DNA of 64,000 bases from Cenarchaeum sp. (lineage in GTDB: Archaea > Thermoproteota > Nitrososphaeria > Nitrososphaerales > Nitrosopumilaceae), in the NCBI GenBank assembly GCA_965212015.1, contig OZ243037.1, positions 544,001 through 608,000 on the forward strand, given 5' to 3'. A program made the position numbers and the translations under genes. The notes under the pieces were generated by a model, which was not told the DNA's origin, searched no databases, and saw only the letters and a program-made list of their open reading frames with translations. Shown one piece after another: positions 1-64,000 of the stretch. Position 1 is the stretch's first letter, and each line of letters begins with the position of its first letter.

Positions 1-3000
1 CCGGATTCTGCCACATGCAGCGCAACCATCGCCATGTCGCTGTTTCTTGGATCAGAGACGTCAATCGCGGTTACCATGAGGTCAAATTCGCCGTCTTGCT
101 CCGGCGTCCATTCAAAAACCCCATCCACAGTTATCGATCCGTAACCCGTGGCCGAATCGTCCACCGTGGAAAATACTATCGGCCCGGTAATGTCCTCGTC
201 GTCGGCTATCAAGAATTGAAGCCGTATGGGCTCTGCCACGGGATAACTCGAGGATATGTTTGGTACTATTATCCTGAACGGATCCGTCACCGGCGTGACG
301 GTTACCTTCATGGTGTCCCGTATTTCACCCATGCCGTCTGACGCCGATACGGTTATCGTGGAATTGCCGTTTGCATCCTTTACCGAACTAACCTCCATCA
401 TCTCTCCGGAAATTCGCGCCCGGAGTATGTTCGGCTCCATGACGACTAGCTCGTATGCAAGATCATTGCCGTCCGGATCACTGAAATGATCGCCAAGCCT
501 GATTTCAAACGGTTCAAAATCCTCCAACATTGTAACGTCCCGCAGCGGCATGTCAATCACCGGAATGTCGTTTACATAGCCGACTTCCAGGACGAATGTA
601 TCCCTTGCAGATTCCATGCCGTCGTCTGCCGTAATGGTTATCACCACGTCGCCAAACGCCATGCCGACAGATGATATTTTCAGCATGTCTGCCTCTGTGA
701 TTTCAACTCTTGCCGCGCCGCCTGTCGCCATCGCATTATACGTCAAGTCGTCCCCGTCGACGTCCGCAAAGTGACTTTCTATTTCTATCTCAAATGGGGC
801 AAAGCTCTCGTCTCTCCCAAGATCTACAAACCCTGTCTCCAGTGTGGGCGGGTCATTCACCGGGTTTACCGTCATTTTAAGTTCGTCCCGTATGGTGATC
901 CTGCCGTCAGTTGCCGTTATTTCAAACGTGGCCTCACCGTTCAGGTCCTGTAGGGAACCCAACGTCAGCGTATTTCCAGAGGCGGACGCAGAGATCAGAC
1001 TAGCCGGGCCCGTCACATCAAACTCCAGCGCATCTCCGTCCGGATCACTGAAATGAATAGACAGGTCTATCAGAATGACGCCAAAGTCCTCGTCCCGTGT
1101 GACGTCCGGCAGCGGCGAATCCAATATGGGCGCATCGTTTATGGAATCAACCGTCAGGACGAATGTGCCGCGCGCCGTCTCCCCGTCTATGTCGGTTGCC
1201 GTTACAGTAATTGTCACGCCTCCAAACGCCATAGCTGTCGACGTTATCTCAAGCATGTTGCTTCCTGTAATTCCAGCCGTTGCCGCGCCACCGACAACTG
1301 TCACATCATACGCCAAGTCATCGCCGTCTATGTCTGTAAAGTGACTTTCAACTTCGATCTCAAAGGAGACAAAGTCCTCGTCCTGTGTAATGTCCTTGAA
1401 CGGCGAGGACAGTACGGGTGCGTCATTCACCGGCGTCACCGTCATCACAAAGCTGTCCTGTATCGATTCTGACCCGTCGCTTGCCGTTATCATCAGTGTG
1501 GCCGCACCGTTCAAGTCCTGTATGGATTCCACCGTCAGCACATTCCCAGAGACGTCCGCCGTGACCACGCCGTCCTGTCCTTCCACAGTATAGTCCAGGC
1601 TGCCCCCGTCCGGATCACTAAAATGAATAGACAGGTCTATCGTAAAGGCCTCAAAGTCCTCGTTCCGTGTGACGTCCGGCAGCGGCGAATCCAGCACCGG
1701 CGCATCATTTACGGAATCAACAGCAAGGATGAACTCATCGCTTGCCGTTTCCCCGTCCGGATCACCGGCCGTAACGGTGATTGTCGCGCTTCCGAATGCC
1801 ATGCTTGTCGCGGTGATCTCTAGCATGTCATCGCTCGTGATTACAACAGACACCACATCCACGTCTGTCGTCGCACCGTACGTCAGATCGTCTCCGTCCA
1901 CGTCCGTAAAGTTACCCGACGGGTCTATCGTAATGGCCGCAAAGTCCTCGTCCCGTGTAATGTCATTGAACAGCGAGGACAGTACGGGTGCGTCGTTTAT
2001 TGGCGTTACCGTCATCTCAAAGCTGTCCTGTATCGATTCTGGCCCGTCGCTTGCCGTTATCGTCAGCATTGTATTTCCGTGCGCATTCTGTATGGGATCT
2101 ATTGTCAGTGTGCTTCCGTCGATACTCAGAGATACAACTCCGCCGGTTGACTCGTTTACAGTGTATTCCAGACCGGTACCGTCAGGATCCCTGAAATGAT
2201 CCGACAGCATTACAGTAAAGGCCTCAAAGTCCTCGTCCCGTGTGACGTCCGGCAGCGGTGAATCCAGCACCGGCGCATCGTTTACGGAATCAACCGTCAG
2301 GGTGAATGTGCCGCGCGCCGTTTCCCCGTCTCCGTCGGTTGCCGTGACTGTAATTGTCGCGCTTCCAAACTCCATGCTTGCCGCAATGATCTCCAGCACG
2401 CCGTTATTCGTGATTCCAGCTGTTACCACACCCACATCTGACGTAGCATCATACGTCAGTACATCGCCGTCCACGTCAGTAAAGTTGCCCGACGGATCTA
2501 TTGTAATGGCCGCAAAATCCTCGTCCCGTGTAATGTCATTGAACATCGAGGACAGTACGGGTGCGTCATTCACAGGCGTCACCGTCATCTCAAAGCTGTC
2601 CTGTATCGATTCTGACCCGTCACTTGCCGTTATTGCCAGTGTGGCCGTACCATGCACGTTCTGAATCGAGCTGATTGTCAGAATATTTCCAGAAACATCT
2701 GTCGTGATTATACCGTCCTGGCCCGTCACAGTATAATCCAGATTGCCACCGTCCGGATCACCGAAATGGTCCGATAGGTCTATTGTAAGGGAGTTAAAGT
2801 CCTCGTCTTCCGTCCTGTCCTGTAACGGTAGATTTTGTATCGGCTCGTCATTTACGGAATCAACAGTCAGACCGAATGTACCGCTTGCCGTTTCTCCGTC
2901 CCCGTCGGTTGCCGTGACAGTAATTGTCACGCCTCCAAACGCCATATCTGTCGACGTTATCTCCAGCATGTTATCATCCGTGATCCTAACAGTTACCACA

Positions 3001-6000
3001 TCCACGTCCGCCGCTACAGCATACGTCAACTCATCCTCATCTACATCCGTAAAGTTGCCCGACGGGTCGATCATAAATGTCGCAAAGTCCTCGTTACGTG
3101 TAATGTCATTGAACGGCGAGGACAGTACGGGTGCGTCATTCACAGGCGTCACCGTCATCTCAAAGCTGTCCTGTATCGATTCCGTTTCATCGCTGGCCGT
3201 TATCGTCAGTGTGGAGTTCCCATGCGCATTCAGCACGGAGCTGACTGTCAATATTGAGCCAGAGATGCCGGTCGTGACGATTTCGCCCTGGTTGTCCACA
3301 GCATAATTTAGATTGTTGCCGTCCGGATCACTAAAATGAATAGACAGGTCTATTGTAAAGGCCTCAAAGTCCTCGTCCCGTGTGACGTCCGGCAGCGGTG
3401 AATCCAGCACCGGCGCATCGTTTACGGATTCAACAGTAAGGATGAACTCATCGCTTGCCGTTTCCCCGTCCGGATCACTGGCCGTAACGGTGATTGTCGC
3501 GCTTCCAAACTCCATGCTTGCCGCAGTGATCTCCAGCATGTTGTTTACAATACTTACTGTTGCTGCGTCACCGACTGATGTCGCATCATACGTTAATTCA
3601 TCCCCGTCGACATCCGTAAAGTTGCCCGACGGGTCTATCGTAATGGCCGCAAAGTCCTCGTCCCGTGTAATGTCATTGAACGGTGATGACAATACAGGCG
3701 GATCGTTTACCGGGGTTACCGTCATTTTAAATTCATCCCGAATCGATTCCGACCCGTCACTTGCCGTTATTGCCAGCGTGGCCGCACCGTTCACGTCCTG
3801 TATGGATTCCACCCTCAGCACATTCCCAGAGACGGCTGCCGTGACCACGCCGTCCTGGCCGCTCACAGTATAATCCAGGCCGTTCCCGTCCGGATCACTG
3901 AAATGATCCGACAGGTCTATCATAAAGGCCTCAAAATCCTCGTCCCGTGTGAGATCTGGCAGCGATGTATCCAGTACCGGCACATCATTGACGGAATCAA
4001 CCATTAGGACGAACGCACCGCTTGCCGTTTCTCCGTCCCCATCGCTTGCCGTAACGGTGATTGTCGCGCTTCCAAACTCCATGCTTGTAGATGAAATTTC
4101 CAGCATATTGTTCACGATACTGACTGTCGCCGCACCTCCGACTACCGTCGCACCATACGTCAGTACATCCCCGTCGACATCCGTAAAGTGGCTCTGAACT
4201 TCTATCTCAAAGGAGTCAAAGTCCTCGTCCCGTGTAATGTCCTCAAACGGCGAGGACAGTACGGGTGCATCGTTTACAGGCGTCACCGTCAACACAAACT
4301 CATCCTGTATGGTGGCCTCACCGTCGGTTGCCGATATTCTCAGCGTGGCGCTGCCATGTGCGTCCTGTATGGATTCCGCCGTCAGGACGTTTCCAGAGAC
4401 GGATGTCGTGACCAGATCATCCTGTCCCGTCACATCATACGCCAATGCGTCCCCGTCCGGATCGCTGAAGTGACCAGACAGGTCTATCGTAAAGGAGCCA
4501 AAGTCCTCCTGTACGGTCCTGTCAGGCAGTTCATCCAGTACGGGCGCGTCATTTACCGGAATGATTATCAGGATAAACAGATCCTCAGCCGTTTCCATGC
4601 CATCACTTGCCGTGACCCTTACCGTCGGGTTTGATGTCTCGTCCTTTATTGATGATATTTCCAGTATGTTCCCGTCTCTAATATTGACCGTTACCGTTTT
4701 GCCAAATAGTATCACGCTGTACTCCAGTATGTCCCCGTCAGGGTCGCTGAAATGCTCGTCAAGCTCTATCTCAAAGGGTACAAAGTCCTCATCCAGCAAT
4801 ATGTTGGAAATTCCTAATGATACGGGTGCGTCATTTACTGGCCTTACCACAATCTCAAAGCTTTCCGCTACGTTTGCAATGCCGTCATCCGCCGTCACCT
4901 GTATGGTGGTGTTCCCGTGTACGTCCGGTATGGAACTAATAGTCAGAATTCCCTCCGAAACATCATGCGATATGACGCCCGTCTCGGACTCTGTCACCGT
5001 ATACTCTAGCACGTCCCCGTCAAAATCGCTGAAATGATCCGCCAGTCTAACATCAAAGGCCTCAAAATCCTCGTCTATAGTCCTGTCCGGAATACTCTGG
5101 CTGGTCGGCACTTCGTTGATACGCCTGACCTCAAGCGCGAATGCTCCGCTTGCTGATTCTTCTGCGTCACTTGCCGTGACGGATATCATCACGTCCCCGT
5201 ACGCCATCCCCCTCGACGACACCTCCAGCGTGTCGTCCCGTATAATGCCGGCCGTCACCGTGCCGCCGTCCGTTTCAACGGAATAACTCAGCTCATCGCC
5301 GTCGACATCCGCAAAGTGTACGTCCAGTCCGATTTCAAACGCGTCAAAACCCTCGTCGACTATCATGTCCTGGAATTCCACGTCTAGTACGGGCGCATCA
5401 TTTACGGGGCTTATGACAAGCTCGAAATCATCTTGCCCGTCCAGGTTCCCGTCATTTGCAGTCACCGTTACGGTGGTGTTGCCGTTAATGTCCGGCATGG
5501 AGCTCAGGACGAGCGTATCCTGTATGATGGCCGTCCCTATAATTTCACCCGTCGATGTCACGTCAAACGTCAGCTCGTCCCCGTTCATGTCGGTAAAATG
5601 TGCCGACAGATCGGTCATGTCGCTCCCAAAGTCCTCCGGCAAAACGCGGTCAGGCAGCGTGGTTTTCACCTCCGGCGCCCTCTTTGGCTCGTTTACACGT
5701 ATGGTAAACCGGTCGCTTATCTCCGCACTTCCGTCCGATACTGTTATCGACACTGCCGCCCCGCCGTGCGCATCAAATACGGGTCCTATCCCCAGAATGC
5801 TTCTCTGGGTTATCTCTACAGTTATTATTCCCCCTTCGGTCCCCGCAGTATACGTCAGCTCATCCCTGTCCACGTCTGTGAAAAAGTCATCCAGATTGAT
5901 CATATACGGGGCAAAATTGGCCTCAAATATGTCCCCGCCCAGTATGGCAGTAGCCCTCGGCGGGTCGTTTACAGGCATTACGTCCAGCCCAAAACTTGCC

Positions 6001-9000
6001 GGTACGCCGTCGGCTGTCACCGTTATGGTTGCCGTACCGTGTATGTTGCTTATCGAGCGCATCACAATCTCGCCCTCCTCTATCGAGACTGTTGCCACAG
6101 GATTGTCTATTAATATGTCATATGCGGGATCGCTGTCAACGTCCGTAAAATGACCCTCCAGTACAATCCTCTCGATTCCAAAGTCCTCGTTTAATACTAT
6201 ATCATCAAACGGTATGGCCAGTACGGGCGGGTCATTTGCAGGTTCTATCTGCATGGCAAATTCCTTGCCCACATCTTTCGCACCGTCGTCTGCCGTCACT
6301 GTTACAGTCACGTTTCCGTGCGCATCAGGTACCGGCCTTATCCGTATGCTCTCACCTGTGATATCCAATAGAACGTATTCCGGAGCGGCTACGGCCGTGT
6401 AATCCAATTCATCCCCGTCCACGTCTGCAAAGTGTCCCGCCAGACTCACAGGGAACGCATCAAAATCCTCCACCCTTGCCACGTCTGTGAAACTGCCGAC
6501 TGCCACAGGCGGATCGTTTACCGGCGTGACAATAAAGTTGAACGTCTTGTCTGCACTCGCCCTCTCGGTGTCGACTGCGATTATTACAACCTCCCGCGTT
6601 CCGTGTGCGTCGGGCACCGGTTCCACATTCAGCCCCGACCCGTTCAAATTTATGAGCACCGTGCCAGAACCGCCCGGTCTCAGACCGTATGTGAGGTTGG
6701 TATCCTCTGGATCAAAAAAGTGGTCATCCAGGTCTATTGTGAACGCATCAAAGTCTTCCATTACGACTACGTCGGCTATTTTGTCGGCCAGCGGCCTGTT
6801 GTTTTTCGGGTCTATGGTACTTGGAGGTTCCAAATCGTCGTCGGGTCGGGGATCATCTGGGCCGGGATCCTTGTTGTCAGGTGGTTTTTCATCGTCAGGT
6901 GTAGGCGTATCGACTGGCGGCTCCGTCATGCCGGCGCGTATCACGACGCTTGCCTGTCTTGTTATTGTAAATTCGGCATCCGACGCCGTGACCTCTATTC
7001 TGCTCAGTCCCGTCCGGTCCGGTACGGAATCTACCGTGAGAATGACGCCGTTCACCTGTACATCCACTATCCTGCCGAACAGGTCAATGTTTTTGGTCTC
7101 TGCTGTGTATACTAGTGTGTCGTTTTCGGGATCGCCAAAGCGATCATTCAGGTTGATTGTAAACGGTTTAAAATTTTCAACAAGTGAATACCTTGTAGGC
7201 AGCTCGCCGTACGGCGGATCGTTTTCGGGCAGTACCATAATTGCAACCGCACTAGTCGCGCCCAGATCTCCGTCATTTGCCGTTATTTCGACCAATGTGT
7301 CCCCGTGGAGGTTCTCTATGGATCTTAGCTCCAGTGTGTTCCCTGAAATTCCCGCCCGTATAATTCCACCCGTCACCGCCTCGCCATATTTGAGCTCGTC
7401 CCCGTCAACATCCGTAAAGTATTGCGCAAGATCAATCCTCTCCACCCCAAAGTCCTCCCGCAGCGTAATGTCTCCGCGTGCCACCGGCACCGGCGCATCG
7501 TTTACCGGTGTTACTATTATCTCAAAGTCCTGCTCACGATCCGCCGTTCCCAGATGCGCCCTTATCGTGACAGTCGTGTTTCCGTGTGCATCCTGTACGG
7601 ATGTAATGTGCAGTTGGTCCCCGTTTATCTCTAATCCGACCAGATCCGAATCCGATAAGACGGCAAATTCCGCGCCTATCGTGTTAAAGTGGCTGGCCAC
7701 GTCAATTATCTCATTCCCAAAGTCCTCCCTTAACTCAAGATCGTCAAATCTGTCTCCCTCCGGCAGTTCGTTTGCCTCCGTTACTAGCAGGTTGAAATCT
7801 GCCCGAACCACATCCTGCGTATCATTCGCGATTATCCGTATTGTGGTGTTGCCGTGTGCGTTCGGTATGGACGTTACTGTGACTGTTGTGCCCTCGATGC
7901 TCGTCTCCGCCACGTCTTTATCCAGTGCACGTACCGAATACTCCAGTGTGTCGCTCTCCCTGTCAAAGAACCTGCCGCCCAGCTCTACCGTAAACGGCTC
8001 AAAGTCCTCCATTTTTTCCACGTCCTCAAACGGAATGTGGTTTACGGGCGGATCATTTACCTCGTCCACCATTATTGTAAAGGCCTCCTCATAAGCCACG
8101 CTTCTGTCTCCCACCAGTATAATAATTTCAGTCTCCCCGAACGCATTATTTACCGGGCTTATCCTCATGATGTTCCCGTCTATTACGACATTTACCACCG
8201 TCTCGTCGTATTCTGCCAGTTCAAATATTATGACATCGCCGTCTATCTCTGTAAAATGATCCGACAAGTCTATTGCAAGCGGCTCAAAGTCCTCTCGTAA
8301 AACATGGTCCTCCAGCCTTTCGACGTATATTATTTCGGTGTTCAGCAAGGTGTACGGAATGGCCAGTGAAAACTCGTGTATTATCGGCTCGTCTGCGTTC
8401 ACTGCAAAAAGCCTGTATCCGTCGTTTGAAAAAGCAAGCGCGCGGAACGAAAGATCTCCGTGCATGTAGCTTCCCACTATGGTCCCGTGCCGTATGTTCT
8501 CCCTAACTCCTGTTATATATTGTACGGTTCCCAGAAAGCTTGTTCCCGTGGCAAATATCTTGTGCCCGTTGCGGGAAAATTCTATGCCGCTGAGATCCAC
8601 ATCCGTGTTTGCTGGATGGTATGATTCTGTATATGTCGCCGATGTGACGTTGTACGGTGTGCTCAGATTATATCTGTGTATGCTTTGTATTCCGTTTGTA
8701 ACCAACATCGTGGACTGAATTTCGGAAAAGAGAATGTCCTGCGGGCTTATCGGCGGTGCGGCGGCAGATCCCGTCAGGTTTGTAACTCCGCCCATTGCAG
8801 CCCTCCCAATATTATACGGTTCTGGCAGATCGTATTGTATTATGCTGCTGTTCTCTTCGTCGACAACGAACATTATATGTCCGTCCCCCGAGAATGCTAG
8901 GCCGCGCACGTTTGTATTTTCCAGTTCCAGTGTCTCCTGTATGATTCTGCCGTCAAGCATGAACGGCCTTGCCAGCCCGTACTGTCTGATGTTGTCCGCC

Positions 9001-9488
9001 TCGTCGTCAGATATGAACAGCCTGTATCCGTCATCCGAGAACTCCATTCCGTAAATGTCGCCCACGAATACGTATTCCGGTCCGGTGGCGATCCGACGGT
9101 TCACGTCTATGGTAATCACATATTGGTTCGAGGCCGTATTGCCCATGCCGTCCGCGTTAAACGCGGAATTTGCCGGTATGGATATCGTTATCGGTCCGCT
9201 GATTGGTCCGCGGAATATCTCAAAGGCGTACATCGACGGGCTGATCTGCCTGAAATCTACCACATGCGGAAGAAACTCTGACGTCTCGCCTAGGGCAAAG
9301 ACGTCGCCGCTTTCAAAGCCGGTGACGTTTCCGTCAAACTGTACTATAAACGAGAGCACATGCCTGTTGGTGACACCGCCGTTCTGAATCTCCGATACAA
9401 GCTCGACGGACGGCCTTTCGGCATATGCCTGTGGGATCAGAAACATCACAAATGCGGCCAGGGCCAGCCACGCGGGTGTTTTTCTCAC
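1..9488 (-). CDS. Giant secreted/surface protein (>3160 aa, 3' end outside window): signal peptide, Ig-like domain, beta-propeller-like region, then roughly 25-28 cadherin-like (tandem-95 type) repeats
   Basis: GTG at 9488 reads MRKTPAWLALAAFVMFLIPQAYA (signal peptide). The same frame is still open at base 3 (...FEWTPEQDGEFDLMVTAIDVSD...). Repeated motif P.NDAP...D..EDF..F.IDLS.HFSDPDG..L.Y...AHG...VTA.DG. Pro/Asp-rich linker ~6790-6930. No minus-strand stop-terminated ORF is listed in the track here. Confidence 0.9.
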   Translation of the reverse strand, partial: MRKTPAWLALAAFVMFLIPQAYAERPSVELVSEIQNGGVTNRHVLSFIVQFDGNVTGFESGDVFALGETSEFLPHVVDFRQISPSMYAFEIFRGPISGPITISIPANSAFNADGMGNTASNQYVITIDVNRRIATGPEYVFVGDIYGMEFSDDGYRLFISDDEADNIRQYGLARPFMLDGRIIQETLELENTNVRGLAFSGDGHIMFVVDEENSSIIQYDLPEPYNIGRAAMGGVTNLTGSAAAPPISPQDILFSEIQSTMLVTNGIQSIHRYNLSTPYNVTSATYTESYHPANTDVDLSGIEFSRNGHKIFATGTSFLGTVQYITGVRENIRHGTIVGSYMHGDLSFRALAFSNDGYRLFAVNADEPIIHEFSLAIPYTLLNTEIIYVERLEDHVLREDFEPLAIDLSDHFTEIDGDVIIFELAEYDETVVNVVIDGNIMRISPVNNAFGETEIIILVGDRSVAYEEAFTIMVDEVNDPPVNHIPFEDVEKMEDFEPFTVELGGRFFDRESDTLEYSVRALDKDVAETSIEGTTVTVTSIPNAHGNTTIRIIANDTQDVVRADFNLLVTEANELPEGDRFDDLELREDFGNEIIDVASHFNTIGAEFAVLSDSDLVGLEINGDQLHITSVQDAHGNTTVTIRAHLGTADREQDFEIIVTPVNDAPVPVARGDITLREDFGVERIDLAQYFTDVDGDELKYGEAVTGGIIRAGISGNTLELRSIENLHGDTLVEITANDGDLGATSAVAIMVLPENDPPYGELPTRYSLVENFKPFTINLNDRFGDPENDTLVYTAETKNIDLFGRIVDVQVNGVILTVDSVPDRTGLSRIEVTASDAEFTITRQASVVIRAGMTEPPVDTPTPDDEKPPDNKDPGPDDPRPDDDLEPPSTIDPKNNRPLADKIADVVVMEDFDAFTIDLDDHFFDPEDTNLTYGLRPGGSGTVLINLNGSGLNVEPVPDAHGTREVVIIAVDTERASADKTFNFIVTPVNDPPVAVGSFTDVARVEDFDAFPVSLAGHFADVDGDELDYTAVAAPEYVLLDITGESIRIRPVPDAHGNVTVTVTADDGAKDVGKEFAMQIEPANDPPVLAIPFDDIVLNEDFGIERIVLEGHFTDVDSDPAYDILIDNPVATVSIEEGEIVMRSISNIHGTATITVTADGVPASFGLDVMPVNDPPRATAILGGDIFEANFAPYMINLDDFFTDVDRDELTYTAGTEGGIITVEITQRSILGIGPVFDAHGGAAVSITVSDGSAEISDRFTIRVNEPKRAPEVKTTLPDRVLPEDFGSDMTDLSAHFTDMNGDELTFDVTSTGEIIGTAIIQDTLVLSSMPDINGNTTVTVTANDGNLDGQDDFELVISPVNDAPVLDVEFQDMIVDEGFDAFEIGLDVHFADVDGDELSYSVETDGGTVTAGIIRDDTLEVSSRGMAYGDVMISVTASDAEESASGAFALEVRRINEVPTSQSIPDRTIDEDFEAFDVRLADHFSDFDGDVLEYTVTESETGVISHDVSEGILTISSIPDVHGNTTIQVTADDGIANVAESFEIVVRPVNDAPVSLGISNILLDEDFVPFEIELDEHFSDPDGDILEYSVILFGKTVTVNIRDGNILEISSIKDETSNPTVRVTASDGMETAEDLFILIIIPVNDAPVLDELPDRTVQEDFGSFTIDLSGHFSDPDGDALAYDVTGQDDLVTTSVSGNVLTAESIQDAHGSATLRISATDGEATIQDEFVLTVTPVNDAPVLSSPFEDITRDEDFDSFEIEVQSHFTDVDGDVLTYGATVVGGAATVSIVNNMLEISSTSMEFGSATITVTASDGDGETASGAFVLMVDSVNDVPVLDTSLPDLTRDEDFEAFMIDLSDHFSDPDGNGLDYTVSGQDGVVTAAVSGNVLRVESIQDVNGAATLAITASDGSESIRDEFKMTVTPVNDPPVLSSPFNDITRDEDFAAITIDPSGNFTDVDGDELTYDATSVGDAATVSIVNNMLEITAASMEFGSATITVTASDPDGETASDEFILTVESVNDAPVLDSPLPDVTRDEDFEAFTIDLSIHFSDPDGNNLNYAVDNQGEIVTTGISGSILTVSSVLNAHGNSTLTITASDETESIQDSFEMTVTPVNDAPVLSSPFNDITRNEDFATFMIDPSGNFTDVDEDELTYAVAADVDVVTVRITDDNMLEITSTDMAFGGVTITVTATDGDGETASGTFGLTVDSVNDEPIQNLPLQDRTEDEDFNSLTIDLSDHFGDPDGGNLDYTVTGQDGIITTDVSGNILTISSIQNVHGTATLAITASDGSESIQDSFEMTVTPVNDAPVLSSMFNDITRDEDFAAITIDPSGNFTDVDGDVLTYDATSDVGVVTAGITNNGVLEIIAASMEFGSATITVTATDGDGETARGTFTLTVDSVNDAPVLDSPLPDVTRDEDFEAFTVMLSDHFRDPDGTGLEYTVNESTGGVVSLSIDGSTLTIDPIQNAHGNTMLTITASDGPESIQDSFEMTVTPINDAPVLSSLFNDITRDEDFAAITIDPSGNFTDVDGDDLTYGATTDVDVVSVVITSDDMLEITATSMAFGSATITVTAGDPDGETASDEFILAVDSVNDAPVLDSPLPDVTRNEDFEAFTIDLSIHFSDPDGGSLDYTVEGQDGVVTADVSGNVLTVESIQDLNGAATLMITASDGSESIQDSFVMTVTPVNDAPVLSSPFKDITQDEDFVSFEIEVESHFTDIDGDDLAYDVTVVGGAATAGITGSNMLEITSTAMAFGGVTITVTATDIDGETARGTFVLTVDSINDAPILDSPLPDVTRDEDFGVILIDLSIHFSDPDGDALEFDVTGPASLISASASGNTLTLGSLQDLNGEATFEITATDGRITIRDELKMTVNPVNDPPTLETGFVDLGRDESFAPFEIEIESHFADVDGDDLTYNAMATGGAARVEITEADMLKISSVGMAFGDVVITITADDGMESARDTFVLEVGYVNDIPVIDMPLRDVTMLEDFEPFEIRLGDHFSDPDGNDLAYELVVMEPNILRARISGEMMEVSSVKDANGNSTITVSASDGMGEIRDTMKVTVTPVTDPFRIIVPNISSSYPVAEPIRLQFLIADDEDITGPIVFSTVDDSATGYGSITVDGVFEWTPEQDGEFDLMVTAIDVSDPRNSDMAMVALHVAES
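1030..4500. repeat. Near-identical intragenic tandem repeats, ~570-bp period (two cadherin-like domains per unit)
   Basis: ccgtccggatcact(g/a)aaatga...caggtctat and aaagtcctcgtcccgtgtgacgtccggcagcgg recur near 1040, 1610, 2180, 2750, 3320, 3890 and 4455. Confidence 0.85.
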
Positions 9489-9849
9489 TATTCTTGTTTG
9501 TCGGCATATCTTATTACAATTTATGATCGTATAGCGCACGGTATGCGGGGAATTGGGCACGAATCTGCCAAATCATGCACCGATTCCCGCATGGGCCAGC
9601 TTTTAGGAGATGTCGGCAGACTCGTACTAGTTTGTGGTATCTGAATATTCGCATGAGGTCACTATACCAGCTTAGTCGGCTATGCACGGGCCGTGTGCCC
9701 TCCATGTCAGGACGCATGTGACAAATCTTGGCATTTCTTCGTGGTTTGATGCCATGAAATCCCGGCTTTGTGTACTGGCAAACGATTGCCGTCTATTTGT
9801 GCCCAAGGCCTTGCGATTATTTTTAATACCGGCTCGGGATATTCTGGGC

Positions 9850-10182
9850 ATGAAGGAATATCTGGAAAAAATTCACGTTGAGAATTTCAAGAGCCTGAGG
9901 AATTTTGATATCGAGTTGGGCAAATTCAACGTCCTTGTTGGCCCCAATGGTTCTGGCAAGACCAATGTTCTGGAATTATTCAAATTCATCAGCTTGTGTG
10001 TTTCCCCCGATCGAAACCCTCCGCATCCTTTTTCTCCCTGGCAGGGTTTTAACAATATTGTGTGGTCTGGCAAGGAAGAGCTTTTAATTTTGTTCTCGTT
10101 ACAGTATTCCATGCATGATCCTTGTTTATCGCATCTGGGGAGTGCCACCAAGGATTTACACTCCGTAGATCTGACACTTTAA
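9850..10182 (+). pseudogene. Truncated AAA_15/AAA_21 (SMC/ABC-like) ATPase, N-terminal fragment only
   Basis: MKEYLEKIHVENFKSLRNFDIELGKFNVLVGPNGSGKTN: typical N-terminus with Walker A. It stops after ~110 aa with no Walker B or signature motif. Confidence 0.75.
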
Positions 10183-10420
10183 CCATAGGCATGCTACTGA
10201 ACAGTTCTTTATATAAGCCATCTAATCACACTGAATAGTTCTTTATATAAGACACAGAACCCTGCTGAACGGCCACTCTGGTACGCCTGCAATCCAGCTC
10301 GGAGGCAAAATGGCGATCTGCCCGGCCATCTGGCAATCCAAAGCCATCAGGGAATTGTGCAGATGCGCCAGAATCCGCCCCAGAAAATAATCAAGACCGG
10401 TGTGCGGAGCAATATCTGAC

Positions 10421-12271
10421 CTACATCTTTTTTGTCGCCGGAATCCCAAGCAGGTCCATTGCCTTTTCCAGCGTGGATGCAAAAGAGCTTACAAGGCACA
10501 GCCGGGCGTTTATCCTTGCGGCATCAGAGTCGAGAATCCTGACATGCTCGTAGAATCCGTTGAATGCGACTGCGAGGCCGTGGCAGTACCTTGCCACCAC
10601 CTTGGGCGAAATGTTGTTTGCGGCATCAGTCACGCATATTGCAAACGTGCCTATCATCTTTACTAGCTCCCTCTCATAGTCGCCATCCAGCAGCCCGTAA
10701 TCTGCGTCAAAATCAGGCGCAGAGCCGTGCCTCTCCAGGACCCTTACTGCGCGCGCATAGCCGTACTGTATGTATGACGCAGTGTCACCCTCCAGGCTGA
10801 GGGATTTTGCCGCATCAAATGCGATGGGCTTGTCCAGATCCTGCCTTATCATCTCGTATCGGATCGTGGCCACGGCAATGTCGCCGGCAATGCCCCGCAC
10901 GGACGCATCATCGAGTAACGGGTTTTTTTTCCTCGTCTCGTCTTGCGCCCTCTTTCGTAACAGCTCAAGGACGGTGTCGGCGTTTACGTACAGGCCCTTC
11001 CTGCCGGACATTTGCGCAGGCTTTGCCCCAAGCTCGCCGGCAGTCTCGCCGCTGAGCGTGACGGATTCGTAGCTCAGGTGTACGTACGCATTGTCGGACT
11101 GGAACTCGTCTATCAGCGACTTTATCATCTGCTGCAGGCGGAGCTGGCGCGAGTCAATCACGGTGATCACCCGCCGGCCGGAAAAATCCCGCCGGGGTTT
11201 TCCGTCGTATGGAAGGACCGTCTGCCAGAGCGTCCTTCCGGGCTGCTCCCTCTTGTATTTTGCATAGCCGAACGGATCGTCTATCAGCCCTAGCTTCCAT
11301 GCCGCATACGGTATGTCCTTTGCCATGTATGTGGCAGTGCCGTCGCTTCTCACCAGCACCTTGTCGTCCTGCCCGTCCCTGCCGCGTATTACCCAGCAGC
11401 CGGAGTTTCTGCCGTCTGATTCCAGCTCTATGAGCTTCATCTTTTTGAGCTTGGCAAACACGTCCCCCCACATGCCGGACCGGATTATGTGGGACTCGAA
11501 ATTGAGACAGTCGTATGTCACCGACAGGCTCCAGCACGTCTCTAGCTGCCCGTCGAGCACCCTTTTTGTCATCCTGTCTGCGAATCGGGCAGTATCTGAC
11601 GTGCCGTCCTCAAGCTCCCGCAGTATCTCCTGGCGCCTCTCCTTGAGGCCGGGATCCTGCTCGTATTTCTTTGTGGTCTGCACGTATACCGTGTCGCCGC
11701 AGTACTGGTCAAACTTGCCGGGCGGATCCTGCTCGAATCCCAGCTCCATAAACCCCAGCACAATGTCTGCCACCTGCAGGCCAGAGTCATCAACATAATT
11801 GAGCACGCTGACGCAGAATCCGGCCTTGCGGAGTATCCGGGCCACGGTATCACCTATCACTATATTCCGGACGTGGCCTATGTGCAGCGCCTTGTTGGGG
11901 TTTACGCTGGTGTGCTCTATTGTAATTGCCTGCCCGCCCAGCGAGACGCACCCGTAATTGCCGCGCATCGAGTCGGCAATCACGGCCTTGTTCATCGCAG
12001 GCCGGTTTACAAAAAAGTTCAGGTATCCGGACTTGTGCGCCTGCGTCTCTGATACGAGGCCGCCGCAGGCATACCCGTCGGAGAGCCTGCCTGCAATCTC
12101 AAAGGGGCTTGTCCCCAGCCGCTTTGCCAGCAGGAACGGCGCATTGGAGGAGAGATCCCCGAACTGCGGCCTTGAAATCACTACTGCAAAGTCGACTGAC
12201 GGCATTCCCAGCTTTGAGATTGTCCCCGCAAGGTTTGCGCGCACCTCCCGCATGAGGGACTCGTAGGTCAT
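10421..12271 (-). CDS. argS: Arginine--tRNA ligase
   Basis: EHTSVNPNKALHIGHVRN (HIGH motif), MSGRKG, GDTASYIQYGYAR anticodon-binding domain. Start set at MTYESL. Confidence 0.95.
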   Translation of the reverse strand: MTYESLMREVRANLAGTISKLGMPSVDFAVVISRPQFGDLSSNAPFLLAKRLGTSPFEIAGRLSDGYACGGLVSETQAHKSGYLNFFVNRPAMNKAVIADSMRGNYGCVSLGGQAITIEHTSVNPNKALHIGHVRNIVIGDTVARILRKAGFCVSVLNYVDDSGLQVADIVLGFMELGFEQDPPGKFDQYCGDTVYVQTTKKYEQDPGLKERRQEILRELEDGTSDTARFADRMTKRVLDGQLETCWSLSVTYDCLNFESHIIRSGMWGDVFAKLKKMKLIELESDGRNSGCWVIRGRDGQDDKVLVRSDGTATYMAKDIPYAAWKLGLIDDPFGYAKYKREQPGRTLWQTVLPYDGKPRRDFSGRRVITVIDSRQLRLQQMIKSLIDEFQSDNAYVHLSYESVTLSGETAGELGAKPAQMSGRKGLYVNADTVLELLRKRAQDETRKKNPLLDDASVRGIAGDIAVATIRYEMIRQDLDKPIAFDAAKSLSLEGDTASYIQYGYARAVRVLERHGSAPDFDADYGLLDGDYERELVKMIGTFAICVTDAANNISPKVVARYCHGLAVAFNGFYEHVRILDSDAARINARLCLVSSFASTLEKAMDLLGIPATKKM

Positions 12272-12421
12272 GGCGCCCCGCCCGCAGGATGGCGCGAGCC
12301 GGTACGGCCGCATGTGTCTGGCGCGCAAGGCATGGATTTCGCATGCCGCCGTTCCCTTGTTAATGTTGCTAGGGCGCAAAGATAAAGGAATATTTACAAA
12401 AAAAAACAAAGGTGGTGTGAC

Positions 12422-13531
12422 TTGGGAATCCCCGAAAAGATCAAGGCCATCCAGGACGAGATGGCAAAGACGCAGATCAACAAGGCCACCGAGCACCACG
12501 TCGGGCTGCTAAAGGCAAAGATCTCAAAGCTGAGGCGCGAGCAGGAGGACAACCAGTCCAAAAAGGACGGCGCAAAGTCCGACGGATTTGACGTGAGGAG
12601 GGCAGGCGATGCGACAGTCGTGTTCATCGGGCTGCCAAGCGTCGGCAAGTCAACCCTGCTAAACAGGCTGACAGACGCCAACTCCGCCATAGGGGCATTC
12701 CAGTTTACGACGCTGACAGTGGTGCCCGGAATGATGGAGTACAAGGGGGCAAGAATACAGGTGCTTGACCTGCCCGGGATAATAAGGGGCGCATCAAGCG
12801 GAAAGGGGCTCGGAAAGAGAATCCTTGCAGTTGCGCGAAACGCCGACCTGGTGCTGCTGATACTGGACGTCTTTCAGCCGTACCACGAGGACGTGCTGGT
12901 AAACGAGCTGGGAAACATCGGGATACGCCTCAACCAAAAGCCCCCCAACATAGTAGTCGAAAAGACGCACACCGGCGGCATAGCGGTGGCGCAGCAAAAA
13001 AAACTCACAAGGACGTCTGAAAAGTTCCTCAGGGACATACTGCACCTGTACGGGTACAGCAGCGCAAGGGTGGTCATAAGGGAAGACATCAGCTCAGAGC
13101 AGCTAGTGGATCACATTTCGGGAAACAAGACGTACGCAAAAGCGCTGACCGTAATCAACAAGATTGATCTCGTCGACAAAAAGTTCCTTGACACCCTAAA
13201 GACAAAGATAAAGTCCAGGTTCATACAGGTATCTGCGGACTCGAATCAGAACATCGAGGAGCTCAAGGAGAGGATATACGAGGATTTGGAGTTCATCAGG
13301 ATATACATGAGGCCAAAGGGCGGCGAGACGGACTATAAGGAGCCGCTCATCATGAGAAAAAACGCCACGATCGGAAACGTCTGCGACAAGCTGCACCGGA
13401 ACATGAGAAAGCAGTTCAGATATGCGATGGTCTGGGGGGCAAGCGTAAAGTTCGGCGGGCAGCGCGTCGGAATAAGCCACACCATGCAAGACGAGGACGT
13501 GCTGACGATAATCAAGACGAGGGGAGTATAG
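12422..13531 (+). CDS. DRG/OBG-family GTP-binding protein with TGS domain
   Basis: TQINKATEHH, GLPSVGKST, FTTLT, DLPG, NKID, C-terminal TGS domain. Confidence 0.95.
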   Translation: MGIPEKIKAIQDEMAKTQINKATEHHVGLLKAKISKLRREQEDNQSKKDGAKSDGFDVRRAGDATVVFIGLPSVGKSTLLNRLTDANSAIGAFQFTTLTVVPGMMEYKGARIQVLDLPGIIRGASSGKGLGKRILAVARNADLVLLILDVFQPYHEDVLVNELGNIGIRLNQKPPNIVVEKTHTGGIAVAQQKKLTRTSEKFLRDILHLYGYSSARVVIREDISSEQLVDHISGNKTYAKALTVINKIDLVDKKFLDTLKTKIKSRFIQVSADSNQNIEELKERIYEDLEFIRIYMRPKGGETDYKEPLIMRKNATIGNVCDKLHRNMRKQFRYAMVWGASVKFGGQRVGISHTMQDEDVLTIIKTRGV

Positions 13532-13670
13532 ATCGGATGCGCCGGTTGCAGGATCGATCTTTGTGCGATCAGTAAAAGATTTTCAAAAAAAACCGTGTAT
13601 AATTTATAATCACTTTGTGTAATTTTGTTTAGTTTTACTATAGAAAAGGAATGAAAATGACGGTTTAGCC

Positions 13671-14006
13671 ATGGCTACGAAAAGAAAAGCAGCTAGAAAG
13701 GGCGGCGCCAAACGCAAGGCCAGCAGTACCAGACGCAAGACGACTGGAAAGAGAAAGACTGCGGCCAAAAAAGGTGCCAAACGCAAGACCGGTGGAGCAA
13801 AGCGCAAGACCGGTGGTGCAAAGCGCAAGGCCAGCAGTACCAGACGCAAGACAACTAAAAGGAGAAAGACTGCGGCCAAAAAGACGGGTGCCAAACGCAA
13901 GACCAAGCGCAAGACGACCAGGCGCAAGTCTTCAAAGACAGGCACAAAACGCAAGGCACCAGCCAAGAGAAAAGCTGCTTCAAAGCGAAAAACGAAAAAA
14001 AGGTGA
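13671..14006 (+). CDS. Histone H1/HC2-like Lys/Arg-rich basic protein
   Basis: 111 aa almost entirely K/R/A/T/G/S with repeated AKRK(T/A) units; AT-rich promoter-like region upstream. Confidence 0.8.
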   Translation: MATKRKAARKGGAKRKASSTRRKTTGKRKTAAKKGAKRKTGGAKRKTGGAKRKASSTRRKTTKRRKTAAKKTGAKRKTKRKTTRRKSSKTGTKRKAPAKRKAASKRKTKKR

Positions 14007-14155
14007 GATCGCCACGATTAACAGTCGTCAACACGGTTGGCGATTGTTTACTTTTTTAACCCCATTTTTATGAACCATTCAGGAATTCTCAAGCAGGGAT
14101 CATTGTACCTTCCAGGGACAGTCATTCTGATTCGCGCCATCCGGCCGCCGCAAAA

Positions 14156-14184
14156 CCGGATCAATGCCTTGTTTTATCAGCACC
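14156..14184 (+). repeat. 29-bp direct repeat, left copy (flanks AbiE-like islet)
   Basis: ccggatcaatgccttgttttatcagcacc; 28/29 identical to 15745-15773. Confidence 0.85.
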
Positions 14185-14427
14185 ATTCCTCATGCCGTAA
14201 TCCCGCCCCGCAGCCCATGCCGGCGTCGCGTCCGGAATTTTTTCCAGCGGATATGGATTGCGCCATGCCACAATGCACGCCATCAGATGTCACCCCGGAA
14301 TCATGCGTCCATGCATTGTGTGACAGTCAGTTTTGTCGTATTTCTGGAATCCACGCCCATTGCGACACACAATTTTGCTAGCCCCCGTTTGTCACCCTCG
14401 CCGCAGCCCGCATCCGGCGAGGCAAGG

Positions 14428-14927
14428 TTATTCGGATGCGGCATAGAGTTTCATGGTGCGTGCAATCTCTTTGAACTCAAAGTCGTTTTGGACAAGCGCT
14501 TCCAAAAGGTCCCAATCAATTCTCCTGGAACAGTACACTGCAGGCAGGTGCAGATCCTCCAAATCCTGAATCCCTTTTTGCCCTGAATTTTGTCCCTTCA
14601 GACAGATCGATTTTATCCCATCCCCCTTTTTGCCGACAGGGAATGTCGTCCTCGTCTCGATAATCCTGTCCAGAGAAATCCCGTTTAAATCCCTAGAATG
14701 ATAAACGTCGATCTTGAAATGTCTTGGAGTGTATATTTTTTCCCCGCCGTTTTCATTCACTATCCCGGATTTAGAAATTCATCCCTTTTCATTTGTCTGG
14801 GAGTTACAGAGCCAATATCTTGTGATTCCCGGCTTTTTTTGGTATGCAAAAACACGGCGACTGCCCCGACAAATGTGGCATCAAGCTCATCTGCAATCAG
14901 AGCCGCCTCCTCAACGTATGGGTTCAG
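14428..14927 (-). pseudogene. Frameshifted AbiEii-like nucleotidyltransferase (type IV TA toxin)
   Basis: First frame (14927-14760) LNPYVEE...FVGAVAVFLHTKKSRESQDIG resembles the G.A...H..R.T.DID motif with D->G and ends in TAG. Second frame (14760-14428) ...KIDVY...QDLEDLHL...IDWDLL is a typical C-terminus. Confidence 0.6.
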
Positions 14928-15585
14928 CCGGCAGATCCTCCTGTACCTTTAGCAGCGTTTCTATCATGAATCGAGCCCCGGTGGAAATCTCGCCTGCATG
15001 CCTCAGCTGGATTGCAATCGCATCCATCGTGCTTCTTCCCCCCTTTGCAACGCAGTCCAGAAAGACCCTTTCTGCGATATTTTCAAACGTTCCTGTTTTC
15101 GGAAGGATTACGACGTTTCCCTTTTTCCCCTCCCGAAAGTTATTCGTCTTTAAAAAAAGCGCCGTTTTTTCAGCATCATCCACGTATGCATAAAGCTCAC
15201 GAACAGACTGGAATTTGGTCATTTGATGCGCCGGATAATCCAGCGTCATTATTGCGTTTTTTGGCAGGTTTCTCACCATGAAATTAATGTCAGATGACCC
15301 GTATGATCTTCCGAATCTTCTTGCCTGAACTAGCGCGACAAGCGAGGGAACAAGTTTTTCCAAGACGCAAATCGGCTGTGAAACGACCTCGCTTTTGATG
15401 CTAAACTGTCCCCTGCGGTATTGCGCCAGTCCTATTTCCGATAGTTTTTTTATTTTTCTATAAACGGTTCTTTGATGAGTTTTTTTTGCCACGTCTTTTA
15501 TCCTGTATGCCGGCCTAGGCAAAAGCCCCTGGGCAAACTGCAGCGCGTCCTGATATGGCAAGATGGACATTGTTTCGTATTTCAT
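14911..15585 (-). CDS. wHTH-containing AbiEi-like antitoxin / transcriptional regulator
   Basis: N-terminal HTH-like IKDVAKK.HQRTVYRKIKKLSEIGL; C-terminal YAYV...GNVVIL...ERVFLDC..GGRS.DA resembles AbiEi. Overlaps the NTase pseudogene downstream. Confidence 0.6.
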   Translation of the reverse strand: MKYETMSILPYQDALQFAQGLLPRPAYRIKDVAKKTHQRTVYRKIKKLSEIGLAQYRRGQFSIKSEVVSQPICVLEKLVPSLVALVQARRFGRSYGSSDINFMVRNLPKNAIMTLDYPAHQMTKFQSVRELYAYVDDAEKTALFLKTNNFREGKKGNVVILPKTGTFENIAERVFLDCVAKGGRSTMDAIAIQLRHAGEISTGARFMIETLLKVQEDLPAEPIR

Positions 15586-15744
15586 CGCATTATGTGTATA
15601 TGCCAAGTATTTATAGTTTAGACAAAATTATACAGTTATTTATATACTGTGCAATGTTATACGGATTGGGAAAAGCGCCCAACAGCGTATGCCCGTAAAC
15701 GGGATTTGTGACACTGGCACAAATAACAAGACGGCCGCATGCAT

Positions 15745-15773
15745 CCGGATCAATGCCTTGTTTTATCGGCACC
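15745..15773 (+). repeat. 29-bp direct repeat, right copy
   Basis: ccggatcaatgccttgttttatcggcacc. Confidence 0.85.
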
Positions 15774-15788
15774 TACCGTATTGCCGCC

Positions 15789-17060
15789 TCAGTACAGATA
15801 GCTTTGCAGTTTGATCTGCTCTTCTGTGCTGATCATGTTTTTGCTGGTAAGTATCTCCAACAGCTCCTTGAAGAGCATCTTTTGCTGCTCAGATAGTCCG
15901 CCTGCCGAGCCCTTGTCGCCGGGAGGACCAGGCGGACCCTTTGGGCCAGAAGCGCCCACGGTGCCCTGCTCGCCTTGCGGGCCGGACTCTCCGGGCGGGC
16001 CTGCATGGCCTGCCTGACCCTGCTCGCCCTGCGGTCCCTGCACCCCCTGGGGTCCCTGCGGGCCCTTGTCGCCAGGCGTGCCCTGGACTCCCCGCTCACC
16101 CTGAAGGCCGGCAGTACCCTGAGGCCCCTTGTCGCCGGAGGGGCCCGTGGGGCCGGTGAGTCCCTTGTCGCCCTGGCGTCCCGCCGGACCCTTGTCGCCT
16201 TTTTCACCCTGCGGGCCGGGAACGCCGGTGAGTCCCTTGTCGCCGGATTCGCCCTGTGAGCCCTGCGGCCCCTTGTCGCCGGTGGCACCCTGTGGACCTT
16301 TCGGGCCGGGCGGGCCTGGAATTCCCAGTATTCCCTTGTCGCCCGGAGATCCGACGGGGCCGGTCTCGCCTTTTGGGCCGGCAGGGCCGCGTTCTCCTCC
16401 AGTCCCCTTGTCGCCGGGCAGACCGGTCGGCCCCCTGCCGCCCTTGTCGCCGACTAGCCCGTGCGGGCCGGGCGGGCCCTTGTCGCCGGCAGAACCGGCA
16501 GGACCCTTGTCGCCCTTGTCACCGTGCGGGCCGGCAGGACCCTTGTCGCCCTTGTCACCCTTGTCGCCGGTAAGGCCCTTGGGGCCCACAGGACCCTTGT
16601 CGCCGGCGGGGCCGACAGGGCCTACCGTACCCTTGTCGCCGCGCGGCCCGGGAATCCCCCTGTTGCCGGAGGCAGGAATAGTTCTTTCAGGTTTTCTTGG
16701 CGGCTTGTCGATACGCGAGTCATCGCGCGGCTTTTCGGGGGCCTCCCCGCCTGCAAGCTTTATGTCAAAAACGGAATGCGCCTCGGAGAACTGGTCTAGC
16801 ACTATTATCCAGGCAGACGGCAGCTCAAAGACCTGCCTTGGGACGGGGTTTTTCTCGTCGCCTAGCACCTGGGCGAACATGCCGTCTTTGACGCGCAGGT
16901 GATAGCTCTCAGACCACAGCGAGGGAAATTTCTTGGAGGCAGCCTCTGCGGCCGACGGCTTTTTGGCGGCAATGTATACTGTTACCTCAAAGACCCCGGT
17001 CTGTCCGAATGGGGCCTTGCCGCGCACCTCCAATCTTGATTTAATGTCAGACATCACCAT
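15789..17060 (-). CDS. Collagen-like triple-helix protein
   Basis: About 85 uninterrupted Gly-X-Y triplets rich in GDK/GPx; globular N-domain ([20 protein letters not shown]) and short helical C-terminus. Confidence 0.9.
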
Positions 17061-17139
17061 GGATAAGAGCACGAGGTATTTTTGTATTTTCAAGCTAGGA
17101 TATGAAAACCGGCAGGCAGGGATGAGGCGGGCATGGCTT

Positions 17140-17222
17140 GGCGTACTGTCAACATTTTCCGAGATGGCTCAGGCGTGGCCTGAATCAGGCAGAAAAGCCG
17201 AGGAAACTGCCAGAGGCGACCT
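17140..17222 (+). repeat. 83-bp direct repeat, left copy (flanks AT-rich islet)
   Basis: 76/83 identical to 18752-18834. Confidence 0.9.
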
Positions 17223-17230
17223 AACGTATG

Positions 17231-17297
17231 GGATCACGTCTTACTGTAATTAGGCGTGAATTTTGCGTCACAAGATGTCTTTTAGGCAGGACAGGTG
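17231..17297 (+). repeat. Dispersed ~65-bp repeat, similar to 31322-31387
   Basis: aattaggcgtgaattttgcgtca...tgtcttttaggcaggacaggtg vs aattaggcgcaaattttgcatca...tgtcttttaggcaagacaggtg. Confidence 0.75.
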
Positions 17298-17438
17298 AAC
17301 CTCGTACGACCTACCGGTTACCCTCTGGCGGTATCATAAAATACGTAAAAAGACGCCAAAATATAAAAAATATAATTAGTATATTATGCATACTATACAT
17401 ACTATATTAATATATTACTCCATATAGTAAATAATAAC

Positions 17439-17591
17439 ATGAAAAACGCAGAGTTTGGCCACAAGACAGAGGAAGTAAGCTGGTCAAAGGAGGACACGGC
17501 ATTCCTAGATTACCTAATAAAAACAGAAAGCAAGGATATTCCCACAAGCTTTAAAGAGATAAAAGCAATGCACGAATCAATTCCTTATTAG
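17439..17591 (+). CDS. 50-aa putative antitoxin (not in ORF track)
   Basis: MKNAEFGHKTEEVSWSKEDTAFLDYLIKTESKDIPTSFKEIKAMHESIPY; follows a very AT-rich promoter; its stop abuts the ATG of the RelE-like gene. Confidence 0.5.
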   Translation: MKNAEFGHKTEEVSWSKEDTAFLDYLIKTESKDIPTSFKEIKAMHESIPY

Positions 17592-17845
17592 ATGAAAATC
17601 ATTGCATATGATTCTAAATTTGAATCGAATTTGAAATTCCAGTTTTACAGCAGGAGGGTTTAGTTGTAAATTTGATTGAGAAAATAGAGAGTGCCTCCAG
17701 TTTTGACGAGTTAAAATTGATCGTGCCCTGTACCAACAAAAAGAATTTTTATTTCATACAGGATAATATCTGCAAGCTGTATTTTGAGCATATCCCACAG
17801 GCAAATCAGATAAAGATATGGAATTTTGTGTTTATTAATTGTTGA
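17592..17845 (+). pseudogene. Frameshifted RelE/ParE-like toxin
   Basis: MKIIAYDSKFESNLK... stops at 17663. A second frame continues VVNLIEKIESASSFDELKLIVPCTNKKNFYFIQDNICKLYFEHIPQANQIKIWNF. Size and pattern are RelE-like. Confidence 0.5.
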
Positions 17846-18751
17846 TTTGGGAAAATATCGCATCCGTCCAGGTTTTTGTAGTCATAGTCTGTTATTTTTG
17901 GGCATGCCGGCAGCAGATCCTCGCAAATGAGCTGTGTCAGTCCGGCACAGATTCCACAGGCCCAAAACAATACGCAAATCCCGCCGCGTTTTCTCTACGG
18001 CAAGATGGCAGACCCGCAACCGGGAAAGGCCAATTATGATGTGACGTGTTTAATCCAGGTGGAACCAGACAGTATCCAACGCCATAATTTTATATGCATG
18101 TGGCGACCAGTCAAGTGTTTGGCGCTTGAAGGGTTTGTATCGCATCTTTCGGGACATGGCATGGTTAGTGTAGCCAGATTAAAAGACGAGGGTAAAGAGG
18201 GCGCACTGAAAACCGCCTAAAGGTTCAAAAATACACATATTTGGCCAAATATTTCGGGCCGGATCTCGGCCATACATACATCTGCGCGGGCCACACTCTA
18301 GTGGACTGACGTCGGATTACTATCTGGACATTGCAAACATGGCATCGGCGCCACCTGCTCTACGTCAAGAATTTTTGTCAGTTCTGGTGGGCAAGAGCGC
18401 CGATTGGTCGGATATTGCATCGACCATACTGCACGAGACGAATCATGATGAGGGTTCAATGCTGGAGCACTTGCATGCCAGTGTGATCATGGGCCAAAAT
18501 TCATTGATTCTGTCTGTTCGGAATAGACTGGTATTCACCTATTGTAAGCTCTGATGGCATGTTCAGGATTTGGTTGCGTGCCCTATCATTTTTCAGATCC
18601 CCGACATGTCTTAATATCTGAGAGTCAACGGCTTGTCAGAAAATCTGTGGCATCAGGGATGCTCTGATCGCTTTGTGCCGTCGTGATTCAATTGCCGGCC
18701 TATATCCAAAGATGCAGATGGGTATTGCCACAGAGGCGGCCTGTATGGCCC

Positions 18752-18834
18752 GGCGTACTGTCAACATTTTCCGGGATGGCTCAGGCGTGGCCCGAATCGG
18801 GCAGAAAAGCCGCGGGAATTGCCAGAGGCGGCCT
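18752..18834 (+). repeat. 83-bp direct repeat, right copy
   Basis: ggcgtactgtcaacattttccgggatggctcaggcgtggcccgaatcgggcagaaaagccgcgggaattgccagaggcggcct. Confidence 0.9.
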
Positions 18835-18895
18835 GATCTCCTGCCTTTGGGCGTGGGAATGGTATTTATCTAGAAAAACGGCCCTATCAGAAATA

Positions 18896-20020
18896 ATGAA
18901 GAGACTGCCAGGCAGGTTTGCAAAGGACACCCCGAGGCCCAAAAAGGACATGGAGCTTACCGATGCGGACTATCAGAGGCGCAAGTTCTTCAAAAAGGGG
19001 ATAAACCTGATGGCCGACGAGAGGCTCGAGGAGGCATCAGCCGCCTTTGAGCAGGCCCTCAGAATCGAGCCGGACAATGTAGAGACGCTAATCAAGCTAG
19101 GCTATGCAAAGTTTCACCTAAATGATCACACAAACTCCCTAAAGGTGTACGACAGGATACTTGACATCGATGTTACAAACGCAGAGACGTGGAACCTAAA
19201 GTCGCTGGTGCACTATGAGCAGAAAAACTTTTCAAAGGCGCTGGACTGCGTGGAAAAGGCGACTGACTCTGATCCCACGTACGGAATGGCGTGGTACAAC
19301 AAGGCGTGCTATCTCTCGCTTTTGATGCAGATTCCCGAGGCAATCGAGACGCTAAAGCGCTCAATTGAGATCGACGTAAAGAACGCAAGAAAGGCAGTAA
19401 AGGACAGGGACTTTGTAAACGTCAGAGTCGAGGACGGCTTTAGGAGGATAATAGAGGTGGTGGTGCTAGAATCCATAAGGCAGGGATACCACACCATCGG
19501 CGCCATAGTATGGACCACGTTTATCAGCAAGGCCGACACCATAGACGCCCTGACAAAGCTGCAAGAAAAGGGCATGGTCGTAAAAAACGAGAAAAGGGAT
19601 GGGCTGCACAAGATTCCAATATACGATCTCTCGCCGGACATTACAAAAAAGATAGGCACAGAAAAAAGGAACATTCTCGGAATCAGGAAAAGGAGGCTTC
19701 CAAGCACGGTCATAAACCTAAAGGGCATAAGCCAGTCCATACAGTCAATCAGGGCAGCAATTGACTCCGAAGACGTCGAGAAGATTACTGCGAGCTTTGA
19801 TGATCTGGTCGATTCCAAAAAGTTCGGCGAGCAGATAATAGAGCAGTTCTTTGAGGAGCACCGGGAGATAAGGCTGTGGAAGATCCGGCTAAAGGACCAC
19901 GGCATCGAGTTTCTGCACGACAACAGAAAAAAGATGCTCGACATGCTTGACAACATTGAGACGGCCGTGACAAAGCAGCTGCGCAACGAGGTCGCCTATT
20001 CGGCAGACAAGTCCCAATAG
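18896..20020 (+). CDS. Tetratricopeptide repeat protein
   Basis: Several TPRs (EEASAAFEQALRIEPDN, AWYNKACYLSL). Start moved to ATG 18896 because the upstream extension runs through the repeat. Confidence 0.85.
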   Translation: MKRLPGRFAKDTPRPKKDMELTDADYQRRKFFKKGINLMADERLEEASAAFEQALRIEPDNVETLIKLGYAKFHLNDHTNSLKVYDRILDIDVTNAETWNLKSLVHYEQKNFSKALDCVEKATDSDPTYGMAWYNKACYLSLLMQIPEAIETLKRSIEIDVKNARKAVKDRDFVNVRVEDGFRRIIEVVVLESIRQGYHTIGAIVWTTFISKADTIDALTKLQEKGMVVKNEKRDGLHKIPIYDLSPDITKKIGTEKRNILGIRKRRLPSTVINLKGISQSIQSIRAAIDSEDVEKITASFDDLVDSKKFGEQIIEQFFEEHREIRLWKIRLKDHGIEFLHDNRKKMLDMLDNIETAVTKQLRNEVAYSADKSQ

Positions 20021-20802
20021 TTTGCGTGTTCCTGCTTTTCTGTGGGCTTTTCCAGGCCCTTCCATTCCTTGAATGATCTCACGTACAGCCGCACGTTGGG
20101 CAGGCCGACGGACTTTAGCGCGTAATACGCCAGGCCCGAGAGCGTCCCGACGCTTCCGCAGTACGTGATTACCTCGTCTTTGGGCGAGATTCCCCTGTTC
20201 TCCAGCATGCGCCTCATCTCAGAGGGCGGGCGGATTATGCTCTGCGGCGACGCAAGCATCCGGTACGGGATGTTGAGCGCACCCGGTATGTGCTGCTCGA
20301 GATAGTTGAGCCGCTCCCTGTTGTCGACTAGCGTGACGCCCGGCCGCCCCTTTGACTCCTCAAGGTATGCCGCAGATGCCACAATGCCCTGGCGGGGCCG
20401 CAAGGAGTGCTCCCTTGGCGCTACATCGGGCAGTGCCGCATCGCACTCTAGACCCATGGACTTCCACGTGCCGTATGTTATGTCCAAAAGCGACACGTTA
20501 TCGTGGCCCAAATGCTCAAGGCTCCACGCCACCCGGGATGCCAGAGCCCCAAATGTGTCATCGTATACTGCCACTGCCGTCTCGTCGTCGACTCCAAGCG
20601 AGCCGAATATCTTTTGCACCCTTGAGGGGCTGTCATCTGAGAGAAGATCCGCAAGCGGCAGGCTGACTGAACCCGGTATGTGGTCGAGCCTGTAATCCTC
20701 CCCCCTCCGGACGTCAATTACGCGCACGCTCTTGTCACGTAGCTCGGATCTCAGCGAGTCTGCGTCAATCGTGACGCGCCGCGCCCCGCTCAGGCGGCAC
20801 AC
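19996..20802 (-). CDS. Two-domain rhodanese / sulfurtransferase
   Basis: VIDVR...HIPGS, HIPGA, active-site loop ITYCGSVG; exact start uncertain. Confidence 0.9.
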   Translation of the reverse strand: MCRLSGARRVTIDADSLRSELRDKSVRVIDVRRGEDYRLDHIPGSVSLPLADLLSDDSPSRVQKIFGSLGVDDETAVAVYDDTFGALASRVAWSLEHLGHDNVSLLDITYGTWKSMGLECDAALPDVAPREHSLRPRQGIVASAAYLEESKGRPGVTLVDNRERLNYLEQHIPGALNIPYRMLASPQSIIRPPSEMRRMLENRGISPKDEVITYCGSVGTLSGLAYYALKSVGLPNVRLYVRSFKEWKGLEKPTEKQEHANYWDLSAE

Positions 20803-22592
20803 TCCCCCTTGCCCGTCCTGGTATGATAGCCGTCGTCGCTGCCGTAATCCGCATAAAAGTCCGCATCCTGCTCTATTAGGGGGACGGCGGCCAGCGGTTC
20901 GAGCTCCTTTTTTATGTCGGCCACCGACCGTATGCCGGAATCCTCCCCCCCGTCAAGAATCCTGTGAATCCACGACTTTAGCGTGTCCCCGGATCTCTTG
21001 TTTTTCCTGAACAGCTCAATTATGTGTAGTATGGCCGGAATTACGCGCTTTGCCGGGATTCTCATACAGTTGACGCCAAGCATCGTCTGCGAGTCAAACC
21101 GGCCGCCAAGGGACATTTGGTATACCGGATACATGTTTTTTCCGGCCTTTGAGCCCCCGCCATTGAGGCCTATCGTGGCAATCCCGTGCTGCCCGCAGGA
21201 GTTAGGACAGCCGCTTATCTTAATCGTGGCATCAGCAAGATCCTCGTCCTCGTCAAGCCTCAGCTCCAGGAACTTTCTCTGTATCTCCTTTGCAAGCCTG
21301 TGCGAGTTGGTAAGCGCAAGGTTGCACGACGTCGTGCCAGAGCAGCCAATGGGCGTGGCCATCGTCAGGCCGCCGGACTTTGCAAGGCCGGCCCGCACCA
21401 GTGCAGAATACAGCTGCGGCAGATCGTCGTCCTTTACGTACCGGATTACCACGTCCTGTGAAAACCCGTTTCGCGCCATCCGTTCTGCCGAAAAATCGCG
21501 CGAGAGCTCTGCCAGTGCGCGGAGCTGGCTTGCGGTAATGTCGCCTGCCTCAAGTGTCACAAAGGCTGCGCGGTACCCGTCCTGGCTCTGCGCAAACGTG
21601 TTGGTCTTTTTCCACCTCTCAAGGCCGTCGGCAGCGGAGGCCTGCTCGTCAGTCACCCTTATCGGCGATGTCAGCCGTCTTGGCGAGTCGTCCACGCGCA
21701 GCCTCACAATTATTGACTGTGTTGCGCGCACCACCGATCTCTCCTTGAGCACCAGGTTCCGGAACGTGTCCCATCCCATGGCATCCACCAGATAGCGCAT
21801 CCTGTTGCGCGCCATGTTTTTTCTGTCGCCCATCCTGTCAAAAATCCTAAGAACCGCAATCGAGGTGTAAAGCAGGTCGTCTTTTGGCGTAAAGTCCTCC
21901 AGCTGGTGGCCCACAAACGACTTGTTGCCAAGGCCGCCGCCAAGAAACACCTTGAAGCCCTTTTGCACCGAGCCGTCTGCCTGCCTTGTCTGCGGGACCA
22001 GCCCCACGTCGACCATCCTTGCCATCCCGTGGTTCTCGCAGCACGTAAAGTTGAACTTGAACTTGCGCGGAAGGTTCTGGTTTAGCGGGTTGCGCAGGAA
22101 AAACTTTGCAGTCGCCAGCGCGTACGGCGTGGCGTCAAAGGCCTCCTCCCCGCACACCCCGCAAAGCGGGCTGCACATTACGTTTCGCACGGTGTTTCCG
22201 CACGCCTCGCGCGACGTAAGGCCCACTCCTGCGAGTCCCCTCATTATCTCAGAGACGTCCTCGAGCACCACCCAGTGAAGCTGCACGTTTTCGCGCGTGG
22301 AAAGGTGCGCGCTGCCGATGGAATACTCTTCGCTTAGCTGCGCGATTTTCTCTAGCTGTTCGGGATAAATCTCGCCGCCTGGAATCTTTATTCGCACCAT
22401 CGCGTAATCCCCGGTCATCCGGGTCCCGTACGCGCCGTGCTGCAGCCTCAGGCGCCTAAAGCTGTCGGCATCAAGCCTTCCCTGGCGGAACAGCTTTACT
22501 GACTCTGCAAAGCCGTCTGCCTCCTCGAGTCTCGCCCAGTTTATCCTGGGCGCCGCCCCCTTTGGACGGGACTGGACTGATCTTGCCTTCAA
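20790..22592 (-). CDS. Ferredoxin-dependent sulfite/nitrite reductase
   Basis: RLQHGAYG, STRENVQLH, LPRKFK, and siroheme/4Fe-4S ligands CSGTTSC and SGCPNSCGQH. TTG start at 22592 assumed. Confidence 0.92.
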   Translation of the reverse strand: MKARSVQSRPKGAAPRINWARLEEADGFAESVKLFRQGRLDADSFRRLRLQHGAYGTRMTGDYAMVRIKIPGGEIYPEQLEKIAQLSEEYSIGSAHLSTRENVQLHWVVLEDVSEIMRGLAGVGLTSREACGNTVRNVMCSPLCGVCGEEAFDATPYALATAKFFLRNPLNQNLPRKFKFNFTCCENHGMARMVDVGLVPQTRQADGSVQKGFKVFLGGGLGNKSFVGHQLEDFTPKDDLLYTSIAVLRIFDRMGDRKNMARNRMRYLVDAMGWDTFRNLVLKERSVVRATQSIIVRLRVDDSPRRLTSPIRVTDEQASAADGLERWKKTNTFAQSQDGYRAAFVTLEAGDITASQLRALAELSRDFSAERMARNGFSQDVVIRYVKDDDLPQLYSALVRAGLAKSGGLTMATPIGCSGTTSCNLALTNSHRLAKEIQRKFLELRLDEDEDLADATIKISGCPNSCGQHGIATIGLNGGGSKAGKNMYPVYQMSLGGRFDSQTMLGVNCMRIPAKRVIPAILHIIELFRKNKRSGDTLKSWIHRILDGGEDSGIRSVADIKKELEPLAAVPLIEQDADFYADYGSDDGYHTRTGKGECAA

Positions 22593-22777
22593 TGGAATAG
22601 TTGATTTGAATTTGGTTATAAATTTTTGAAAACAGGAATTTTTACCGTAAAAATCGGGCCAAACCGCGCTAACTGCCTGATTATCCGCGCCCACCGGCCC
22701 CCCCGGGCGTTAGTTAGACCTAATTTGGCGCCGGATTTTTGCGAAACTATTAATTCCTTTCAAGGGCCAGCCACCGC

Positions 22778-23596
22778 ATGCAAGAGGCCGTCAGCGCGCA
22801 AAAATCGACCAGAATCTTCAAGGAGGTCCGCGAGGTCGACATTACGCGCGCCATAGCAGCAGAGTTCAACGAGGTGCTGCAGGACATGGCCGAATGCGAC
22901 GTTTTAGTTATAGGCGCCGGCCCCGCCGGACTGACTGCCTCGCGCGAGCTCTCAAAGAGGGGCTACAAGGTGCTGGTCATAGAGCAAAACAACTATCTCG
23001 GAGGCGGATACTGGCTCGGCGGATACATGATGAATCCGGTGACCGTAAGGGAGCCGGCCCAGAAGGTCTGGGAGGAGATGGGCGTTCCCTTTAAAAAAGT
23101 CGGCGACGGGCTGTACCTCACCCCGGGCCCGCATGCGGTATCAAAATTGATTGCCAGCACGTGTGATGCCGGCGTAAAGTTTCTCAATCTTACAAAATTC
23201 GACGACTTGGTCCTGAAAAACGGCAGGGTGTCAGGTGTGGTGGCCAACTGGATGCCGGTTTCTGCCCTGCCAAGGAACATCACCTGCGTGGATCCCGTGG
23301 CACTAGAGTCCAAGATGGTAATTGACGCCTCCGGGCACGACTCTGTGGCAGTAAAGCGCCTGGTGGACAGGGGCCTGGTCGGCTGGAAGGGGATGAACCC
23401 GATGCACGTCGACGAGGGCGAGGATCAGGTGGTGCACAAGACAGGCGAGGTGTTCCCGGGCCTGGTCGCCGCAGGCATGTCGGTGACTGAGACCCACGGC
23501 CTGGCAAGAATGGGGCCGACGTTTGGCGCCATGCTGTTTTCCGGAATGAGGGCAGCCGAGATTACCGCAGCAAAGATCAAAGAGCTTGGAAACTAG
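22778..23596 (+). CDS. thi4: Thiazole synthase (THI4 family)
   Basis: GAGPAG, GGGYWLGG, CVDP, ASGHD, RMGPTFGAMLFSG. Confidence 0.93.
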   Translation: MQEAVSAQKSTRIFKEVREVDITRAIAAEFNEVLQDMAECDVLVIGAGPAGLTASRELSKRGYKVLVIEQNNYLGGGYWLGGYMMNPVTVREPAQKVWEEMGVPFKKVGDGLYLTPGPHAVSKLIASTCDAGVKFLNLTKFDDLVLKNGRVSGVVANWMPVSALPRNITCVDPVALESKMVIDASGHDSVAVKRLVDRGLVGWKGMNPMHVDEGEDQVVHKTGEVFPGLVAAGMSVTETHGLARMGPTFGAMLFSGMRAAEITAAKIKELGN

Positions 23597-23634
23597 CCAG
23601 AAAAATATTTAAAAAAAATAAAGCGTCGTTTTCG

Positions 23635-24816
23635 CTACAGGAATCTGTGAACGATTGGACAGTTGACAATGATTCCCGAGCTGCCGTATGCTCCGCCGTC
23701 CGGACCGGTAATCCATCCCTGTTCTACCAGACCGAGAATTTGGAATTCTTCGGTAACTCTGAAATCATATCCTTTCTCTTTTGCCTCATCAGTCCAGAAT
23801 CCCAGGTTTACATCCCACAATGGGGAATAGTCAGTTGCAATGGTCGGAATTCCTCCCAGTACGTTGAGCGGAGATCGTCCGTCCTCTATGGCGCTTGCCA
23901 GTCCCTGTCTTCCGGGATTGTCCGCACCGGTGGGGCCGTTTGCCATTACGAATATCCTCTCTACTGCAGAGAATGCAGAGTCGTCCCTGCCAACGTCGAT
24001 GTCATCCATGCCCGGGGCCCATGTAGCGCCCTCAAGTGTGGCTGCCAACGGGTGGTTGCTGTCGGTGCTGATGTACATCACCGGTCGTGCAAAGCTGAAT
24101 CCGGGGGTAAGCTTTACTGTTACCGTTCCTGATTCGGGGCAGATATAGGCGACAATGTCGTGCACCTTGCTGTAATCCGGAGTGTCGTGACAGGACGAAA
24201 TGTCGTCACCTGTCGCGATTATCGGGGCGTTGTATATGTGCCTGCCTGCATTGCTGATTAGAACCAGCGGGGAATAGTATTCGTCGCCTACCGATCCGGG
24301 CTGAAAGTCCTCGGGCGGGAAGGTGCTGCCAGTTATGCTTCGCTCTGGCGCAAAGTCAACCATTCCGCGTGAAAACACGAGTTCTGCTCCGCTGTTTAGC
24401 TTTGCATATCTCACAGCGTTTCCGATTTCGGCATACGAAAGCTTGGGCGAATAATTCAGCCCAAGGGCTTCTGCGTTGCCCTTGTCGGTGGTGTCAGTCA
24501 GGATGTACCAGACCGTGGTGTAATCGGTGGGCCCGTTCCTGACCTTTCCCTCGTACAGCGGGAGCGTTATGGTTCCCGCATCAAGATCAACTGATCCCGA
24601 TTTTAGCAGCTGGAATGGTCCAATCAGCTCCTTTTGCACGTCAGATGGCGCCGGTCCAAAGTATGTCAGCGGTATGTCTGCACCAATGCTCGGAGGAGCT
24701 GGCGCGACGTCGTCGTCGGCCGGATCGTTCATCTGATCTGCAAAACTGTTGGTCACCCCAAGTCCAATTGCCAAAAGAACTATGGTGGGAATAATGAGTC
24801 GTTTTGAATATGTCAT
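23635..24816 (-). CDS. Secreted hypothetical protein with duplicated YSPL motif
   Basis: Signal peptide (LIIPTIVLLAIGLGVTNSFA); acidic; DEYYSPLV...NAPI and TDYSPLW...NCPI internal duplication. Confidence 0.75.
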   Translation of the reverse strand: MTYSKRLIIPTIVLLAIGLGVTNSFADQMNDPADDDVAPAPPSIGADIPLTYFGPAPSDVQKELIGPFQLLKSGSVDLDAGTITLPLYEGKVRNGPTDYTTVWYILTDTTDKGNAEALGLNYSPKLSYAEIGNAVRYAKLNSGAELVFSRGMVDFAPERSITGSTFPPEDFQPGSVGDEYYSPLVLISNAGRHIYNAPIIATGDDISSCHDTPDYSKVHDIVAYICPESGTVTVKLTPGFSFARPVMYISTDSNHPLAATLEGATWAPGMDDIDVGRDDSAFSAVERIFVMANGPTGADNPGRQGLASAIEDGRSPLNVLGGIPTIATDYSPLWDVNLGFWTDEAKEKGYDFRVTEEFQILGLVEQGWITGPDGGAYGSSGIIVNCPIVHRFL

Positions 24817-24976
24817 TGTGTGTGGTTGGGTGTAGCACATTATTTAACACTAACCATCATTTTTGCCCGTGTGCCGCAGGCTGGTGTAATATCTGGCGCC
24901 CGGGCCGCCGCCCTGGCGCCGCACCACGCATGGCAAGCAATAAAAAAGACGGCGCGCCAGCAACTGCCGGATACGG

Positions 24977-25282
24977 TTGAAGGACTATGAGCACGTCGTG
25001 ATATGGCAGGACTATTTCAACAAGGCACTGCCAAGGTCAGGCGGCAGAAGGCTCGGGAGGGAAAAATGCGTCGCCTCCCCGTCGCTCAAGGAGCTGGCCG
25101 ATGCTGCAGCAGCTGCGGGATTCGAGGTTACAGAGTCAAACGAAAAGGCCCGGTTTCCAAAAACGCCGCACATCAGGTCAGGGTATATAGTCCTGCCCAA
25201 AAAGGCCCCAAAGACTGCCATATTGAACAGGATTTCCGGAAAACTAGTCTCCAGCCGGGCAAGACGCTCAAAGCAAAATTGA
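24977..25282 (+). CDS. srp19: Signal recognition particle protein SRP19
   Basis: VIWQDYFN...RSGGRR...P...EL...A...ARFPK. Confidence 0.88.
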   Translation: MKDYEHVVIWQDYFNKALPRSGGRRLGREKCVASPSLKELADAAAAAGFEVTESNEKARFPKTPHIRSGYIVLPKKAPKTAILNRISGKLVSSRARRSKQN

Positions 25283-25350
25283 TTCTAGCTCTAAGCTAAA
25301 GTAAATTTGACAGAACTGTATGATAACTGCCGGCTCTGTCCAATAGTCAA

Positions 25351-25614
25351 TTGCAGGAGATAGGAAAAATTATGCATTTGGCCAGCAGCGGCAGGGTGAT
25401 CATCAAGCTCAAAGAACCGCTGCCAGAAGGCCAGATACTCGGCGACCTGAAAAGCAACAAAATCGCAAAGGTCATGGAGCTAATCGGGCCCACAAAAAGC
25501 CCGTTTGCATCGGCGTCCCCGCTGACTAACAGCATAAAAAAATACGTCGGCAGGAATGTTTTTGCACTGGATGTTTCTCCTGCAAGAAAAAAGACAAGGA
25601 GAAAAAGAAAATGA
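25351..25614 (+). CDS. gar1: H/ACA RNP Gar1/Naf1 family protein
   Basis: IGKIMHLASSGRVII...IAKVMELIGPTKSPFA; srp19-gar1-tfb context. Confidence 0.8.
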   Translation: MQEIGKIMHLASSGRVIIKLKEPLPEGQILGDLKSNKIAKVMELIGPTKSPFASASPLTNSIKKYVGRNVFALDVSPARKKTRRKRK

Positions 25615-26567
25615 ACACAATAGAAACACAATGTTGCCCTGAATGCCAGTCCACGCTAGTGGACGACGTTCAGAACGGCGAAGTGATATGTTCGGGCTGC
25701 GGCGTAGTCGTGGCAGAACAGATGGAGGACTATGGTCCCGAATCCAAGGGTTCCAGCCTCGAAGACAAGATGAAGCTGGCGCGGGCGACCGGCCAGACGA
25801 CGTATTCGCAGCACGATCTCGGGATAGCGACGGAAATCTCCATCACTACAAAAGACTTTAGCGGAAAATCCATCAATTCAGAGATGTCAAACCAGATGAA
25901 CAACCTTAGAAAGTGGCAGCAGCGAGTCAGGGTCTCCTCCCCAAGGGAGAGAAGGCTGGTAAACGTGCTCACAAAGATAAAGGACACGTGCCAGAGCCTG
26001 TCGCTGCCAAAAAACGTGCTAGAGACCGCATCGATGATCTACCGGAGCCTTGACGGCAAGGTAGAGGTGAAAGGCAAGTCGATAGTGAGCATCTCCTCGG
26101 CAGTCATATACATGGCATGCAAGCAGTGCGACGTGGTAAGATCCCTCGAGGAGATCTGCGCCGGAATCTGCCCTGCAAAGGATCTAAAGGCAAAGACAAA
26201 GCTTTCCGCAAAGTACTATCGGGTGATGGTAATGGAGATGGGATCCGCAGTGGCGCCAGTCGTCACGATGGACAAGTACATCTCCAAGATTGCAAACAAG
26301 ACAAGGACCGATGTGCGAGTCGAAAGGCTGGCACTAGAGATTGCAGAAAAGACCAAAAACAACGTCATGGCAGGCGGCAAGGCTCCAAACGGGATTGCGG
26401 CGGCATACCTGTATGTCTCCTCGATTCTGCTAGGAAAAAACGTCCTGCAGCGCGATGTCTCAGACATCGCCGGCGTTACAGAGGTAACCATCCGGAACAG
26501 GTGCAAGGAGATCCTGACGTGCTACAAGCTCAAAGTCACCCTCAGGCCATCACTAGCCAAACACTAA
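25611..26567 (+). CDS. tfb: Transcription initiation factor IIB
   Basis: Zn ribbon CPEC...GEVICSGCG, LRKWQ, two cyclin repeats, GVTEVTIRNR. Confidence 0.95.
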   Translation: MNTIETQCCPECQSTLVDDVQNGEVICSGCGVVVAEQMEDYGPESKGSSLEDKMKLARATGQTTYSQHDLGIATEISITTKDFSGKSINSEMSNQMNNLRKWQQRVRVSSPRERRLVNVLTKIKDTCQSLSLPKNVLETASMIYRSLDGKVEVKGKSIVSISSAVIYMACKQCDVVRSLEEICAGICPAKDLKAKTKLSAKYYRVMVMEMGSAVAPVVTMDKYISKIANKTRTDVRVERLALEIAEKTKNNVMAGGKAPNGIAAAYLYVSSILLGKNVLQRDVSDIAGVTEVTIRNRCKEILTCYKLKVTLRPSLAKH

Positions 26568-26654
26568 CCCCTCTTTTTTTTTATCATTCCATGAAACACT
26601 TAGGATCAGCTAAAATCCGTCTGTGTTATATATAGAAAAAAACCCCACACCGCC

Positions 26655-27425
26655 ATGGCCGTACTCGAGATAAGGGATCTTTGCGCCTCAAGGGACGGCA
26701 AGGAGATTCTCAAGGGGGTAAACCTAAAGACCGGCCCCGGCGAGGTCCACGCAATCATGGGGCCAAACGGCTCGGGGAAAAGCACGCTTGCATACACGCT
26801 GCTTGCGCACCCAAAGTACGAGGTCACCTCCGGCGACATACTGCTTGACGGGGAGAGCATCCTGGGGCTTACGGCAGACCAGAGGGCAAGAAAGGGCCTG
26901 TTTCTGGGATTCCAGTACCCCACAGAGGTGTCAGGCGTGGGATTTTCACATTTTCTCAGGACATCGTATAACGCGCTGAGCAAGGCGCTTCAGGGGGCCG
27001 ACAGGGAGGTGTTCATTACGGTGAGGGAGTTTCAGAAATACCTCAAGGAAAACCTGCAGCAAGTCGGGCTAAAAGACGAGTTTCTCTCAAGATACCTAAA
27101 CGAGGGGTTTTCAGGCGGCGAGAAAAAGCGCTCAGAGGTCCTGCAGATGGCCGTGCTAAAGCCAAAGATATCCATACTAGACGAGCCGGACTCTGGGCTG
27201 GACGTGGACGCAGTGCAGTCAGTCGCAAGGGCGATAAGCGAGGTGTCCGGAAAGGATTCCACCGTGGTTGTAATCACCCACTATGCGCGGATATTAAAAT
27301 TCCTAAAAAAGCTCGATTACGTGCACGTCTTTGCAGACGGCAGGGTCATCAAGAGCGGCGGCGCATCGCTTGCCGACGAGCTAGACGCGCAGGGCTATGA
27401 GGCAGTAATCAAAGAGTCCGGATAG
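26655..27425 (+). CDS. sufC: Fe-S cluster assembly ATPase SufC
   Basis: GEVHAIMGPNGSGKSTL, FQYP, LNEGFSGGEKKR. Confidence 0.95.
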   Translation: MAVLEIRDLCASRDGKEILKGVNLKTGPGEVHAIMGPNGSGKSTLAYTLLAHPKYEVTSGDILLDGESILGLTADQRARKGLFLGFQYPTEVSGVGFSHFLRTSYNALSKALQGADREVFITVREFQKYLKENLQQVGLKDEFLSRYLNEGFSGGEKKRSEVLQMAVLKPKISILDEPDSGLDVDAVQSVARAISEVSGKDSTVVVITHYARILKFLKKLDYVHVFADGRVIKSGGASLADELDAQGYEAVIKESG

Positions 27426-27427
27426 GA

Positions 27428-28210
27428 CTAGGTTTTATTCGCGTTCTCTGATTTCAGCTCTAGCATTACTTCCCTAAACACCGAAGAGATTTCCGGATCA
27501 GTCTCTGTTTTGTCGGCCCCCTCCGGCATCAGTATTGCCTCCTTTATCCCGCCCAGGCCGCAAAGCGATATTGCCTTGAAGCAGATGGCAGGCGCAGTGC
27601 CGGGTTTTATCGCCAGCGCCTCATCAAAGAGCTGTATGGCCATTTCAAATCTCTGCAGTTGGTTTAGGCTGGCGCCCTCTTGCTCAAGTACAAACACATC
27701 ATTCGGGTTTTTCACCAGGATTTCCTCGCACGCATCGAATATCCATCGGTCTTTGCAGCTTGGAGAGTATCAGTATCTTGTCGTGTGTGGCGTCAATAAA
27801 ATCCGGCTTTATTTCCAGCGACCCCTCACAGCACTCTAGGGCCTCTTCAAGCAGCTTTTTGCTCGGATTTTTTGAATAATAGCCGTAAAACATCGCACCC
27901 ATGTCGTAAAGGATTATGTGGTTGCCAGGATATAGCGCTGCAATGGTTTTAAGGGCGTCGATGGCCCTTATGAACTGCTTTGCATCTGCAAACATCCGGG
28001 CCCAGATGTACAGCTCTAACAGGTCAATGCCGCTTGTCTCCAAAAAGCGCTGCGTGACGGGGTCGGATCCCCCGGCACGCCGGCACGCCATGTCCATGCT
28101 CACCATGACAGGTATGACATCCGGCTCGATTTTGAGCACCATGTTATAGTATTTTACCGCCTCTGCGTATTTGAGATCAAATAGCCTGTCTGCCTTTGCA
28201 TTTTCATGAA
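27428..28210 (-). pseudogene. Degraded TPR protein in two fragments (27428-27715; 27699-~28210)
   Basis: TPR-like segments (YAEAVKYYNMVLKIEP, EALECCEGSLEIKPD, AIQLFDEALAIKP) with atypical substitutions and no clean start. Confidence 0.55.
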
Positions 28211-28525
28211 CCGCCTGTAGGACAATGAATCGGGTTGTCGTACACGCATAAAATCTTTGGGCGCGTGCCGGCAACAGGCCGGATTCGGGAGGCGTTTGGA
28301 TTATGCGCCGGGTCCGGCCGATGTCGTACGGCGCCGGGCAAGTCACGGCGCGAGTGCCCGTCACGGCGGGATCAAAAACATCATATTTGAAGCGCCGGTA
28401 GCCTGTCGTGGAAGGAAGCAAGGTGATATTCGGCCTGGGCGTGGGCTCTGCTGTGGTTCTTGCCGTGTTTAGCCTGTTTATGGCAGTTAGGTAGAGATAA
28501 ATGCAAAACATGCGGGACTTGACGC

Positions 28526-28846
28526 ATGTCAGAGATAAACGAGTTCAGGGTACAGCAGATTATAGACAACGGGAGGATGGTGCAGCTTTCGCTAGTCGAG
28601 AACGTAAACACAGAGCCGATATCGCAAAAACAGATGATAAAGGAGAACGTTGCAAAGACGCTAGACTCAGACACCAAGGATCAGGTAATGCCGCTGCTAA
28701 ACGCAATCCTGCAGGCCCAGCCGACAATCAAGGTAAAGAGCTACCAGCAGACTGCGATAAACATAACCATGCCAAAGAACAGGTATGAAAAGATGGGCCA
28801 TCCCCAGGTGGGGCAGATAGTCGAGATCGACCTCAAGACAAAATAG
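28526..28846 (+). CDS. Arcadin-1-like protein
   Basis: Pattern V.L..VE...P...VMPL...I....P...I.I.....E..G...VG.++EI matches my recollection of crenarchaeal arcadin-1. Confidence 0.55.
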   Translation: MSEINEFRVQQIIDNGRMVQLSLVENVNTEPISQKQMIKENVAKTLDSDTKDQVMPLLNAILQAQPTIKVKSYQQTAINITMPKNRYEKMGHPQVGQIVEIDLKTK

Positions 28847-28873
28847 CCCGCCGCGGGTTTTATGGGGCACGCA

Positions 28874-30901
28874 TCATAGCAGTGCCTCGACTTGGGCCAC
28901 AGTCCCCAGCGCAGTGGAGCACGAAAAATCCCTGCATACAAACGCAGTCTCTGCATCTGCAAAGCTCTTGCCTGCAAAAAACGCAAGCGACGACAGCGAG
29001 TCGAGCTGTGCGGGACTGTTTACCGTGACCAGGATGGATTCGGGAATGAATCTCTGCGAGAGTGATCTTGCAATTGGCCCGCCTGCGCCAAGGACCGTAA
29101 TCTCTACGGGCTTTTGCACGTACATATAGATCGCATTTAGCATGTGCCCGAACGCAAACGGGTTTTCGGCTGCGGACTGTGCCTGCGACTCCATCGCCTG
29201 TACGGACACCTCAAGGAACCTTGCGTCCTGCGTGAGGTGGAATAATCGCAGCAGCAAGGAGGCTGCGACTGAGTTTCCAGACGGCATCGACAGGTCGTGG
29301 CGGCTCCTTGGCCGGACTATCAGGCTTTCATAGTCATCGGCGGTCATGAAAAAACTCTTGCTCTCAGGATCCCAGAAATGATCCACAATGTACGATCCGA
29401 GCGCCTGCGCCCCCTGCAGGTATCTTCTTTCGGGGTCTGCCTCAAAGACGTCAAGCAGCGCGCTTGCATAGTATGCATAATCCTCAAGATAGCCGCGTAT
29501 CTTTGCCTGCCCGTCTTTGTATATGCGCAGCATTGCGCCGTCATGCAGGCGCGATTCTATAAACTCGACGCATCTTTTGGCGGCGTCAAGAAAGCCGGAA
29601 TCACCCGACACGCGGTGGCCCTTTGCAAGCGCAGTTATCATTAGCGCGTTCCACGACGTTATTATCTTGTCATCAAGGCCCGGGGGCGCCCTCTTTGAGC
29701 GCGCCTCGAGCAGCTTGCCTGCGCACCGCCCCAGCAGCTCGTCGAGCTCGTCGCCGGATTTTCCGCACTGGAACTCTACTGCGGAGCGGCGCACATTGTT
29801 GCACAGGATTGATCTTCCCTCCCAGTTTCCGCCGTCAGTCACGTCATAGTACAGGCAGAACGCGTCTGCATCTGCGCCGAGTATGTCCCTGATCTCGCCC
29901 TTTGTCCAGACATAAAACGTCCCCTCACCGCCTTCAGAGTCGGCATCCTGCGCCGAATAAAAGCCGCCCTCAGGCGACGTCATCTCGCCGAGCACGTAAT
30001 TGAGCGTCTTTTCCATTATTTTGAGGTGGAAGGGATCCCTTGTTATCTGGAACGCCTCGGCATAGCACACCGACATTAGCGCATTGTCGTACAGCATCTT
30101 TTCAAAGTGCGGGACCAGCCATGCTGCGTCAGTCGAATAGCGGTGAAAGCCCCCGCCTATCTGATCAAATATCCCGCCCTTTGCCATCCTTACCAGCGTC
30201 TTTAGCGCAAACTCTGAGAACTTTGAGATTCCCGAGATTTTCGCGTACCGGAACAAAAAGGAAATGTTCGCAGAGCTTGGAAACTTTGGCGCCCGCCCGA
30301 ATCCGCCGTACGTGGCATCCCCCATCTGCAGCAGGTTCACTGCGGCCTCGTCAAGCACTATTCTCTCCAGCTTTGAGGGGACGGTCCGGGCCGGCATCTG
30401 CAGCGACGCGACGAATTTCTGCGCGGATTTTTTTATGTCGTCGGGCTTTTCTGCCCACGCCTGTGCAAGCTGCCGCAGTATGCTGCCAAATCCGGGCCTC
30501 CCGTACGAATCCAGGACGGGAAAGTATGTCCCCACGTAAAACGGCCTCTGATCCGGCGTCAGAAAGACGCTGAGCGGCCACCCGCCCTGTCCGGTGGACA
30601 GCTGGCAGGACTGTTGGTAAATGTCGTCAATGTCGGGCCGCTCCTCGCGGTCGACCTTTATGTTGATAAAGTTCTCGTTCATTATCTTTGCAACGTCCTC
30701 GTTCTCAAAGGACTCGTGCGCCATCACGTGGCACCAGTGGCACGAGCTGTACCCTATGCTCAGAAAAATCGGCATGTTCTGGCTGCGCGCCTTTTGCAGC
30801 GCCTCGTCGTTCCAGGCGTGCCACTGCACGGGATTGCCGGCATGCTGCAGTAGGTACGGGCTTGTCTCACGTGCAAGGCTGTTTTGTGCCACGGCATCCA
30901 A
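28874..30901 (-). CDS. Thioredoxin-domain protein YyaL/SSP411 (SPATA20) family
   Basis: [46 protein letters not shown]. Confidence 0.95.
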
Positions 30902-31009
30902 GGTTGTAATCGGTATTTATCTACTTGCCGGCCACCTGGCGGCTGGAAATTCCAGAATCTGCACGCACACGGGTTTGAGTATTGTCCAAGATTGGCAGGC
31001 GATCAGAAA

Positions 31010-31264
31010 TTATTTTGACTTTTCAAGAATGGTCTTGATTGCCTCGACATTTTTTGTCAAACTGTCTATTTTTTCACAATTTTGCAGTGTATTTGCTTTG
31101 ATGGTGCTAATGTCACCCCTCATTGTGTTAATGTCACCCCTCATTGTGTTAATGTCATCCCTCATCGTTTTTATGCTAATATTATTATTTTGTATTTCCA
31201 CATTTAACGAGTCAAATTTGGTATTTAAACCATCAAATCCATCCCGAATTAGTTTGTCATCCAT
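31010..31264 (-). CDS. Small AT-rich coiled-coil protein with heptad repeats
   Basis: DDINTMRGDINTMRGDISTIK, encoded by a 21-bp tandem repeat (~31110-31175). Confidence 0.6.
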   Translation of the reverse strand: MDDKLIRDGFDGLNTKFDSLNVEIQNNNISIKTMRDDINTMRGDINTMRGDISTIKANTLQNCEKIDSLTKNVEAIKTILEKSK

Positions 31265-31638
31265 TCCAATTACAACTATTGGAATGCAGATTTATAAATC
31301 TATTTGAACTGGCTTTGTAAGAGGTCACATTCCACCGCAATTAGGCGCAAATTTTGCATCATGTCTGTCTTTTAGGCAAGACAGGTGGTGGCCTAATACC
31401 TGGCTTTGGCAGTTATCTTGTCACCAGCAGGGCATTTCCCAGCTCAAACGGTCTGATTGTACGTCTTGCTGCAAGCGCAGCTCCGGCCAAAATCCGAGAT
31501 TAATTCAGGGCAGGCAGATTGCCGGACGTGTGCAAAGACGGCGGCCGGGGGCAAAAAAATGCACAAGTATTGCAGCTGTAATGCGGAATCAGGGCGCGAA
31601 CACACGGCATAATGCAGGCGCACCCGTACGGCGTGATG

Positions 31639-31866
31639 TCACATCCGCCGCCCCTCTTCTGCCTCGTATATGGCCGTGTTAATCTTTGCCAAAAGCTTTG
31701 TCTTGGATCTCTGGGCTTTTTTGCTGTGCGTATAGTCCTTTTTTTCAACCAGCACCTGGAGCCTCTTTAGCTGCTGCAAGTCCAGCGTGCGCAGCCCGCG
31801 CTTTGAGACAGTGCCGAGGAGCCCGACGCGCTCCTTGTCCTCAGAGGTGAGCTTGTAATCCATCAC
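31639..31866 (-). CDS. Hypothetical protein
   Basis: 75-aa basic helical ORF with genome-typical codon usage. Confidence 0.65.
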   Translation of the reverse strand: MMDYKLTSEDKERVGLLGTVSKRGLRTLDLQQLKRLQVLVEKKDYTHSKKAQRSKTKLLAKINTAIYEAEEGRRM

Positions 31867-31889
31867 TACAGATGCTGCGCGTCCAATCT

Positions 31890-32138
31890 TTAATCCTTAT
31901 GCGCCACCGAGGCCGTGCGGTTTTTCACATCAAAGAGCTCAAGTGTCAGCAGGTCTATGGCCTTTTTGAGGTGCTCAAACTCGTTTACCGAGTGTATCTG
32001 GGCGTCTACTAGCACCCGCAGCACGCCAAGCATCCCCTTTTGGCCCCTGTCTGATGTTCCCACCTCCAGGGCGTTGATCCTGGCCAGCAGTATGTCCAGG
32101 TTTTTTCTTGTCTCATCGGCAGACGAGTGTTTCTTCAT
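31890..32138 (-). CDS. Hypothetical helical protein
   Basis: MKKHSSADETRKNLD...HSVNEFEHLKKAIDLL. Confidence 0.65.
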   Translation of the reverse strand: MKKHSSADETRKNLDILLARINALEVGTSDRGQKGMLGVLRVLVDAQIHSVNEFEHLKKAIDLLTLELFDVKNRTASVAHKD

Positions 32139-32177
32139 GTGATTGCCGGCCCTGCGGCGTATATGAATCATTTACGC

Positions 32178-32330
32178 CTATAAGAGATCCTCGTCTATCT
32201 TTTTTATGGCGTCCTGATACTCCGGACAGGTGCACTCTGGAATCCCGCACGGGCCGAGTCCGAACAGCGACGAGCTCGCAGCGGAGCTCCTGTGGGCCTC
32301 GTTTGTGTGGTGGCACCTCCTGCACTGCAT
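32178..32330 (-). CDS. 50-aa Cys/His zinc-binding miniprotein (not in ORF track)
   Basis: MQCRRCHHTNEAH...GPCGIPECTCPEYQDAIKKIDEDLL. Confidence 0.7.
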   Translation of the reverse strand: MQCRRCHHTNEAHRSSAASSSLFGLGPCGIPECTCPEYQDAIKKIDEDLL

Positions 32331-32351
32331 GCATGAAAAACTATTCGGCGC

Positions 32352-32747
32352 TTATTTAAGGGAGCCGGCGTCGCGAATCACCCCGGGAAATATTCGGCCT
32401 GCAAGCCCCACTATTCCGTCCACGTCGGCGTCGCGCTCTGCGGATATCAAGAGCAGGTAATTGCCGACAGGCATGCTGATTATGCTGATCTTTTTTCTCT
32501 TTGATAGCACGTACTCTATCGGGCCGAGCTTTTCGTCAAACTCTTCTCTGAGAAACACCTCCATTGCAAACTCCATGTATGCCATGCCGTTTTCCCTGTC
32601 GCTGAGGTGCGACTTTACCCCCTTTTTGAACCTGCCCACCACAAGCTTGCCCATCTTGTTGATTACGCCGATAAAGCGCATCCCCGGAAGCTCAAGCACC
32701 GTGTCTGCGGCATTCTCAAATGGTTCCAGTCCGTTGCTGTCTTGCAT
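32352..32747 (-). CDS. Roadblock/profilin-like protein (DUF6659-like)
   Basis: MRFIGVINKMGKLV...REEFDEKLGPIEY...KRKK..IS.P. Confidence 0.75.
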   Translation of the reverse strand: MQDSNGLEPFENAADTVLELPGMRFIGVINKMGKLVVGRFKKGVKSHLSDRENGMAYMEFAMEVFLREEFDEKLGPIEYVLSKRKKISIISMPVGNYLLLISAERDADVDGIVGLAGRIFPGVIRDAGSLK

Positions 32748-32748
32748 G

Positions 32749-33780
32749 TCAGGGAATTAGTACAGCCCTCGCCTCTATTTCAGAGTTTTTAAGCTTGGCT
32801 AGGACCTCGTTTGCCTGCTCTAGCGGGTACGACTCGGATATCACCGAGAGGTCGTGCTCGTGCGCAAGCCTCACCACCTCGCGCATGTCGTCCCTCGAGC
32901 CAATCAGGGTCCCCCGGATTGTCTTTTCCTCAAATGCCACAAAGCCCGATATCTTGCCTATTGTACCGACCACTATCAGGCCGCCCTTTTTGACGGACTT
33001 TATCGCAGTGTCCGTGGCAGCATCTGATGGCGCAAACACTATTGCGGCATCAAGCAGTCCCATCTTTTCTTCTAGCTCCCCGAGCACCTTGTTTTGATCC
33101 GCGCCAAACTGTACGGTCTCTGCGGCGCCGAGCTTTTCGGCCACCCGCAGGTGCTTTTGGCTGCGGGACAGCGCGACAATGCGCATTCCCTCGAGGCGCG
33201 CAAACTGCACTGCCATGTGTCCCACCCCGCCTATGCCAAAGATTCCGATTTTTTTTCCGCGTACGGGCTCGCTTGCCTTGACTGCCTTGTACGCGGTGAT
33301 TCCCGCGCAGAACAGCGGCGCGGCATACTCGGGGGCCATCCCCGGCGGAACCGGGGTGGCAAAATCCTCAGTCACCGTGACATATTCGGCATAGCCGCCC
33401 TTGAGGGATTCGCCTAGAACCTGCATCGACTCGCAGAGCTGCTCTTTTCCCTCCGTACAGTACTGGCACTTCATGCACGACTCTAGCAGCGGCGAGATTC
33501 CGGCGCGATCCCCGGGCTTGAACTTTGTGACTGCCGGGCCGATCTCGACTATCTCGCCTACCAGCTCGTGGCCGGGAACGGTGGGAAGCACAGGCGGGAT
33601 TCCAAGATCCTTCCAGTCCCCCTCTATACCGTGCAGCTGCGAGTGGCACACGCCGCACCCCTGAATCCTTATGAGCATCTCGTTTGGCCTCTTGATTTCG
33701 TGCCGCTGAATCTCAGTCAGCTTTAGCGGCCTGCCCTCTATCGGGCCCAGCTCAGAGAGGACCATCGCGCGCATCTTCAT
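32749..33780 (-). CDS. Zn-dependent alcohol dehydrogenase
   Basis: GVCHS, GHE, C..C..C...C structural Zn, APLFCAGIT, GIGGVG. Confidence 0.93.
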   Translation of the reverse strand: MKMRAMVLSELGPIEGRPLKLTEIQRHEIKRPNEMLIRIQGCGVCHSQLHGIEGDWKDLGIPPVLPTVPGHELVGEIVEIGPAVTKFKPGDRAGISPLLESCMKCQYCTEGKEQLCESMQVLGESLKGGYAEYVTVTEDFATPVPPGMAPEYAAPLFCAGITAYKAVKASEPVRGKKIGIFGIGGVGHMAVQFARLEGMRIVALSRSQKHLRVAEKLGAAETVQFGADQNKVLGELEEKMGLLDAAIVFAPSDAATDTAIKSVKKGGLIVVGTIGKISGFVAFEEKTIRGTLIGSRDDMREVVRLAHEHDLSVISESYPLEQANEVLAKLKNSEIEARAVLIP

Positions 33781-33833
33781 GTGTGCTGCACGCACCATGC
33801 CTCAATTAAATATAGGCCCGCGCGACGGACGCC

Positions 33834-34043
33834 ATGGCCCTCTCGCAAAGAGAAAAGGCAATCGCGCTAGTCGCCAACGGGATTGCTGTATACTCGTTAT
33901 ACCAGAGGGACGGCTCGCTGCCAGAAAACACCTCGCTGATTGACTTTGTCACAAAGGCAGTCCCGGATTCCATGAGGTCCGAGATTACAATCGAGATCAT
34001 AGACGAGGTGTTCAACTATGTGTCCGGCGCACATAATTCATAA
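33834..34043 (+). CDS. Hypothetical protein
   Basis: 69-aa ORF after a TATA-like element, upstream of purP. Confidence 0.65.
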   Translation: MALSQREKAIALVANGIAVYSLYQRDGSLPENTSLIDFVTKAVPDSMRSEITIEIIDEVFNYVSGAHNS

Positions 34044-34066
34044 GGAGAACCGCCCCAAGGCGTGCC

Positions 34067-35092
34067 ATGACCTCCGTTGCCACGCTTGGCTCCCACTGCG
34101 CGCTACAGGTGCTAAAGGGCGCAAAGGACGAGGGATTCAGGACCGTTCTGGTCTGCGAGAAAAGGCGCGAAGGGCTGTACAGGCGGTTTAACTTTATCGA
34201 CGAGTTTTTTCTGGTGGACGAATTTTCCGAGGTTTTGGGGCAAGAGTGCCAGTCGGTACTGGAGCAAAACGAGTCGGTGCTGATTCCGCACGGCACGCTG
34301 ATTGCGCAAATGACGCCAGAGCAGATCGAGTCGATAAAGACGCCGGTGTTTGGAAACAGGTGGGTCCTGAGGTGGGAGTCAGACAGGAACATGAAGGAGC
34401 GCCTGATGCAGGAGGCAGGCCTTGCCGTGCCCGGAAGCGTAAAGCGGCCAGAAGAGATTGACTCGCTGGTAATCGTAAAGAGGCACGGCGCGGCAGGCGG
34501 AAAGGGATATTTTTTGGCCACAAGCAAGGATGACTATGACGGCAAGCGCGACGCGCTAGTCGCACAGGGCACGATATCCAAAGACGAGGACCTGTACATA
34601 CAGGAATACGCACCCGGCGTGCTGGCATATTTGCAGTTTTTCTACTCCCCGCTGACCGGCCAGACAGAGTTTTTCGGTGCAGACCAGCGCCACGAGTCCG
34701 ACATTGAGAGCCTGGCCAGAATCCCGTCGTCCGTCCAGATAAAGCACGACAAGATTCCCTCCTTTAACGTGATAGGAAACACGGCAATCGTGCTGCGCGA
34801 ATCGCTGCTCGAGGAGGCATATTCCATGGGCGAGAGGTTTGTTGCGGCGACAAAAAGCCTGGTGGGATCCCAGATGACGGGGCCGTTTTGCATCGAGGGG
34901 GTGTACGACGAGAACGGCAAGTTTACCGCATTTGAGTTCTCAGCGAGGATAGTGGCCGGCACAAACATCTACATGGACGGCTCGCCGTACTATAATCTGC
35001 TGTATGGCGAACAGATGAGCATGGGCAGGCGCATTGCAAGGGAGATAAAAAACGCCGCGGCAGGCGGCGGACTGGGCACGGTCACGAGCTGA
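34067..35092 (+). CDS. purP: FAICAR synthetase PurP family (ATP-grasp)
   Basis: ATLGSHCALQVLKGAKDEGF, GAAGGKGYF, ARIVAGTN. Confidence 0.92.
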   Translation: MTSVATLGSHCALQVLKGAKDEGFRTVLVCEKRREGLYRRFNFIDEFFLVDEFSEVLGQECQSVLEQNESVLIPHGTLIAQMTPEQIESIKTPVFGNRWVLRWESDRNMKERLMQEAGLAVPGSVKRPEEIDSLVIVKRHGAAGGKGYFLATSKDDYDGKRDALVAQGTISKDEDLYIQEYAPGVLAYLQFFYSPLTGQTEFFGADQRHESDIESLARIPSSVQIKHDKIPSFNVIGNTAIVLRESLLEEAYSMGERFVAATKSLVGSQMTGPFCIEGVYDENGKFTAFEFSARIVAGTNIYMDGSPYYNLLYGEQMSMGRRIAREIKNAAAGGGLGTVTS

Positions 35093-35149
35093 TGCGCCCC
35101 CAGGGATTTCTCGCTACACTTTTAATTGCACTGATGCGCCCTACCACAG

Positions 35150-36154
35150 ATGGACGATCTGGACAGGGAGATTCTCAACGAGATCCAGTGGACGTTTCCC
35201 CTTGTCGCAAGGCCGTACGACGAGATTGCAAAAAAGTTCTGCATTGCGCCAAAAGACGCAAAGTCGCGCATAATGCAGCTCAAAAAGGCCGGCATACTCA
35301 GGCAGCTTAGCGCCATATTTGACACGCGAAGGCTCGGCTACAAGAGCTCCCTTGTGGCAGCAAAGACCGCACCAGAAAGCCTAGAGGACGTGGCAGAGCA
35401 GGTAAATCGGCATCCCGGGGTCAGCCACAATTACGAGAGAAAGCACGACTTTAATTTGTGGTTTACGCTGGCAGTGCCCCCCGGGGGGAACCTCAAATGC
35501 GAGATTGACAAATTTACAAAGATTCCCGGCATTCTAAAAATCCGGATGCTTCCGACCATACAGCTATTCAAGATTGGCGTAAAGCTCGACATGGTGGAGG
35601 GCAAAAAGCACGACATAAAGCCGACTGAGAGAAAAAAGGCAGTAAGGGACACAGAGTTTGTCCCGACTGAGGACGACAAAGAGTTCGTCAGGCAGCTGCA
35701 AAAGGATCTCGCAGTGATAGACAGGCCGTTTTTGCCGGCGGCAGAAAGCCTCGGCATGACAGAGCAGCAGATATTTGACAGGCTGCGCCATTACGAGGGG
35801 ATTGGCGTCATGCGCAGGTTTGCTGCGATTCTGCGCCACAGGGACGCAGGCTTTACCGCCAACGGAATGATAGTCTGGAGGGTGCCAGAGGACAGGATTG
35901 CCGCAGTCGGCGAGCAGCTGGGCGCGTTTCCGCAGGTAAGCCACTGCTATCAGAGGCCCGTCTATCCGGACTGGCCGTACAATGTCTTTTCCATGACGCA
36001 CTGCAAGTCCGAAGACGAGGCAAGACAGATGGCAAAGACCATCCAGTCGCAGATCGGAGTAGAGGATTACACCATACTGTTTAGCTCGCGCGAGTTCAAA
36101 AAGACCAGGGTGGAATATTTCACAGAACAGGGCACGCCGGGAATCGCCGCGTAA
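35150..36154 (+). CDS. Siroheme decarboxylase, fused AhbA/AhbB (NirDL/H-like)
   Basis: Two Lrp-like halves; PGVSHNYER and VSHCYQRP..PDWPYN.FSM.H. Confidence 0.88.
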   Translation: MDDLDREILNEIQWTFPLVARPYDEIAKKFCIAPKDAKSRIMQLKKAGILRQLSAIFDTRRLGYKSSLVAAKTAPESLEDVAEQVNRHPGVSHNYERKHDFNLWFTLAVPPGGNLKCEIDKFTKIPGILKIRMLPTIQLFKIGVKLDMVEGKKHDIKPTERKKAVRDTEFVPTEDDKEFVRQLQKDLAVIDRPFLPAAESLGMTEQQIFDRLRHYEGIGVMRRFAAILRHRDAGFTANGMIVWRVPEDRIAAVGEQLGAFPQVSHCYQRPVYPDWPYNVFSMTHCKSEDEARQMAKTIQSQIGVEDYTILFSSREFKKTRVEYFTEQGTPGIAA

Positions 36155-36487
36155 TCACAGCTCGTTTTCGTCGTGTCCCACAATGTGGCAGTCACAATAG
36201 TACAGGTCGTTCATGTTGCAGTAAAACCGTGACATGCTGCCGCAGGAGGCGCACGGCGGCCTCGTGTCGTGCTCGGAGAGCGCCACGTGGAATATCCTGC
36301 TCCTGCGCGTCACCCCCATGTTCTTGTAGGTCCTAGCCATCGAGGCAAGATACCGCAGATCGTCTGCGCCAAGCTCCCTCGTATGGTCGAGCCTTTTTGC
36401 CATGGACTGCCACCTGCGGCGCGAGCCTATGCGGGCAAGCCTCATGCACCGTATGAGATCCCCCGTCTTTTTCCTGTCAGGCGCCAT
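36155..36487 (-). CDS. Hypothetical protein with C-terminal Zn finger
   Basis: C..C......C.......C..H at C-terminus; ATG overlaps the stop of the upstream AKR gene. Confidence 0.65.
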   Translation of the reverse strand: MAPDRKKTGDLIRCMRLARIGSRRRWQSMAKRLDHTRELGADDLRYLASMARTYKNMGVTRRSRIFHVALSEHDTRPPCASCGSMSRFYCNMNDLYYCDCHIVGHDENEL

Positions 36488-37476
36488 CAGGCAGTTGCCT
36501 TTAGCTCGTACGGCGGCCAGCCTGCGTATATGGCGGCAATCTCTTGCATGTCCGAATCCCCGACATACCGTCCGTCGGACATTGCCGCAAAGTCCTCGAT
36601 TTCGTCTGTTCCCACGACGGTGGGTATCACCGATGATATCCCCCCCTTTGATAGGATGAACTTTATTGCAAGCTCTGTAATGGAAAGGCCGTTTCTGCCG
36701 GCTATTGGTTTTAGCTGTTCTATCTTTTTGAGCGACTCTGCAATCCACCTGCCCTTTCGGACCGAGCGGTGGTCCTTTTCGTCAATCTTTGTATCTGCGT
36801 CCACCTTTCCTGTCAGGACGCCAGACGCATCGGGAACCCGCACCAGGATTCCCGCGCCGTTGCGCGCAGCCTCGCCGAGCAGCTCGTTTCCGGGCGTCTG
36901 CTCCAGTATGTTATAGACTGTCTGGATTGCGCTAATCTCCGGGCGCTTTACGGCCTCCAGCCCTTCTTGCAGCCACCCTATCGCAGGCCCTAGCGCCACC
37001 TGGCACGCCCCCGTCTTTTTTTGGGCGATAAACTCGCGCAGCGTCCCGAATATCGCATCGTCCCGTACGTGGCCCAGCTTTGGATTGTGCAGCCCGTACA
37101 CGTCCACATGGTCCGTCTGCAGCCTATCGAGGCTGGCCCTTAGCGCCTTTTGGGCAAAGTCCGAATCAAAGCGCTGCGGCAGCTCGCTGTGCCCTATCTG
37201 CTCTGCGCCGCCAAAGTCATAGCCGAACTTTGTGGATATTACGACCTCATCACGCATGCCTGCAAAGACCTCGCCGATTATCCTCTCGCTTTTTCCCCCG
37301 CCGTACATGTCCCCTGTCTCAAAAAAGTTAATCCCCAGGTCATACGCCCTTTTTAGCATTCTTTTTGCCTCGTCCTCGCCGATCTCCTTGCCCCACCAGT
37401 TCATGGCAATGCTCCAGCCGCTAAAGCCAATCTCCGATACCTTTATGCCGCTTTTTCCCAGCGCATTATACCTCAA
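36487..37476 (-). CDS. Aldo/keto reductase
   Basis: LGKSGIKVSEIG, GINFFET.D.YG.G.SE, SLDRLQTD. Confidence 0.92.
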   Translation of the reverse strand: MRYNALGKSGIKVSEIGFSGWSIAMNWWGKEIGEDEAKRMLKRAYDLGINFFETGDMYGGGKSERIIGEVFAGMRDEVVISTKFGYDFGGAEQIGHSELPQRFDSDFAQKALRASLDRLQTDHVDVYGLHNPKLGHVRDDAIFGTLREFIAQKKTGACQVALGPAIGWLQEGLEAVKRPEISAIQTVYNILEQTPGNELLGEAARNGAGILVRVPDASGVLTGKVDADTKIDEKDHRSVRKGRWIAESLKKIEQLKPIAGRNGLSITELAIKFILSKGGISSVIPTVVGTDEIEDFAAMSDGRYVGDSDMQEIAAIYAGWPPYELKATA

Positions 37477-38012
37477 CTTGCCAGCTCCCCGAACCTTTGC
37501 AGCAGCTTTTGAATCTCAGAGTCCCCCAAGGCCGACTGTCCGGGCGGAATTTCAGCATTTATGTCTATCCAGGACTTGCAGCCGGCGTGTTCCGGAGTCA
37601 TCGGCACCTCGATGGCCTTTATACCGAACACCCTGAGAAACACGGCCTTTAGCGATCTTTCCGGATGCCAGTCCATCCTAGAGCGGACATAGTCGGCACT
37701 CCAGATGTGAAACGAGTCCAGCGCGTCAATTTTTTCCTGCGATGAAACGTCGGCGTGCGCCAGCACCTGCGCGTACGAGTCCATCCTGATTACGCCTGCA
37801 GGCCTGTCCCTTACGGCATCCAAATACGGATGGAACTCTTTTTTTATGCTGGCCGGCATCTGGTGCTCGTACGTGGGAAAGAGCAAAAACTTTTCGGACT
37901 CTAGCACGAATCCCGATGCCGCATCCCGTATGCCGCCCTTGCGAAGTATTACAGTCTGCCTGCCGTCTTTGAGCGCGCCAATTACGGTGGCCCACTCTTT
38001 GAGTGATTTCAC
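37473..38012 (-). CDS. DUF1802 family protein
   Basis: LKEWA...GRQ..ILRKGGI...FLLFPTYEHQ...GCKSW. Confidence 0.88.
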   Translation of the reverse strand: MKSLKEWATVIGALKDGRQTVILRKGGIRDAASGFVLESEKFLLFPTYEHQMPASIKKEFHPYLDAVRDRPAGVIRMDSYAQVLAHADVSSQEKIDALDSFHIWSADYVRSRMDWHPERSLKAVFLRVFGIKAIEVPMTPEHAGCKSWIDINAEIPPGQSALGDSEIQKLLQRFGELAS

Positions 38013-38680
38013 TATCCAAGGCTGGATACAAGGGGAATAATATCCTTTTTGACGCACACTATCATCGGCGTGTCCGTTATGATGTGGCGCGAGACTGCAG
38101 TCTCACGCAGATCCATTATCAGGTTCTGAAACTGCCTCAGGTCGTCGCACTCGAATGCCAGCATAAAGTCCTCGTCATGCAGCCCAAAGGAGTACGTGGT
38201 GTTGAGGGTTATTCCGGGGTATTTTTTGCCGACTGCAATGTGCTGCTCCATCATCTTTTGGCGCTGCTCTGCGGGCAAGAGATACCACTCCCTTGACTTT
38301 GTAAACGGATAGACGACTGCGTATTTTTTCGGCTCGCCGCCTGCCACAAACGAGAGCTCGCCTGCCTTTTGGGCGTACATTGACGGCCTGGTGCACGACA
38401 GGTACGTAAGGGAGGGCGCAATGTACTTGCCAAACACCGTAAGGTGCAGCTTTGATACTGCGTCTTGAATCTCATCCACGCTGTGCGCGGCAAACCAGAA
38501 AAGAAAGTCGGCATCGTTGCGCAGCCCCAGAGTCGAGTACGAGCGGAACATTATGCCCGTGTTTCTGATCACGTTTTCCACCTCCCTTGCGGACTCTTCC
38601 TTTGCCAGATCCGCCATCCACCTCCACTTTGGATCCAGCTTGAAGAAGGAAAAGTTGAAAAAATACTCGTCGCCTTCCAT
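38012..38680 (-). CDS. Chlorite dismutase / coproheme decarboxylase family protein
   Basis: YPFTKSREWYLL..E.R..MM..H..VG, YSFGL.D.DF. Confidence 0.88.
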   Translation of the reverse strand: MEGDEYFFNFSFFKLDPKWRWMADLAKEESAREVENVIRNTGIMFRSYSTLGLRNDADFLFWFAAHSVDEIQDAVSKLHLTVFGKYIAPSLTYLSCTRPSMYAQKAGELSFVAGGEPKKYAVVYPFTKSREWYLLPAEQRQKMMEQHIAVGKKYPGITLNTTYSFGLHDEDFMLAFECDDLRQFQNLIMDLRETAVSRHIITDTPMIVCVKKDIIPLVSSLG

Positions 38681-38712
38681 GATCTCCTGCCACGGCGGAA
38701 TCTCTTAAAAAA

Positions 38713-39951
38713 CTAGTGGTGCGCGGCCCTGCGGCCGGGGCGCACAGTCCCGTCCCTGCTGCCGCCTCTGGCCTTTTCGGCAGCCGATCCCCTGCCTGAG
38801 ATTCTCCTTTCAAGGCCGTCCTCGAGTGGAATCTCTATCAGGTCCCCCATCCTCAGTCCCTTCAGGCCGGCTGCGACTGCCCTTGCCTGCTCGTCGTTTT
38901 TTTCCAGCCCCAGCAGCGACATTAGGTATGCGGCGCCGGATTTTCCCGCCAGCTCGCCGAACACTATCCTGCGCCTGTTGCCCACCACGCGCGGGGGAAT
39001 CGGCTCGTATGCCGCAGGGTTTCTCAGTATGGCCGCAAGGTGCGTTCCTGCCTTGTGCTTGTATGCCGACGAGCCGACTATCGGCTTTGAGTCGTACGGG
39101 CGGATGGACGTATAGTCCTCAATCAGCCTCGAGAGATCCTGCAGCATGTCCAGCCGGAAATCGTTTGCGGACTTGTACAGGTAGGTCAGCGCGACGGCCA
39201 CTTCGGCAAGCGCCGGGATTCCCGTCCTCTCGCCGATGCCGTCAATCGTGGTGTGAATCTGATCAGCTCCTGCCTCGCATGCGGCAAAGGCGTTTGCCAG
39301 CGCAAAGCCAATGTCGTTGTGGACGTGCACGTCAAGCGGCACGCCGATCTCCTTGCGCACCATGCCCACAAAGTTGCGCATTCCAATCGGGCGCATTATG
39401 CCGACCGTGTCAGGCAGGCTTATCCTGTCGACTCCGGCCTCCTCTATGGCCCTGCAGACCTGGATCAAAAACTTTGGATCCGCCCTGCTTCCGTCCTCCA
39501 CTGTAAACCTTATCTTCAGGCCGTGCGACTTTGCATACTCTACTGTACTTACTGCGCGCTCTAGGGCCTCCCCGCGGGTGATGCGCAGCTTGTCCCTCAG
39601 GTGCACGTCGGAGACTCCGAGGTATGCGGCGACCCATGCGGCATCGCAGCTCAGCGAGACGTCGATGTCCTTTTTTAGCGCGCGGCCGTGCGAGACAATG
39701 TCGGCCTTGAGGCCCTGCTTTATTATGGTCCTGGTAGCATCCCGGTGGTCGCCTGAGACTATCGGCGAGATCTCTATCTGGTCTACGCCGAAATAGTCAA
39801 GCATCCACGCAATCTGGATGCGCTGCTTGTTGGTAAAGGAGACGCCGGGGTGCTGCTCGCCCTCGCGCAGGGTGCTGTCAAGCACGCGTATGTCCTTTCT
39901 TCCCTCCTCGTACTCGTTGTACCGGTCTGCGTGGTAATTCGGATCATTCAT
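38713..39951 (-). CDS. Homocitrate synthase / LeuA-family enzyme
   Basis: LDSTLREGEQ, LPDTVG, HVHND.G, GIGERTG; located in the Lys/Arg cluster. Confidence 0.9.
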   Translation of the reverse strand: MNDPNYHADRYNEYEEGRKDIRVLDSTLREGEQHPGVSFTNKQRIQIAWMLDYFGVDQIEISPIVSGDHRDATRTIIKQGLKADIVSHGRALKKDIDVSLSCDAAWVAAYLGVSDVHLRDKLRITRGEALERAVSTVEYAKSHGLKIRFTVEDGSRADPKFLIQVCRAIEEAGVDRISLPDTVGIMRPIGMRNFVGMVRKEIGVPLDVHVHNDIGFALANAFAACEAGADQIHTTIDGIGERTGIPALAEVAVALTYLYKSANDFRLDMLQDLSRLIEDYTSIRPYDSKPIVGSSAYKHKAGTHLAAILRNPAAYEPIPPRVVGNRRRIVFGELAGKSGAAYLMSLLGLEKNDEQARAVAAGLKGLRMGDLIEIPLEDGLERRISGRGSAAEKARGGSRDGTVRPGRRAAHH

Positions 39952-40068
39952 TGCAGATTTCGGTGCATATTTCACGTTTTATAAACATATTCGTACTGAT
40001 TTCGTTGTTTTCGTCGCCCCCGCCGGCAGAATCGGCAGGCGTTGCAGCCGGCAGTGCCGGTTATCGCA

Positions 40069-40488
40069 TCACTCGATGGTGCGGAGTATTATCACAGTGT
40101 TTGTGTCAGTGACTCCGGGAATCTTGCGCAGCGCATCAATGCTGGAGTTTATCTCTGCAATGTTGGGGGCGCCCATTATCACCGTAATGTCGTACTGGCC
40201 CGTAATCTCGTATACCGTCCGCACGCTGTCAAGTTTTGTGAGCTTTGAGGAGACCTTTGCGGTGTCAGTCATCGAGTCGACTGAGACGAGCACTATGGCC
40301 TTGGTGGTGTTCTCCTCGCCTATGTTTATCGTAAACTTTGTGATTATCTTTCCGTCTATGAGGTTCTTTACCCTGCGGCGGACGGCGGATTCTGAGAGCT
40401 TTAGCTTTTTGCCAATGTCCACAAAGGACTCGCGCGAGTCGTTGCGCAAAAACTCTATTATCTTTTCGTCCGTCTTGTCCTTAAACAT
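40069..40488 (-). CDS. lysM: Lrp/AsnC regulator LysM
   Basis: HTH LSESAVRRRV, YEITGQYD; located within the lys operon. Confidence 0.85.
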   Translation of the reverse strand: MFKDKTDEKIIEFLRNDSRESFVDIGKKLKLSESAVRRRVKNLIDGKIITKFTINIGEENTTKAIVLVSVDSMTDTAKVSSKLTKLDSVRTVYEITGQYDITVIMGAPNIAEINSSIDALRKIPGVTDTNTVIILRTIE

Positions 40489-41659
40489 TATGGCGCCGCT
40501 CCTCCCTGGAAAAAAGATCATCCAGTGTCTCTAAAACCTTTGCAATGTCCTGCCCGGATATCACCAGCGGCGGCAGGAACCGCAGTATGTTCCGGCCGGA
40601 ATACAAGAGCAGGAGGCCGTTTTTTATGCCGTCCATGATTATATCGCGCACCTCGAACTTTAACTCTACGCCGATCATCAGGCCCATCCCGCGGACCTCA
40701 CGGATTATCTTGTGCTTTTTTTGCAGCTCTTGCAGGCCCCCGATGAGCCTCGCACCTGCGGTGCGCGCATTATCCACCAGCCCGTCGCGCTCCAGTGCGT
40801 CAAGTGTGGCGATTCCTGCGGCGCACGAAAGCGGGTTGCCGCCAAACGTCGAGGAGTGCTCGCCCTTGCCCATGCACCCTAGTATGTCCGGCCGGACCAG
40901 CGTGGCCCCCATCGGCACGCCGCCGGCAATCCCCTTTGCAAGGCACATAATGTCCGGTGCGGTATCCCAGTGCTCAGACGCAAACATCTTGCCCGTCCGT
41001 CCCAGTCCGGACTGTATCTCGTCGAATATCAAAAGCGCCCCGCTTTTATCGCATATCCTCCTTGCCTCCTGCAAAAACCCGTCGGGTGCCACGTGTATGC
41101 CGCTCTCGCCCTGTATGGGCTCCATTATTACAAGCGCAGTCTCGCCGTCCACCGTTTTGCGCAGCGCCTCTGCGTCCCCAAACGCAGAAAACGAGACGCC
41201 CTCGATGAGCGGCCCGAAGCTCTTTTTGTACTTTGGGTTAAACGTAAGGGACAGCGCCCCGAGGGACTTGCCGTGGTAAGAGCCGCGCATTGCGACCATT
41301 TTTTTTCTGCCGGTGAACTTTTTTGCAAACTTTATTGCGGCCTCGACGGACTCGGCGCCGCTGTTGTTGAGGTGCACCTGCGAGAGGCCTTTTGGCGCCA
41401 CGCCCACGAGGCGCCCCAGAAACTCCTCGCGCGTCTTGCTGTACAGCGAGCTGTGGACCGTGATTATCCGGCCCAGCTGCGACCTTATGGCCTCAGACAC
41501 CCTCCTGTTTTGGTGGCCCACCAGGGCGACGCCATAGCCGCCCATGCAGTCAATGTACCTTTTGCCGTCCTCATCCCACACGTGCGCACCCTCCCCCCTT
41601 GCAACCGTGACTGGGAACCTCTGGTAGAGATTCCCCATAAACTCGTCTTCAGTCATCAT
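40481..41659 (-). CDS. lysJ: [LysW]-aminoadipate/glutamate semialdehyde transaminase
   Basis: Class III aminotransferase: EPIQGE.G, DEIQSG.GRTG, LAKG, STFGGNP. Confidence 0.92.
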   Translation of the reverse strand: MMTEDEFMGNLYQRFPVTVARGEGAHVWDEDGKRYIDCMGGYGVALVGHQNRRVSEAIRSQLGRIITVHSSLYSKTREEFLGRLVGVAPKGLSQVHLNNSGAESVEAAIKFAKKFTGRKKMVAMRGSYHGKSLGALSLTFNPKYKKSFGPLIEGVSFSAFGDAEALRKTVDGETALVIMEPIQGESGIHVAPDGFLQEARRICDKSGALLIFDEIQSGLGRTGKMFASEHWDTAPDIMCLAKGIAGGVPMGATLVRPDILGCMGKGEHSSTFGGNPLSCAAGIATLDALERDGLVDNARTAGARLIGGLQELQKKHKIIREVRGMGLMIGVELKFEVRDIIMDGIKNGLLLLYSGRNILRFLPPLVISGQDIAKVLETLDDLFSREERRHNV

Positions 41660-42452
41660 GAATTACCGTGCACCTGTCGTGTGAGATGGCAGACGTTATA
41701 GGATTTTCTTTTTGCCCGTTGGCAATCAGCGCCTCGCCTACGCCCATCTCGAGGGCCTCAATTGAGGCCAGGATCTTTTTTTCCATTCCGGGGCCTATCT
41801 GGGGGCGGATCTGCCTTGCCTCTGCCAGCGTGAGGCTCGGTACTGTCTTTTTGTCCACTAGCAGGCCGTCCACGTCGGTGACAAATATCACCCTGTCGGA
41901 TCCCAGCGCGCCTGCCACGTGCGCTGCCGTCCGGTCCCCGTCAATGTTGAGAAACTCGTACTGCTCGCCTGCGGCTATCGGCGATATCACCGGGGTTATC
42001 CCCGCGTCTAATAGCGACTGCACGAGTCCGGTGTCTACCGCAGATATCTTGCCTGTGTATCCCCCGTCGATTGCCTGCTTGCGGCCCCGCTCGTTTATTA
42101 TGAGGAGCCTTTTCTTGCGCACCGCCCGTATCGTCATGGCATCCATGCCGTTGAGCCCCACTGCGTTGATTCCGTTTTGCTGCAGCATCTGCACTATCGT
42201 ACTGCCTATTCTGCCGGACATTACCATTGTAAATATGTCCATGGTCTCCCTGTCGGTGTACCTGCTTTTGATCCTGCTCGGCGAGGTCACAAACTGCGGC
42301 GTCTTGCCGAGCTGCTCGCAGACCCGCGTCACCTCCTTGCCGCCGCCGTGGACCAGGACCAGCTTTTCTTTTTGCAGCACGGACTTTATGTCCGATATCG
42401 CAGACGGGTGCATGCTGTCAACTACGCTTCCGCCGATTTTTACCGTAATCAT
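41649..42452 (-). CDS. lysZ: [LysW]-aminoadipate/glutamate kinase
   Basis: KIGGS, VHGGG, SRYTD, NIDGD. Confidence 0.92.
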   Translation of the reverse strand: MITVKIGGSVVDSMHPSAISDIKSVLQKEKLVLVHGGGKEVTRVCEQLGKTPQFVTSPSRIKSRYTDRETMDIFTMVMSGRIGSTIVQMLQQNGINAVGLNGMDAMTIRAVRKKRLLIINERGRKQAIDGGYTGKISAVDTGLVQSLLDAGITPVISPIAAGEQYEFLNIDGDRTAAHVAGALGSDRVIFVTDVDGLLVDKKTVPSLTLAEARQIRPQIGPGMEKKILASIEALEMGVGEALIANGQKENPITSAISHDRCTVIHDD

Positions 42453-42454
42453 GC

Positions 42455-43501
42455 CTATACCGGCGTCAGCGGCGTGTAGCGGAGGCCGCTCATCTCGTCG
42501 AATCCGGACATTACGTTCATGTTCTGTATGGCAGAGCCTGCGGCGCCCTTCATCAGGTTGTCAGATGCCGAAAGCGCAATCAGCCTGTTGTTGTCCTCGT
42601 CTATGTCAAATCCAATGTCGCAAAAGTTCGAGCCCACCAAAAACTTTGGATCCGGAAACTTGTAGGCGCCCTTTTTGTCCCGGATCAGCCTGACGAACTT
42701 TTCATCGCCGTACGCCTGGCGGTACATCTTCCAGAGCTCCCTTTCGTCTGTCTTTTTTATCATGAACGTGTGGTTGGTGCACAGGATTCCGCGGACGACG
42801 TCGACTGCGTGCGGGCTCATCGAGACGCGTATGCGGGATTTGGCAATCTCGCTGAGCTCCTGCTCTATCTCGCCGGTGTGCCGGTGCTTTGCAGGCTTGT
42901 ACGGCCGAATGACGCCTGCGCGCATTGCGTGCGACGTGCCGGCGCCGGAGCCTGCGCCAGACGAGCCTATCTTGGAGTCCACAATTATGTGGTCCGTGTC
43001 GACCATTTTATTGCGAATCAGCGGCGCCAGCGCAAGAATCGACGTCACTGCCATGCATCCCGGGCACGAGACGAGCTGCGCATTTTTTATCGCGTCTCGG
43101 TGCAGCTCTGGGACGCCAAAGGTGGATTTTGGCAGGTATTCGGGGTGGGGGTGGTTCCATCCGTACCACCTGTCATAGTCATCCGGGTCGTGAAGCCGAT
43201 AGTCGGCGCTGAGATCGACAATCTTGACGCCCCGGTCATACAGGGCCTTTACTATCTCGGTGGCAGTCCCGTGCGGCACTGCGGTAAATACGAGATCACA
43301 GCTGTCAGACAGCCGGTCATAGTTTAGCTCAGAGAACGTCATGTCGGTAAAGCCCTTGAGGCTTGGCTGCACCCTGTGCAGGTATTCGCCTGCGTGCTTG
43401 CGCGACGTGACGGCGGCAATCTCGACTTTGGGGTGGTTTATCAAAAGGCGCAGCGTCTCGCCCCCCACGTATCCGGACGCCCCGACTATTCCCACCTTCA
43501 T
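42455..43501 (-). CDS. lysY: [LysW]-phosphate reductase (ArgC/LysY)
   Basis: GASGYVG, DLSADYRL, PGC, DNLMKGAAG.A.QN. Confidence 0.93.
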   Translation of the reverse strand: MKVGIVGASGYVGGETLRLLINHPKVEIAAVTSRKHAGEYLHRVQPSLKGFTDMTFSELNYDRLSDSCDLVFTAVPHGTATEIVKALYDRGVKIVDLSADYRLHDPDDYDRWYGWNHPHPEYLPKSTFGVPELHRDAIKNAQLVSCPGCMAVTSILALAPLIRNKMVDTDHIIVDSKIGSSGAGSGAGTSHAMRAGVIRPYKPAKHRHTGEIEQELSEIAKSRIRVSMSPHAVDVVRGILCTNHTFMIKKTDERELWKMYRQAYGDEKFVRLIRDKKGAYKFPDPKFLVGSNFCDIGFDIDEDNNRLIALSASDNLMKGAAGSAIQNMNVMSGFDEMSGLRYTPLTPV

Positions 43502-43529
43502 GCCGAACTAGCAACAAGCAGGGTATAAT

Positions 43530-44390
43530 TTATTTCCTAACGTGTCGCGCGACGAACTCGACTATCTCCTTTGGAATGTTGGCCCCGGCTACGCCGGCCA
43601 AACCCCTGAACTCTACGGTATTGTTTACCTCGTGGACCAGCAGGCCGTCTTTTTGGTCCTCCATCATGTCTATTCCCAGTATCCCCCCGCCTACTGCGTC
43701 GGAGGATGCGGCGGCAAGCTCCTCAATCTCCGGCGTGATCTCGCAGAGCTCAGGCGTGGCCCCGAGTGCGATGTTTGTCTTAAAGGCGCCGTCCTTCGAA
43801 TACCTGTACATTGCGGCTATCGCCCTGCCGCCTATCGCAATTACGCGTATGTCGCGCGACTGGCGCCGGACTAGCTCCTGAAGATAGTATATCCTGTCGT
43901 ATGACGTGTCAGATATCTCGCGGGTCTCTATAATCGCATCCATCGTGTCGCGATCCCTTACCGGCATTACGCCGCGGCCCCAGCTTCCGATTACCGGCTT
44001 TATGACCAGCGGGTATCCGGCGGATTCTATCTGCTGTATGGCAGAGTCCTTTGAGAATGCAAAGTACGTCCTCGGCGTGGGCACGTTGTGTTTTTTTAGC
44101 ATCATCGTCATGAGCATCTTGTTGCCGCATCCCTGCGCCACTGCAAACGTGTTGCACACGGCAACGTCCAGAAACTCCAGCGCAGCCGCCAGGTGCAGGC
44201 CCCGGAAATAGCTGATGCACCTGCCCATCACCACGTCGCCAAGATCATAGTCCCCCCTGGCGCTCTCGGTGTCAAGCCGCACGGACTTTGCATCAAGCAT
44301 GGATACGGCGTATCCCAGGCCGGCGGCCTCCTTTTGAAGCATCTTTTCTTCCAGTCTCAGGCGGTCAAAGGCGATGCAGATCTTTGGCAT
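43530..44390 (-). CDS. lysX: LysX/ArgX ATP-grasp ligase
   Basis: KPVIGSWGR, KTNIALG, HEVNNTVEF; could be the ArgX paralog given the argG linkage. Confidence 0.9.
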   Translation of the reverse strand: MPKICIAFDRLRLEEKMLQKEAAGLGYAVSMLDAKSVRLDTESARGDYDLGDVVMGRCISYFRGLHLAAALEFLDVAVCNTFAVAQGCGNKMLMTMMLKKHNVPTPRTYFAFSKDSAIQQIESAGYPLVIKPVIGSWGRGVMPVRDRDTMDAIIETREISDTSYDRIYYLQELVRRQSRDIRVIAIGGRAIAAMYRYSKDGAFKTNIALGATPELCEITPEIEELAAASSDAVGGGILGIDMMEDQKDGLLVHEVNNTVEFRGLAGVAGANIPKEIVEFVARHVRK

Positions 44391-44557
44391 TACTCCCCCC
44401 AGTCTTCGCCGACAGCTTCTGCTTGCTTTAGCGCTATGTCAGATCCCTGCTTGCTTGAAATCTCATAGTCGGCCCCACAATCAGGACAGGAGACAATCTC
44501 CCCCACTGCGGCATCGTCTGGAAGGTTTAGACGCGCGTCACATTCCGGGCAGTTCAT
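44390..44557 (-). CDS. lysW: Amino-group carrier protein LysW (not in ORF track)
   Basis: MNCPECDA...GEIVSCPDCG...AVGEDWGE. Confidence 0.93.
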   Translation of the reverse strand: MNCPECDARLNLPDDAAVGEIVSCPDCGADYEISSKQGSDIALKQAEAVGEDWGE

Positions 44558-45750
44558 GTTTTTTTTGAAATTTTCTCTTGTAATTTATTAGCTTCTGTTG
44601 ATTGCATACCCCACAGCGCGACAAAGCCCCTGGCAAGCCTCTGATCAAAAGCCGAGCCGGCGCCGTACGTCGCAGCATTCCGGCTGTACAAAGAGTGCTC
44701 GGATTTGCGCCCCACGACCCTCATTGAGCCCTGGAACATCCTGAGCCGGACGGTTCCGCTCACGCACTCTTGGCTCCTGTTGATAAAGGCCTCCAGATCC
44801 CGCCTCAGCGGATCGTCCCACAGCCCGGAATATACAAGCCACGCCCACTGCTCGTCTATTGCCGACTTTGATCGCAGCTGGTGCGTGGTGTGCACCATCT
44901 TTTCAAGATCGGCGTGCGCCTCTATCATGCATACTGCGCCGGGCGTCTCGTATACCTCGCGCGACTTTATCCCGACTATCCTGTCCTCTATGTGATCTAT
45001 AATCCCGACTCCGGCGGCGCCGGCCTTTTTGTTTGCATACTCGATTATCTGTACGGGGCCCAGCGCCCTTCCGTCTATGGCCACCGGGACGCCGCGCCGG
45101 AACCTCACCTCCATGTACGAGGGCCTCTTTGGCAGGTTTTTTGTCCCGACCCAGATAAAGGCCTCTGCCGGCGGCTCGCAGTACGGATCCTCCAGTACGC
45201 CGCCCTCTATTGCGCGCCCCCAGAGGTTTTGATCAATGCTGAACTTTTTTGCGACGCCGTCGATTTCTATTCCGTGCCGGGCCGCAAACTCTAGCTCGGC
45301 CTCCCGGTCCAGGTTCATGTCCCGGATTGGCGCAATTATCTCCAGCTCAGAGTGCGCGTGCATTGCGACATCAAAGCGCACCTGGTCGTTTCCCTTGCCG
45401 GAGCAGCCGTGCGCCAGCGCGTCGGCATTCTCCTTTTTTGCAACGTCCAAAAACTTGGAGGCAATCAGCGGCCTTGCAAGCGCGGTGGCCAGGCAGTATT
45501 TTTTCTGGTACAGCGCGTTGGCCCTTATTGCCGAAAAGACGTAATCCCGGGCGAACTCTTTTGTGGCGTCAATGTGATAGTGTTTTTTTGCCCCGAGCTT
45601 TTTGGACTTTGCGGCCACCGTCCTGTGGTCGCCGCCCTGTCCCACATCCACTGTAACTGTAACTACGTCCATGCCCCCCTCTTGCAGGTATTTTACTGCG
45701 ACGGACGTATCAAGGCCGCCGCTGAAGGCAAGGATGGCTTTGCGAGTCAT
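44554..45750 (-). CDS. argG: Argininosuccinate synthase
   Basis: LAFSGGLDTS, HGCSGKGNDQVRF, GIKSREVYE. Confidence 0.95.
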   Translation of the reverse strand: MTRKAILAFSGGLDTSVAVKYLQEGGMDVVTVTVDVGQGGDHRTVAAKSKKLGAKKHYHIDATKEFARDYVFSAIRANALYQKKYCLATALARPLIASKFLDVAKKENADALAHGCSGKGNDQVRFDVAMHAHSELEIIAPIRDMNLDREAELEFAARHGIEIDGVAKKFSIDQNLWGRAIEGGVLEDPYCEPPAEAFIWVGTKNLPKRPSYMEVRFRRGVPVAIDGRALGPVQIIEYANKKAGAAGVGIIDHIEDRIVGIKSREVYETPGAVCMIEAHADLEKMVHTTHQLRSKSAIDEQWAWLVYSGLWDDPLRRDLEAFINRSQECVSGTVRLRMFQGSMRVVGRKSEHSLYSRNAATYGAGSAFDQRLARGFVALWGMQSTEANKLQEKISKKT

Positions 45751-45867
45751 TGCGCATCTGATGGGCGCACTTTGGGATTTATCTTTTGTGATAAATTCGC
45801 GCCGTCATACAAGCTAGCTTTAGCTAAAATCCGATCATTATTTAACGGCCCGTTATAACGCTGTTTT

Positions 45868-46869
45868 ATGAAAATACTGTATGGTGCAGGCGCAGGCGCA
45901 GCAATGGTCGGGGCGGCGCTGCTTTTTGCAGGCGGGGGCGAGGATTACGACAGGATCAGAGTCGCGTTTTTTCCAAACATAGGGCACGCCGTGCCCGTGA
46001 TAGGCATCGAGCGGGGAATATTTGCAGACAGTATGGGCGAAACTGCAATCGAGACGAGGCTTTTTGACAGCGGGCCGCAGGCAGTCGAATCGCTGTTTGC
46101 CGGAGCCATAGACGTGGCGTACGTGGGCCCCGGATCTGCGCTCAGCGGGTTTTTGAACTCGGAGAGCGGGATTGTCATACTGGCAGGCGCCGCAAGCGGG
46201 GGCTCTAGCTTTGTGGTGCATCCGGATTCGGCGATATCTGCGGCGTCTGATCTGGCAGGCAAGGCAGTTGCGGCACCGCAGATTGCAAACACGCAGGACG
46301 TCTCGCTGCGCAGCTATATGGCGCAAAACGGGCTGGATGCGGCAGGGCGCGGCGGCTCTACAATAGTAATCAATGTGGCAAACCCCGAGATTCACACGCT
46401 GTTTGCAAAGGGCGACATTGACGCGGCGTGGGTGCCAGAGCCGTGGGCCACCATACTGGTAAATGATCTCGGCGGCAGCCGCCTGTTTTACGAGGAATCG
46501 CTGTGGCCGGAGGGGCGGTTTGCATCCGTGCTGCTAGTGGCGCGGGCAGACTATGCCAGGGAGAATCCGGGAACGATACAAAGGTGGCTGGAGGCCCACG
46601 ACGGGACGGTGTCGTGGATTAACGAAAACCCCGGCGAGGCACAGGACGTTTTTAGCGGCTATCTCAAAAAAGAGCTGCGGGTGTCGTTTGGCGAGGGAAT
46701 AATCGGCGAGGCCTTTGAGAACATTGAGATAACGTCGGATCCCGTCAGGGATTCTGTTGCAGTGTTTGCGCAGCGCTCAGATGAGCTCGGGTATCTTGGC
46801 AGGGACGGATACAGCCTGGAGGGGATTTATTACGACATAGTACTGGGGGAGCAAGATGGCCAAGCTTGA
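45868..46869 (+). CDS. ABC transporter substrate-binding protein (sulfonate/nitrate type)
   Basis: FFPNIGHA, YVGPG, ANTQDVSLR, AWVPEPW. Confidence 0.9.
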   Translation: MKILYGAGAGAAMVGAALLFAGGGEDYDRIRVAFFPNIGHAVPVIGIERGIFADSMGETAIETRLFDSGPQAVESLFAGAIDVAYVGPGSALSGFLNSESGIVILAGAASGGSSFVVHPDSAISAASDLAGKAVAAPQIANTQDVSLRSYMAQNGLDAAGRGGSTIVINVANPEIHTLFAKGDIDAAWVPEPWATILVNDLGGSRLFYEESLWPEGRFASVLLVARADYARENPGTIQRWLEAHDGTVSWINENPGEAQDVFSGYLKKELRVSFGEGIIGEAFENIEITSDPVRDSVAVFAQRSDELGYLGRDGYSLEGIYYDIVLGEQDGQA

Positions 46870-47626
46870 GGCAAGAAACATTGTAAGGTACTTTCAGCAC
46901 GAAAAGCACCGGCTAAAGGCGCTAGGCGGCATAAACCTCCGCGTGAATGACGGGGACTTTGTGTGCATTGTGGGGCCGTCCGGATGCGGCAAGTCGACCT
47001 TTCTGAGGATAGTGGCAGGACTCGACACGCCGGACGAGGGCGAGGTTTTATTTGACGGCAAGCAGGTAAGCACGACTGGCCCCGAGAGGATAATGGTGTT
47101 CCAGGAGGGGGCGCTGTTTCCGTGGCTCAGGGTGATTGACAATGTGGAGTTTGGGCTAAAGATGGCCGGAATTCCAAAAGACGAGCGCGCGCTGATATCC
47201 AACAGGTACCTTGACATGATGCAGCTGACAAAGTTTGCAGACTCGTTTACGTACCAGCTGTCTACTGGGATGAAGCAGCGAGTAGCAATCGCGCGCGCCC
47301 TAGTAATGGATCCCGACGTGCTGCTCATGGACGAGCCGTTTGCCTCACTTGACGAGCAGACAAGGAATTTGCTTTTAATAGAGATGCAGCTCATATGGAA
47401 AAAGACCAAAAAGACGATACTGTTCGTCACGCACAACGTCGCAGAGGCAGTCATGCTGGGCTCAAAGGTGGCAGTGTTTAGCAACAGGCCGTCGAGCGTG
47501 AAAAAAGAGTTTGCGATAGACTTTCCAAGGCCGCGCCACGGTGACGGCGAGGAGTTCCACCGCGTGCAGCAGCAGATACACTCAGAGCTGCGCCCCGAGG
47601 TGAGAAAGTCGAGGGACGAGGCATGA
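46856..47626 (+). CDS. ABC transporter ATP-binding protein (TauB/SsuB-like)
   Basis: GPSGCGKST, LSTGMKQR, LLMDEPF. Confidence 0.93.
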   Translation: MAKLEARNIVRYFQHEKHRLKALGGINLRVNDGDFVCIVGPSGCGKSTFLRIVAGLDTPDEGEVLFDGKQVSTTGPERIMVFQEGALFPWLRVIDNVEFGLKMAGIPKDERALISNRYLDMMQLTKFADSFTYQLSTGMKQRVAIARALVMDPDVLLMDEPFASLDEQTRNLLLIEMQLIWKKTKKTILFVTHNVAEAVMLGSKVAVFSNRPSSVKKEFAIDFPRPRHGDGEEFHRVQQQIHSELRPEVRKSRDEA

Positions 47627-48375
47627 GGGGCCAGACAAAAAGAATCGTCTTTTATGTGGCACTCGTCGCGGTGTGGCAGGGGGTGGCAGACGCCGACATT
47701 TGGCCAGGCGAGATACTCCCGTCGCCCTACGAGGTGATGGAGGATTTGGCGTATGGCGCGGCTGATGGCAGCCTGTTTTACGGGATTGCAACCAGCATGT
47801 GGAGGCTGCTAGTCGGGCTTGGGATTGCAATCGCAGGCGGGATTACGCTCGGGATATTCATGGCCAGGGTGGCGACTGTAAACCAGACCATAGGCTCGCT
47901 TGTTCTGGGACTGCAGTCGGTTCCGTCCGTGGCGTGGGTGCCAATCGCCCTGATCTGGTTTGGCCCGTTTGACGGCGGGATAATCTTTGTCACTGCGATA
48001 GGCGCAGTATTTGCAGTTACAATCAACACGTATACGGGCGTCAGAAACATTGATCCGCACTATATAGAGGCCGCCCGCAACATGGGGGCGCGCGGAGGCC
48101 AGCTAGTTACGGCGGTACTGATTCCGGCGGCGTTTCCCTATATGATATCGGGATTCAAGCAGGGGTGGGCCTTTGCGTGGCGCGGCGTGATTGGCGCAGA
48201 GATTCTGTTCTCGTACCTGGGCCTGGGATATTTGCTCAACATTGGGCGGTTTACAAACGACGTATCGCAGGTGATCGCCACAATGCTGGTGATAATGGGG
48301 ATCGGGATTTTGGTGGACGGAATAGTGTTCAGGCGCCTCGAGGACAGGGTAATGTCCAGATGGGGACTGGGATAA
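47623..48375 (+). CDS. ABC transporter permease
   Basis: Hydrophobic; EAARNMGA loop. Confidence 0.92.
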   Translation: MRGQTKRIVFYVALVAVWQGVADADIWPGEILPSPYEVMEDLAYGAADGSLFYGIATSMWRLLVGLGIAIAGGITLGIFMARVATVNQTIGSLVLGLQSVPSVAWVPIALIWFGPFDGGIIFVTAIGAVFAVTINTYTGVRNIDPHYIEAARNMGARGGQLVTAVLIPAAFPYMISGFKQGWAFAWRGVIGAEILFSYLGLGYLLNIGRFTNDVSQVIATMLVIMGIGILVDGIVFRRLEDRVMSRWGLG

Positions 48376-48418
48376 TCCAGATAGTGTTAAATCCGGCAGG
48401 ATGGCAGTACGGGTTAAA

Positions 48419-49612
48419 ATGCCAGAGTCAGAAGAGTTCGCCGAGGCGCTGATGGATCAGCTCGCAGTGGAGACAGGCGAGGAAAAAGAGATTGCCGGAC
48501 TCGACGACCGTATACGGGAGGATGCCGGCTTTGATGCTAGCTTTGAGGGCCTCGAGGAGGCATCACGCAGGATACTGCCCGCAATGAGGGAAAAGCTGGA
48601 AGAGTTTTCCGGGCTTGCCATACCCGACGGAGTCGGCCTGGAGCTAGCCTGCCTGAAAGAGTTCAAAAAGCTAAAGGGCAGAAAGGTCTTTGCGACTGAG
48701 GACTCGCGCGGCTTTGTGGATGAGCTGTTCCTGGCAGTGGCAGAGCAGGACAAAGAAGGAATAGTCTCACTTATCGGGCGCGATGCGGCAAGGTACCTCG
48801 TATATTCCACGTACGCCATACAGTACATCTCAAAGATATCCACCACGTACGGCGACTATCTTGATGGTACGATATACCTAAACGAGTTCATACTGAGAAA
48901 CTATCCGAGGATAATCCTGTACAAGCAGGGCCCGCCGTATGCGGCAAGGTTTGATTCGGTGAATTCCGGGTACATCGGCGCGCTAAAGATGACCGTACTG
49001 GAGGAGCTCATCCACTCCGGACAGGAAAAGATTCACGCGGCAAACAAGAGGGCGGCAATGCAGGTAAATGCGATAAACGAGGAGCTGGCAGGAATAATAC
49101 TCGGGCTGGATGAGGCCACAGTGGAGCCACTCTACAAATACATGCAGCTTCAGACCGTGCCGGATGACTTTCCCATAGCAAAGAGGGCAAACCTGTTCTT
49201 TATGCTGAATCCGGACAACTTTATCGTCAACGTGCTCGGCCCGGAGGTCATGACGTACACAAAGATAGAGATCGACCCAAAGATATCGGCAATGCTCCCG
49301 CAGCTGATGGACGTGTACACGAGGTGGCTCGGGCCGATTCAGGCGCACCATGCGGCATTTACCGTAATGGAGGGGATGGCAGAGTTTATGGTAGAGGGCA
49401 TACTGGATAATGACGCCGACTTTGCCGGGTATCTTGGAACGTTTATGGGGACTGACATGTCCGCATACAGGGTAAAAAAGAGCATCGGAAAGGACTTTAC
49501 AGGGGCCGTATACGAGAGGCATTCAAGGGACACGTTTGAGATGCTAATTGAGAATCCGCCCACCACCAGGGAGCTCAAGGATCCAGCAAAGTACATGGAC
49601 AGGGTCCGGTGA
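48419..49612 (+). CDS. Hypothetical protein, possible zincin-like fold
   Basis: LEELIHSGQ plus downstream MEGMAEF resembles an HExxH...EG.A arrangement. Confidence 0.7.
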   Translation: MPESEEFAEALMDQLAVETGEEKEIAGLDDRIREDAGFDASFEGLEEASRRILPAMREKLEEFSGLAIPDGVGLELACLKEFKKLKGRKVFATEDSRGFVDELFLAVAEQDKEGIVSLIGRDAARYLVYSTYAIQYISKISTTYGDYLDGTIYLNEFILRNYPRIILYKQGPPYAARFDSVNSGYIGALKMTVLEELIHSGQEKIHAANKRAAMQVNAINEELAGIILGLDEATVEPLYKYMQLQTVPDDFPIAKRANLFFMLNPDNFIVNVLGPEVMTYTKIEIDPKISAMLPQLMDVYTRWLGPIQAHHAAFTVMEGMAEFMVEGILDNDADFAGYLGTFMGTDMSAYRVKKSIGKDFTGAVYERHSRDTFEMLIENPPTTRELKDPAKYMDRVR

Positions 49613-49615
49613 CAT

Positions 49616-49951
49616 GTGCGGGGGGTTATTAATCTGAGCATACAGGTTTTGCAGTACGAGTTTCTGGGGCCAGTCCCGCTCTCCGAGTGGGGCCCGCCGA
49701 TGGAAAAAACCGTCTATCTTGTAATGGCCAAAAAAAAGGACACATTCAGCATCGTATATGCGGGCGACTGCAAAAAGACGCAAAATCCGGATTTTTTCAC
49801 CAAAAACGAGCGCTTCAAGTGCTGGCTGGAGTGCGGTATGGAGTCAAGCCTGTACGTGGCAATCTATCCGATGTTTGAGCGGGACGATTCTGAGCGAGAC
49901 AGGCTGGTCGAAAAAATAATATCAAGATACAGGCCCGCATGCAACCAATAA
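49616..49951 (+). CDS. Hypothetical protein (GIY-YIG-like)
   Basis: VYLV...IVYAG...C-terminal YRPACN; start uncertain. Confidence 0.65.
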   Translation: MRGVINLSIQVLQYEFLGPVPLSEWGPPMEKTVYLVMAKKKDTFSIVYAGDCKKTQNPDFFTKNERFKCWLECGMESSLYVAIYPMFERDDSERDRLVEKIISRYRPACNQ

Positions 49952-49976
49952 TATGCGCGTGGCCCCAGAATCGGCC

Positions 49977-50084
49977 ATGGACTGTCCGTGCTGCGGCTGT
50001 GCAATGAGGGAGCAAAAAAAGCTGTCAAGATCCGTCCTCATGAAGTGTCCAGAGTGCGGGCTCAGCGACACGCGCATGCAGTAG
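49977..50084 (+). CDS. 35-aa zinc-ribbon miniprotein (not in ORF track)
   Basis: MDCPCCGCAMREQKKLSRSVLMKCPECGLSDTRMQ: two CxxC motifs. Confidence 0.55.
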   Translation: MDCPCCGCAMREQKKLSRSVLMKCPECGLSDTRMQ

Positions 50085-50140
50085 CATGGTTTTCAGGGCA
50101 AACATAATTAATGACAAAAAACACAGCAGGGTGGATCGAA

Positions 50141-50308
50141 ATGATGAAATGCAAGGAATGTGACGCAGACATTGCCGTTCCCGGCGACGCGCTAGAGGGC
50201 GAGATTGTGACGTGTCCCGAGTGCGGCGCAAGCTTTGAGATTGTAAAGGCCGACGGGGTTTTTGATCTGAAACCCGCCCAGACAGTCGGCGAGGATTGGG
50301 GGCAGTGA
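50141..50308 (+). CDS. lysW: Second LysW-like carrier protein (C-terminus EDWGQ)
   Basis: CKEC...GEIVTCPECG...TVGEDWGQ. Confidence 0.9.
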   Translation: MMKCKECDADIAVPGDALEGEIVTCPECGASFEIVKADGVFDLKPAQTVGEDWGQ

Positions 50309-51153
50309 CCCCCGAGGTTACTGTCCTGTATGACACCATCCGCTGGGAAGAAAAAGCACTGCTCGAGGCTGGCAGGAAAAAGGGCGTCAATATACAAATG
50401 ACGGACTGCAAAAAGCTGCACCTCGATTTGGACGGGGATGCGGACAATTACGGGACAATCCTGCAAAGGTGCGTGAGCTATTACCGCAACATACACTCCA
50501 CTGCGGCACTTGAGGGGATGGGTGCCGACGTGATCAATTCTCTGGAGACTGGGATACTGGCAGGAAACAAGCTGTACACCCACATGCTGCTAAAAAAGCA
50601 AGACGTGCCGACCCCGTATGCAAGCGTTGCATTCTCAAAGGATGCGGCACTAGAGTCGCTCAAAAAGGACGGGTATCCCAGGATAATAAAGCCGACTGTG
50701 GGAAGCTGGGGAAGGATGATCTCAAAGCTGAATGATGTCGACTCGGCGGAGGGGATTATAGAGTGCAGGGAGGCAATGTATCCGATTTACCAGGTTCACT
50801 ATCTAGAAGAGTTTGTCGACAGGCCGCCGCGCGACATTAGGGCGATAATGGTGGGGGACTGCGTGGTTGCTGCCATATACCGGTATTCGGCAGGCGGCAC
50901 CTGGAAGACAAACATGGCGCTAGGCGGCAGGGCAGAAAAATGCGAGGTCACAGGGGAGCTAGAGGAGATTTGCATAAGGGCCAAAAGGGCGGTAAAGGGA
51001 CAGATAGTGGGAGTCGACCTGATGGAGAGCAAGGAGAGGGGTTTTGTGGTACACGAGGTAAACAATACGACGGAATACAAGAATACGGTAAGGACGTGCG
51101 AGGTGGACATTCCGTCGCTGATGATAGACTTTGCGCGGGAATACGGAGAGTAA
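50305..51153 (+). CDS. lysX: LysX ATP-grasp ligase, second paralog
   Basis: YDTIRWEEK, KPTVGSWGR, WKTNMALG, HEVNNTTE. Confidence 0.9.
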   Translation: MTPEVTVLYDTIRWEEKALLEAGRKKGVNIQMTDCKKLHLDLDGDADNYGTILQRCVSYYRNIHSTAALEGMGADVINSLETGILAGNKLYTHMLLKKQDVPTPYASVAFSKDAALESLKKDGYPRIIKPTVGSWGRMISKLNDVDSAEGIIECREAMYPIYQVHYLEEFVDRPPRDIRAIMVGDCVVAAIYRYSAGGTWKTNMALGGRAEKCEVTGELEEICIRAKRAVKGQIVGVDLMESKERGFVVHEVNNTTEYKNTVRTCEVDIPSLMIDFAREYGE

Positions 51154-51154
51154 A

Positions 51155-52282
51155 TTGGACACGTCGTTTACCGTCACCCCGAGGTTTGCAGTAAAGATGC
51201 TAGAAAAGGCGCTGCGCCTGTACACGCCGTCGGGAGGCGAAAAGCTGCTGGCAGAGTTTCTTGCAGACAAGTGCGACGATTTGGGATTCGAGGACATTCA
51301 CATTGATGATGTCGGCAATATAATAGCAAAAAAGGGCTCCGGCAGCCCCAGGATAATGCTCTGCGGGCACATGGACGTGGTGCCAGGAAAGATAAGGGTG
51401 CGAAGGGACGGCGACAAGCTGTACGGAAGGGGCGCATCAGACGCAAAGGCACCATTGATGGCCATGCTTTTTGCCGCAGCATCCGTGCAGAACAACAACG
51501 GGACGGTGGTGTTTGTAGGCGCAGTAGACGAGGAGGGAAATGCGTCCGGCATAAAGCATCTGGCAAAGCAGGATCTGGGAATAGACTATGCCGTGTTCGG
51601 CGAGCCTAGCGGGATAAAGCGCGTCACCATAGCGTACAAGGGCCGCCTTGCAATCAACCTGAGGATCAGCGCAGAGGACAGCTCGCACGCAAGCGCGCCG
51701 TGGCTCTCAAAGAACGCAATCGAGGAGGCCGTAATGTTTTGCAGGGTGCTCAAGGAGGGTCTGGAGTCCGGACAGGAGGAGAGGAGCAGGGGCATGATGC
51801 TTACTGCCACTGTGACTAAAATCATGGGCGGGACCAGCCACAATGTGACGCCAAAGGAGTGCGAGGTAGTTCTGGACATCAGGGTTCCGGTGGACAATAC
51901 GTGCAAAAAGGTAGAAGAGACAGTATCCAGGATAGTCGAGAGGCTCTCACAGGAGAGGGGAGTCGAGGCGTTTTACTCCATTTTAGATGAGACAGAGCCC
52001 TTTGAGGCGCAGCACAACTCGCCTCTGGTGCGCGCCTTTGCACTCGGCATAAGGGAGGTCGAAAACGACCACCATACGCTGATTCGAAAGACCGGTACGG
52101 GTGACATGAACGTGATAGGAAACCACCTGAAAATCCCAGTAGTCACGTATGGTCCTGGGGATCCGCACGAGGCGCACACCATAAGCGAAAAGGTGTCAAT
52201 AGACGAGTACCTGCGCGGAATCGAGGTGTTAAAAAAGACGCTGCACCACCTAAAGAGGCTGCACGACAAGGAAATAAAGTGA
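51155..52282 (+). CDS. lysK: [LysW]-lysine/ornithine hydrolase (M20 family)
   Basis: GHMDVV, GRGASDAK, DEEG, GEPS, KTGTGDMN, YGPGD. Confidence 0.9.
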   Translation: MDTSFTVTPRFAVKMLEKALRLYTPSGGEKLLAEFLADKCDDLGFEDIHIDDVGNIIAKKGSGSPRIMLCGHMDVVPGKIRVRRDGDKLYGRGASDAKAPLMAMLFAAASVQNNNGTVVFVGAVDEEGNASGIKHLAKQDLGIDYAVFGEPSGIKRVTIAYKGRLAINLRISAEDSSHASAPWLSKNAIEEAVMFCRVLKEGLESGQEERSRGMMLTATVTKIMGGTSHNVTPKECEVVLDIRVPVDNTCKKVEETVSRIVERLSQERGVEAFYSILDETEPFEAQHNSPLVRAFALGIREVENDHHTLIRKTGTGDMNVIGNHLKIPVVTYGPGDPHEAHTISEKVSIDEYLRGIEVLKKTLHHLKRLHDKEIK

Positions 52283-52475
52283 CACCGCCGGATTCGGTAC
52301 GTTTTGCCGGCAGGCATCAGGCACGTCTCGCACCAGGATGCAACATTTGAAATTTGTCGCATGCAGTGAAATCAGATAACGGGCGAGAAATGCCCCAAAA
52401 AGTCATGAAAAAACCGCATTTGGAATAATTCATTCAGATTGATACAAATAATCCGATTGGCTCTAACTGGGTATT

Positions 52476-55400
52476 ATGCAGGGAGACGGTGCCGGCCTAT
52501 ACAACAAACTCCAGGGCTATCAGAACAAGCTGCTCCAGCTCACGGCATCCAACAGATGCATTTGCATCAGAAAGTTATACAGCAAGCACAGCTTTGACCT
52601 GTCCAGATTGCTAGAGGGCAACTCAAAGCAGATAGACGAGCTAGTCAGGCAGTCATTTAAGCGTAAAAAACCAGTCTGCATACTCCCGGACTCGGATGAT
52701 TCCGAAAAGGCAGTTGTAATGAGAAGGCACTTGAAGACCCTGTCCCGAAACATCAAACAGTCCGAAGACGAGACTGGATCCCAGTACTGCTATTTTGGAT
52801 TTCCCTTTCTGGAAGGGCATGTCACCGCAGAGTATTATGTCAGGGGCCCGTTGGCATTATTTCCGATATCCATCTATTACGGATATGCGCAAAACAAGAT
52901 GGGGTGGTGCATAAAGTTTCTGGATCAAAACCCAATCTACAACCACACATTGTTTACTGCCCTTGAAAAGTTAGGAAACTACAAGGTGCAGGAATCATTC
53001 GAGTCCGATTTCGAGGACATGGTGACAAGCCTTACGGCTACGGAATTTGAAGCCGAATTTACCCAAAAAATTTTACAGTTATTAAAAAACAACAGGCTGC
53101 CCATAAGCCCGCCCGATCCCGAACAGGAAAGTTCCGACGATGCGAGTAGCTTTTCTACACCGCCATTAAGGGATATGACAAAAGTCAATATCGAGGATTT
53201 GGAAAAAAAGCCGCTGAGAATCATCGATTACAAGATAGTCGGCAGTTTCCCGCAGGGGGACAGCGCGATTTATCACGATTATGAGAGCCTGATTTCCAAG
53301 GTAAAAAACGGGGAATTCAGCGACTTTATTGCCGACCTGCTCGCCGAAATGGATACGCCGCCGAAATATGCGGAAAGCGACAATGTCGACATTGAGGATC
53401 TTGACGGCACCCGCGATGTGAATTTTGATCTTATCTTGCCCAGTGACTCGTCCCAGGACAAGGTGGTACTGGCATCCCAGCACGAAAAGATTACCATAGT
53501 GAGGGGGCCTCCGGGAACAGGAAAATCACAGGTAATAGTAAACATAATTGCAAACGCGCTCTCAAAGGGGCAGAAAATACTCGTCGTCTGCCAGAAAAGG
53601 ACGGCGTTGGAGGTGGTCCACCAGAGGCTGGGCGAAAAAAATCTAGACCAGTACACGGTTCTGTTGAACAAGGAAAAGGAAGATCGAGCAAAAATGTACC
53701 ATCAGATAAAGCAGATTCTTGACAAGACGGGCAGCTCTGCCAGGTACAACCACCTGCAGCTCCAGAGCGTCTCAGACGATATCGACAGGCTCATAATAAA
53801 ACACTCAAAGATTTTTCGTGCGCTATCCAAAGAGTATTTCGGGGGGACGACAATCAGGGATCTTTATGCAAACACGTCGTCGGATTATGCAAGAAAGCTG
53901 GATCTAGGCGGAATTGTGGACAGGGTTCAATCCACGGACTTGGGCAATTTTCTTTACAGCATATCGCAGATCGAGGACAGCTATAAAAAATTCGAAGACG
54001 ACGGCCACCCCTGGAAAAACAGGAAGGATTTTGCAGGCATGAGTGCAATCAGCAAGAACAAAATCAGGGAAATTCTGTCAGGCGTTCTCACAAAGGCAGA
54101 AAACTGCGTGATTTTTCCGGACAGGCAAAAACAGGGCGTGGTAAACGATCTTGTCAAAAAGCACGCCTCGTTAAAATCGGATCTGAAAGAAATTGAGGCA
54201 AAAATATCCAAGTGTACCGAATCCATCAGGGCGATTTCAAACCCACACAACACGCCCATACCGCTGGCAAATTTGGATGAGCTCATCAATTGTGTTAATG
54301 CGGGAATGATTCTGTGGGACAGGTTCCGCGATTACGATAGAATCATTCAGATTACAAAAGACAGGATCGTCATGGACGACTATACAGAACAGACCGATTT
54401 GCTCGAGGCATTCTCCAACCCGGCGGAAAAAACATCGTTCTGGAAAAAACTCACCGATTCGGAGGCAAAAAGAAAGGACAAGCTCAAAAAGGAATTCGAT
54501 GAGAATCCGGACAATTCCGCCAAGACCCACGGGGAGCTCAAAGGCCTGCTTGAAAACGGGCTTGAGCTGTGGAATGCGGCGCGCGATCATCAGGGCCTGA
54601 AAAAATATATTTTTGAAAAGGCCTTTTTGCTGAATGATGACGGCGAGCAAGGCCACCTGCTCAAGGAGCTCAGGACGCTAAACGATCTTCGGATAGATCT
54701 CAAGCACAAGTCGGATCAGTCACACGCAGATGTAAAATCCATGCAAGAGCTTTTCGGGGATTCCGAAATATATTTTGACAGAAACGAGGATGTGCAACAG
54801 TTAGTTCTCAGAATCACCAACGGCGCAGGCATGATAGACCAGGTTGACTCCCTTTCAGAGTTTGTTACGGATGCCGAGATTTCCGCAATCAATGCCAAAC
54901 TCCCGGATATTGGCGAATTGGTGTCCCATATTAGGAATTTGAACGATAGTCTGGGCGACTTTGACATGCTGCAGTCATACGACATCAAAAAATCCGATTT
55001 AAGCGACGATCAGCGGGCAATTCTGGGCCAGTGCCTGTCAGTACTGTCCAAGGGTGAGGACTGGAACGAGATCATCAGGCAGGAAATCTATCACCACTGG
55101 ATCGAGGCAATAGAGCAGGACAATTTGGTGTTGCGAGAGGGCTTTGGCGACTACAAGCAGAATCAGGAACGACTGGCATCACTAATGGAGAAAAAATCGG
55201 ACTTGATCGTAGAAAAGATAATAGACGCGATTGAAACACACGCAAATTTCAAGCCGGGAATGGGAAACAGGAGAACAAAAAGAGAGGTGGAATACAGCGA
55301 GTTGAACCACCAATTGGGCAGGAAAAGAAACGTAAAGCCGGTCAGAAAGATTTTCGAGGAATTCGAACACATCCTGCTGGATATAGTCCCATGCTGGCTT

Positions 55401-56750
55401 GCATCCCCGGACATGGTTTCAAACATATTTCCGCTCGAGGAGAACATGTTTGATCTGGTTATAGTCGACGAGGCCAGCCAGCTTGCAGCGGAAAGGGCGC
55501 TGCCGTTTTTGTACAGGGGGGAGCGGATAGTCATTGCAGGCGATGAAAAACAGCTAAAGCCGCACGACTTGTTTCAGATAAAGGGCGAGGAGGACGAGGA
55601 GGAATACGAGGAGATCAACATAGAGAGCCTGCTCCTTTTGGCAAAAAAGCGAGGCTATACGCACATTACGCTCCAGTGGCACTATAGATCAAAATGGCAA
55701 GAGTTGATCGATTTTTCCAATCATGCGTTTTATAACGACATGCTCCAGGTCTCGCCAAACGCGCAGATCAAGACGCCGTCGCCCCCAATCGAATGGGTGG
55801 ACTGTCCCAAGGGAATGTGGGAGAACCGGGCAAACGTCACCGAGGCAGCAAAGGTCACAGACGTCCTGTATGAAATCCTGCAAAAGTATGACGGCAGAGA
55901 GACGCCGACGATTGGAATGATCACGTTCAACATCAGTCAAAAAGAAGAGATTCTAAACAGGATTGACGCCAAAAGAAAGGAGGATCCTGTGTTTGATCAA
56001 CTGTACGGAAACGTCGAGAATCCCGCAAGCGGCAGGAAGGACGACGAGGTTTTTGTACGGCCCATCGAGAACGTCCAGGGCGACGAGAGGGACATTATAA
56101 TATTTTCAGTCGGATACGCAAAGGATTTTGAGGGCAAATTTCGCCTGCAATTCGGCTCGTTGAGCGGCGATGGCGGAGAGAACCGGCTGAACGTGGCAAT
56201 CACCCGTGCAAGCAAAAAGATTATCGTCGTATGCTCCATTGATCCGCGCGACATGAAGGTGGATAGTACAAAAAATCCAGGCCCAAAGCGCCTCAAGGAT
56301 TTTCTCATGTATGCAAACGCAGTCAGCAACGGGGATAAAGACAGGATTACGCAGATTTTGGAATCCCTCAGCTCCGGAATGAACACCATACGACAGAGGC
56401 CAAAGCATTTTGACAGCGAGTTTGAGGAGCTCGTCCACGACAGGCTCGAGGCCGAGGGCTATTCCGTCAATACCCAGGTCGGCCAGTCAGGATACAGGAT
56501 AGATCTTGCAATAGTGCACCCGAATGACTCCGGAAGGTATGTCCTGGGCATAGAGTGCGACGGGGCGATGTTTCACTCTGGAAAGAGCGTGCGAGAGCGC
56601 GACGTCACCCGACAGCAGTTTCTGGAACGGCGCGGCTGGAAGATCGACAGGATTTGGAGCAGGAGCTGGTGGAAAAACCCGGGTGCGGAAATCCAGCGCA
56701 TAAAGAAAAAAGTCGAATCACTGGTGCAAGAGGATTCCAGGGCAGGATAG
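52476..56750 (+). CDS. DUF4011 + split SF1 (AAA_11/AAA_12) helicase + Vsr/DUF559-like nuclease (Hhe-like defence protein)
   Basis: N-terminal NKLL.L...N, GPPGTGKSQ, VDEASQ, GDEKQL, HYRS, ENVQGDERD, NRLNVAITRA, FDSEFE...YRIDL...IECDG...RD..RQ..LE..GW...RIWS. Confidence 0.9.
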   Translation: MQGDGAGLYNKLQGYQNKLLQLTASNRCICIRKLYSKHSFDLSRLLEGNSKQIDELVRQSFKRKKPVCILPDSDDSEKAVVMRRHLKTLSRNIKQSEDETGSQYCYFGFPFLEGHVTAEYYVRGPLALFPISIYYGYAQNKMGWCIKFLDQNPIYNHTLFTALEKLGNYKVQESFESDFEDMVTSLTATEFEAEFTQKILQLLKNNRLPISPPDPEQESSDDASSFSTPPLRDMTKVNIEDLEKKPLRIIDYKIVGSFPQGDSAIYHDYESLISKVKNGEFSDFIADLLAEMDTPPKYAESDNVDIEDLDGTRDVNFDLILPSDSSQDKVVLASQHEKITIVRGPPGTGKSQVIVNIIANALSKGQKILVVCQKRTALEVVHQRLGEKNLDQYTVLLNKEKEDRAKMYHQIKQILDKTGSSARYNHLQLQSVSDDIDRLIIKHSKIFRALSKEYFGGTTIRDLYANTSSDYARKLDLGGIVDRVQSTDLGNFLYSISQIEDSYKKFEDDGHPWKNRKDFAGMSAISKNKIREILSGVLTKAENCVIFPDRQKQGVVNDLVKKHASLKSDLKEIEAKISKCTESIRAISNPHNTPIPLANLDELINCVNAGMILWDRFRDYDRIIQITKDRIVMDDYTEQTDLLEAFSNPAEKTSFWKKLTDSEAKRKDKLKKEFDENPDNSAKTHGELKGLLENGLELWNAARDHQGLKKYIFEKAFLLNDDGEQGHLLKELRTLNDLRIDLKHKSDQSHADVKSMQELFGDSEIYFDRNEDVQQLVLRITNGAGMIDQVDSLSEFVTDAEISAINAKLPDIGELVSHIRNLNDSLGDFDMLQSYDIKKSDLSDDQRAILGQCLSVLSKGEDWNEIIRQEIYHHWIEAIEQDNLVLREGFGDYKQNQERLASLMEKKSDLIVEKIIDAIETHANFKPGMGNRRTKREVEYSELNHQLGRKRNVKPVRKIFEEFEHILLDIVPCWLASPDMVSNIFPLEENMFDLVIVDEASQLAAERALPFLYRGERIVIAGDEKQLKPHDLFQIKGEEDEEEYEEINIESLLLLAKKRGYTHITLQWHYRSKWQELIDFSNHAFYNDMLQVSPNAQIKTPSPPIEWVDCPKGMWENRANVTEAAKVTDVLYEILQKYDGRETPTIGMITFNISQKEEILNRIDAKRKEDPVFDQLYGNVENPASGRKDDEVFVRPIENVQGDERDIIIFSVGYAKDFEGKFRLQFGSLSGDGGENRLNVAITRASKKIIVVCSIDPRDMKVDSTKNPGPKRLKDFLMYANAVSNGDKDRITQILESLSSGMNTIRQRPKHFDSEFEELVHDRLEAEGYSVNTQVGQSGYRIDLAIVHPNDSGRYVLGIECDGAMFHSGKSVRERDVTRQQFLERRGWKIDRIWSRSWWKNPGAEIQRIKKKVESLVQEDSRAG

Positions 56751-56755
56751 CAAAA

Positions 56756-57430
56756 ATGAAAGCAAAGACCGGCTATGCATTGCTTTTGATTTTTCTAATA
56801 TTGTTAATTGCCGTGCATATAGTGTTTCTCCCGATATTTTTCATCATGCTTGTCGTCATTGCAGCTTATCAAGCTAAAAAAAGTAGAGAGGTAAAAAAGA
56901 AAAAGAAAACACGCAATGTGGATCCGGTCCAAGAGAATAAACCAGATGCCGAAAATGACTCCAAAGCTTACCCCCCGGAACAGGTGAAATCCGCTTCTGC
57001 CATAAGCACAAACAGTACGAATGATACGGATGATGAGATTGCCGAGGCCGAATATTATGACAGTGCGGATCATAAATTCGGCATCTATCACAAGACGGAT
57101 CATGATATGGAGTCATTCTCAAAGGACGCCTTGGCATACAATACGGGGCATCCAGAATCGGCAGAAAAAACATTCAAAAAAGATTATTGGGCGCTAGACT
57201 GGAATGACAGTCCACAGTACAAGCAGCACAAGTTTTTGGAGGCCATAGAATTCTGCGAAAAGAACAATCTTGGAAGCAAGTCCAAGATCAGAAGGTTGAG
57301 GACAAAGATTGAGAGGTGGGGCATAGTAAACGAGAGAGACGAGGATGCGCTATTGTCAGACTATGAACACCTTGTGGAATTGATAGAGTTTTTTGGGCGC
57401 AAGCCCGTCGATTCGGATCAAAATGACTAG
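56756..57430 (+). CDS. Hypothetical membrane-anchored protein
   Basis: Long hydrophobic N-terminus followed by a basic patch; starts 5 nt after the helicase stop. Confidence 0.7.
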   Translation: MKAKTGYALLLIFLILLIAVHIVFLPIFFIMLVVIAAYQAKKSREVKKKKKTRNVDPVQENKPDAENDSKAYPPEQVKSASAISTNSTNDTDDEIAEAEYYDSADHKFGIYHKTDHDMESFSKDALAYNTGHPESAEKTFKKDYWALDWNDSPQYKQHKFLEAIEFCEKNNLGSKSKIRRLRTKIERWGIVNERDEDALLSDYEHLVELIEFFGRKPVDSDQND

Positions 57431-57524
57431 CGTGCATGCTTGCGGGTGTTTTCTTGGATGTTTTTGACCCTGCCCACCTGCCCGTCCTTTAATCTTACCT
57501 TTATTCCGTGCGGGTGTGATTCAC

Positions 57525-58622
57525 TATACTGACGCTCAAAAATAATTTCGCCTACTGAACAATTTTGAACAGAAAAGTATAAGGATCAGCGGTTCTAGGC
57601 AATTATCATGATCAAAACATCACTCATGGAGGCCATAAAGTCTGAAAAAAACGTCAAAATACACAAGAAACTGATTGCAGTCAATTTGGTACGTAGTAAG
57701 GGATGTTCCACAAGCTTTGCTGCCGAATCAGTCGGCGTCACACAGCGTTCTGTACAGTTGTGGCTGGAATATTTCGACAATGATGGAATAGAAGGTCTCA
57801 GGACTCTGCCGCAGGAGGGCAGGCCTCCTCTTGTACCGCGCATTAGAATTAAGAAAATGGCAAAGAGGTTGTGTAATAAAGGAAAGCTTACACCAAAAAA
57901 GCTTCAAAGAAAAATCTACAATAAATACAGGGTCAAATACAGCATGTGCAACATTCGAAAAATCCTGAATTGGTTTAATTATACATTAAAGGCCTCAACA
58001 CGAACATACGTCAAGGCAAGCAGCAAGTCGGAATGCACAAGGTGGCGAAACGAGAATTTGCCGGATATTTTACGCATGGAAGGGCAAGGATTTACAGTTG
58101 TAATCCAGGACGAGTCCATTTTTGTACATGATTCTATGGCAGGGAAAAAATATTGGTCGTTGCGGGGTGAAAGAATTCCCATAAAAAGTACCGGATCCCA
58201 CACGAAAATTATCGTATATGGTGCGCTAGCAGGTAATGGCTCACAACTGTTCCGATTATATCCAAAGTTTAACGGCGAAACGTTTGTACAATATCTTGAG
58301 GATATGCGGCTCAAATGGAAAAAAGTTCTAGTCATTGTGGACAATGCATCTCAGCACAGATCTAGTGACGTAAAAGAATACCTGAAGAAGCACAAGGACG
58401 TCATCCTGTATTATCTTCCGACATATTCACCGCAACTCAGTGCCATCGAAGAGTGCTGGCGACAGGCCAAGTACGAGCTAGTCCATTCCGAATATTACGA
58501 GACTGCAGAGAAAATGTGGATTACAGTATCAGAGTATTTCAGAAACAAAAGATTCAATCTGGACATCTATCGCTATTTAGAGCGCAGTCTGTGAGGCGAA
58601 ATAACTTATGATCGACGGAGTA
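57525..58622 (+). mobile_element. IS630-family insertion sequence
   Basis: Imperfect terminal IRs (TACTGACGCTCAAAAATAATTTCGCCT vs reverse complement TACTCCGTCGATCATAAGTTATTTCGCCT) with TA at both ends. Confidence 0.8.
57608..58594 (+). CDS. IS630 transposase (HTH + DDE)
   Basis: QDES, VDNASQH, LPTYSPQLSAIEECW; single uninterrupted frame. Confidence 0.93.
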   Translation: MIKTSLMEAIKSEKNVKIHKKLIAVNLVRSKGCSTSFAAESVGVTQRSVQLWLEYFDNDGIEGLRTLPQEGRPPLVPRIRIKKMAKRLCNKGKLTPKKLQRKIYNKYRVKYSMCNIRKILNWFNYTLKASTRTYVKASSKSECTRWRNENLPDILRMEGQGFTVVIQDESIFVHDSMAGKKYWSLRGERIPIKSTGSHTKIIVYGALAGNGSQLFRLYPKFNGETFVQYLEDMRLKWKKVLVIVDNASQHRSSDVKEYLKKHKDVILYYLPTYSPQLSAIEECWRQAKYELVHSEYYETAEKMWITVSEYFRNKRFNLDIYRYLERSL

Positions 58623-59060
58623 GACGTCAGGATTGCATCTATTACGCCCACGGTAAACCTGCCTGTCCCCTGATCGATTTTTGTCTCAATTGAGACGCAT
58701 ATTCCCTTGCTGATCTGGGATCTTGCTGGAACTCTTGACATGCACCGGATGCGCATATTTGGGATTTAAGTGCAACTATCAAACTCGCAAGATTCGACCT
58801 AATGCTCGTCGGATGTTATGGCGGTAAAAATTGAAGAATGATGGCAGAAAAGATCATGAAAAGGGCCCATAGTCACATTAGCCCAAGGTCATTCAGCCAC
58901 GATGATGACACCGAAGCCCCAAGGGATTCAACATATGGGTAACGGACGTCAGTACGGACGGTATATTATTCTGTCGTCGAATATCCCCGCTTTTGCCCGA
59001 ATAAGGGGGGTTTTTCCGGCAACAGATCTGCTTTTATTTTACGGATACCATAAAAATCAA

Positions 59061-59960
59061 ATGGATTATTCAGGGCTGGAGCATTTCATTCATAGAAAAA
59101 TGAGAATGACCCACATTTACCAGCCGCTGATGATAAGGACCCTGCTAGAGGCAGACGACAATACTGCCACCGTAGAAGAGATTGCAAGGAAGTTTTTGAA
59201 CAGTGACGATTCGCAGCTAAACTATTACAAGAAAATTGCAAAGAGGTGGCCGCACATAACCCTGAAAAAACACAATATTGTAAGCTACAAAAAGGGCAGG
59301 TATACGCTGCTAATTGACGAAAGGCTCTCATCCGAGGAAAAAACCCGGCTCTTGGAGCTGTGTGATCTCAGATTAAACGAGTTCGTCGACAAGGATCCCT
59401 GGATTCAACAGATACGCAAGCTCGAAGACCTGTCACCCAGCAAGAGTCTCCGGTATGATATATTTTCAAAATCAAAGGGCGTGTGCATCGCATGCGGGGC
59501 AAGACCACCCCAGGTCTCGCTGCACGTGGATCACATCATGCCAGTATCCCGCGGCGGACTCACAGAACCGAGCAACCTGCAGGCGCTATGCTACAAGTGC
59601 AATACACAAAAAAGAGACCGCGATGATTTGGATTTTCTTAGGTGGCACAAGCGGCTACAGTTCCGGCACGTAAAATGCCCCCTCTGCAACGAAAAAGACA
59701 GTATCAGGTCGAATAATCTGGCATATGCAATCAGGGCAAGGGATCCCGTCGCCGAGATGCATTCGATGGTCATACCGAACAGACACGTAAACTCGTTCAT
59801 GGACTTGATTCCCGCAGAAAAGCAGCTCTGCCTTGCACTGGTAGACGAGATTACTGACGAGATTAAAAAGATCAATCCAAAGACGGACGGATTCCAGATA
59901 TCCGGGCTTGATGGAAGACACGAGGAGCACTGCAGCATCAATATAATTCCAAAAGAGTGA
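59061..59960 (+). CDS. HNH endonuclease fused to a HIT-like domain
   Basis: MRMTHIYQPLMI N-domain; CIACG..LHVDHIMP.SRGG....NLQALC..CN..K; CPLC...D..PV...H..VIP.RH. Confidence 0.85.
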   Translation: MDYSGLEHFIHRKMRMTHIYQPLMIRTLLEADDNTATVEEIARKFLNSDDSQLNYYKKIAKRWPHITLKKHNIVSYKKGRYTLLIDERLSSEEKTRLLELCDLRLNEFVDKDPWIQQIRKLEDLSPSKSLRYDIFSKSKGVCIACGARPPQVSLHVDHIMPVSRGGLTEPSNLQALCYKCNTQKRDRDDLDFLRWHKRLQFRHVKCPLCNEKDSIRSNNLAYAIRARDPVAEMHSMVIPNRHVNSFMDLIPAEKQLCLALVDEITDEIKKINPKTDGFQISGLDGRHEEHCSINIIPKE

Positions 59961-60117
59961 ACCGCCAAGTCTTGTAAAAATCCAGAATTGACCAGAATGA
60001 TTGCTCCGCACTCACATGAGCCCAAGGATTCACTATCTCAGATAGCCCAAGGGATTCGAGCACGGCTTGCTTGCAGTACGTTATGGGAGTATAATAATCT
60101 TGTCGGTTATTTTACGT

Positions 60118-60173
60118 AACAGGTTAGGTTCAAGAGGGATGTTTGGATCTACGGGCACGGAACCTAACCAGTT
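60118..60173. promoter_or_regulatory. 14-bp inverted repeats enclosing a 28-bp segment upstream of the antitoxin promoter
   Basis: aacaggttaggttc (60118-60131) / gaacctaaccagtt (60160-60173), 13/14 complementary. Confidence 0.7.
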
Positions 60174-60223
60174 GCTTTTTCCATACGTAAACCTTTAAAT
60201 TTTAACACAGTCAGTGCTTGTAC

Positions 60224-60379
60224 ATGACACTAAGATATGTGGCACCCCTAAACGACGAGCAGTGGAAGATACTGACGGACGCACTAAAGGCAGGCCCCAC
60301 GCCAGAGCAGAGAGAGTTTGTGAAAAAAGCAGTAGAGCTCTTTAAAGACCAAAAAGAATACATAGAGAAAAAAGACTAG
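60224..60379 (+). CDS. 51-aa putative antitoxin, copy 1 (DUF1778/TacA C-terminal-like)
   Basis: MTLRYVAPLNDEQWKILTDALKAGPTPEQREFVKKAVELFKDQKEYIEKKD; TATA-like cctttaaa upstream. Confidence 0.7.
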   Translation: MTLRYVAPLNDEQWKILTDALKAGPTPEQREFVKKAVELFKDQKEYIEKKD

Positions 60380-60388
60380 AAACCCATG

Positions 60389-60570
60389 ATTACCACGGTG
60401 TAAAAGCCGTGGCCCCATTGAAGCATTATCGATCTGGAAGATTGAATTGAACACCAGTTAGGTTACCACGGTGTAAAAGCCGTGGCCCCATTGAAGCATT
60501 ATCGATCTGGAAGATTGAATTGAACACCAGTTAGGTTACCACGGTGTAAAAGCCATGACCTCATCAAAGC
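60389..60570 (+). CRISPR. Orphan CRISPR mini-array: three 36-bp repeats, two identical 37-bp spacers
   Basis: Repeats at 60389-60424, 60462-60497 and degenerate 60535-60570. Consensus GTTACCACGGTGTAAAAGCCGTGGCCCCATTGAAGC, with CCACGG/CCGTGG hairpin and ATTGAAGC 3' end (type I-G/I-U-like). Spacer ATTATCGATCTGGAAGATTGAATTGAACACCAGTTAG occurs twice. Confidence 0.85.
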
Positions 60571-60705
60571 ACGAAAAATCCTGACGGTTTTTCCAGTAGC
60601 CGATCAGATCCCGTGCCTGCGGATCCAAACATCCCTCTGGAACCTAACCGGTTGCTTTTTCCATACGTGTAAACCCTTAAATTTGTACGCCATCAGTACC
60701 AGCAC

Positions 60706-60861
60706 ATGACACTAAGATATGTGGCACCCCTAAACGACGAGCAGTGGAAGATACTGACTGACGCACTAAAGGCGGGCCCCACTCCAGCGCAGAGACGCAC
60801 TGTGAAAAAAGCAGTAGAGCTCTTTAAAGACCAAAAAGAATACATAGAGAATAAAGACTAG
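60706..60861 (+). CDS. 51-aa putative antitoxin, copy 2
   Basis: MTLRYVAPLNDEQWKILTDALKAGPTPAQRRTVKKAVELFKDQKEYIENKD; 6 nt upstream of the GNAT gene. Confidence 0.75.
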   Translation: MTLRYVAPLNDEQWKILTDALKAGPTPAQRRTVKKAVELFKDQKEYIENKD

Positions 60862-60867
60862 AAACCC

Positions 60868-61374
60868 ATGCCTGATAAGGACGACATTTTATTCAACAAG
60901 ATTCGCTTTACAAAATTGTCCAACACGCATGTCGGATTGTCCGATTTCAAGTGCTCAAATTCGAAATTTGCAGAATATCTTGCAGTAAGCGCATTGTACG
61001 ATCAGGCAGAAAAAATCGGGCAAACGTGGCTTTTTACCTATGAGGGAAAAATAATCGGATTTATCACAATTGCAATGGCACATATGGAAAAAAACAGACA
61101 CATACAGACTGACACGTTTGGAAACATTCCTGCATTGCTGATCGGCCATCTGGCCACACACAAGGACTATGAGCGCAAGGGCGTCGGCCAACACATGATA
61201 TCCTGGGCCGCTAGCAAGGCAACAGAGTTATCTGAGACTATCGGATGCCGGGTAGTAATGCTCAATCCCGAAAAAGACGCCGTAAAATTCTATGAAAAGC
61301 TAAACTTCAAGCACATTCCACACACAGACGAGAAATACGACAGCATGTTTCTAGATGTCAAGCAGGTCGAATAA
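60868..61374 (+). CDS. GNAT acetyltransferase, TacT/AtaT-like toxin
   Basis: FKCSN...YL, IIGFITI, IPALLIGHLA....RKGVG, GCRVV.L, AVKFYEKLNF. Confidence 0.85.
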   Translation: MPDKDDILFNKIRFTKLSNTHVGLSDFKCSNSKFAEYLAVSALYDQAEKIGQTWLFTYEGKIIGFITIAMAHMEKNRHIQTDTFGNIPALLIGHLATHKDYERKGVGQHMISWAASKATELSETIGCRVVMLNPEKDAVKFYEKLNFKHIPHTDEKYDSMFLDVKQVE

Positions 61375-61431
61375 CAACGGATTGCACCCATGCGTAAAAA
61401 TTGCATGCTTTTCACGAATCCATAAAGGAGA

Positions 61432-61505
61432 TGGGCCCGACGAGCTTCGATCTCGTGGCTCACCGATTATGAGTCGGTTACTCTACCAAGCTGAGTTACG
61501 GGCCC
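61432..61505 (-). tRNA. tRNA with CAT anticodon, most likely tRNA-Ile2
   Basis: GGGCCCG acceptor stem, ACCGA-CTCATAA-TCGGT anticodon arm, ACGAG/CTCGT T stem. GGGCCC start is typical of archaeal Ile tRNAs. Confidence 0.9.
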
Positions 61506-61549
61506 CCAATCAGGACAGGCTTGCGCCTATGTATAAAACGTTACACGCG

Positions 61550-62185
61550 CTAACAGTACGCCTCATAGCAGCCATCAAGCAGCAAATTCTGCGCCGATAT
61601 CGACGCCTCTGCTGCCCGCACCAGCTTTTCTGTGCCGGCCCCGGAATCCTCAAGCATGCCACTCCACGAGGCCGCATGCCTTACGTCTGCCTCCATGTGC
61701 AGCCTAAAGTACTGCGTGGCCTCATCACCGTCAATGCCGTAAAACCTCTCAAGGCCCTCAAGCTTTGTCTGGCTGATTATTGGAATCTCCTTTTCAAAGG
61801 CATACATTGCGCACACGCCGCAGTCATAGTCCTCTGCCAGCACGGACAGGTCGCCTAGCGCCCGTACAGTCTGCGGCAGCGCCTCATGACCGTACAGCGA
61901 GTCACAATCGACTCCCAGTGCCCCCGCAAAGCGCACCCAGTGTACGATGTGATCGCACTCCTCCTGCCGGTTTGCGGCAAGCTCGTCGTGCATGTGCCCT
62001 GGCGCATCCCGGAGAATGGGCGACATTAGCCCGGGAACTGCCCTCACAAGGTGGAAATATTCCTTTGAATACCCCGCAAGCGACTCGCGTGTCAGCTTGC
62101 CGTCTGACCACATTTCATAGAACGGGTGCTTTAGCAGGCTGCGCCGCTCAATCATTGCGTCTATCGTCCCTATTATGCCCATCAT
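61550..62185 (-). CDS. CADD/PqqC/TenA heme-oxygenase-like diiron protein
   Basis: LLKHPFY..W..GKL, EE..H, YAFE, KLEGL..FYG, YF.LH..AD..H. Confidence 0.85.
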   Translation of the reverse strand: MMGIIGTIDAMIERRSLLKHPFYEMWSDGKLTRESLAGYSKEYFHLVRAVPGLMSPILRDAPGHMHDELAANRQEECDHIVHWVRFAGALGVDCDSLYGHEALPQTVRALGDLSVLAEDYDCGVCAMYAFEKEIPIISQTKLEGLERFYGIDGDEATQYFRLHMEADVRHAASWSGMLEDSGAGTEKLVRAAEASISAQNLLLDGCYEAYC

Positions 62186-62265
62186 ACCCACCCCCATACG
62201 CGCCATTAAAAAAATCTTTGTTGTTTCAAAAGGGTTTTAAGGACATTTTTGCCCGTGCAAAACGT

Positions 62266-62359
62266 GCTCCTGTGGTGTAGTCCGGTCAAGCATACTGCCC
62301 TTTCAAGGCAGTGATCCCGGGTCCAAAATCAAACGATGGAAATCCCGGCGGGAGCACCA
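62266..62359 (+). tRNA. tRNA-Glu(TTC) with 15-nt non-canonical intron at 59/60 and encoded CCA
   Basis: GCTCCTG...CTGCC-CTTTCAA-GGCAG...CCGGG TCCA AAA TC AAAC GA TGGA AAT CCCGG CGGGAGC ACCA; BHB geometry places the intron at 62328-62342. Confidence 0.9.
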
Positions 62360-62378
62360 AGGTTTAATTACCAACTGT

Positions 62379-63251
62379 ATGGCACAAGATAAACCGACGT
62401 TGGATAGGAAAAACATCGAAGTCAATCCCCTGCTCGAGACATATGGCAAATACATCAGAAACATTGATCGCGCGCTAGAGGCGGAGCTTGATCTGTACTC
62501 AAACTCGGAATTCATCGGCCCGCTAAAGTACTCCATAGCAGGCGGCAAGCGCATCAGGCCCATAATCCTCATCCTGGCAGCAGAGAGCGTCGGCAAGGCA
62601 GACGGCAATACATACACTGCATCGTGCGCAGTAGAGTTTCTCCACACGGAATCCGTCATTCACGACGACATAATCGACAACGAGACCATGCGGAGAAAAA
62701 ACGACCCGTTCCACGTAAAATACGGGTACAATACCAGCATACTGACTGGCGACTTTGTACTCGGACTAATCCTGAACATATCCTCAAAGCTGAACAATCC
62801 CAGGATAACAAAGGACCTGGCCGGCACCGCCATGCTGATGAGCGAAGGCGAGATAATCGAGGGCAGGCTGGAGACGGGCCGGGACGTGACATTTGATGAC
62901 TATCTCAGGGTCATAGAGTACAAGACTGCCACGGCCTTTGAGGCAGCGGCCCGAATCGGGGCCATAATGGGCGGGGGCACAGAGGAGCAGATAGAGGGAC
63001 TGACAGAGTTTGGAAGAAACATCGGCATCGCATACCAGATAAGGGACGACCTGACTGACTGGAAAAACGAGGACAAGCTGTTCAACCTGCTCATCAAGAA
63101 AAGCAAGGATCCGCGCGACGTCTTTGACAGGATGGAGGACATGCTAAAGGACTATTCCCAAAAGGCAAAGAGGGGACTGCGGCGCATTCCGGACTGTGAG
63201 TCAAAAAACAACCTAGAGACGCTGGTGGAATTTACCGCCTTCAAGGCGTGA
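62379..63251 (+). CDS. Polyprenyl (geranylgeranyl) diphosphate synthase
   Basis: GGKRIRP, IHDDIID...RR, YKTA, YQIRDD. Confidence 0.93.
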   Translation: MAQDKPTLDRKNIEVNPLLETYGKYIRNIDRALEAELDLYSNSEFIGPLKYSIAGGKRIRPIILILAAESVGKADGNTYTASCAVEFLHTESVIHDDIIDNETMRRKNDPFHVKYGYNTSILTGDFVLGLILNISSKLNNPRITKDLAGTAMLMSEGEIIEGRLETGRDVTFDDYLRVIEYKTATAFEAAARIGAIMGGGTEEQIEGLTEFGRNIGIAYQIRDDLTDWKNEDKLFNLLIKKSKDPRDVFDRMEDMLKDYSQKAKRGLRRIPDCESKNNLETLVEFTAFKA

Positions 63252-64000
63252 GTACTGGCGCCGCACTCTGTGCGAACTGTATGAGCGGCTCCGGGTATAC
63301 GCCGAATCCCACCATGAAGAGTATCGAGAATATCATTACTGCAATTACGGACCGGGGTTCTGACACCCTCTTTTCTGTCTCGCCCTCAAAGTACATCTTT
63401 CTCATAATCCACCCATAGTATGCAAGCGACAGCGCGCTGTTGAGCACGCCTGCCACTGCAAGCCACGGGGCCCACGCAGCAGCCGGTCCGGCGTCTATGG
63501 CGCCGCCAAATAGCACCAGCTTGCTCCAAAACCCGCTCAGCGGCGGGATGCCTGCAAGCGCAAACAGCGAGATCATCAGCCCGAGTGAGGTTATCGGCAT
63601 CTTGCGGCCCAGGCCCTTTAGCTTTTCAAGGTTGGTCACCGCAAGCGTGGCCACGATTCCGGCAATGGCAATGAATGCGGCACCCTTCATTACTGCGTGG
63701 TTCAGTATGTGAAACATTGCGCCTGACGCGCCCACCGAGCTAAACGGCGCAATCGCAAGGCCGATGAGTATGTATCCCGCATGCCCGATGCTGGAATATG
63801 CAAGCATGCGCGCCAGGTTCTTTTGCATGATTGCCGCTATATTGCCGACAGTCATGGTCATTACGGCAATAATGCCAAGTGCCAGCGTCCAGTCAAGGTT
63901 CAGCGCGACTGTCCCCATCACTATCACGCGCAGCGCGGCAGCAAAGCCGGCCTTTTTGGTGCCTGCGGCCAGGAGCGCTGCAATCGGGGGAGGCGAGCCC
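63241..64000 (-). CDS. nuoN: NADH-quinone oxidoreductase subunit N (3' part; start outside window)
   Basis: AGTKKAGF, GNIAAIMQ.NL.RMLAYSSIGHAGY, LAGIPPLSGF.SK. Confidence 0.92.
   Translation of the reverse strand, partial: GSPPPIAALLAAGTKKAGFAAALRVIVMGTVALNLDWTLALGIIAVMTMTVGNIAAIMQKNLARMLAYSSIGHAGYILIGLAIAPFSSVGASGAMFHILNHAVMKGAAFIAIAGIVATLAVTNLEKLKGLGRKMPITSLGLMISLFALAGIPPLSGFWSKLVLFGGAIDAGPAAAWAPWLAVAGVLNSALSLAYYGWIMRKMYFEGETEKRVSEPRSVIAVMIFSILFMVGFGVYPEPLIQFAQSAAPVLTP

Follow-up and report, generated by a model that had tools for sequence, protein, structure and literature searches.

A Cas-less CRISPR mini-array of the type I-G family in the toxin position of a duplicated GNAT/small-protein module of Cenarchaeum sp.

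Analysis of a 64,000-nt window of the Cenarchaeum sp. genome (contig OZ243037.1, positions 544,001 to 608,000; all coordinates below are those of the window) identified a tandem toxin-antitoxin-like module in which the downstream copy retains a GNAT acetyltransferase gene and the upstream copy carries a CRISPR mini-array at the start codon of the lost toxin. The repeats belong to the type I-G family, the complete host genome yielded no cas gene above cut-off for the models searched, the small gene that precedes the acetyltransferase is conserved across related loci, and the junctions of the arrangement recur in other samples. On balance, we favour the view that this is a genuine type I-G mini-array stranded without cas genes in the toxin position within a rearrangement-prone defence island, and that it is a leftover rather than a working immune cassette.

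The initial annotation had described a promoter, a 51-aa ORF and the string 'gaaacccATG' occurring twice, followed by a GNAT gene in one copy and by an array in the other, and all of these elements are present. The two copies (60159-60388 and 60639-60870) are ~90% identical and resolve into two directly duplicated segments, 60159-60188 versus 60639-60668 with 97% identity and 60187-60388 versus 60669-60870 with 90% identity. In copy 2 the ATG at 60868 starts the 168-aa GNAT gene (60868-61374, + strand), whereas in copy 1 the ATG at 60386 is followed directly by a 36-nt CRISPR repeat. Homology between the two units stops at this ATG, so that the array junction lies exactly on the toxin start codon. 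The fused start codon opens a frame of five codons, ATG ATT ACC ACG GTG TAA (MITTV, stop; 60386-60403, + strand), that enters repeat 1 just as had been claimed. Both 51-aa ORFs are antitoxin-like according to the family alignment and a complex model; copy 1 (60224-60379, + strand) lacks a toxin gene and is intact, and it differs from copy 2 (60706-60861, + strand) at 10 of 156 nt, affecting 3 synonymous and 4 non-synonymous codons.

TATA-like boxes are predicted from the sequence on the + strand of both units (60193-60203 and 60675-60685), each ~26 nt ahead of the ATG of its small ORF; 26 related loci share with the two window copies an A/T box at a conserved position in front of this ORF. The box of unit 1 may represent the putative promoter of a leaderless archaeal mRNA. 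Just behind the array, an oligo-T run GGTTTTTCC (60586-60593, + strand) could, judging from its letters, be a candidate archaeal transcript end. Additionally, each unit is preceded by a copy of a dispersed palindromic element of ~54 nt, whose 14-nt inverted arms enclose 28 nt: one copy adjoins unit 1 on its upstream side (60116-60170, + strand), and the other, in inverted orientation, is located upstream of unit 2 (60609-60653, - strand). The 59-nt inverted repeat of the locus is explained by these copies preceding both units in opposite orientations, and 19 further sites of the genome carry the element, in one orientation or the other.

The array is located on the + strand, where repeat 1 (60389-60424) and repeat 2 (60462-60497), each of 36 nt, are intact with perfect hairpins, the 37-nt spacer (60425-60461) is present in a second, identical copy (60498-60534), and the terminal repeat (60535-60570) is degenerate, with 5 substitutions including two in the 3' arm of the hairpin. 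The array initially described was thus present at its place, with the correction that repeat 1 begins with A and not, as repeats 2 and 3 do, with G. Tandem repeat analysis gave a period of 73 with 100% matches over 2.3 copies (TRF score 330), and a chance origin of the array was excluded because the 37-nt spacer is present twice in comparison to no occurrence in 100 shuffles. The array possesses one distinct spacer, duplicated; a Cas-linked array in G158 likewise carries one spacer twice. The predicted transcript fold contains two strong 7-bp hairpins with a z-score of -2.46, and 2 of 200 shuffles fold as well. Comparison with Rfam returned sub-threshold CRISPR-DR16 matches only, on the + strand (E 0.39 and 0.7).

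The repeat, as seen in repeat 2, consists of a 7-bp stem (CCACGGT/GCCGTGG) followed by 4 nt (CCCC) and the 8-nt ATTGAAGC handle. Type I-G processing, as described in the available part of PMC9638904, involves a hairpin of ~7 bp that is cut 4 nt 3' of the stem and leaves an 8-nt 5' handle, and since the geometry fits this scheme the repeat is read on the + strand as type I-G, in line with the type and direction first proposed. A repeat-pattern scan of genome contigs returned at least 120 loci, three of which were examined (L053, L010, L016); in all three, arrays of the same family were flanked by Cas4g/Cas1g, Csb2, Cas7g and Cas3g, and 9 of the 10 proteins scanned beside these arrays matched I-G models. 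In the sister genus, I-G-type arrays were found in 5 of 10 genomes and Csb2 near the array in 4 of these 5, which served as the positive control for the Csb2 model. The sister-genus repeat has the stem CCGCGG in comparison to CCACGG here.

It had been suggested that the array borrows a Cascade encoded elsewhere, and a search for csb2, cas1 and further arrays with the same repeat had been put forward as a check. The host genome (one contig, 99.74% complete) does not bear this out. Models for Cas1, Cas2, Cas6, DevR/Cas7, Csb2 and Cas7g gave 0 matches in it, and no Cas3 was found above cut-off, the cas3_core model returning five sub-cut-off helicase matches only. Translations of 14 ORFs situated beside I-G-family repeats (L053, L010, L068), six of which had matched I-G Cas models, were compared with the host genome by tblastn with a best E of 0.011. 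The repeat does not occur in the host genome with up to 8 substitutions beyond its three places in the locus. An array with the same repeat was found in none of four same-genus genomes, the strict repeat pattern was absent from 399 of the 400 other family genomes searched, and none of 60 relatives contained the repeat when up to 3 mismatches were allowed. In metagenome contigs, the exact repeat occurred at three loci, all of them arrays in unrelated DNA of 57-72% GC. When sister-genus Csb2 was compared with the protein collection, none of the best 120 of 1722 matches was on a contig with the length of the sister contig bearing the closest relatives of the GNAT and small ORFs.

The gene downstream of unit 2 encodes a TacT/AtaT-like candidate toxin, and its initial assignment to this group is upheld by solved GNAT-toxin relatives, a conserved small partner and the complex model. 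The protein matches the Pfam families Acetyltransf_7, Acetyltransf_1 and Acetyltransf_10, the R-x-x-G-x-G motif region (acetyl-CoA) is nearly invariant in the family alignment, and the closest solved structures belong to acetyltransferases (9ilr, 7f37, 7f36, 7ak7, 7ak8, 5fvj and 6ajm; E 2.8e-9 to 2e-3). A small ORF was located directly upstream of the GNAT gene in 28 of 29 related loci, with a length of 46-52 aa across the family; extra copies of the small ORF were seen at loci L142, L143 and L149. The small partner had no match among the Pfam, NCBIfam and PADLOC models and possesses no recognisable RHH DNA-binding half, and it gave weak profile matches to the C-terminal part of the DUF1778 chains 6gtq_C, 6ajn_C and 6ajm_C (E 0.057-0.12). 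It is a candidate for an unannotated, conserved antitoxin that lacks the usual DNA-binding half.

A model of the complex between the GNAT protein and the small ORF, run with small ORF copy 2 as the first row, scored 0.76 in comparison to 0.00 for the best control. Among solved complexes 58 of 80 attained that mark, and among mismatched pairs 2 of 110; these counts apply roughly, as alignments built for this analysis were used. The runs agreed in at least 81% of contacts, and the pLDDT of the partner was at least 79. The model supports predicted binding between the partner and the GNAT protein, and its pass may reflect likeness to solved complexes of the same kind. The closest relatives of the GNAT protein (80%) and of the small ORFs (88% and 80%) are encoded on one shared sister contig, and, among named sources, the nearest protein relative comes from Nitrosopumilus. 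The host genome has another orphan small ORF, at C1:1533365, behind which lie a GNAT stub of 52 aa and a transposase-like ORF, and loss of the toxin with retention of the antitoxin is thus recurrent in this genome (unit 1 and C1:1533365).

The module is part of a low-GC island (43-49% GC versus ~55%) flanked by a tRNA-Met gene (61432-61505, - strand). The rest of the island (52476-59960, + strand) encodes a 1424-aa Hhe/PDC-S37/ProA-like helicase-nuclease, a 291-aa ORF, an IS630-family transposase with identical copies elsewhere in the genome, and an HNH+HIT protein. The island is located at a synteny break within the genus, where same-genus genomes share a DNA identity of only 66-76% and the two island flanks are unlinked. 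A search of the window for an att site detected no further copy of tRNA-Met region sequence exceeding 13 nt, no integrase was found among the island proteins scanned, and comparison with the plasmid collection gave no match.

Whether the layout might be a misassembly or unique to this assembly was considered in the light of contigs from four sequencing runs (X1-X4), with X3 and X4 coming from a study other than that of X1 and X2. A 111-nt contig of X4 (60340-60450) covers the antitoxin end, the ATG, repeat 1 and the spacer with 5 differences; contigs of 176 to 179 nt from X3 and X4 (60494-60668) cover the spacer, the degenerate repeat and the downstream region with 9-15 differences; and a contig of X1 spans 60525-60733 with 0 differences. 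A further 307-nt contig of X1 represents a variant that runs from the antitoxin end and repeat 1 through to the degenerate repeat and on to 60724, with the same flanks (~89% identical downstream) and a single, different spacer of ~37 nt. As the junctions recur in a second study and in a variant with a different spacer, the arrangement is neither a misassembly nor unique to this assembly, and the divergence of these contigs indicates that it predates the lineages concerned and that its spacer content varies. Other joins were also observed: in X3 and X4, repeat 2 (60496; in X4 also 60462) is linked to the 3' end of the GNAT gene on the opposite strand (61360, 61322), and a contig of X2 joins repeat 2 and 33 other letters directly to 61432 at the tRNA-Met gene. 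In X2 and X4, 'gaaaccc' is also followed at a loose end by 30 nt of other sequence, which may be a third kind of cargo. The whole stretch is spanned by no single short-read contig, and the exact 73-nt tandem duplication is beyond a check with 31-mer unitigs, yet each junction is bridged by contigs (X4, X1, X3/X4 and the X1 variant) from two studies, which makes an assembly artefact or chimera extremely unlikely.

No full target and no seed-plus-PAM target of the spacer was found in the host genome, viral contigs, phages or relatives, and the target search suggested at the outset therefore came back empty. Two 20-mers covering the spacer gave 0 matches in viral contigs, blastn against phages returned 11 records that were all partial and at chance level (best E 2), and 0 of 100 relatives contained the spacer when every sixth base was left free and up to 3 mismatches were tolerated. 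In its own genome, the spacer with up to 10 substitutions was confined to its two places. The best 5' seed there measures 14 nt and falls in a flavoprotein-like coding region; its flank reads GTG instead of TTN, and the match was put down to chance. A likeness noticed by eye between the 5' end of the spacer and the 3' end of the GNAT gene, read as its reverse complement, was likewise set aside, as ungapped comparison with the flanks and 29 GNAT loci gave 24 of 37 positions at best in comparison to 21-25 for 30 shuffles.

Our preferred account of the stranded mini-array would run as follows. The upstream copy of the tandem small-protein/GNAT module would have kept its promoter and antitoxin and lost its toxin, and the array would have taken the place of the toxin gene. 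The array would probably be co-transcribed, by read-through from the antitoxin promoter to the T-run behind the last repeat, and with neither Csb2 nor a Cascade in the cell such a transcript would presumably be neither cut into crRNA nor usable for interference. The array may stem from a larger I-G locus that underwent rearrangement or loss, or from a mobile mini-array. Ectopic integration by Cas1-Cas2 duplicates the local target as a pseudo-repeat and creates no bona fide I-G repeats; the earlier proposal that the array is a relic of such an event is unlikely because integration of this kind would not yield the I-G repeats seen here. Signs of decay are present in the degenerate terminal repeat and in the single, duplicated spacer. 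Against a relic, the junction falls precisely on the toxin ATG, an outcome rarely expected of a random deletion, and the persistence of the layout in diverged lineages together with a varying spacer could reflect maintenance or use. Moreover, all that one crRNA needs in cis is present, and as I-G systems exist in the same family, Cas proteins could be supplied in trans after transfer.

These points lead to a rather doubtful alternative in which the mini-array, expressed from the antitoxin promoter, would provide crRNA to I-G effectors of a co-resident element or of I-G recipient strains, with the neighbouring toxin-antitoxin module stabilising the cassette and the guide acting in competition between mobile elements or in extended host immunity. 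The intact and correctly oriented cis elements, the placement of the array immediately after a gene with its own promoter, the T-run that follows the last repeat, the same junction in contigs of two studies with a variant bearing another spacer, and the I-G systems of the family are all consistent with it, as are the Cas-less arrays on thaumarchaeal integrated elements that, in the text available of PMC6563490, are thought to use host Cas proteins. It is opposed by the complete host genome without Cas, by the lack of the repeat array in same-genus genomes and of the strict pattern in nearly all other family genomes searched, by the different stem of the sister-genus repeat, and by a single distinct spacer for which no target was found. 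A more far-reaching form, which we hold to be unlikely, would treat the promoter and antitoxin head as a modular expression unit with exchangeable cargo; a captured I-G mini-array would then be a guide-only cassette without Cas, anchored by the toxin-antitoxin unit, its junction kept across diverged strains with differing spacers and its crRNA serving I-G effectors in trans.

Two further readings assign the repeats a role as RNA. In one, the repeat hairpins would act independently of Cas, by stabilising the 3' end, by offering a processing site, or by serving as terminator or insulator between the antitoxin genes, and would so tune antitoxin dosage against the single GNAT. The two 7-bp hairpins with their fold score, the intact extra antitoxin copy and the junction conserved across lineages agree with such a role, but the fold signal is weak, any hairpin would serve without I-G repeats being required, and the differing spacer of the variant speaks against a sequence-specific RNA. 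We know of no precedent for repeat hairpins acting in this way behind an antitoxin, and consider the idea very unlikely. In the other, repeat RNA of the island would soak up Csb2/Cas7 of I-G hosts in the manner of an RNA anti-CRISPR and shield the island on transfer. Solitary repeats and 2-repeat mini-arrays of the I-G family were found on viral contigs (L004, L005), and viral crRNA-like RNAs competing for Cas proteins are reported in the portion available of 10.1101/2024.10.29.618823. However, no att repeat of the tRNA was found and mobility of the island is only putative, the host lacks I-G and expression of the array is likewise putative, which leaves this decoy reading more improbable still.

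The stranded array can be compared with several known systems. The stand-alone arrays described in the available text of PMC6563490 lie on integrated mobile elements of thaumarchaea, are of type I-B with 69-96 spacers, and share their repeat with the Cas-bearing array of the host. The present array resembles them in lacking adjacent cas genes, in its location on accessory or integrated DNA of an ammonia-oxidising archaeon, and in being read as a Cas-linked array that lost its cas genes; it differs in being of type I-G with one distinct spacer, in the lack of a cognate array or cas genes in the genome, and in its fusion to the promoter and antitoxin of a toxin-antitoxin unit. Mini-CRISPR arrays of viruses and plasmids, so far as the accessible parts of PMC6858448 and PMC9071438 describe them, are carried by elements that infect Cas-positive hosts and have spacers matching rival elements. 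Those arrays and the present one have in common that they contain one or two spacers, lack cas genes and depend on Cas proteins from elsewhere, whereas a Cas-positive host, a target and a proven mobile element were not found here. In CreTA, according to the consulted parts of PMC9458426 and PMC10097628, toxin and antitoxin are both RNAs encoded within cas loci, and the crRNA-like CreA, which requires Cascade, has a partial match to the toxin promoter. Both there and here CRISPR repeats that are not part of a normal array are physically linked to a toxin-antitoxin module, but the present pair is of proteins, lacks a Cascade, and its spacer has no partial PAM-bearing match in the genome or the toxin-antitoxin locus. 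In literature surveyed mainly at the level of abstracts, including PMC9638904, PMC6563490 and PMC6697440, no account was found of a CRISPR array standing in for the toxin of a protein toxin-antitoxin unit; the initial annotation likewise knew of none for a protein GNAT pair.

The protein pair itself is likened to TacAT, AtaRT and KacAT, modules of a GNAT toxin and a DUF1778 antitoxin in which the toxin acetylates aminoacyl-tRNA and is neutralised by its partner, a putative activity here. As in these, the gene for a GNAT protein of ~170 aa follows that of a small partner, but the partner here measures 46-52 aa, matches no Pfam, NCBIfam or PADLOC model and shows no recognisable RHH half.

In summary, even if the array is a relic only, it would provide a clean case of CRISPR arrays outliving cas genes in defence islands and would show toxin genes being lost while antitoxins persist. 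It also adds type I-G to the orphan arrays of ammonia-oxidising archaea, for which type I-B is the type given in the available text of PMC6563490. If the array were in fact used in trans, no protein toxin-antitoxin unit would have been found before this one to drive a CRISPR guide, and immunity information would be held apart from its machinery.

Sequence comparison bore out every detail of the anatomy proposed in the initial annotation, in which a duplicated promoter and antitoxin unit carries a CRISPR array at the toxin ATG of one copy. The genome is a single contig (G000:C1) of 1,764,220 bp with 51% GC and a completeness rating of 99.74%. Unit 1 is headed by a palindromic element of ~54 nt (60116–60170), followed by a TATA-like box, a 51-aa ORF (60224–60379), the motif aaaccc and an ATG (60386), after which come CRISPR repeat 1 (60389–60424), a 37-nt spacer, repeat 2 (60462–60497), the identical spacer, a terminal repeat with 5 substitutions (60535–60570) and, 3' of it, a T5 run (60588–60592). 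Unit 2 is headed by an inverted copy of the palindromic element (60609–60653), followed by a TATA-like box, the second 51-aa ORF (60706–60861), aaaccc and an ATG (60868) that opens a 168-aa GNAT (60868–61374), with a minus-strand tRNA-Met beyond (61432–61505). The promoter-plus-ORF units share 90–97% identity and their homology ends at the ATG. The element heading each antitoxin unit consists of a 28-nt core flanked by inverted arms of 14 nt, occurs at 19 other genome places in both orientations (e.g. G000:C1 361481, 893114, 952187, 979055, 1132780 and 1458940) and resembles a REP or MITE. At 62266–62360 lies a further tRNA-like sequence, its CCA end encoded in the DNA. ARAGORN called no tRNA there and the Rfam score (23.2 bits, E 0.008) was under threshold; the sequence probably represents a tRNA with an intron near the T-arm, and its anticodon loop reads by eye as TTC (Glu).

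The small ORF and the GNAT form a genuine, conserved two-gene module, probably of toxin-antitoxin type. The GNAT protein carries Pfam GNAT domains and has relatives in 52 of 401 family genomes (counting its own and an unpublished one, G281), and a small-ORF homologue lies directly upstream in 28 of 29 related loci, with lengths of 46–52 aa and a conserved core MALREVKPL..QW..LK.GPT. Its best solved relatives are the acetyltransferase chains 9ilr, 7f37, 7f36, 7ak7, 7ak8, 5fvj and 6ajm/6ajn, which we take to be GNAT toxins of toxin-antitoxin pairs. The small ORF had no family match in the libraries searched, and its profile weakly matched DUF1778 antitoxin chains in their C-terminal part (E 0.057–0.12). 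Modelling of the complex supports binding of the small ORF to the GNAT, with a score of 0.76 (three runs, 0.75–0.76) against 0.00 for the best control, contact agreement of at least 81% and partner pLDDT of at least 79, although this pass may reflect likeness to similar complexes already solved; among 80 solved complexes 58 reached the same mark, as did 2 of 110 mismatched pairs, counts that are rough because our own alignments were used. An A/T box ~24–32 nt before the ATG, position-conserved in both window copies and 26 related loci, fits a leaderless archaeal promoter. The genome also holds a second, intact small-ORF/GNAT pair, and a second decayed module (G000:C1:1533365–1532900, minus strand) in which an orphan 46-aa small ORF precedes a 52-aa N-terminal GNAT stub and a transposase-like ORF; toxin loss with antitoxin retention is therefore recurrent in this genome.

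When folded, the repeat forms a 7-bp hairpin, 3' of which lie CCCC and ATTGAAGC. Type I-G repeats, as set out in PMC9638904, are 36 nt long, and Csb2 cleaves them 4 nt beyond their 7-bp stem on its 3' side to leave an 8-nt 5' handle, with TTN as PAM; the window repeat matches this geometry on the plus strand only. The assignment of the repeat to type I-G is upheld by this geometry and by the I-G genes adjoining kindred arrays, and its reading in the plus direction, as originally claimed, by the geometry. A degenerate stem-plus-handle pattern matched 4 viral contigs and at least 120 loci in species-representative genomes; among the matches listed, Planctomycetota and Nitrospira predominate with some archaea, and the closest repeats differ from the window repeat at 5 of 37 positions. 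I-G genes (Cas4g/Cas1g, Csb2, Cas7g, Cas3g and the Cas3-extension protein) adjoin all three arrays scanned, where nine of ten proteins matched I-G models. I-G repeats on mobile elements have precedents in two IMG/VR viral contigs: one bears a solitary I-G-family repeat followed by a terminator-like hairpin (L004, 10759–10790, minus strand), the other a mini-array of two repeats (L005, 1200–1300, minus strand).

Of 400 other genomes in the same family as the window, one (G158) matched the strict pattern; its array is genuine and shows covariation in the stem (CCGCGG versus CCACGG in the window). With a relaxed pattern, I-G-type arrays turned up in 5 of the 10 genomes from G158's genus and in none of the four others from the genus of the window. 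In G158 the Cas-linked array holds one spacer twice (L158 1679–1715 and 1895–1931), so the orphan array is not alone in having a duplicated spacer. Four of the five array-bearing genomes have Csb2 close to their arrays, which also gave a positive control for the Csb2 model.

The proposal that the array borrows a Cascade encoded elsewhere found no support, as models for Cas1, Csb2, Cas7g, Cas2, Cas6 and DevR-type Cas7 gave no match in this genome. The five helicase matches to cas3_core were all under the cut-off, and this model gives sub-cut-off matches in 14 of 14 control genomes too; tblastn of 14 translated ORFs adjoining I-G-family repeats at three loci (six of them matching I-G Cas models) gave a best E of 0.011. 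A second array was likewise missing, with no further repeat copy at up to 8 substitutions and no further spacer copy at up to 10; a k-mer scan for spaced repeats flagged additional periodic regions, none containing the mini-array repeat. Elsewhere in the window, TRF reported tandem 9/18/36-nt repeats at 16405–16649 that are CCC/GGC-rich with collagen-like coding periodicity.

Over 59000–62300 the window was compared with contigs from four public runs, which belong to two studies; X1 and X2 may derive from the source sample, and X3 and X4 belong to the other study. No single contig spans the whole stretch, and the junctions are individually bridged: an X4 contig (60340–60450; 5 differences) joins the antitoxin end, ATG, repeat 1 and spacer, X3/X4 contigs (60494–60668; 9–15 differences) join the spacer, degenerate repeat and downstream sequence, and an X1 contig matches 60525–60733 with 0 differences. 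A 307-nt X1 contig connects 60361–60423 to 60535–60724 across 38 other letters, with 21 differences and 2 gaps downstream, and reads as the same layout with one different spacer. Other joints run from a repeat to the tRNA end, with 33 other letters between (X2), or from a repeat to an inverted GNAT 3' end (X3/X4). That X2 and X4, from the two studies, share a 30-nt loose end after gaaaccc (60385/60867) in place of ATG-GNAT or ATG-array suggests cargo of a third kind downstream of the antitoxin. The bridged junctions and variant contigs dispose of misassembly and of uniqueness to this assembly; the antitoxin-array layout is therefore real, predates these lineages and represents one haplotype among several at this variable site.

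The surrounding region (~52000–61400; 43–49% GC versus ~55%) is interpreted as a defence island that occupies a hot spot of rearrangement, its left and right flanks being unlinked in same-genus genomes. It encodes a 1424-aa protein (52476–56750) with DUF4011, SF1 helicase and REase_MTES_1575 domains that resembles anti-phage PDC-S37, Hhe and ProA (E down to 7e-192, under NCBIfam cut-offs) and has homologues at ~70% DNA identity in all four same-genus genomes. An IS630/DDE_3 transposase (57608–58594) is probably active, since 100% identical copies occur elsewhere in the genome (e.g. G000:C1:232156–234094), and in a 352-aa protein (58902–59960) an HNH endonuclease domain is joined to a HIT domain at the C-terminus.

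The simplest account is that the mini-array is an orphan remnant. Rearrangement would have put an I-G array, from a larger locus or a mobile mini-array, directly behind a promoter-bearing orphan antitoxin, with which it is probably co-transcribed up to the T-run; such a transcript could not be processed in this cell because it is without Csb2 or Cascade. The degenerate last repeat, the single duplicated spacer and the lack of any target in the viral contigs, phages, relatives and own genome searched fit decay. Against a pure relic stand the junction exactly at the ATG, the two intact first repeats and the persistence in diverged haplotypes with differing spacers, which keep alive a guide-only cassette working with Cas in trans. 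A relic of ectopic Cas1–Cas2 integration, the alternative offered originally, is disfavoured by established knowledge, as such integration gives no explanation of bona fide repeats.

Compared with known systems, the orphan remnant recalls thaumarchaeal integrated elements, which also carry Cas-less arrays; those described in PMC6563490 are type I-B, long and accompanied by a matching host array, unlike the window's mini-array. CreTA is an RNA pair, depends on Cascade and requires a partial promoter match, none of which holds here, so the likeness is a loose analogy only. A literature search turned up no report of a CRISPR array taking the toxin's place in a toxin-antitoxin pair of proteins. 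We rate the mini-array as a variant within the known orphan or mini CRISPR arrays, and the weight of the finding would rise sharply if processing or Cas supply in trans were shown.
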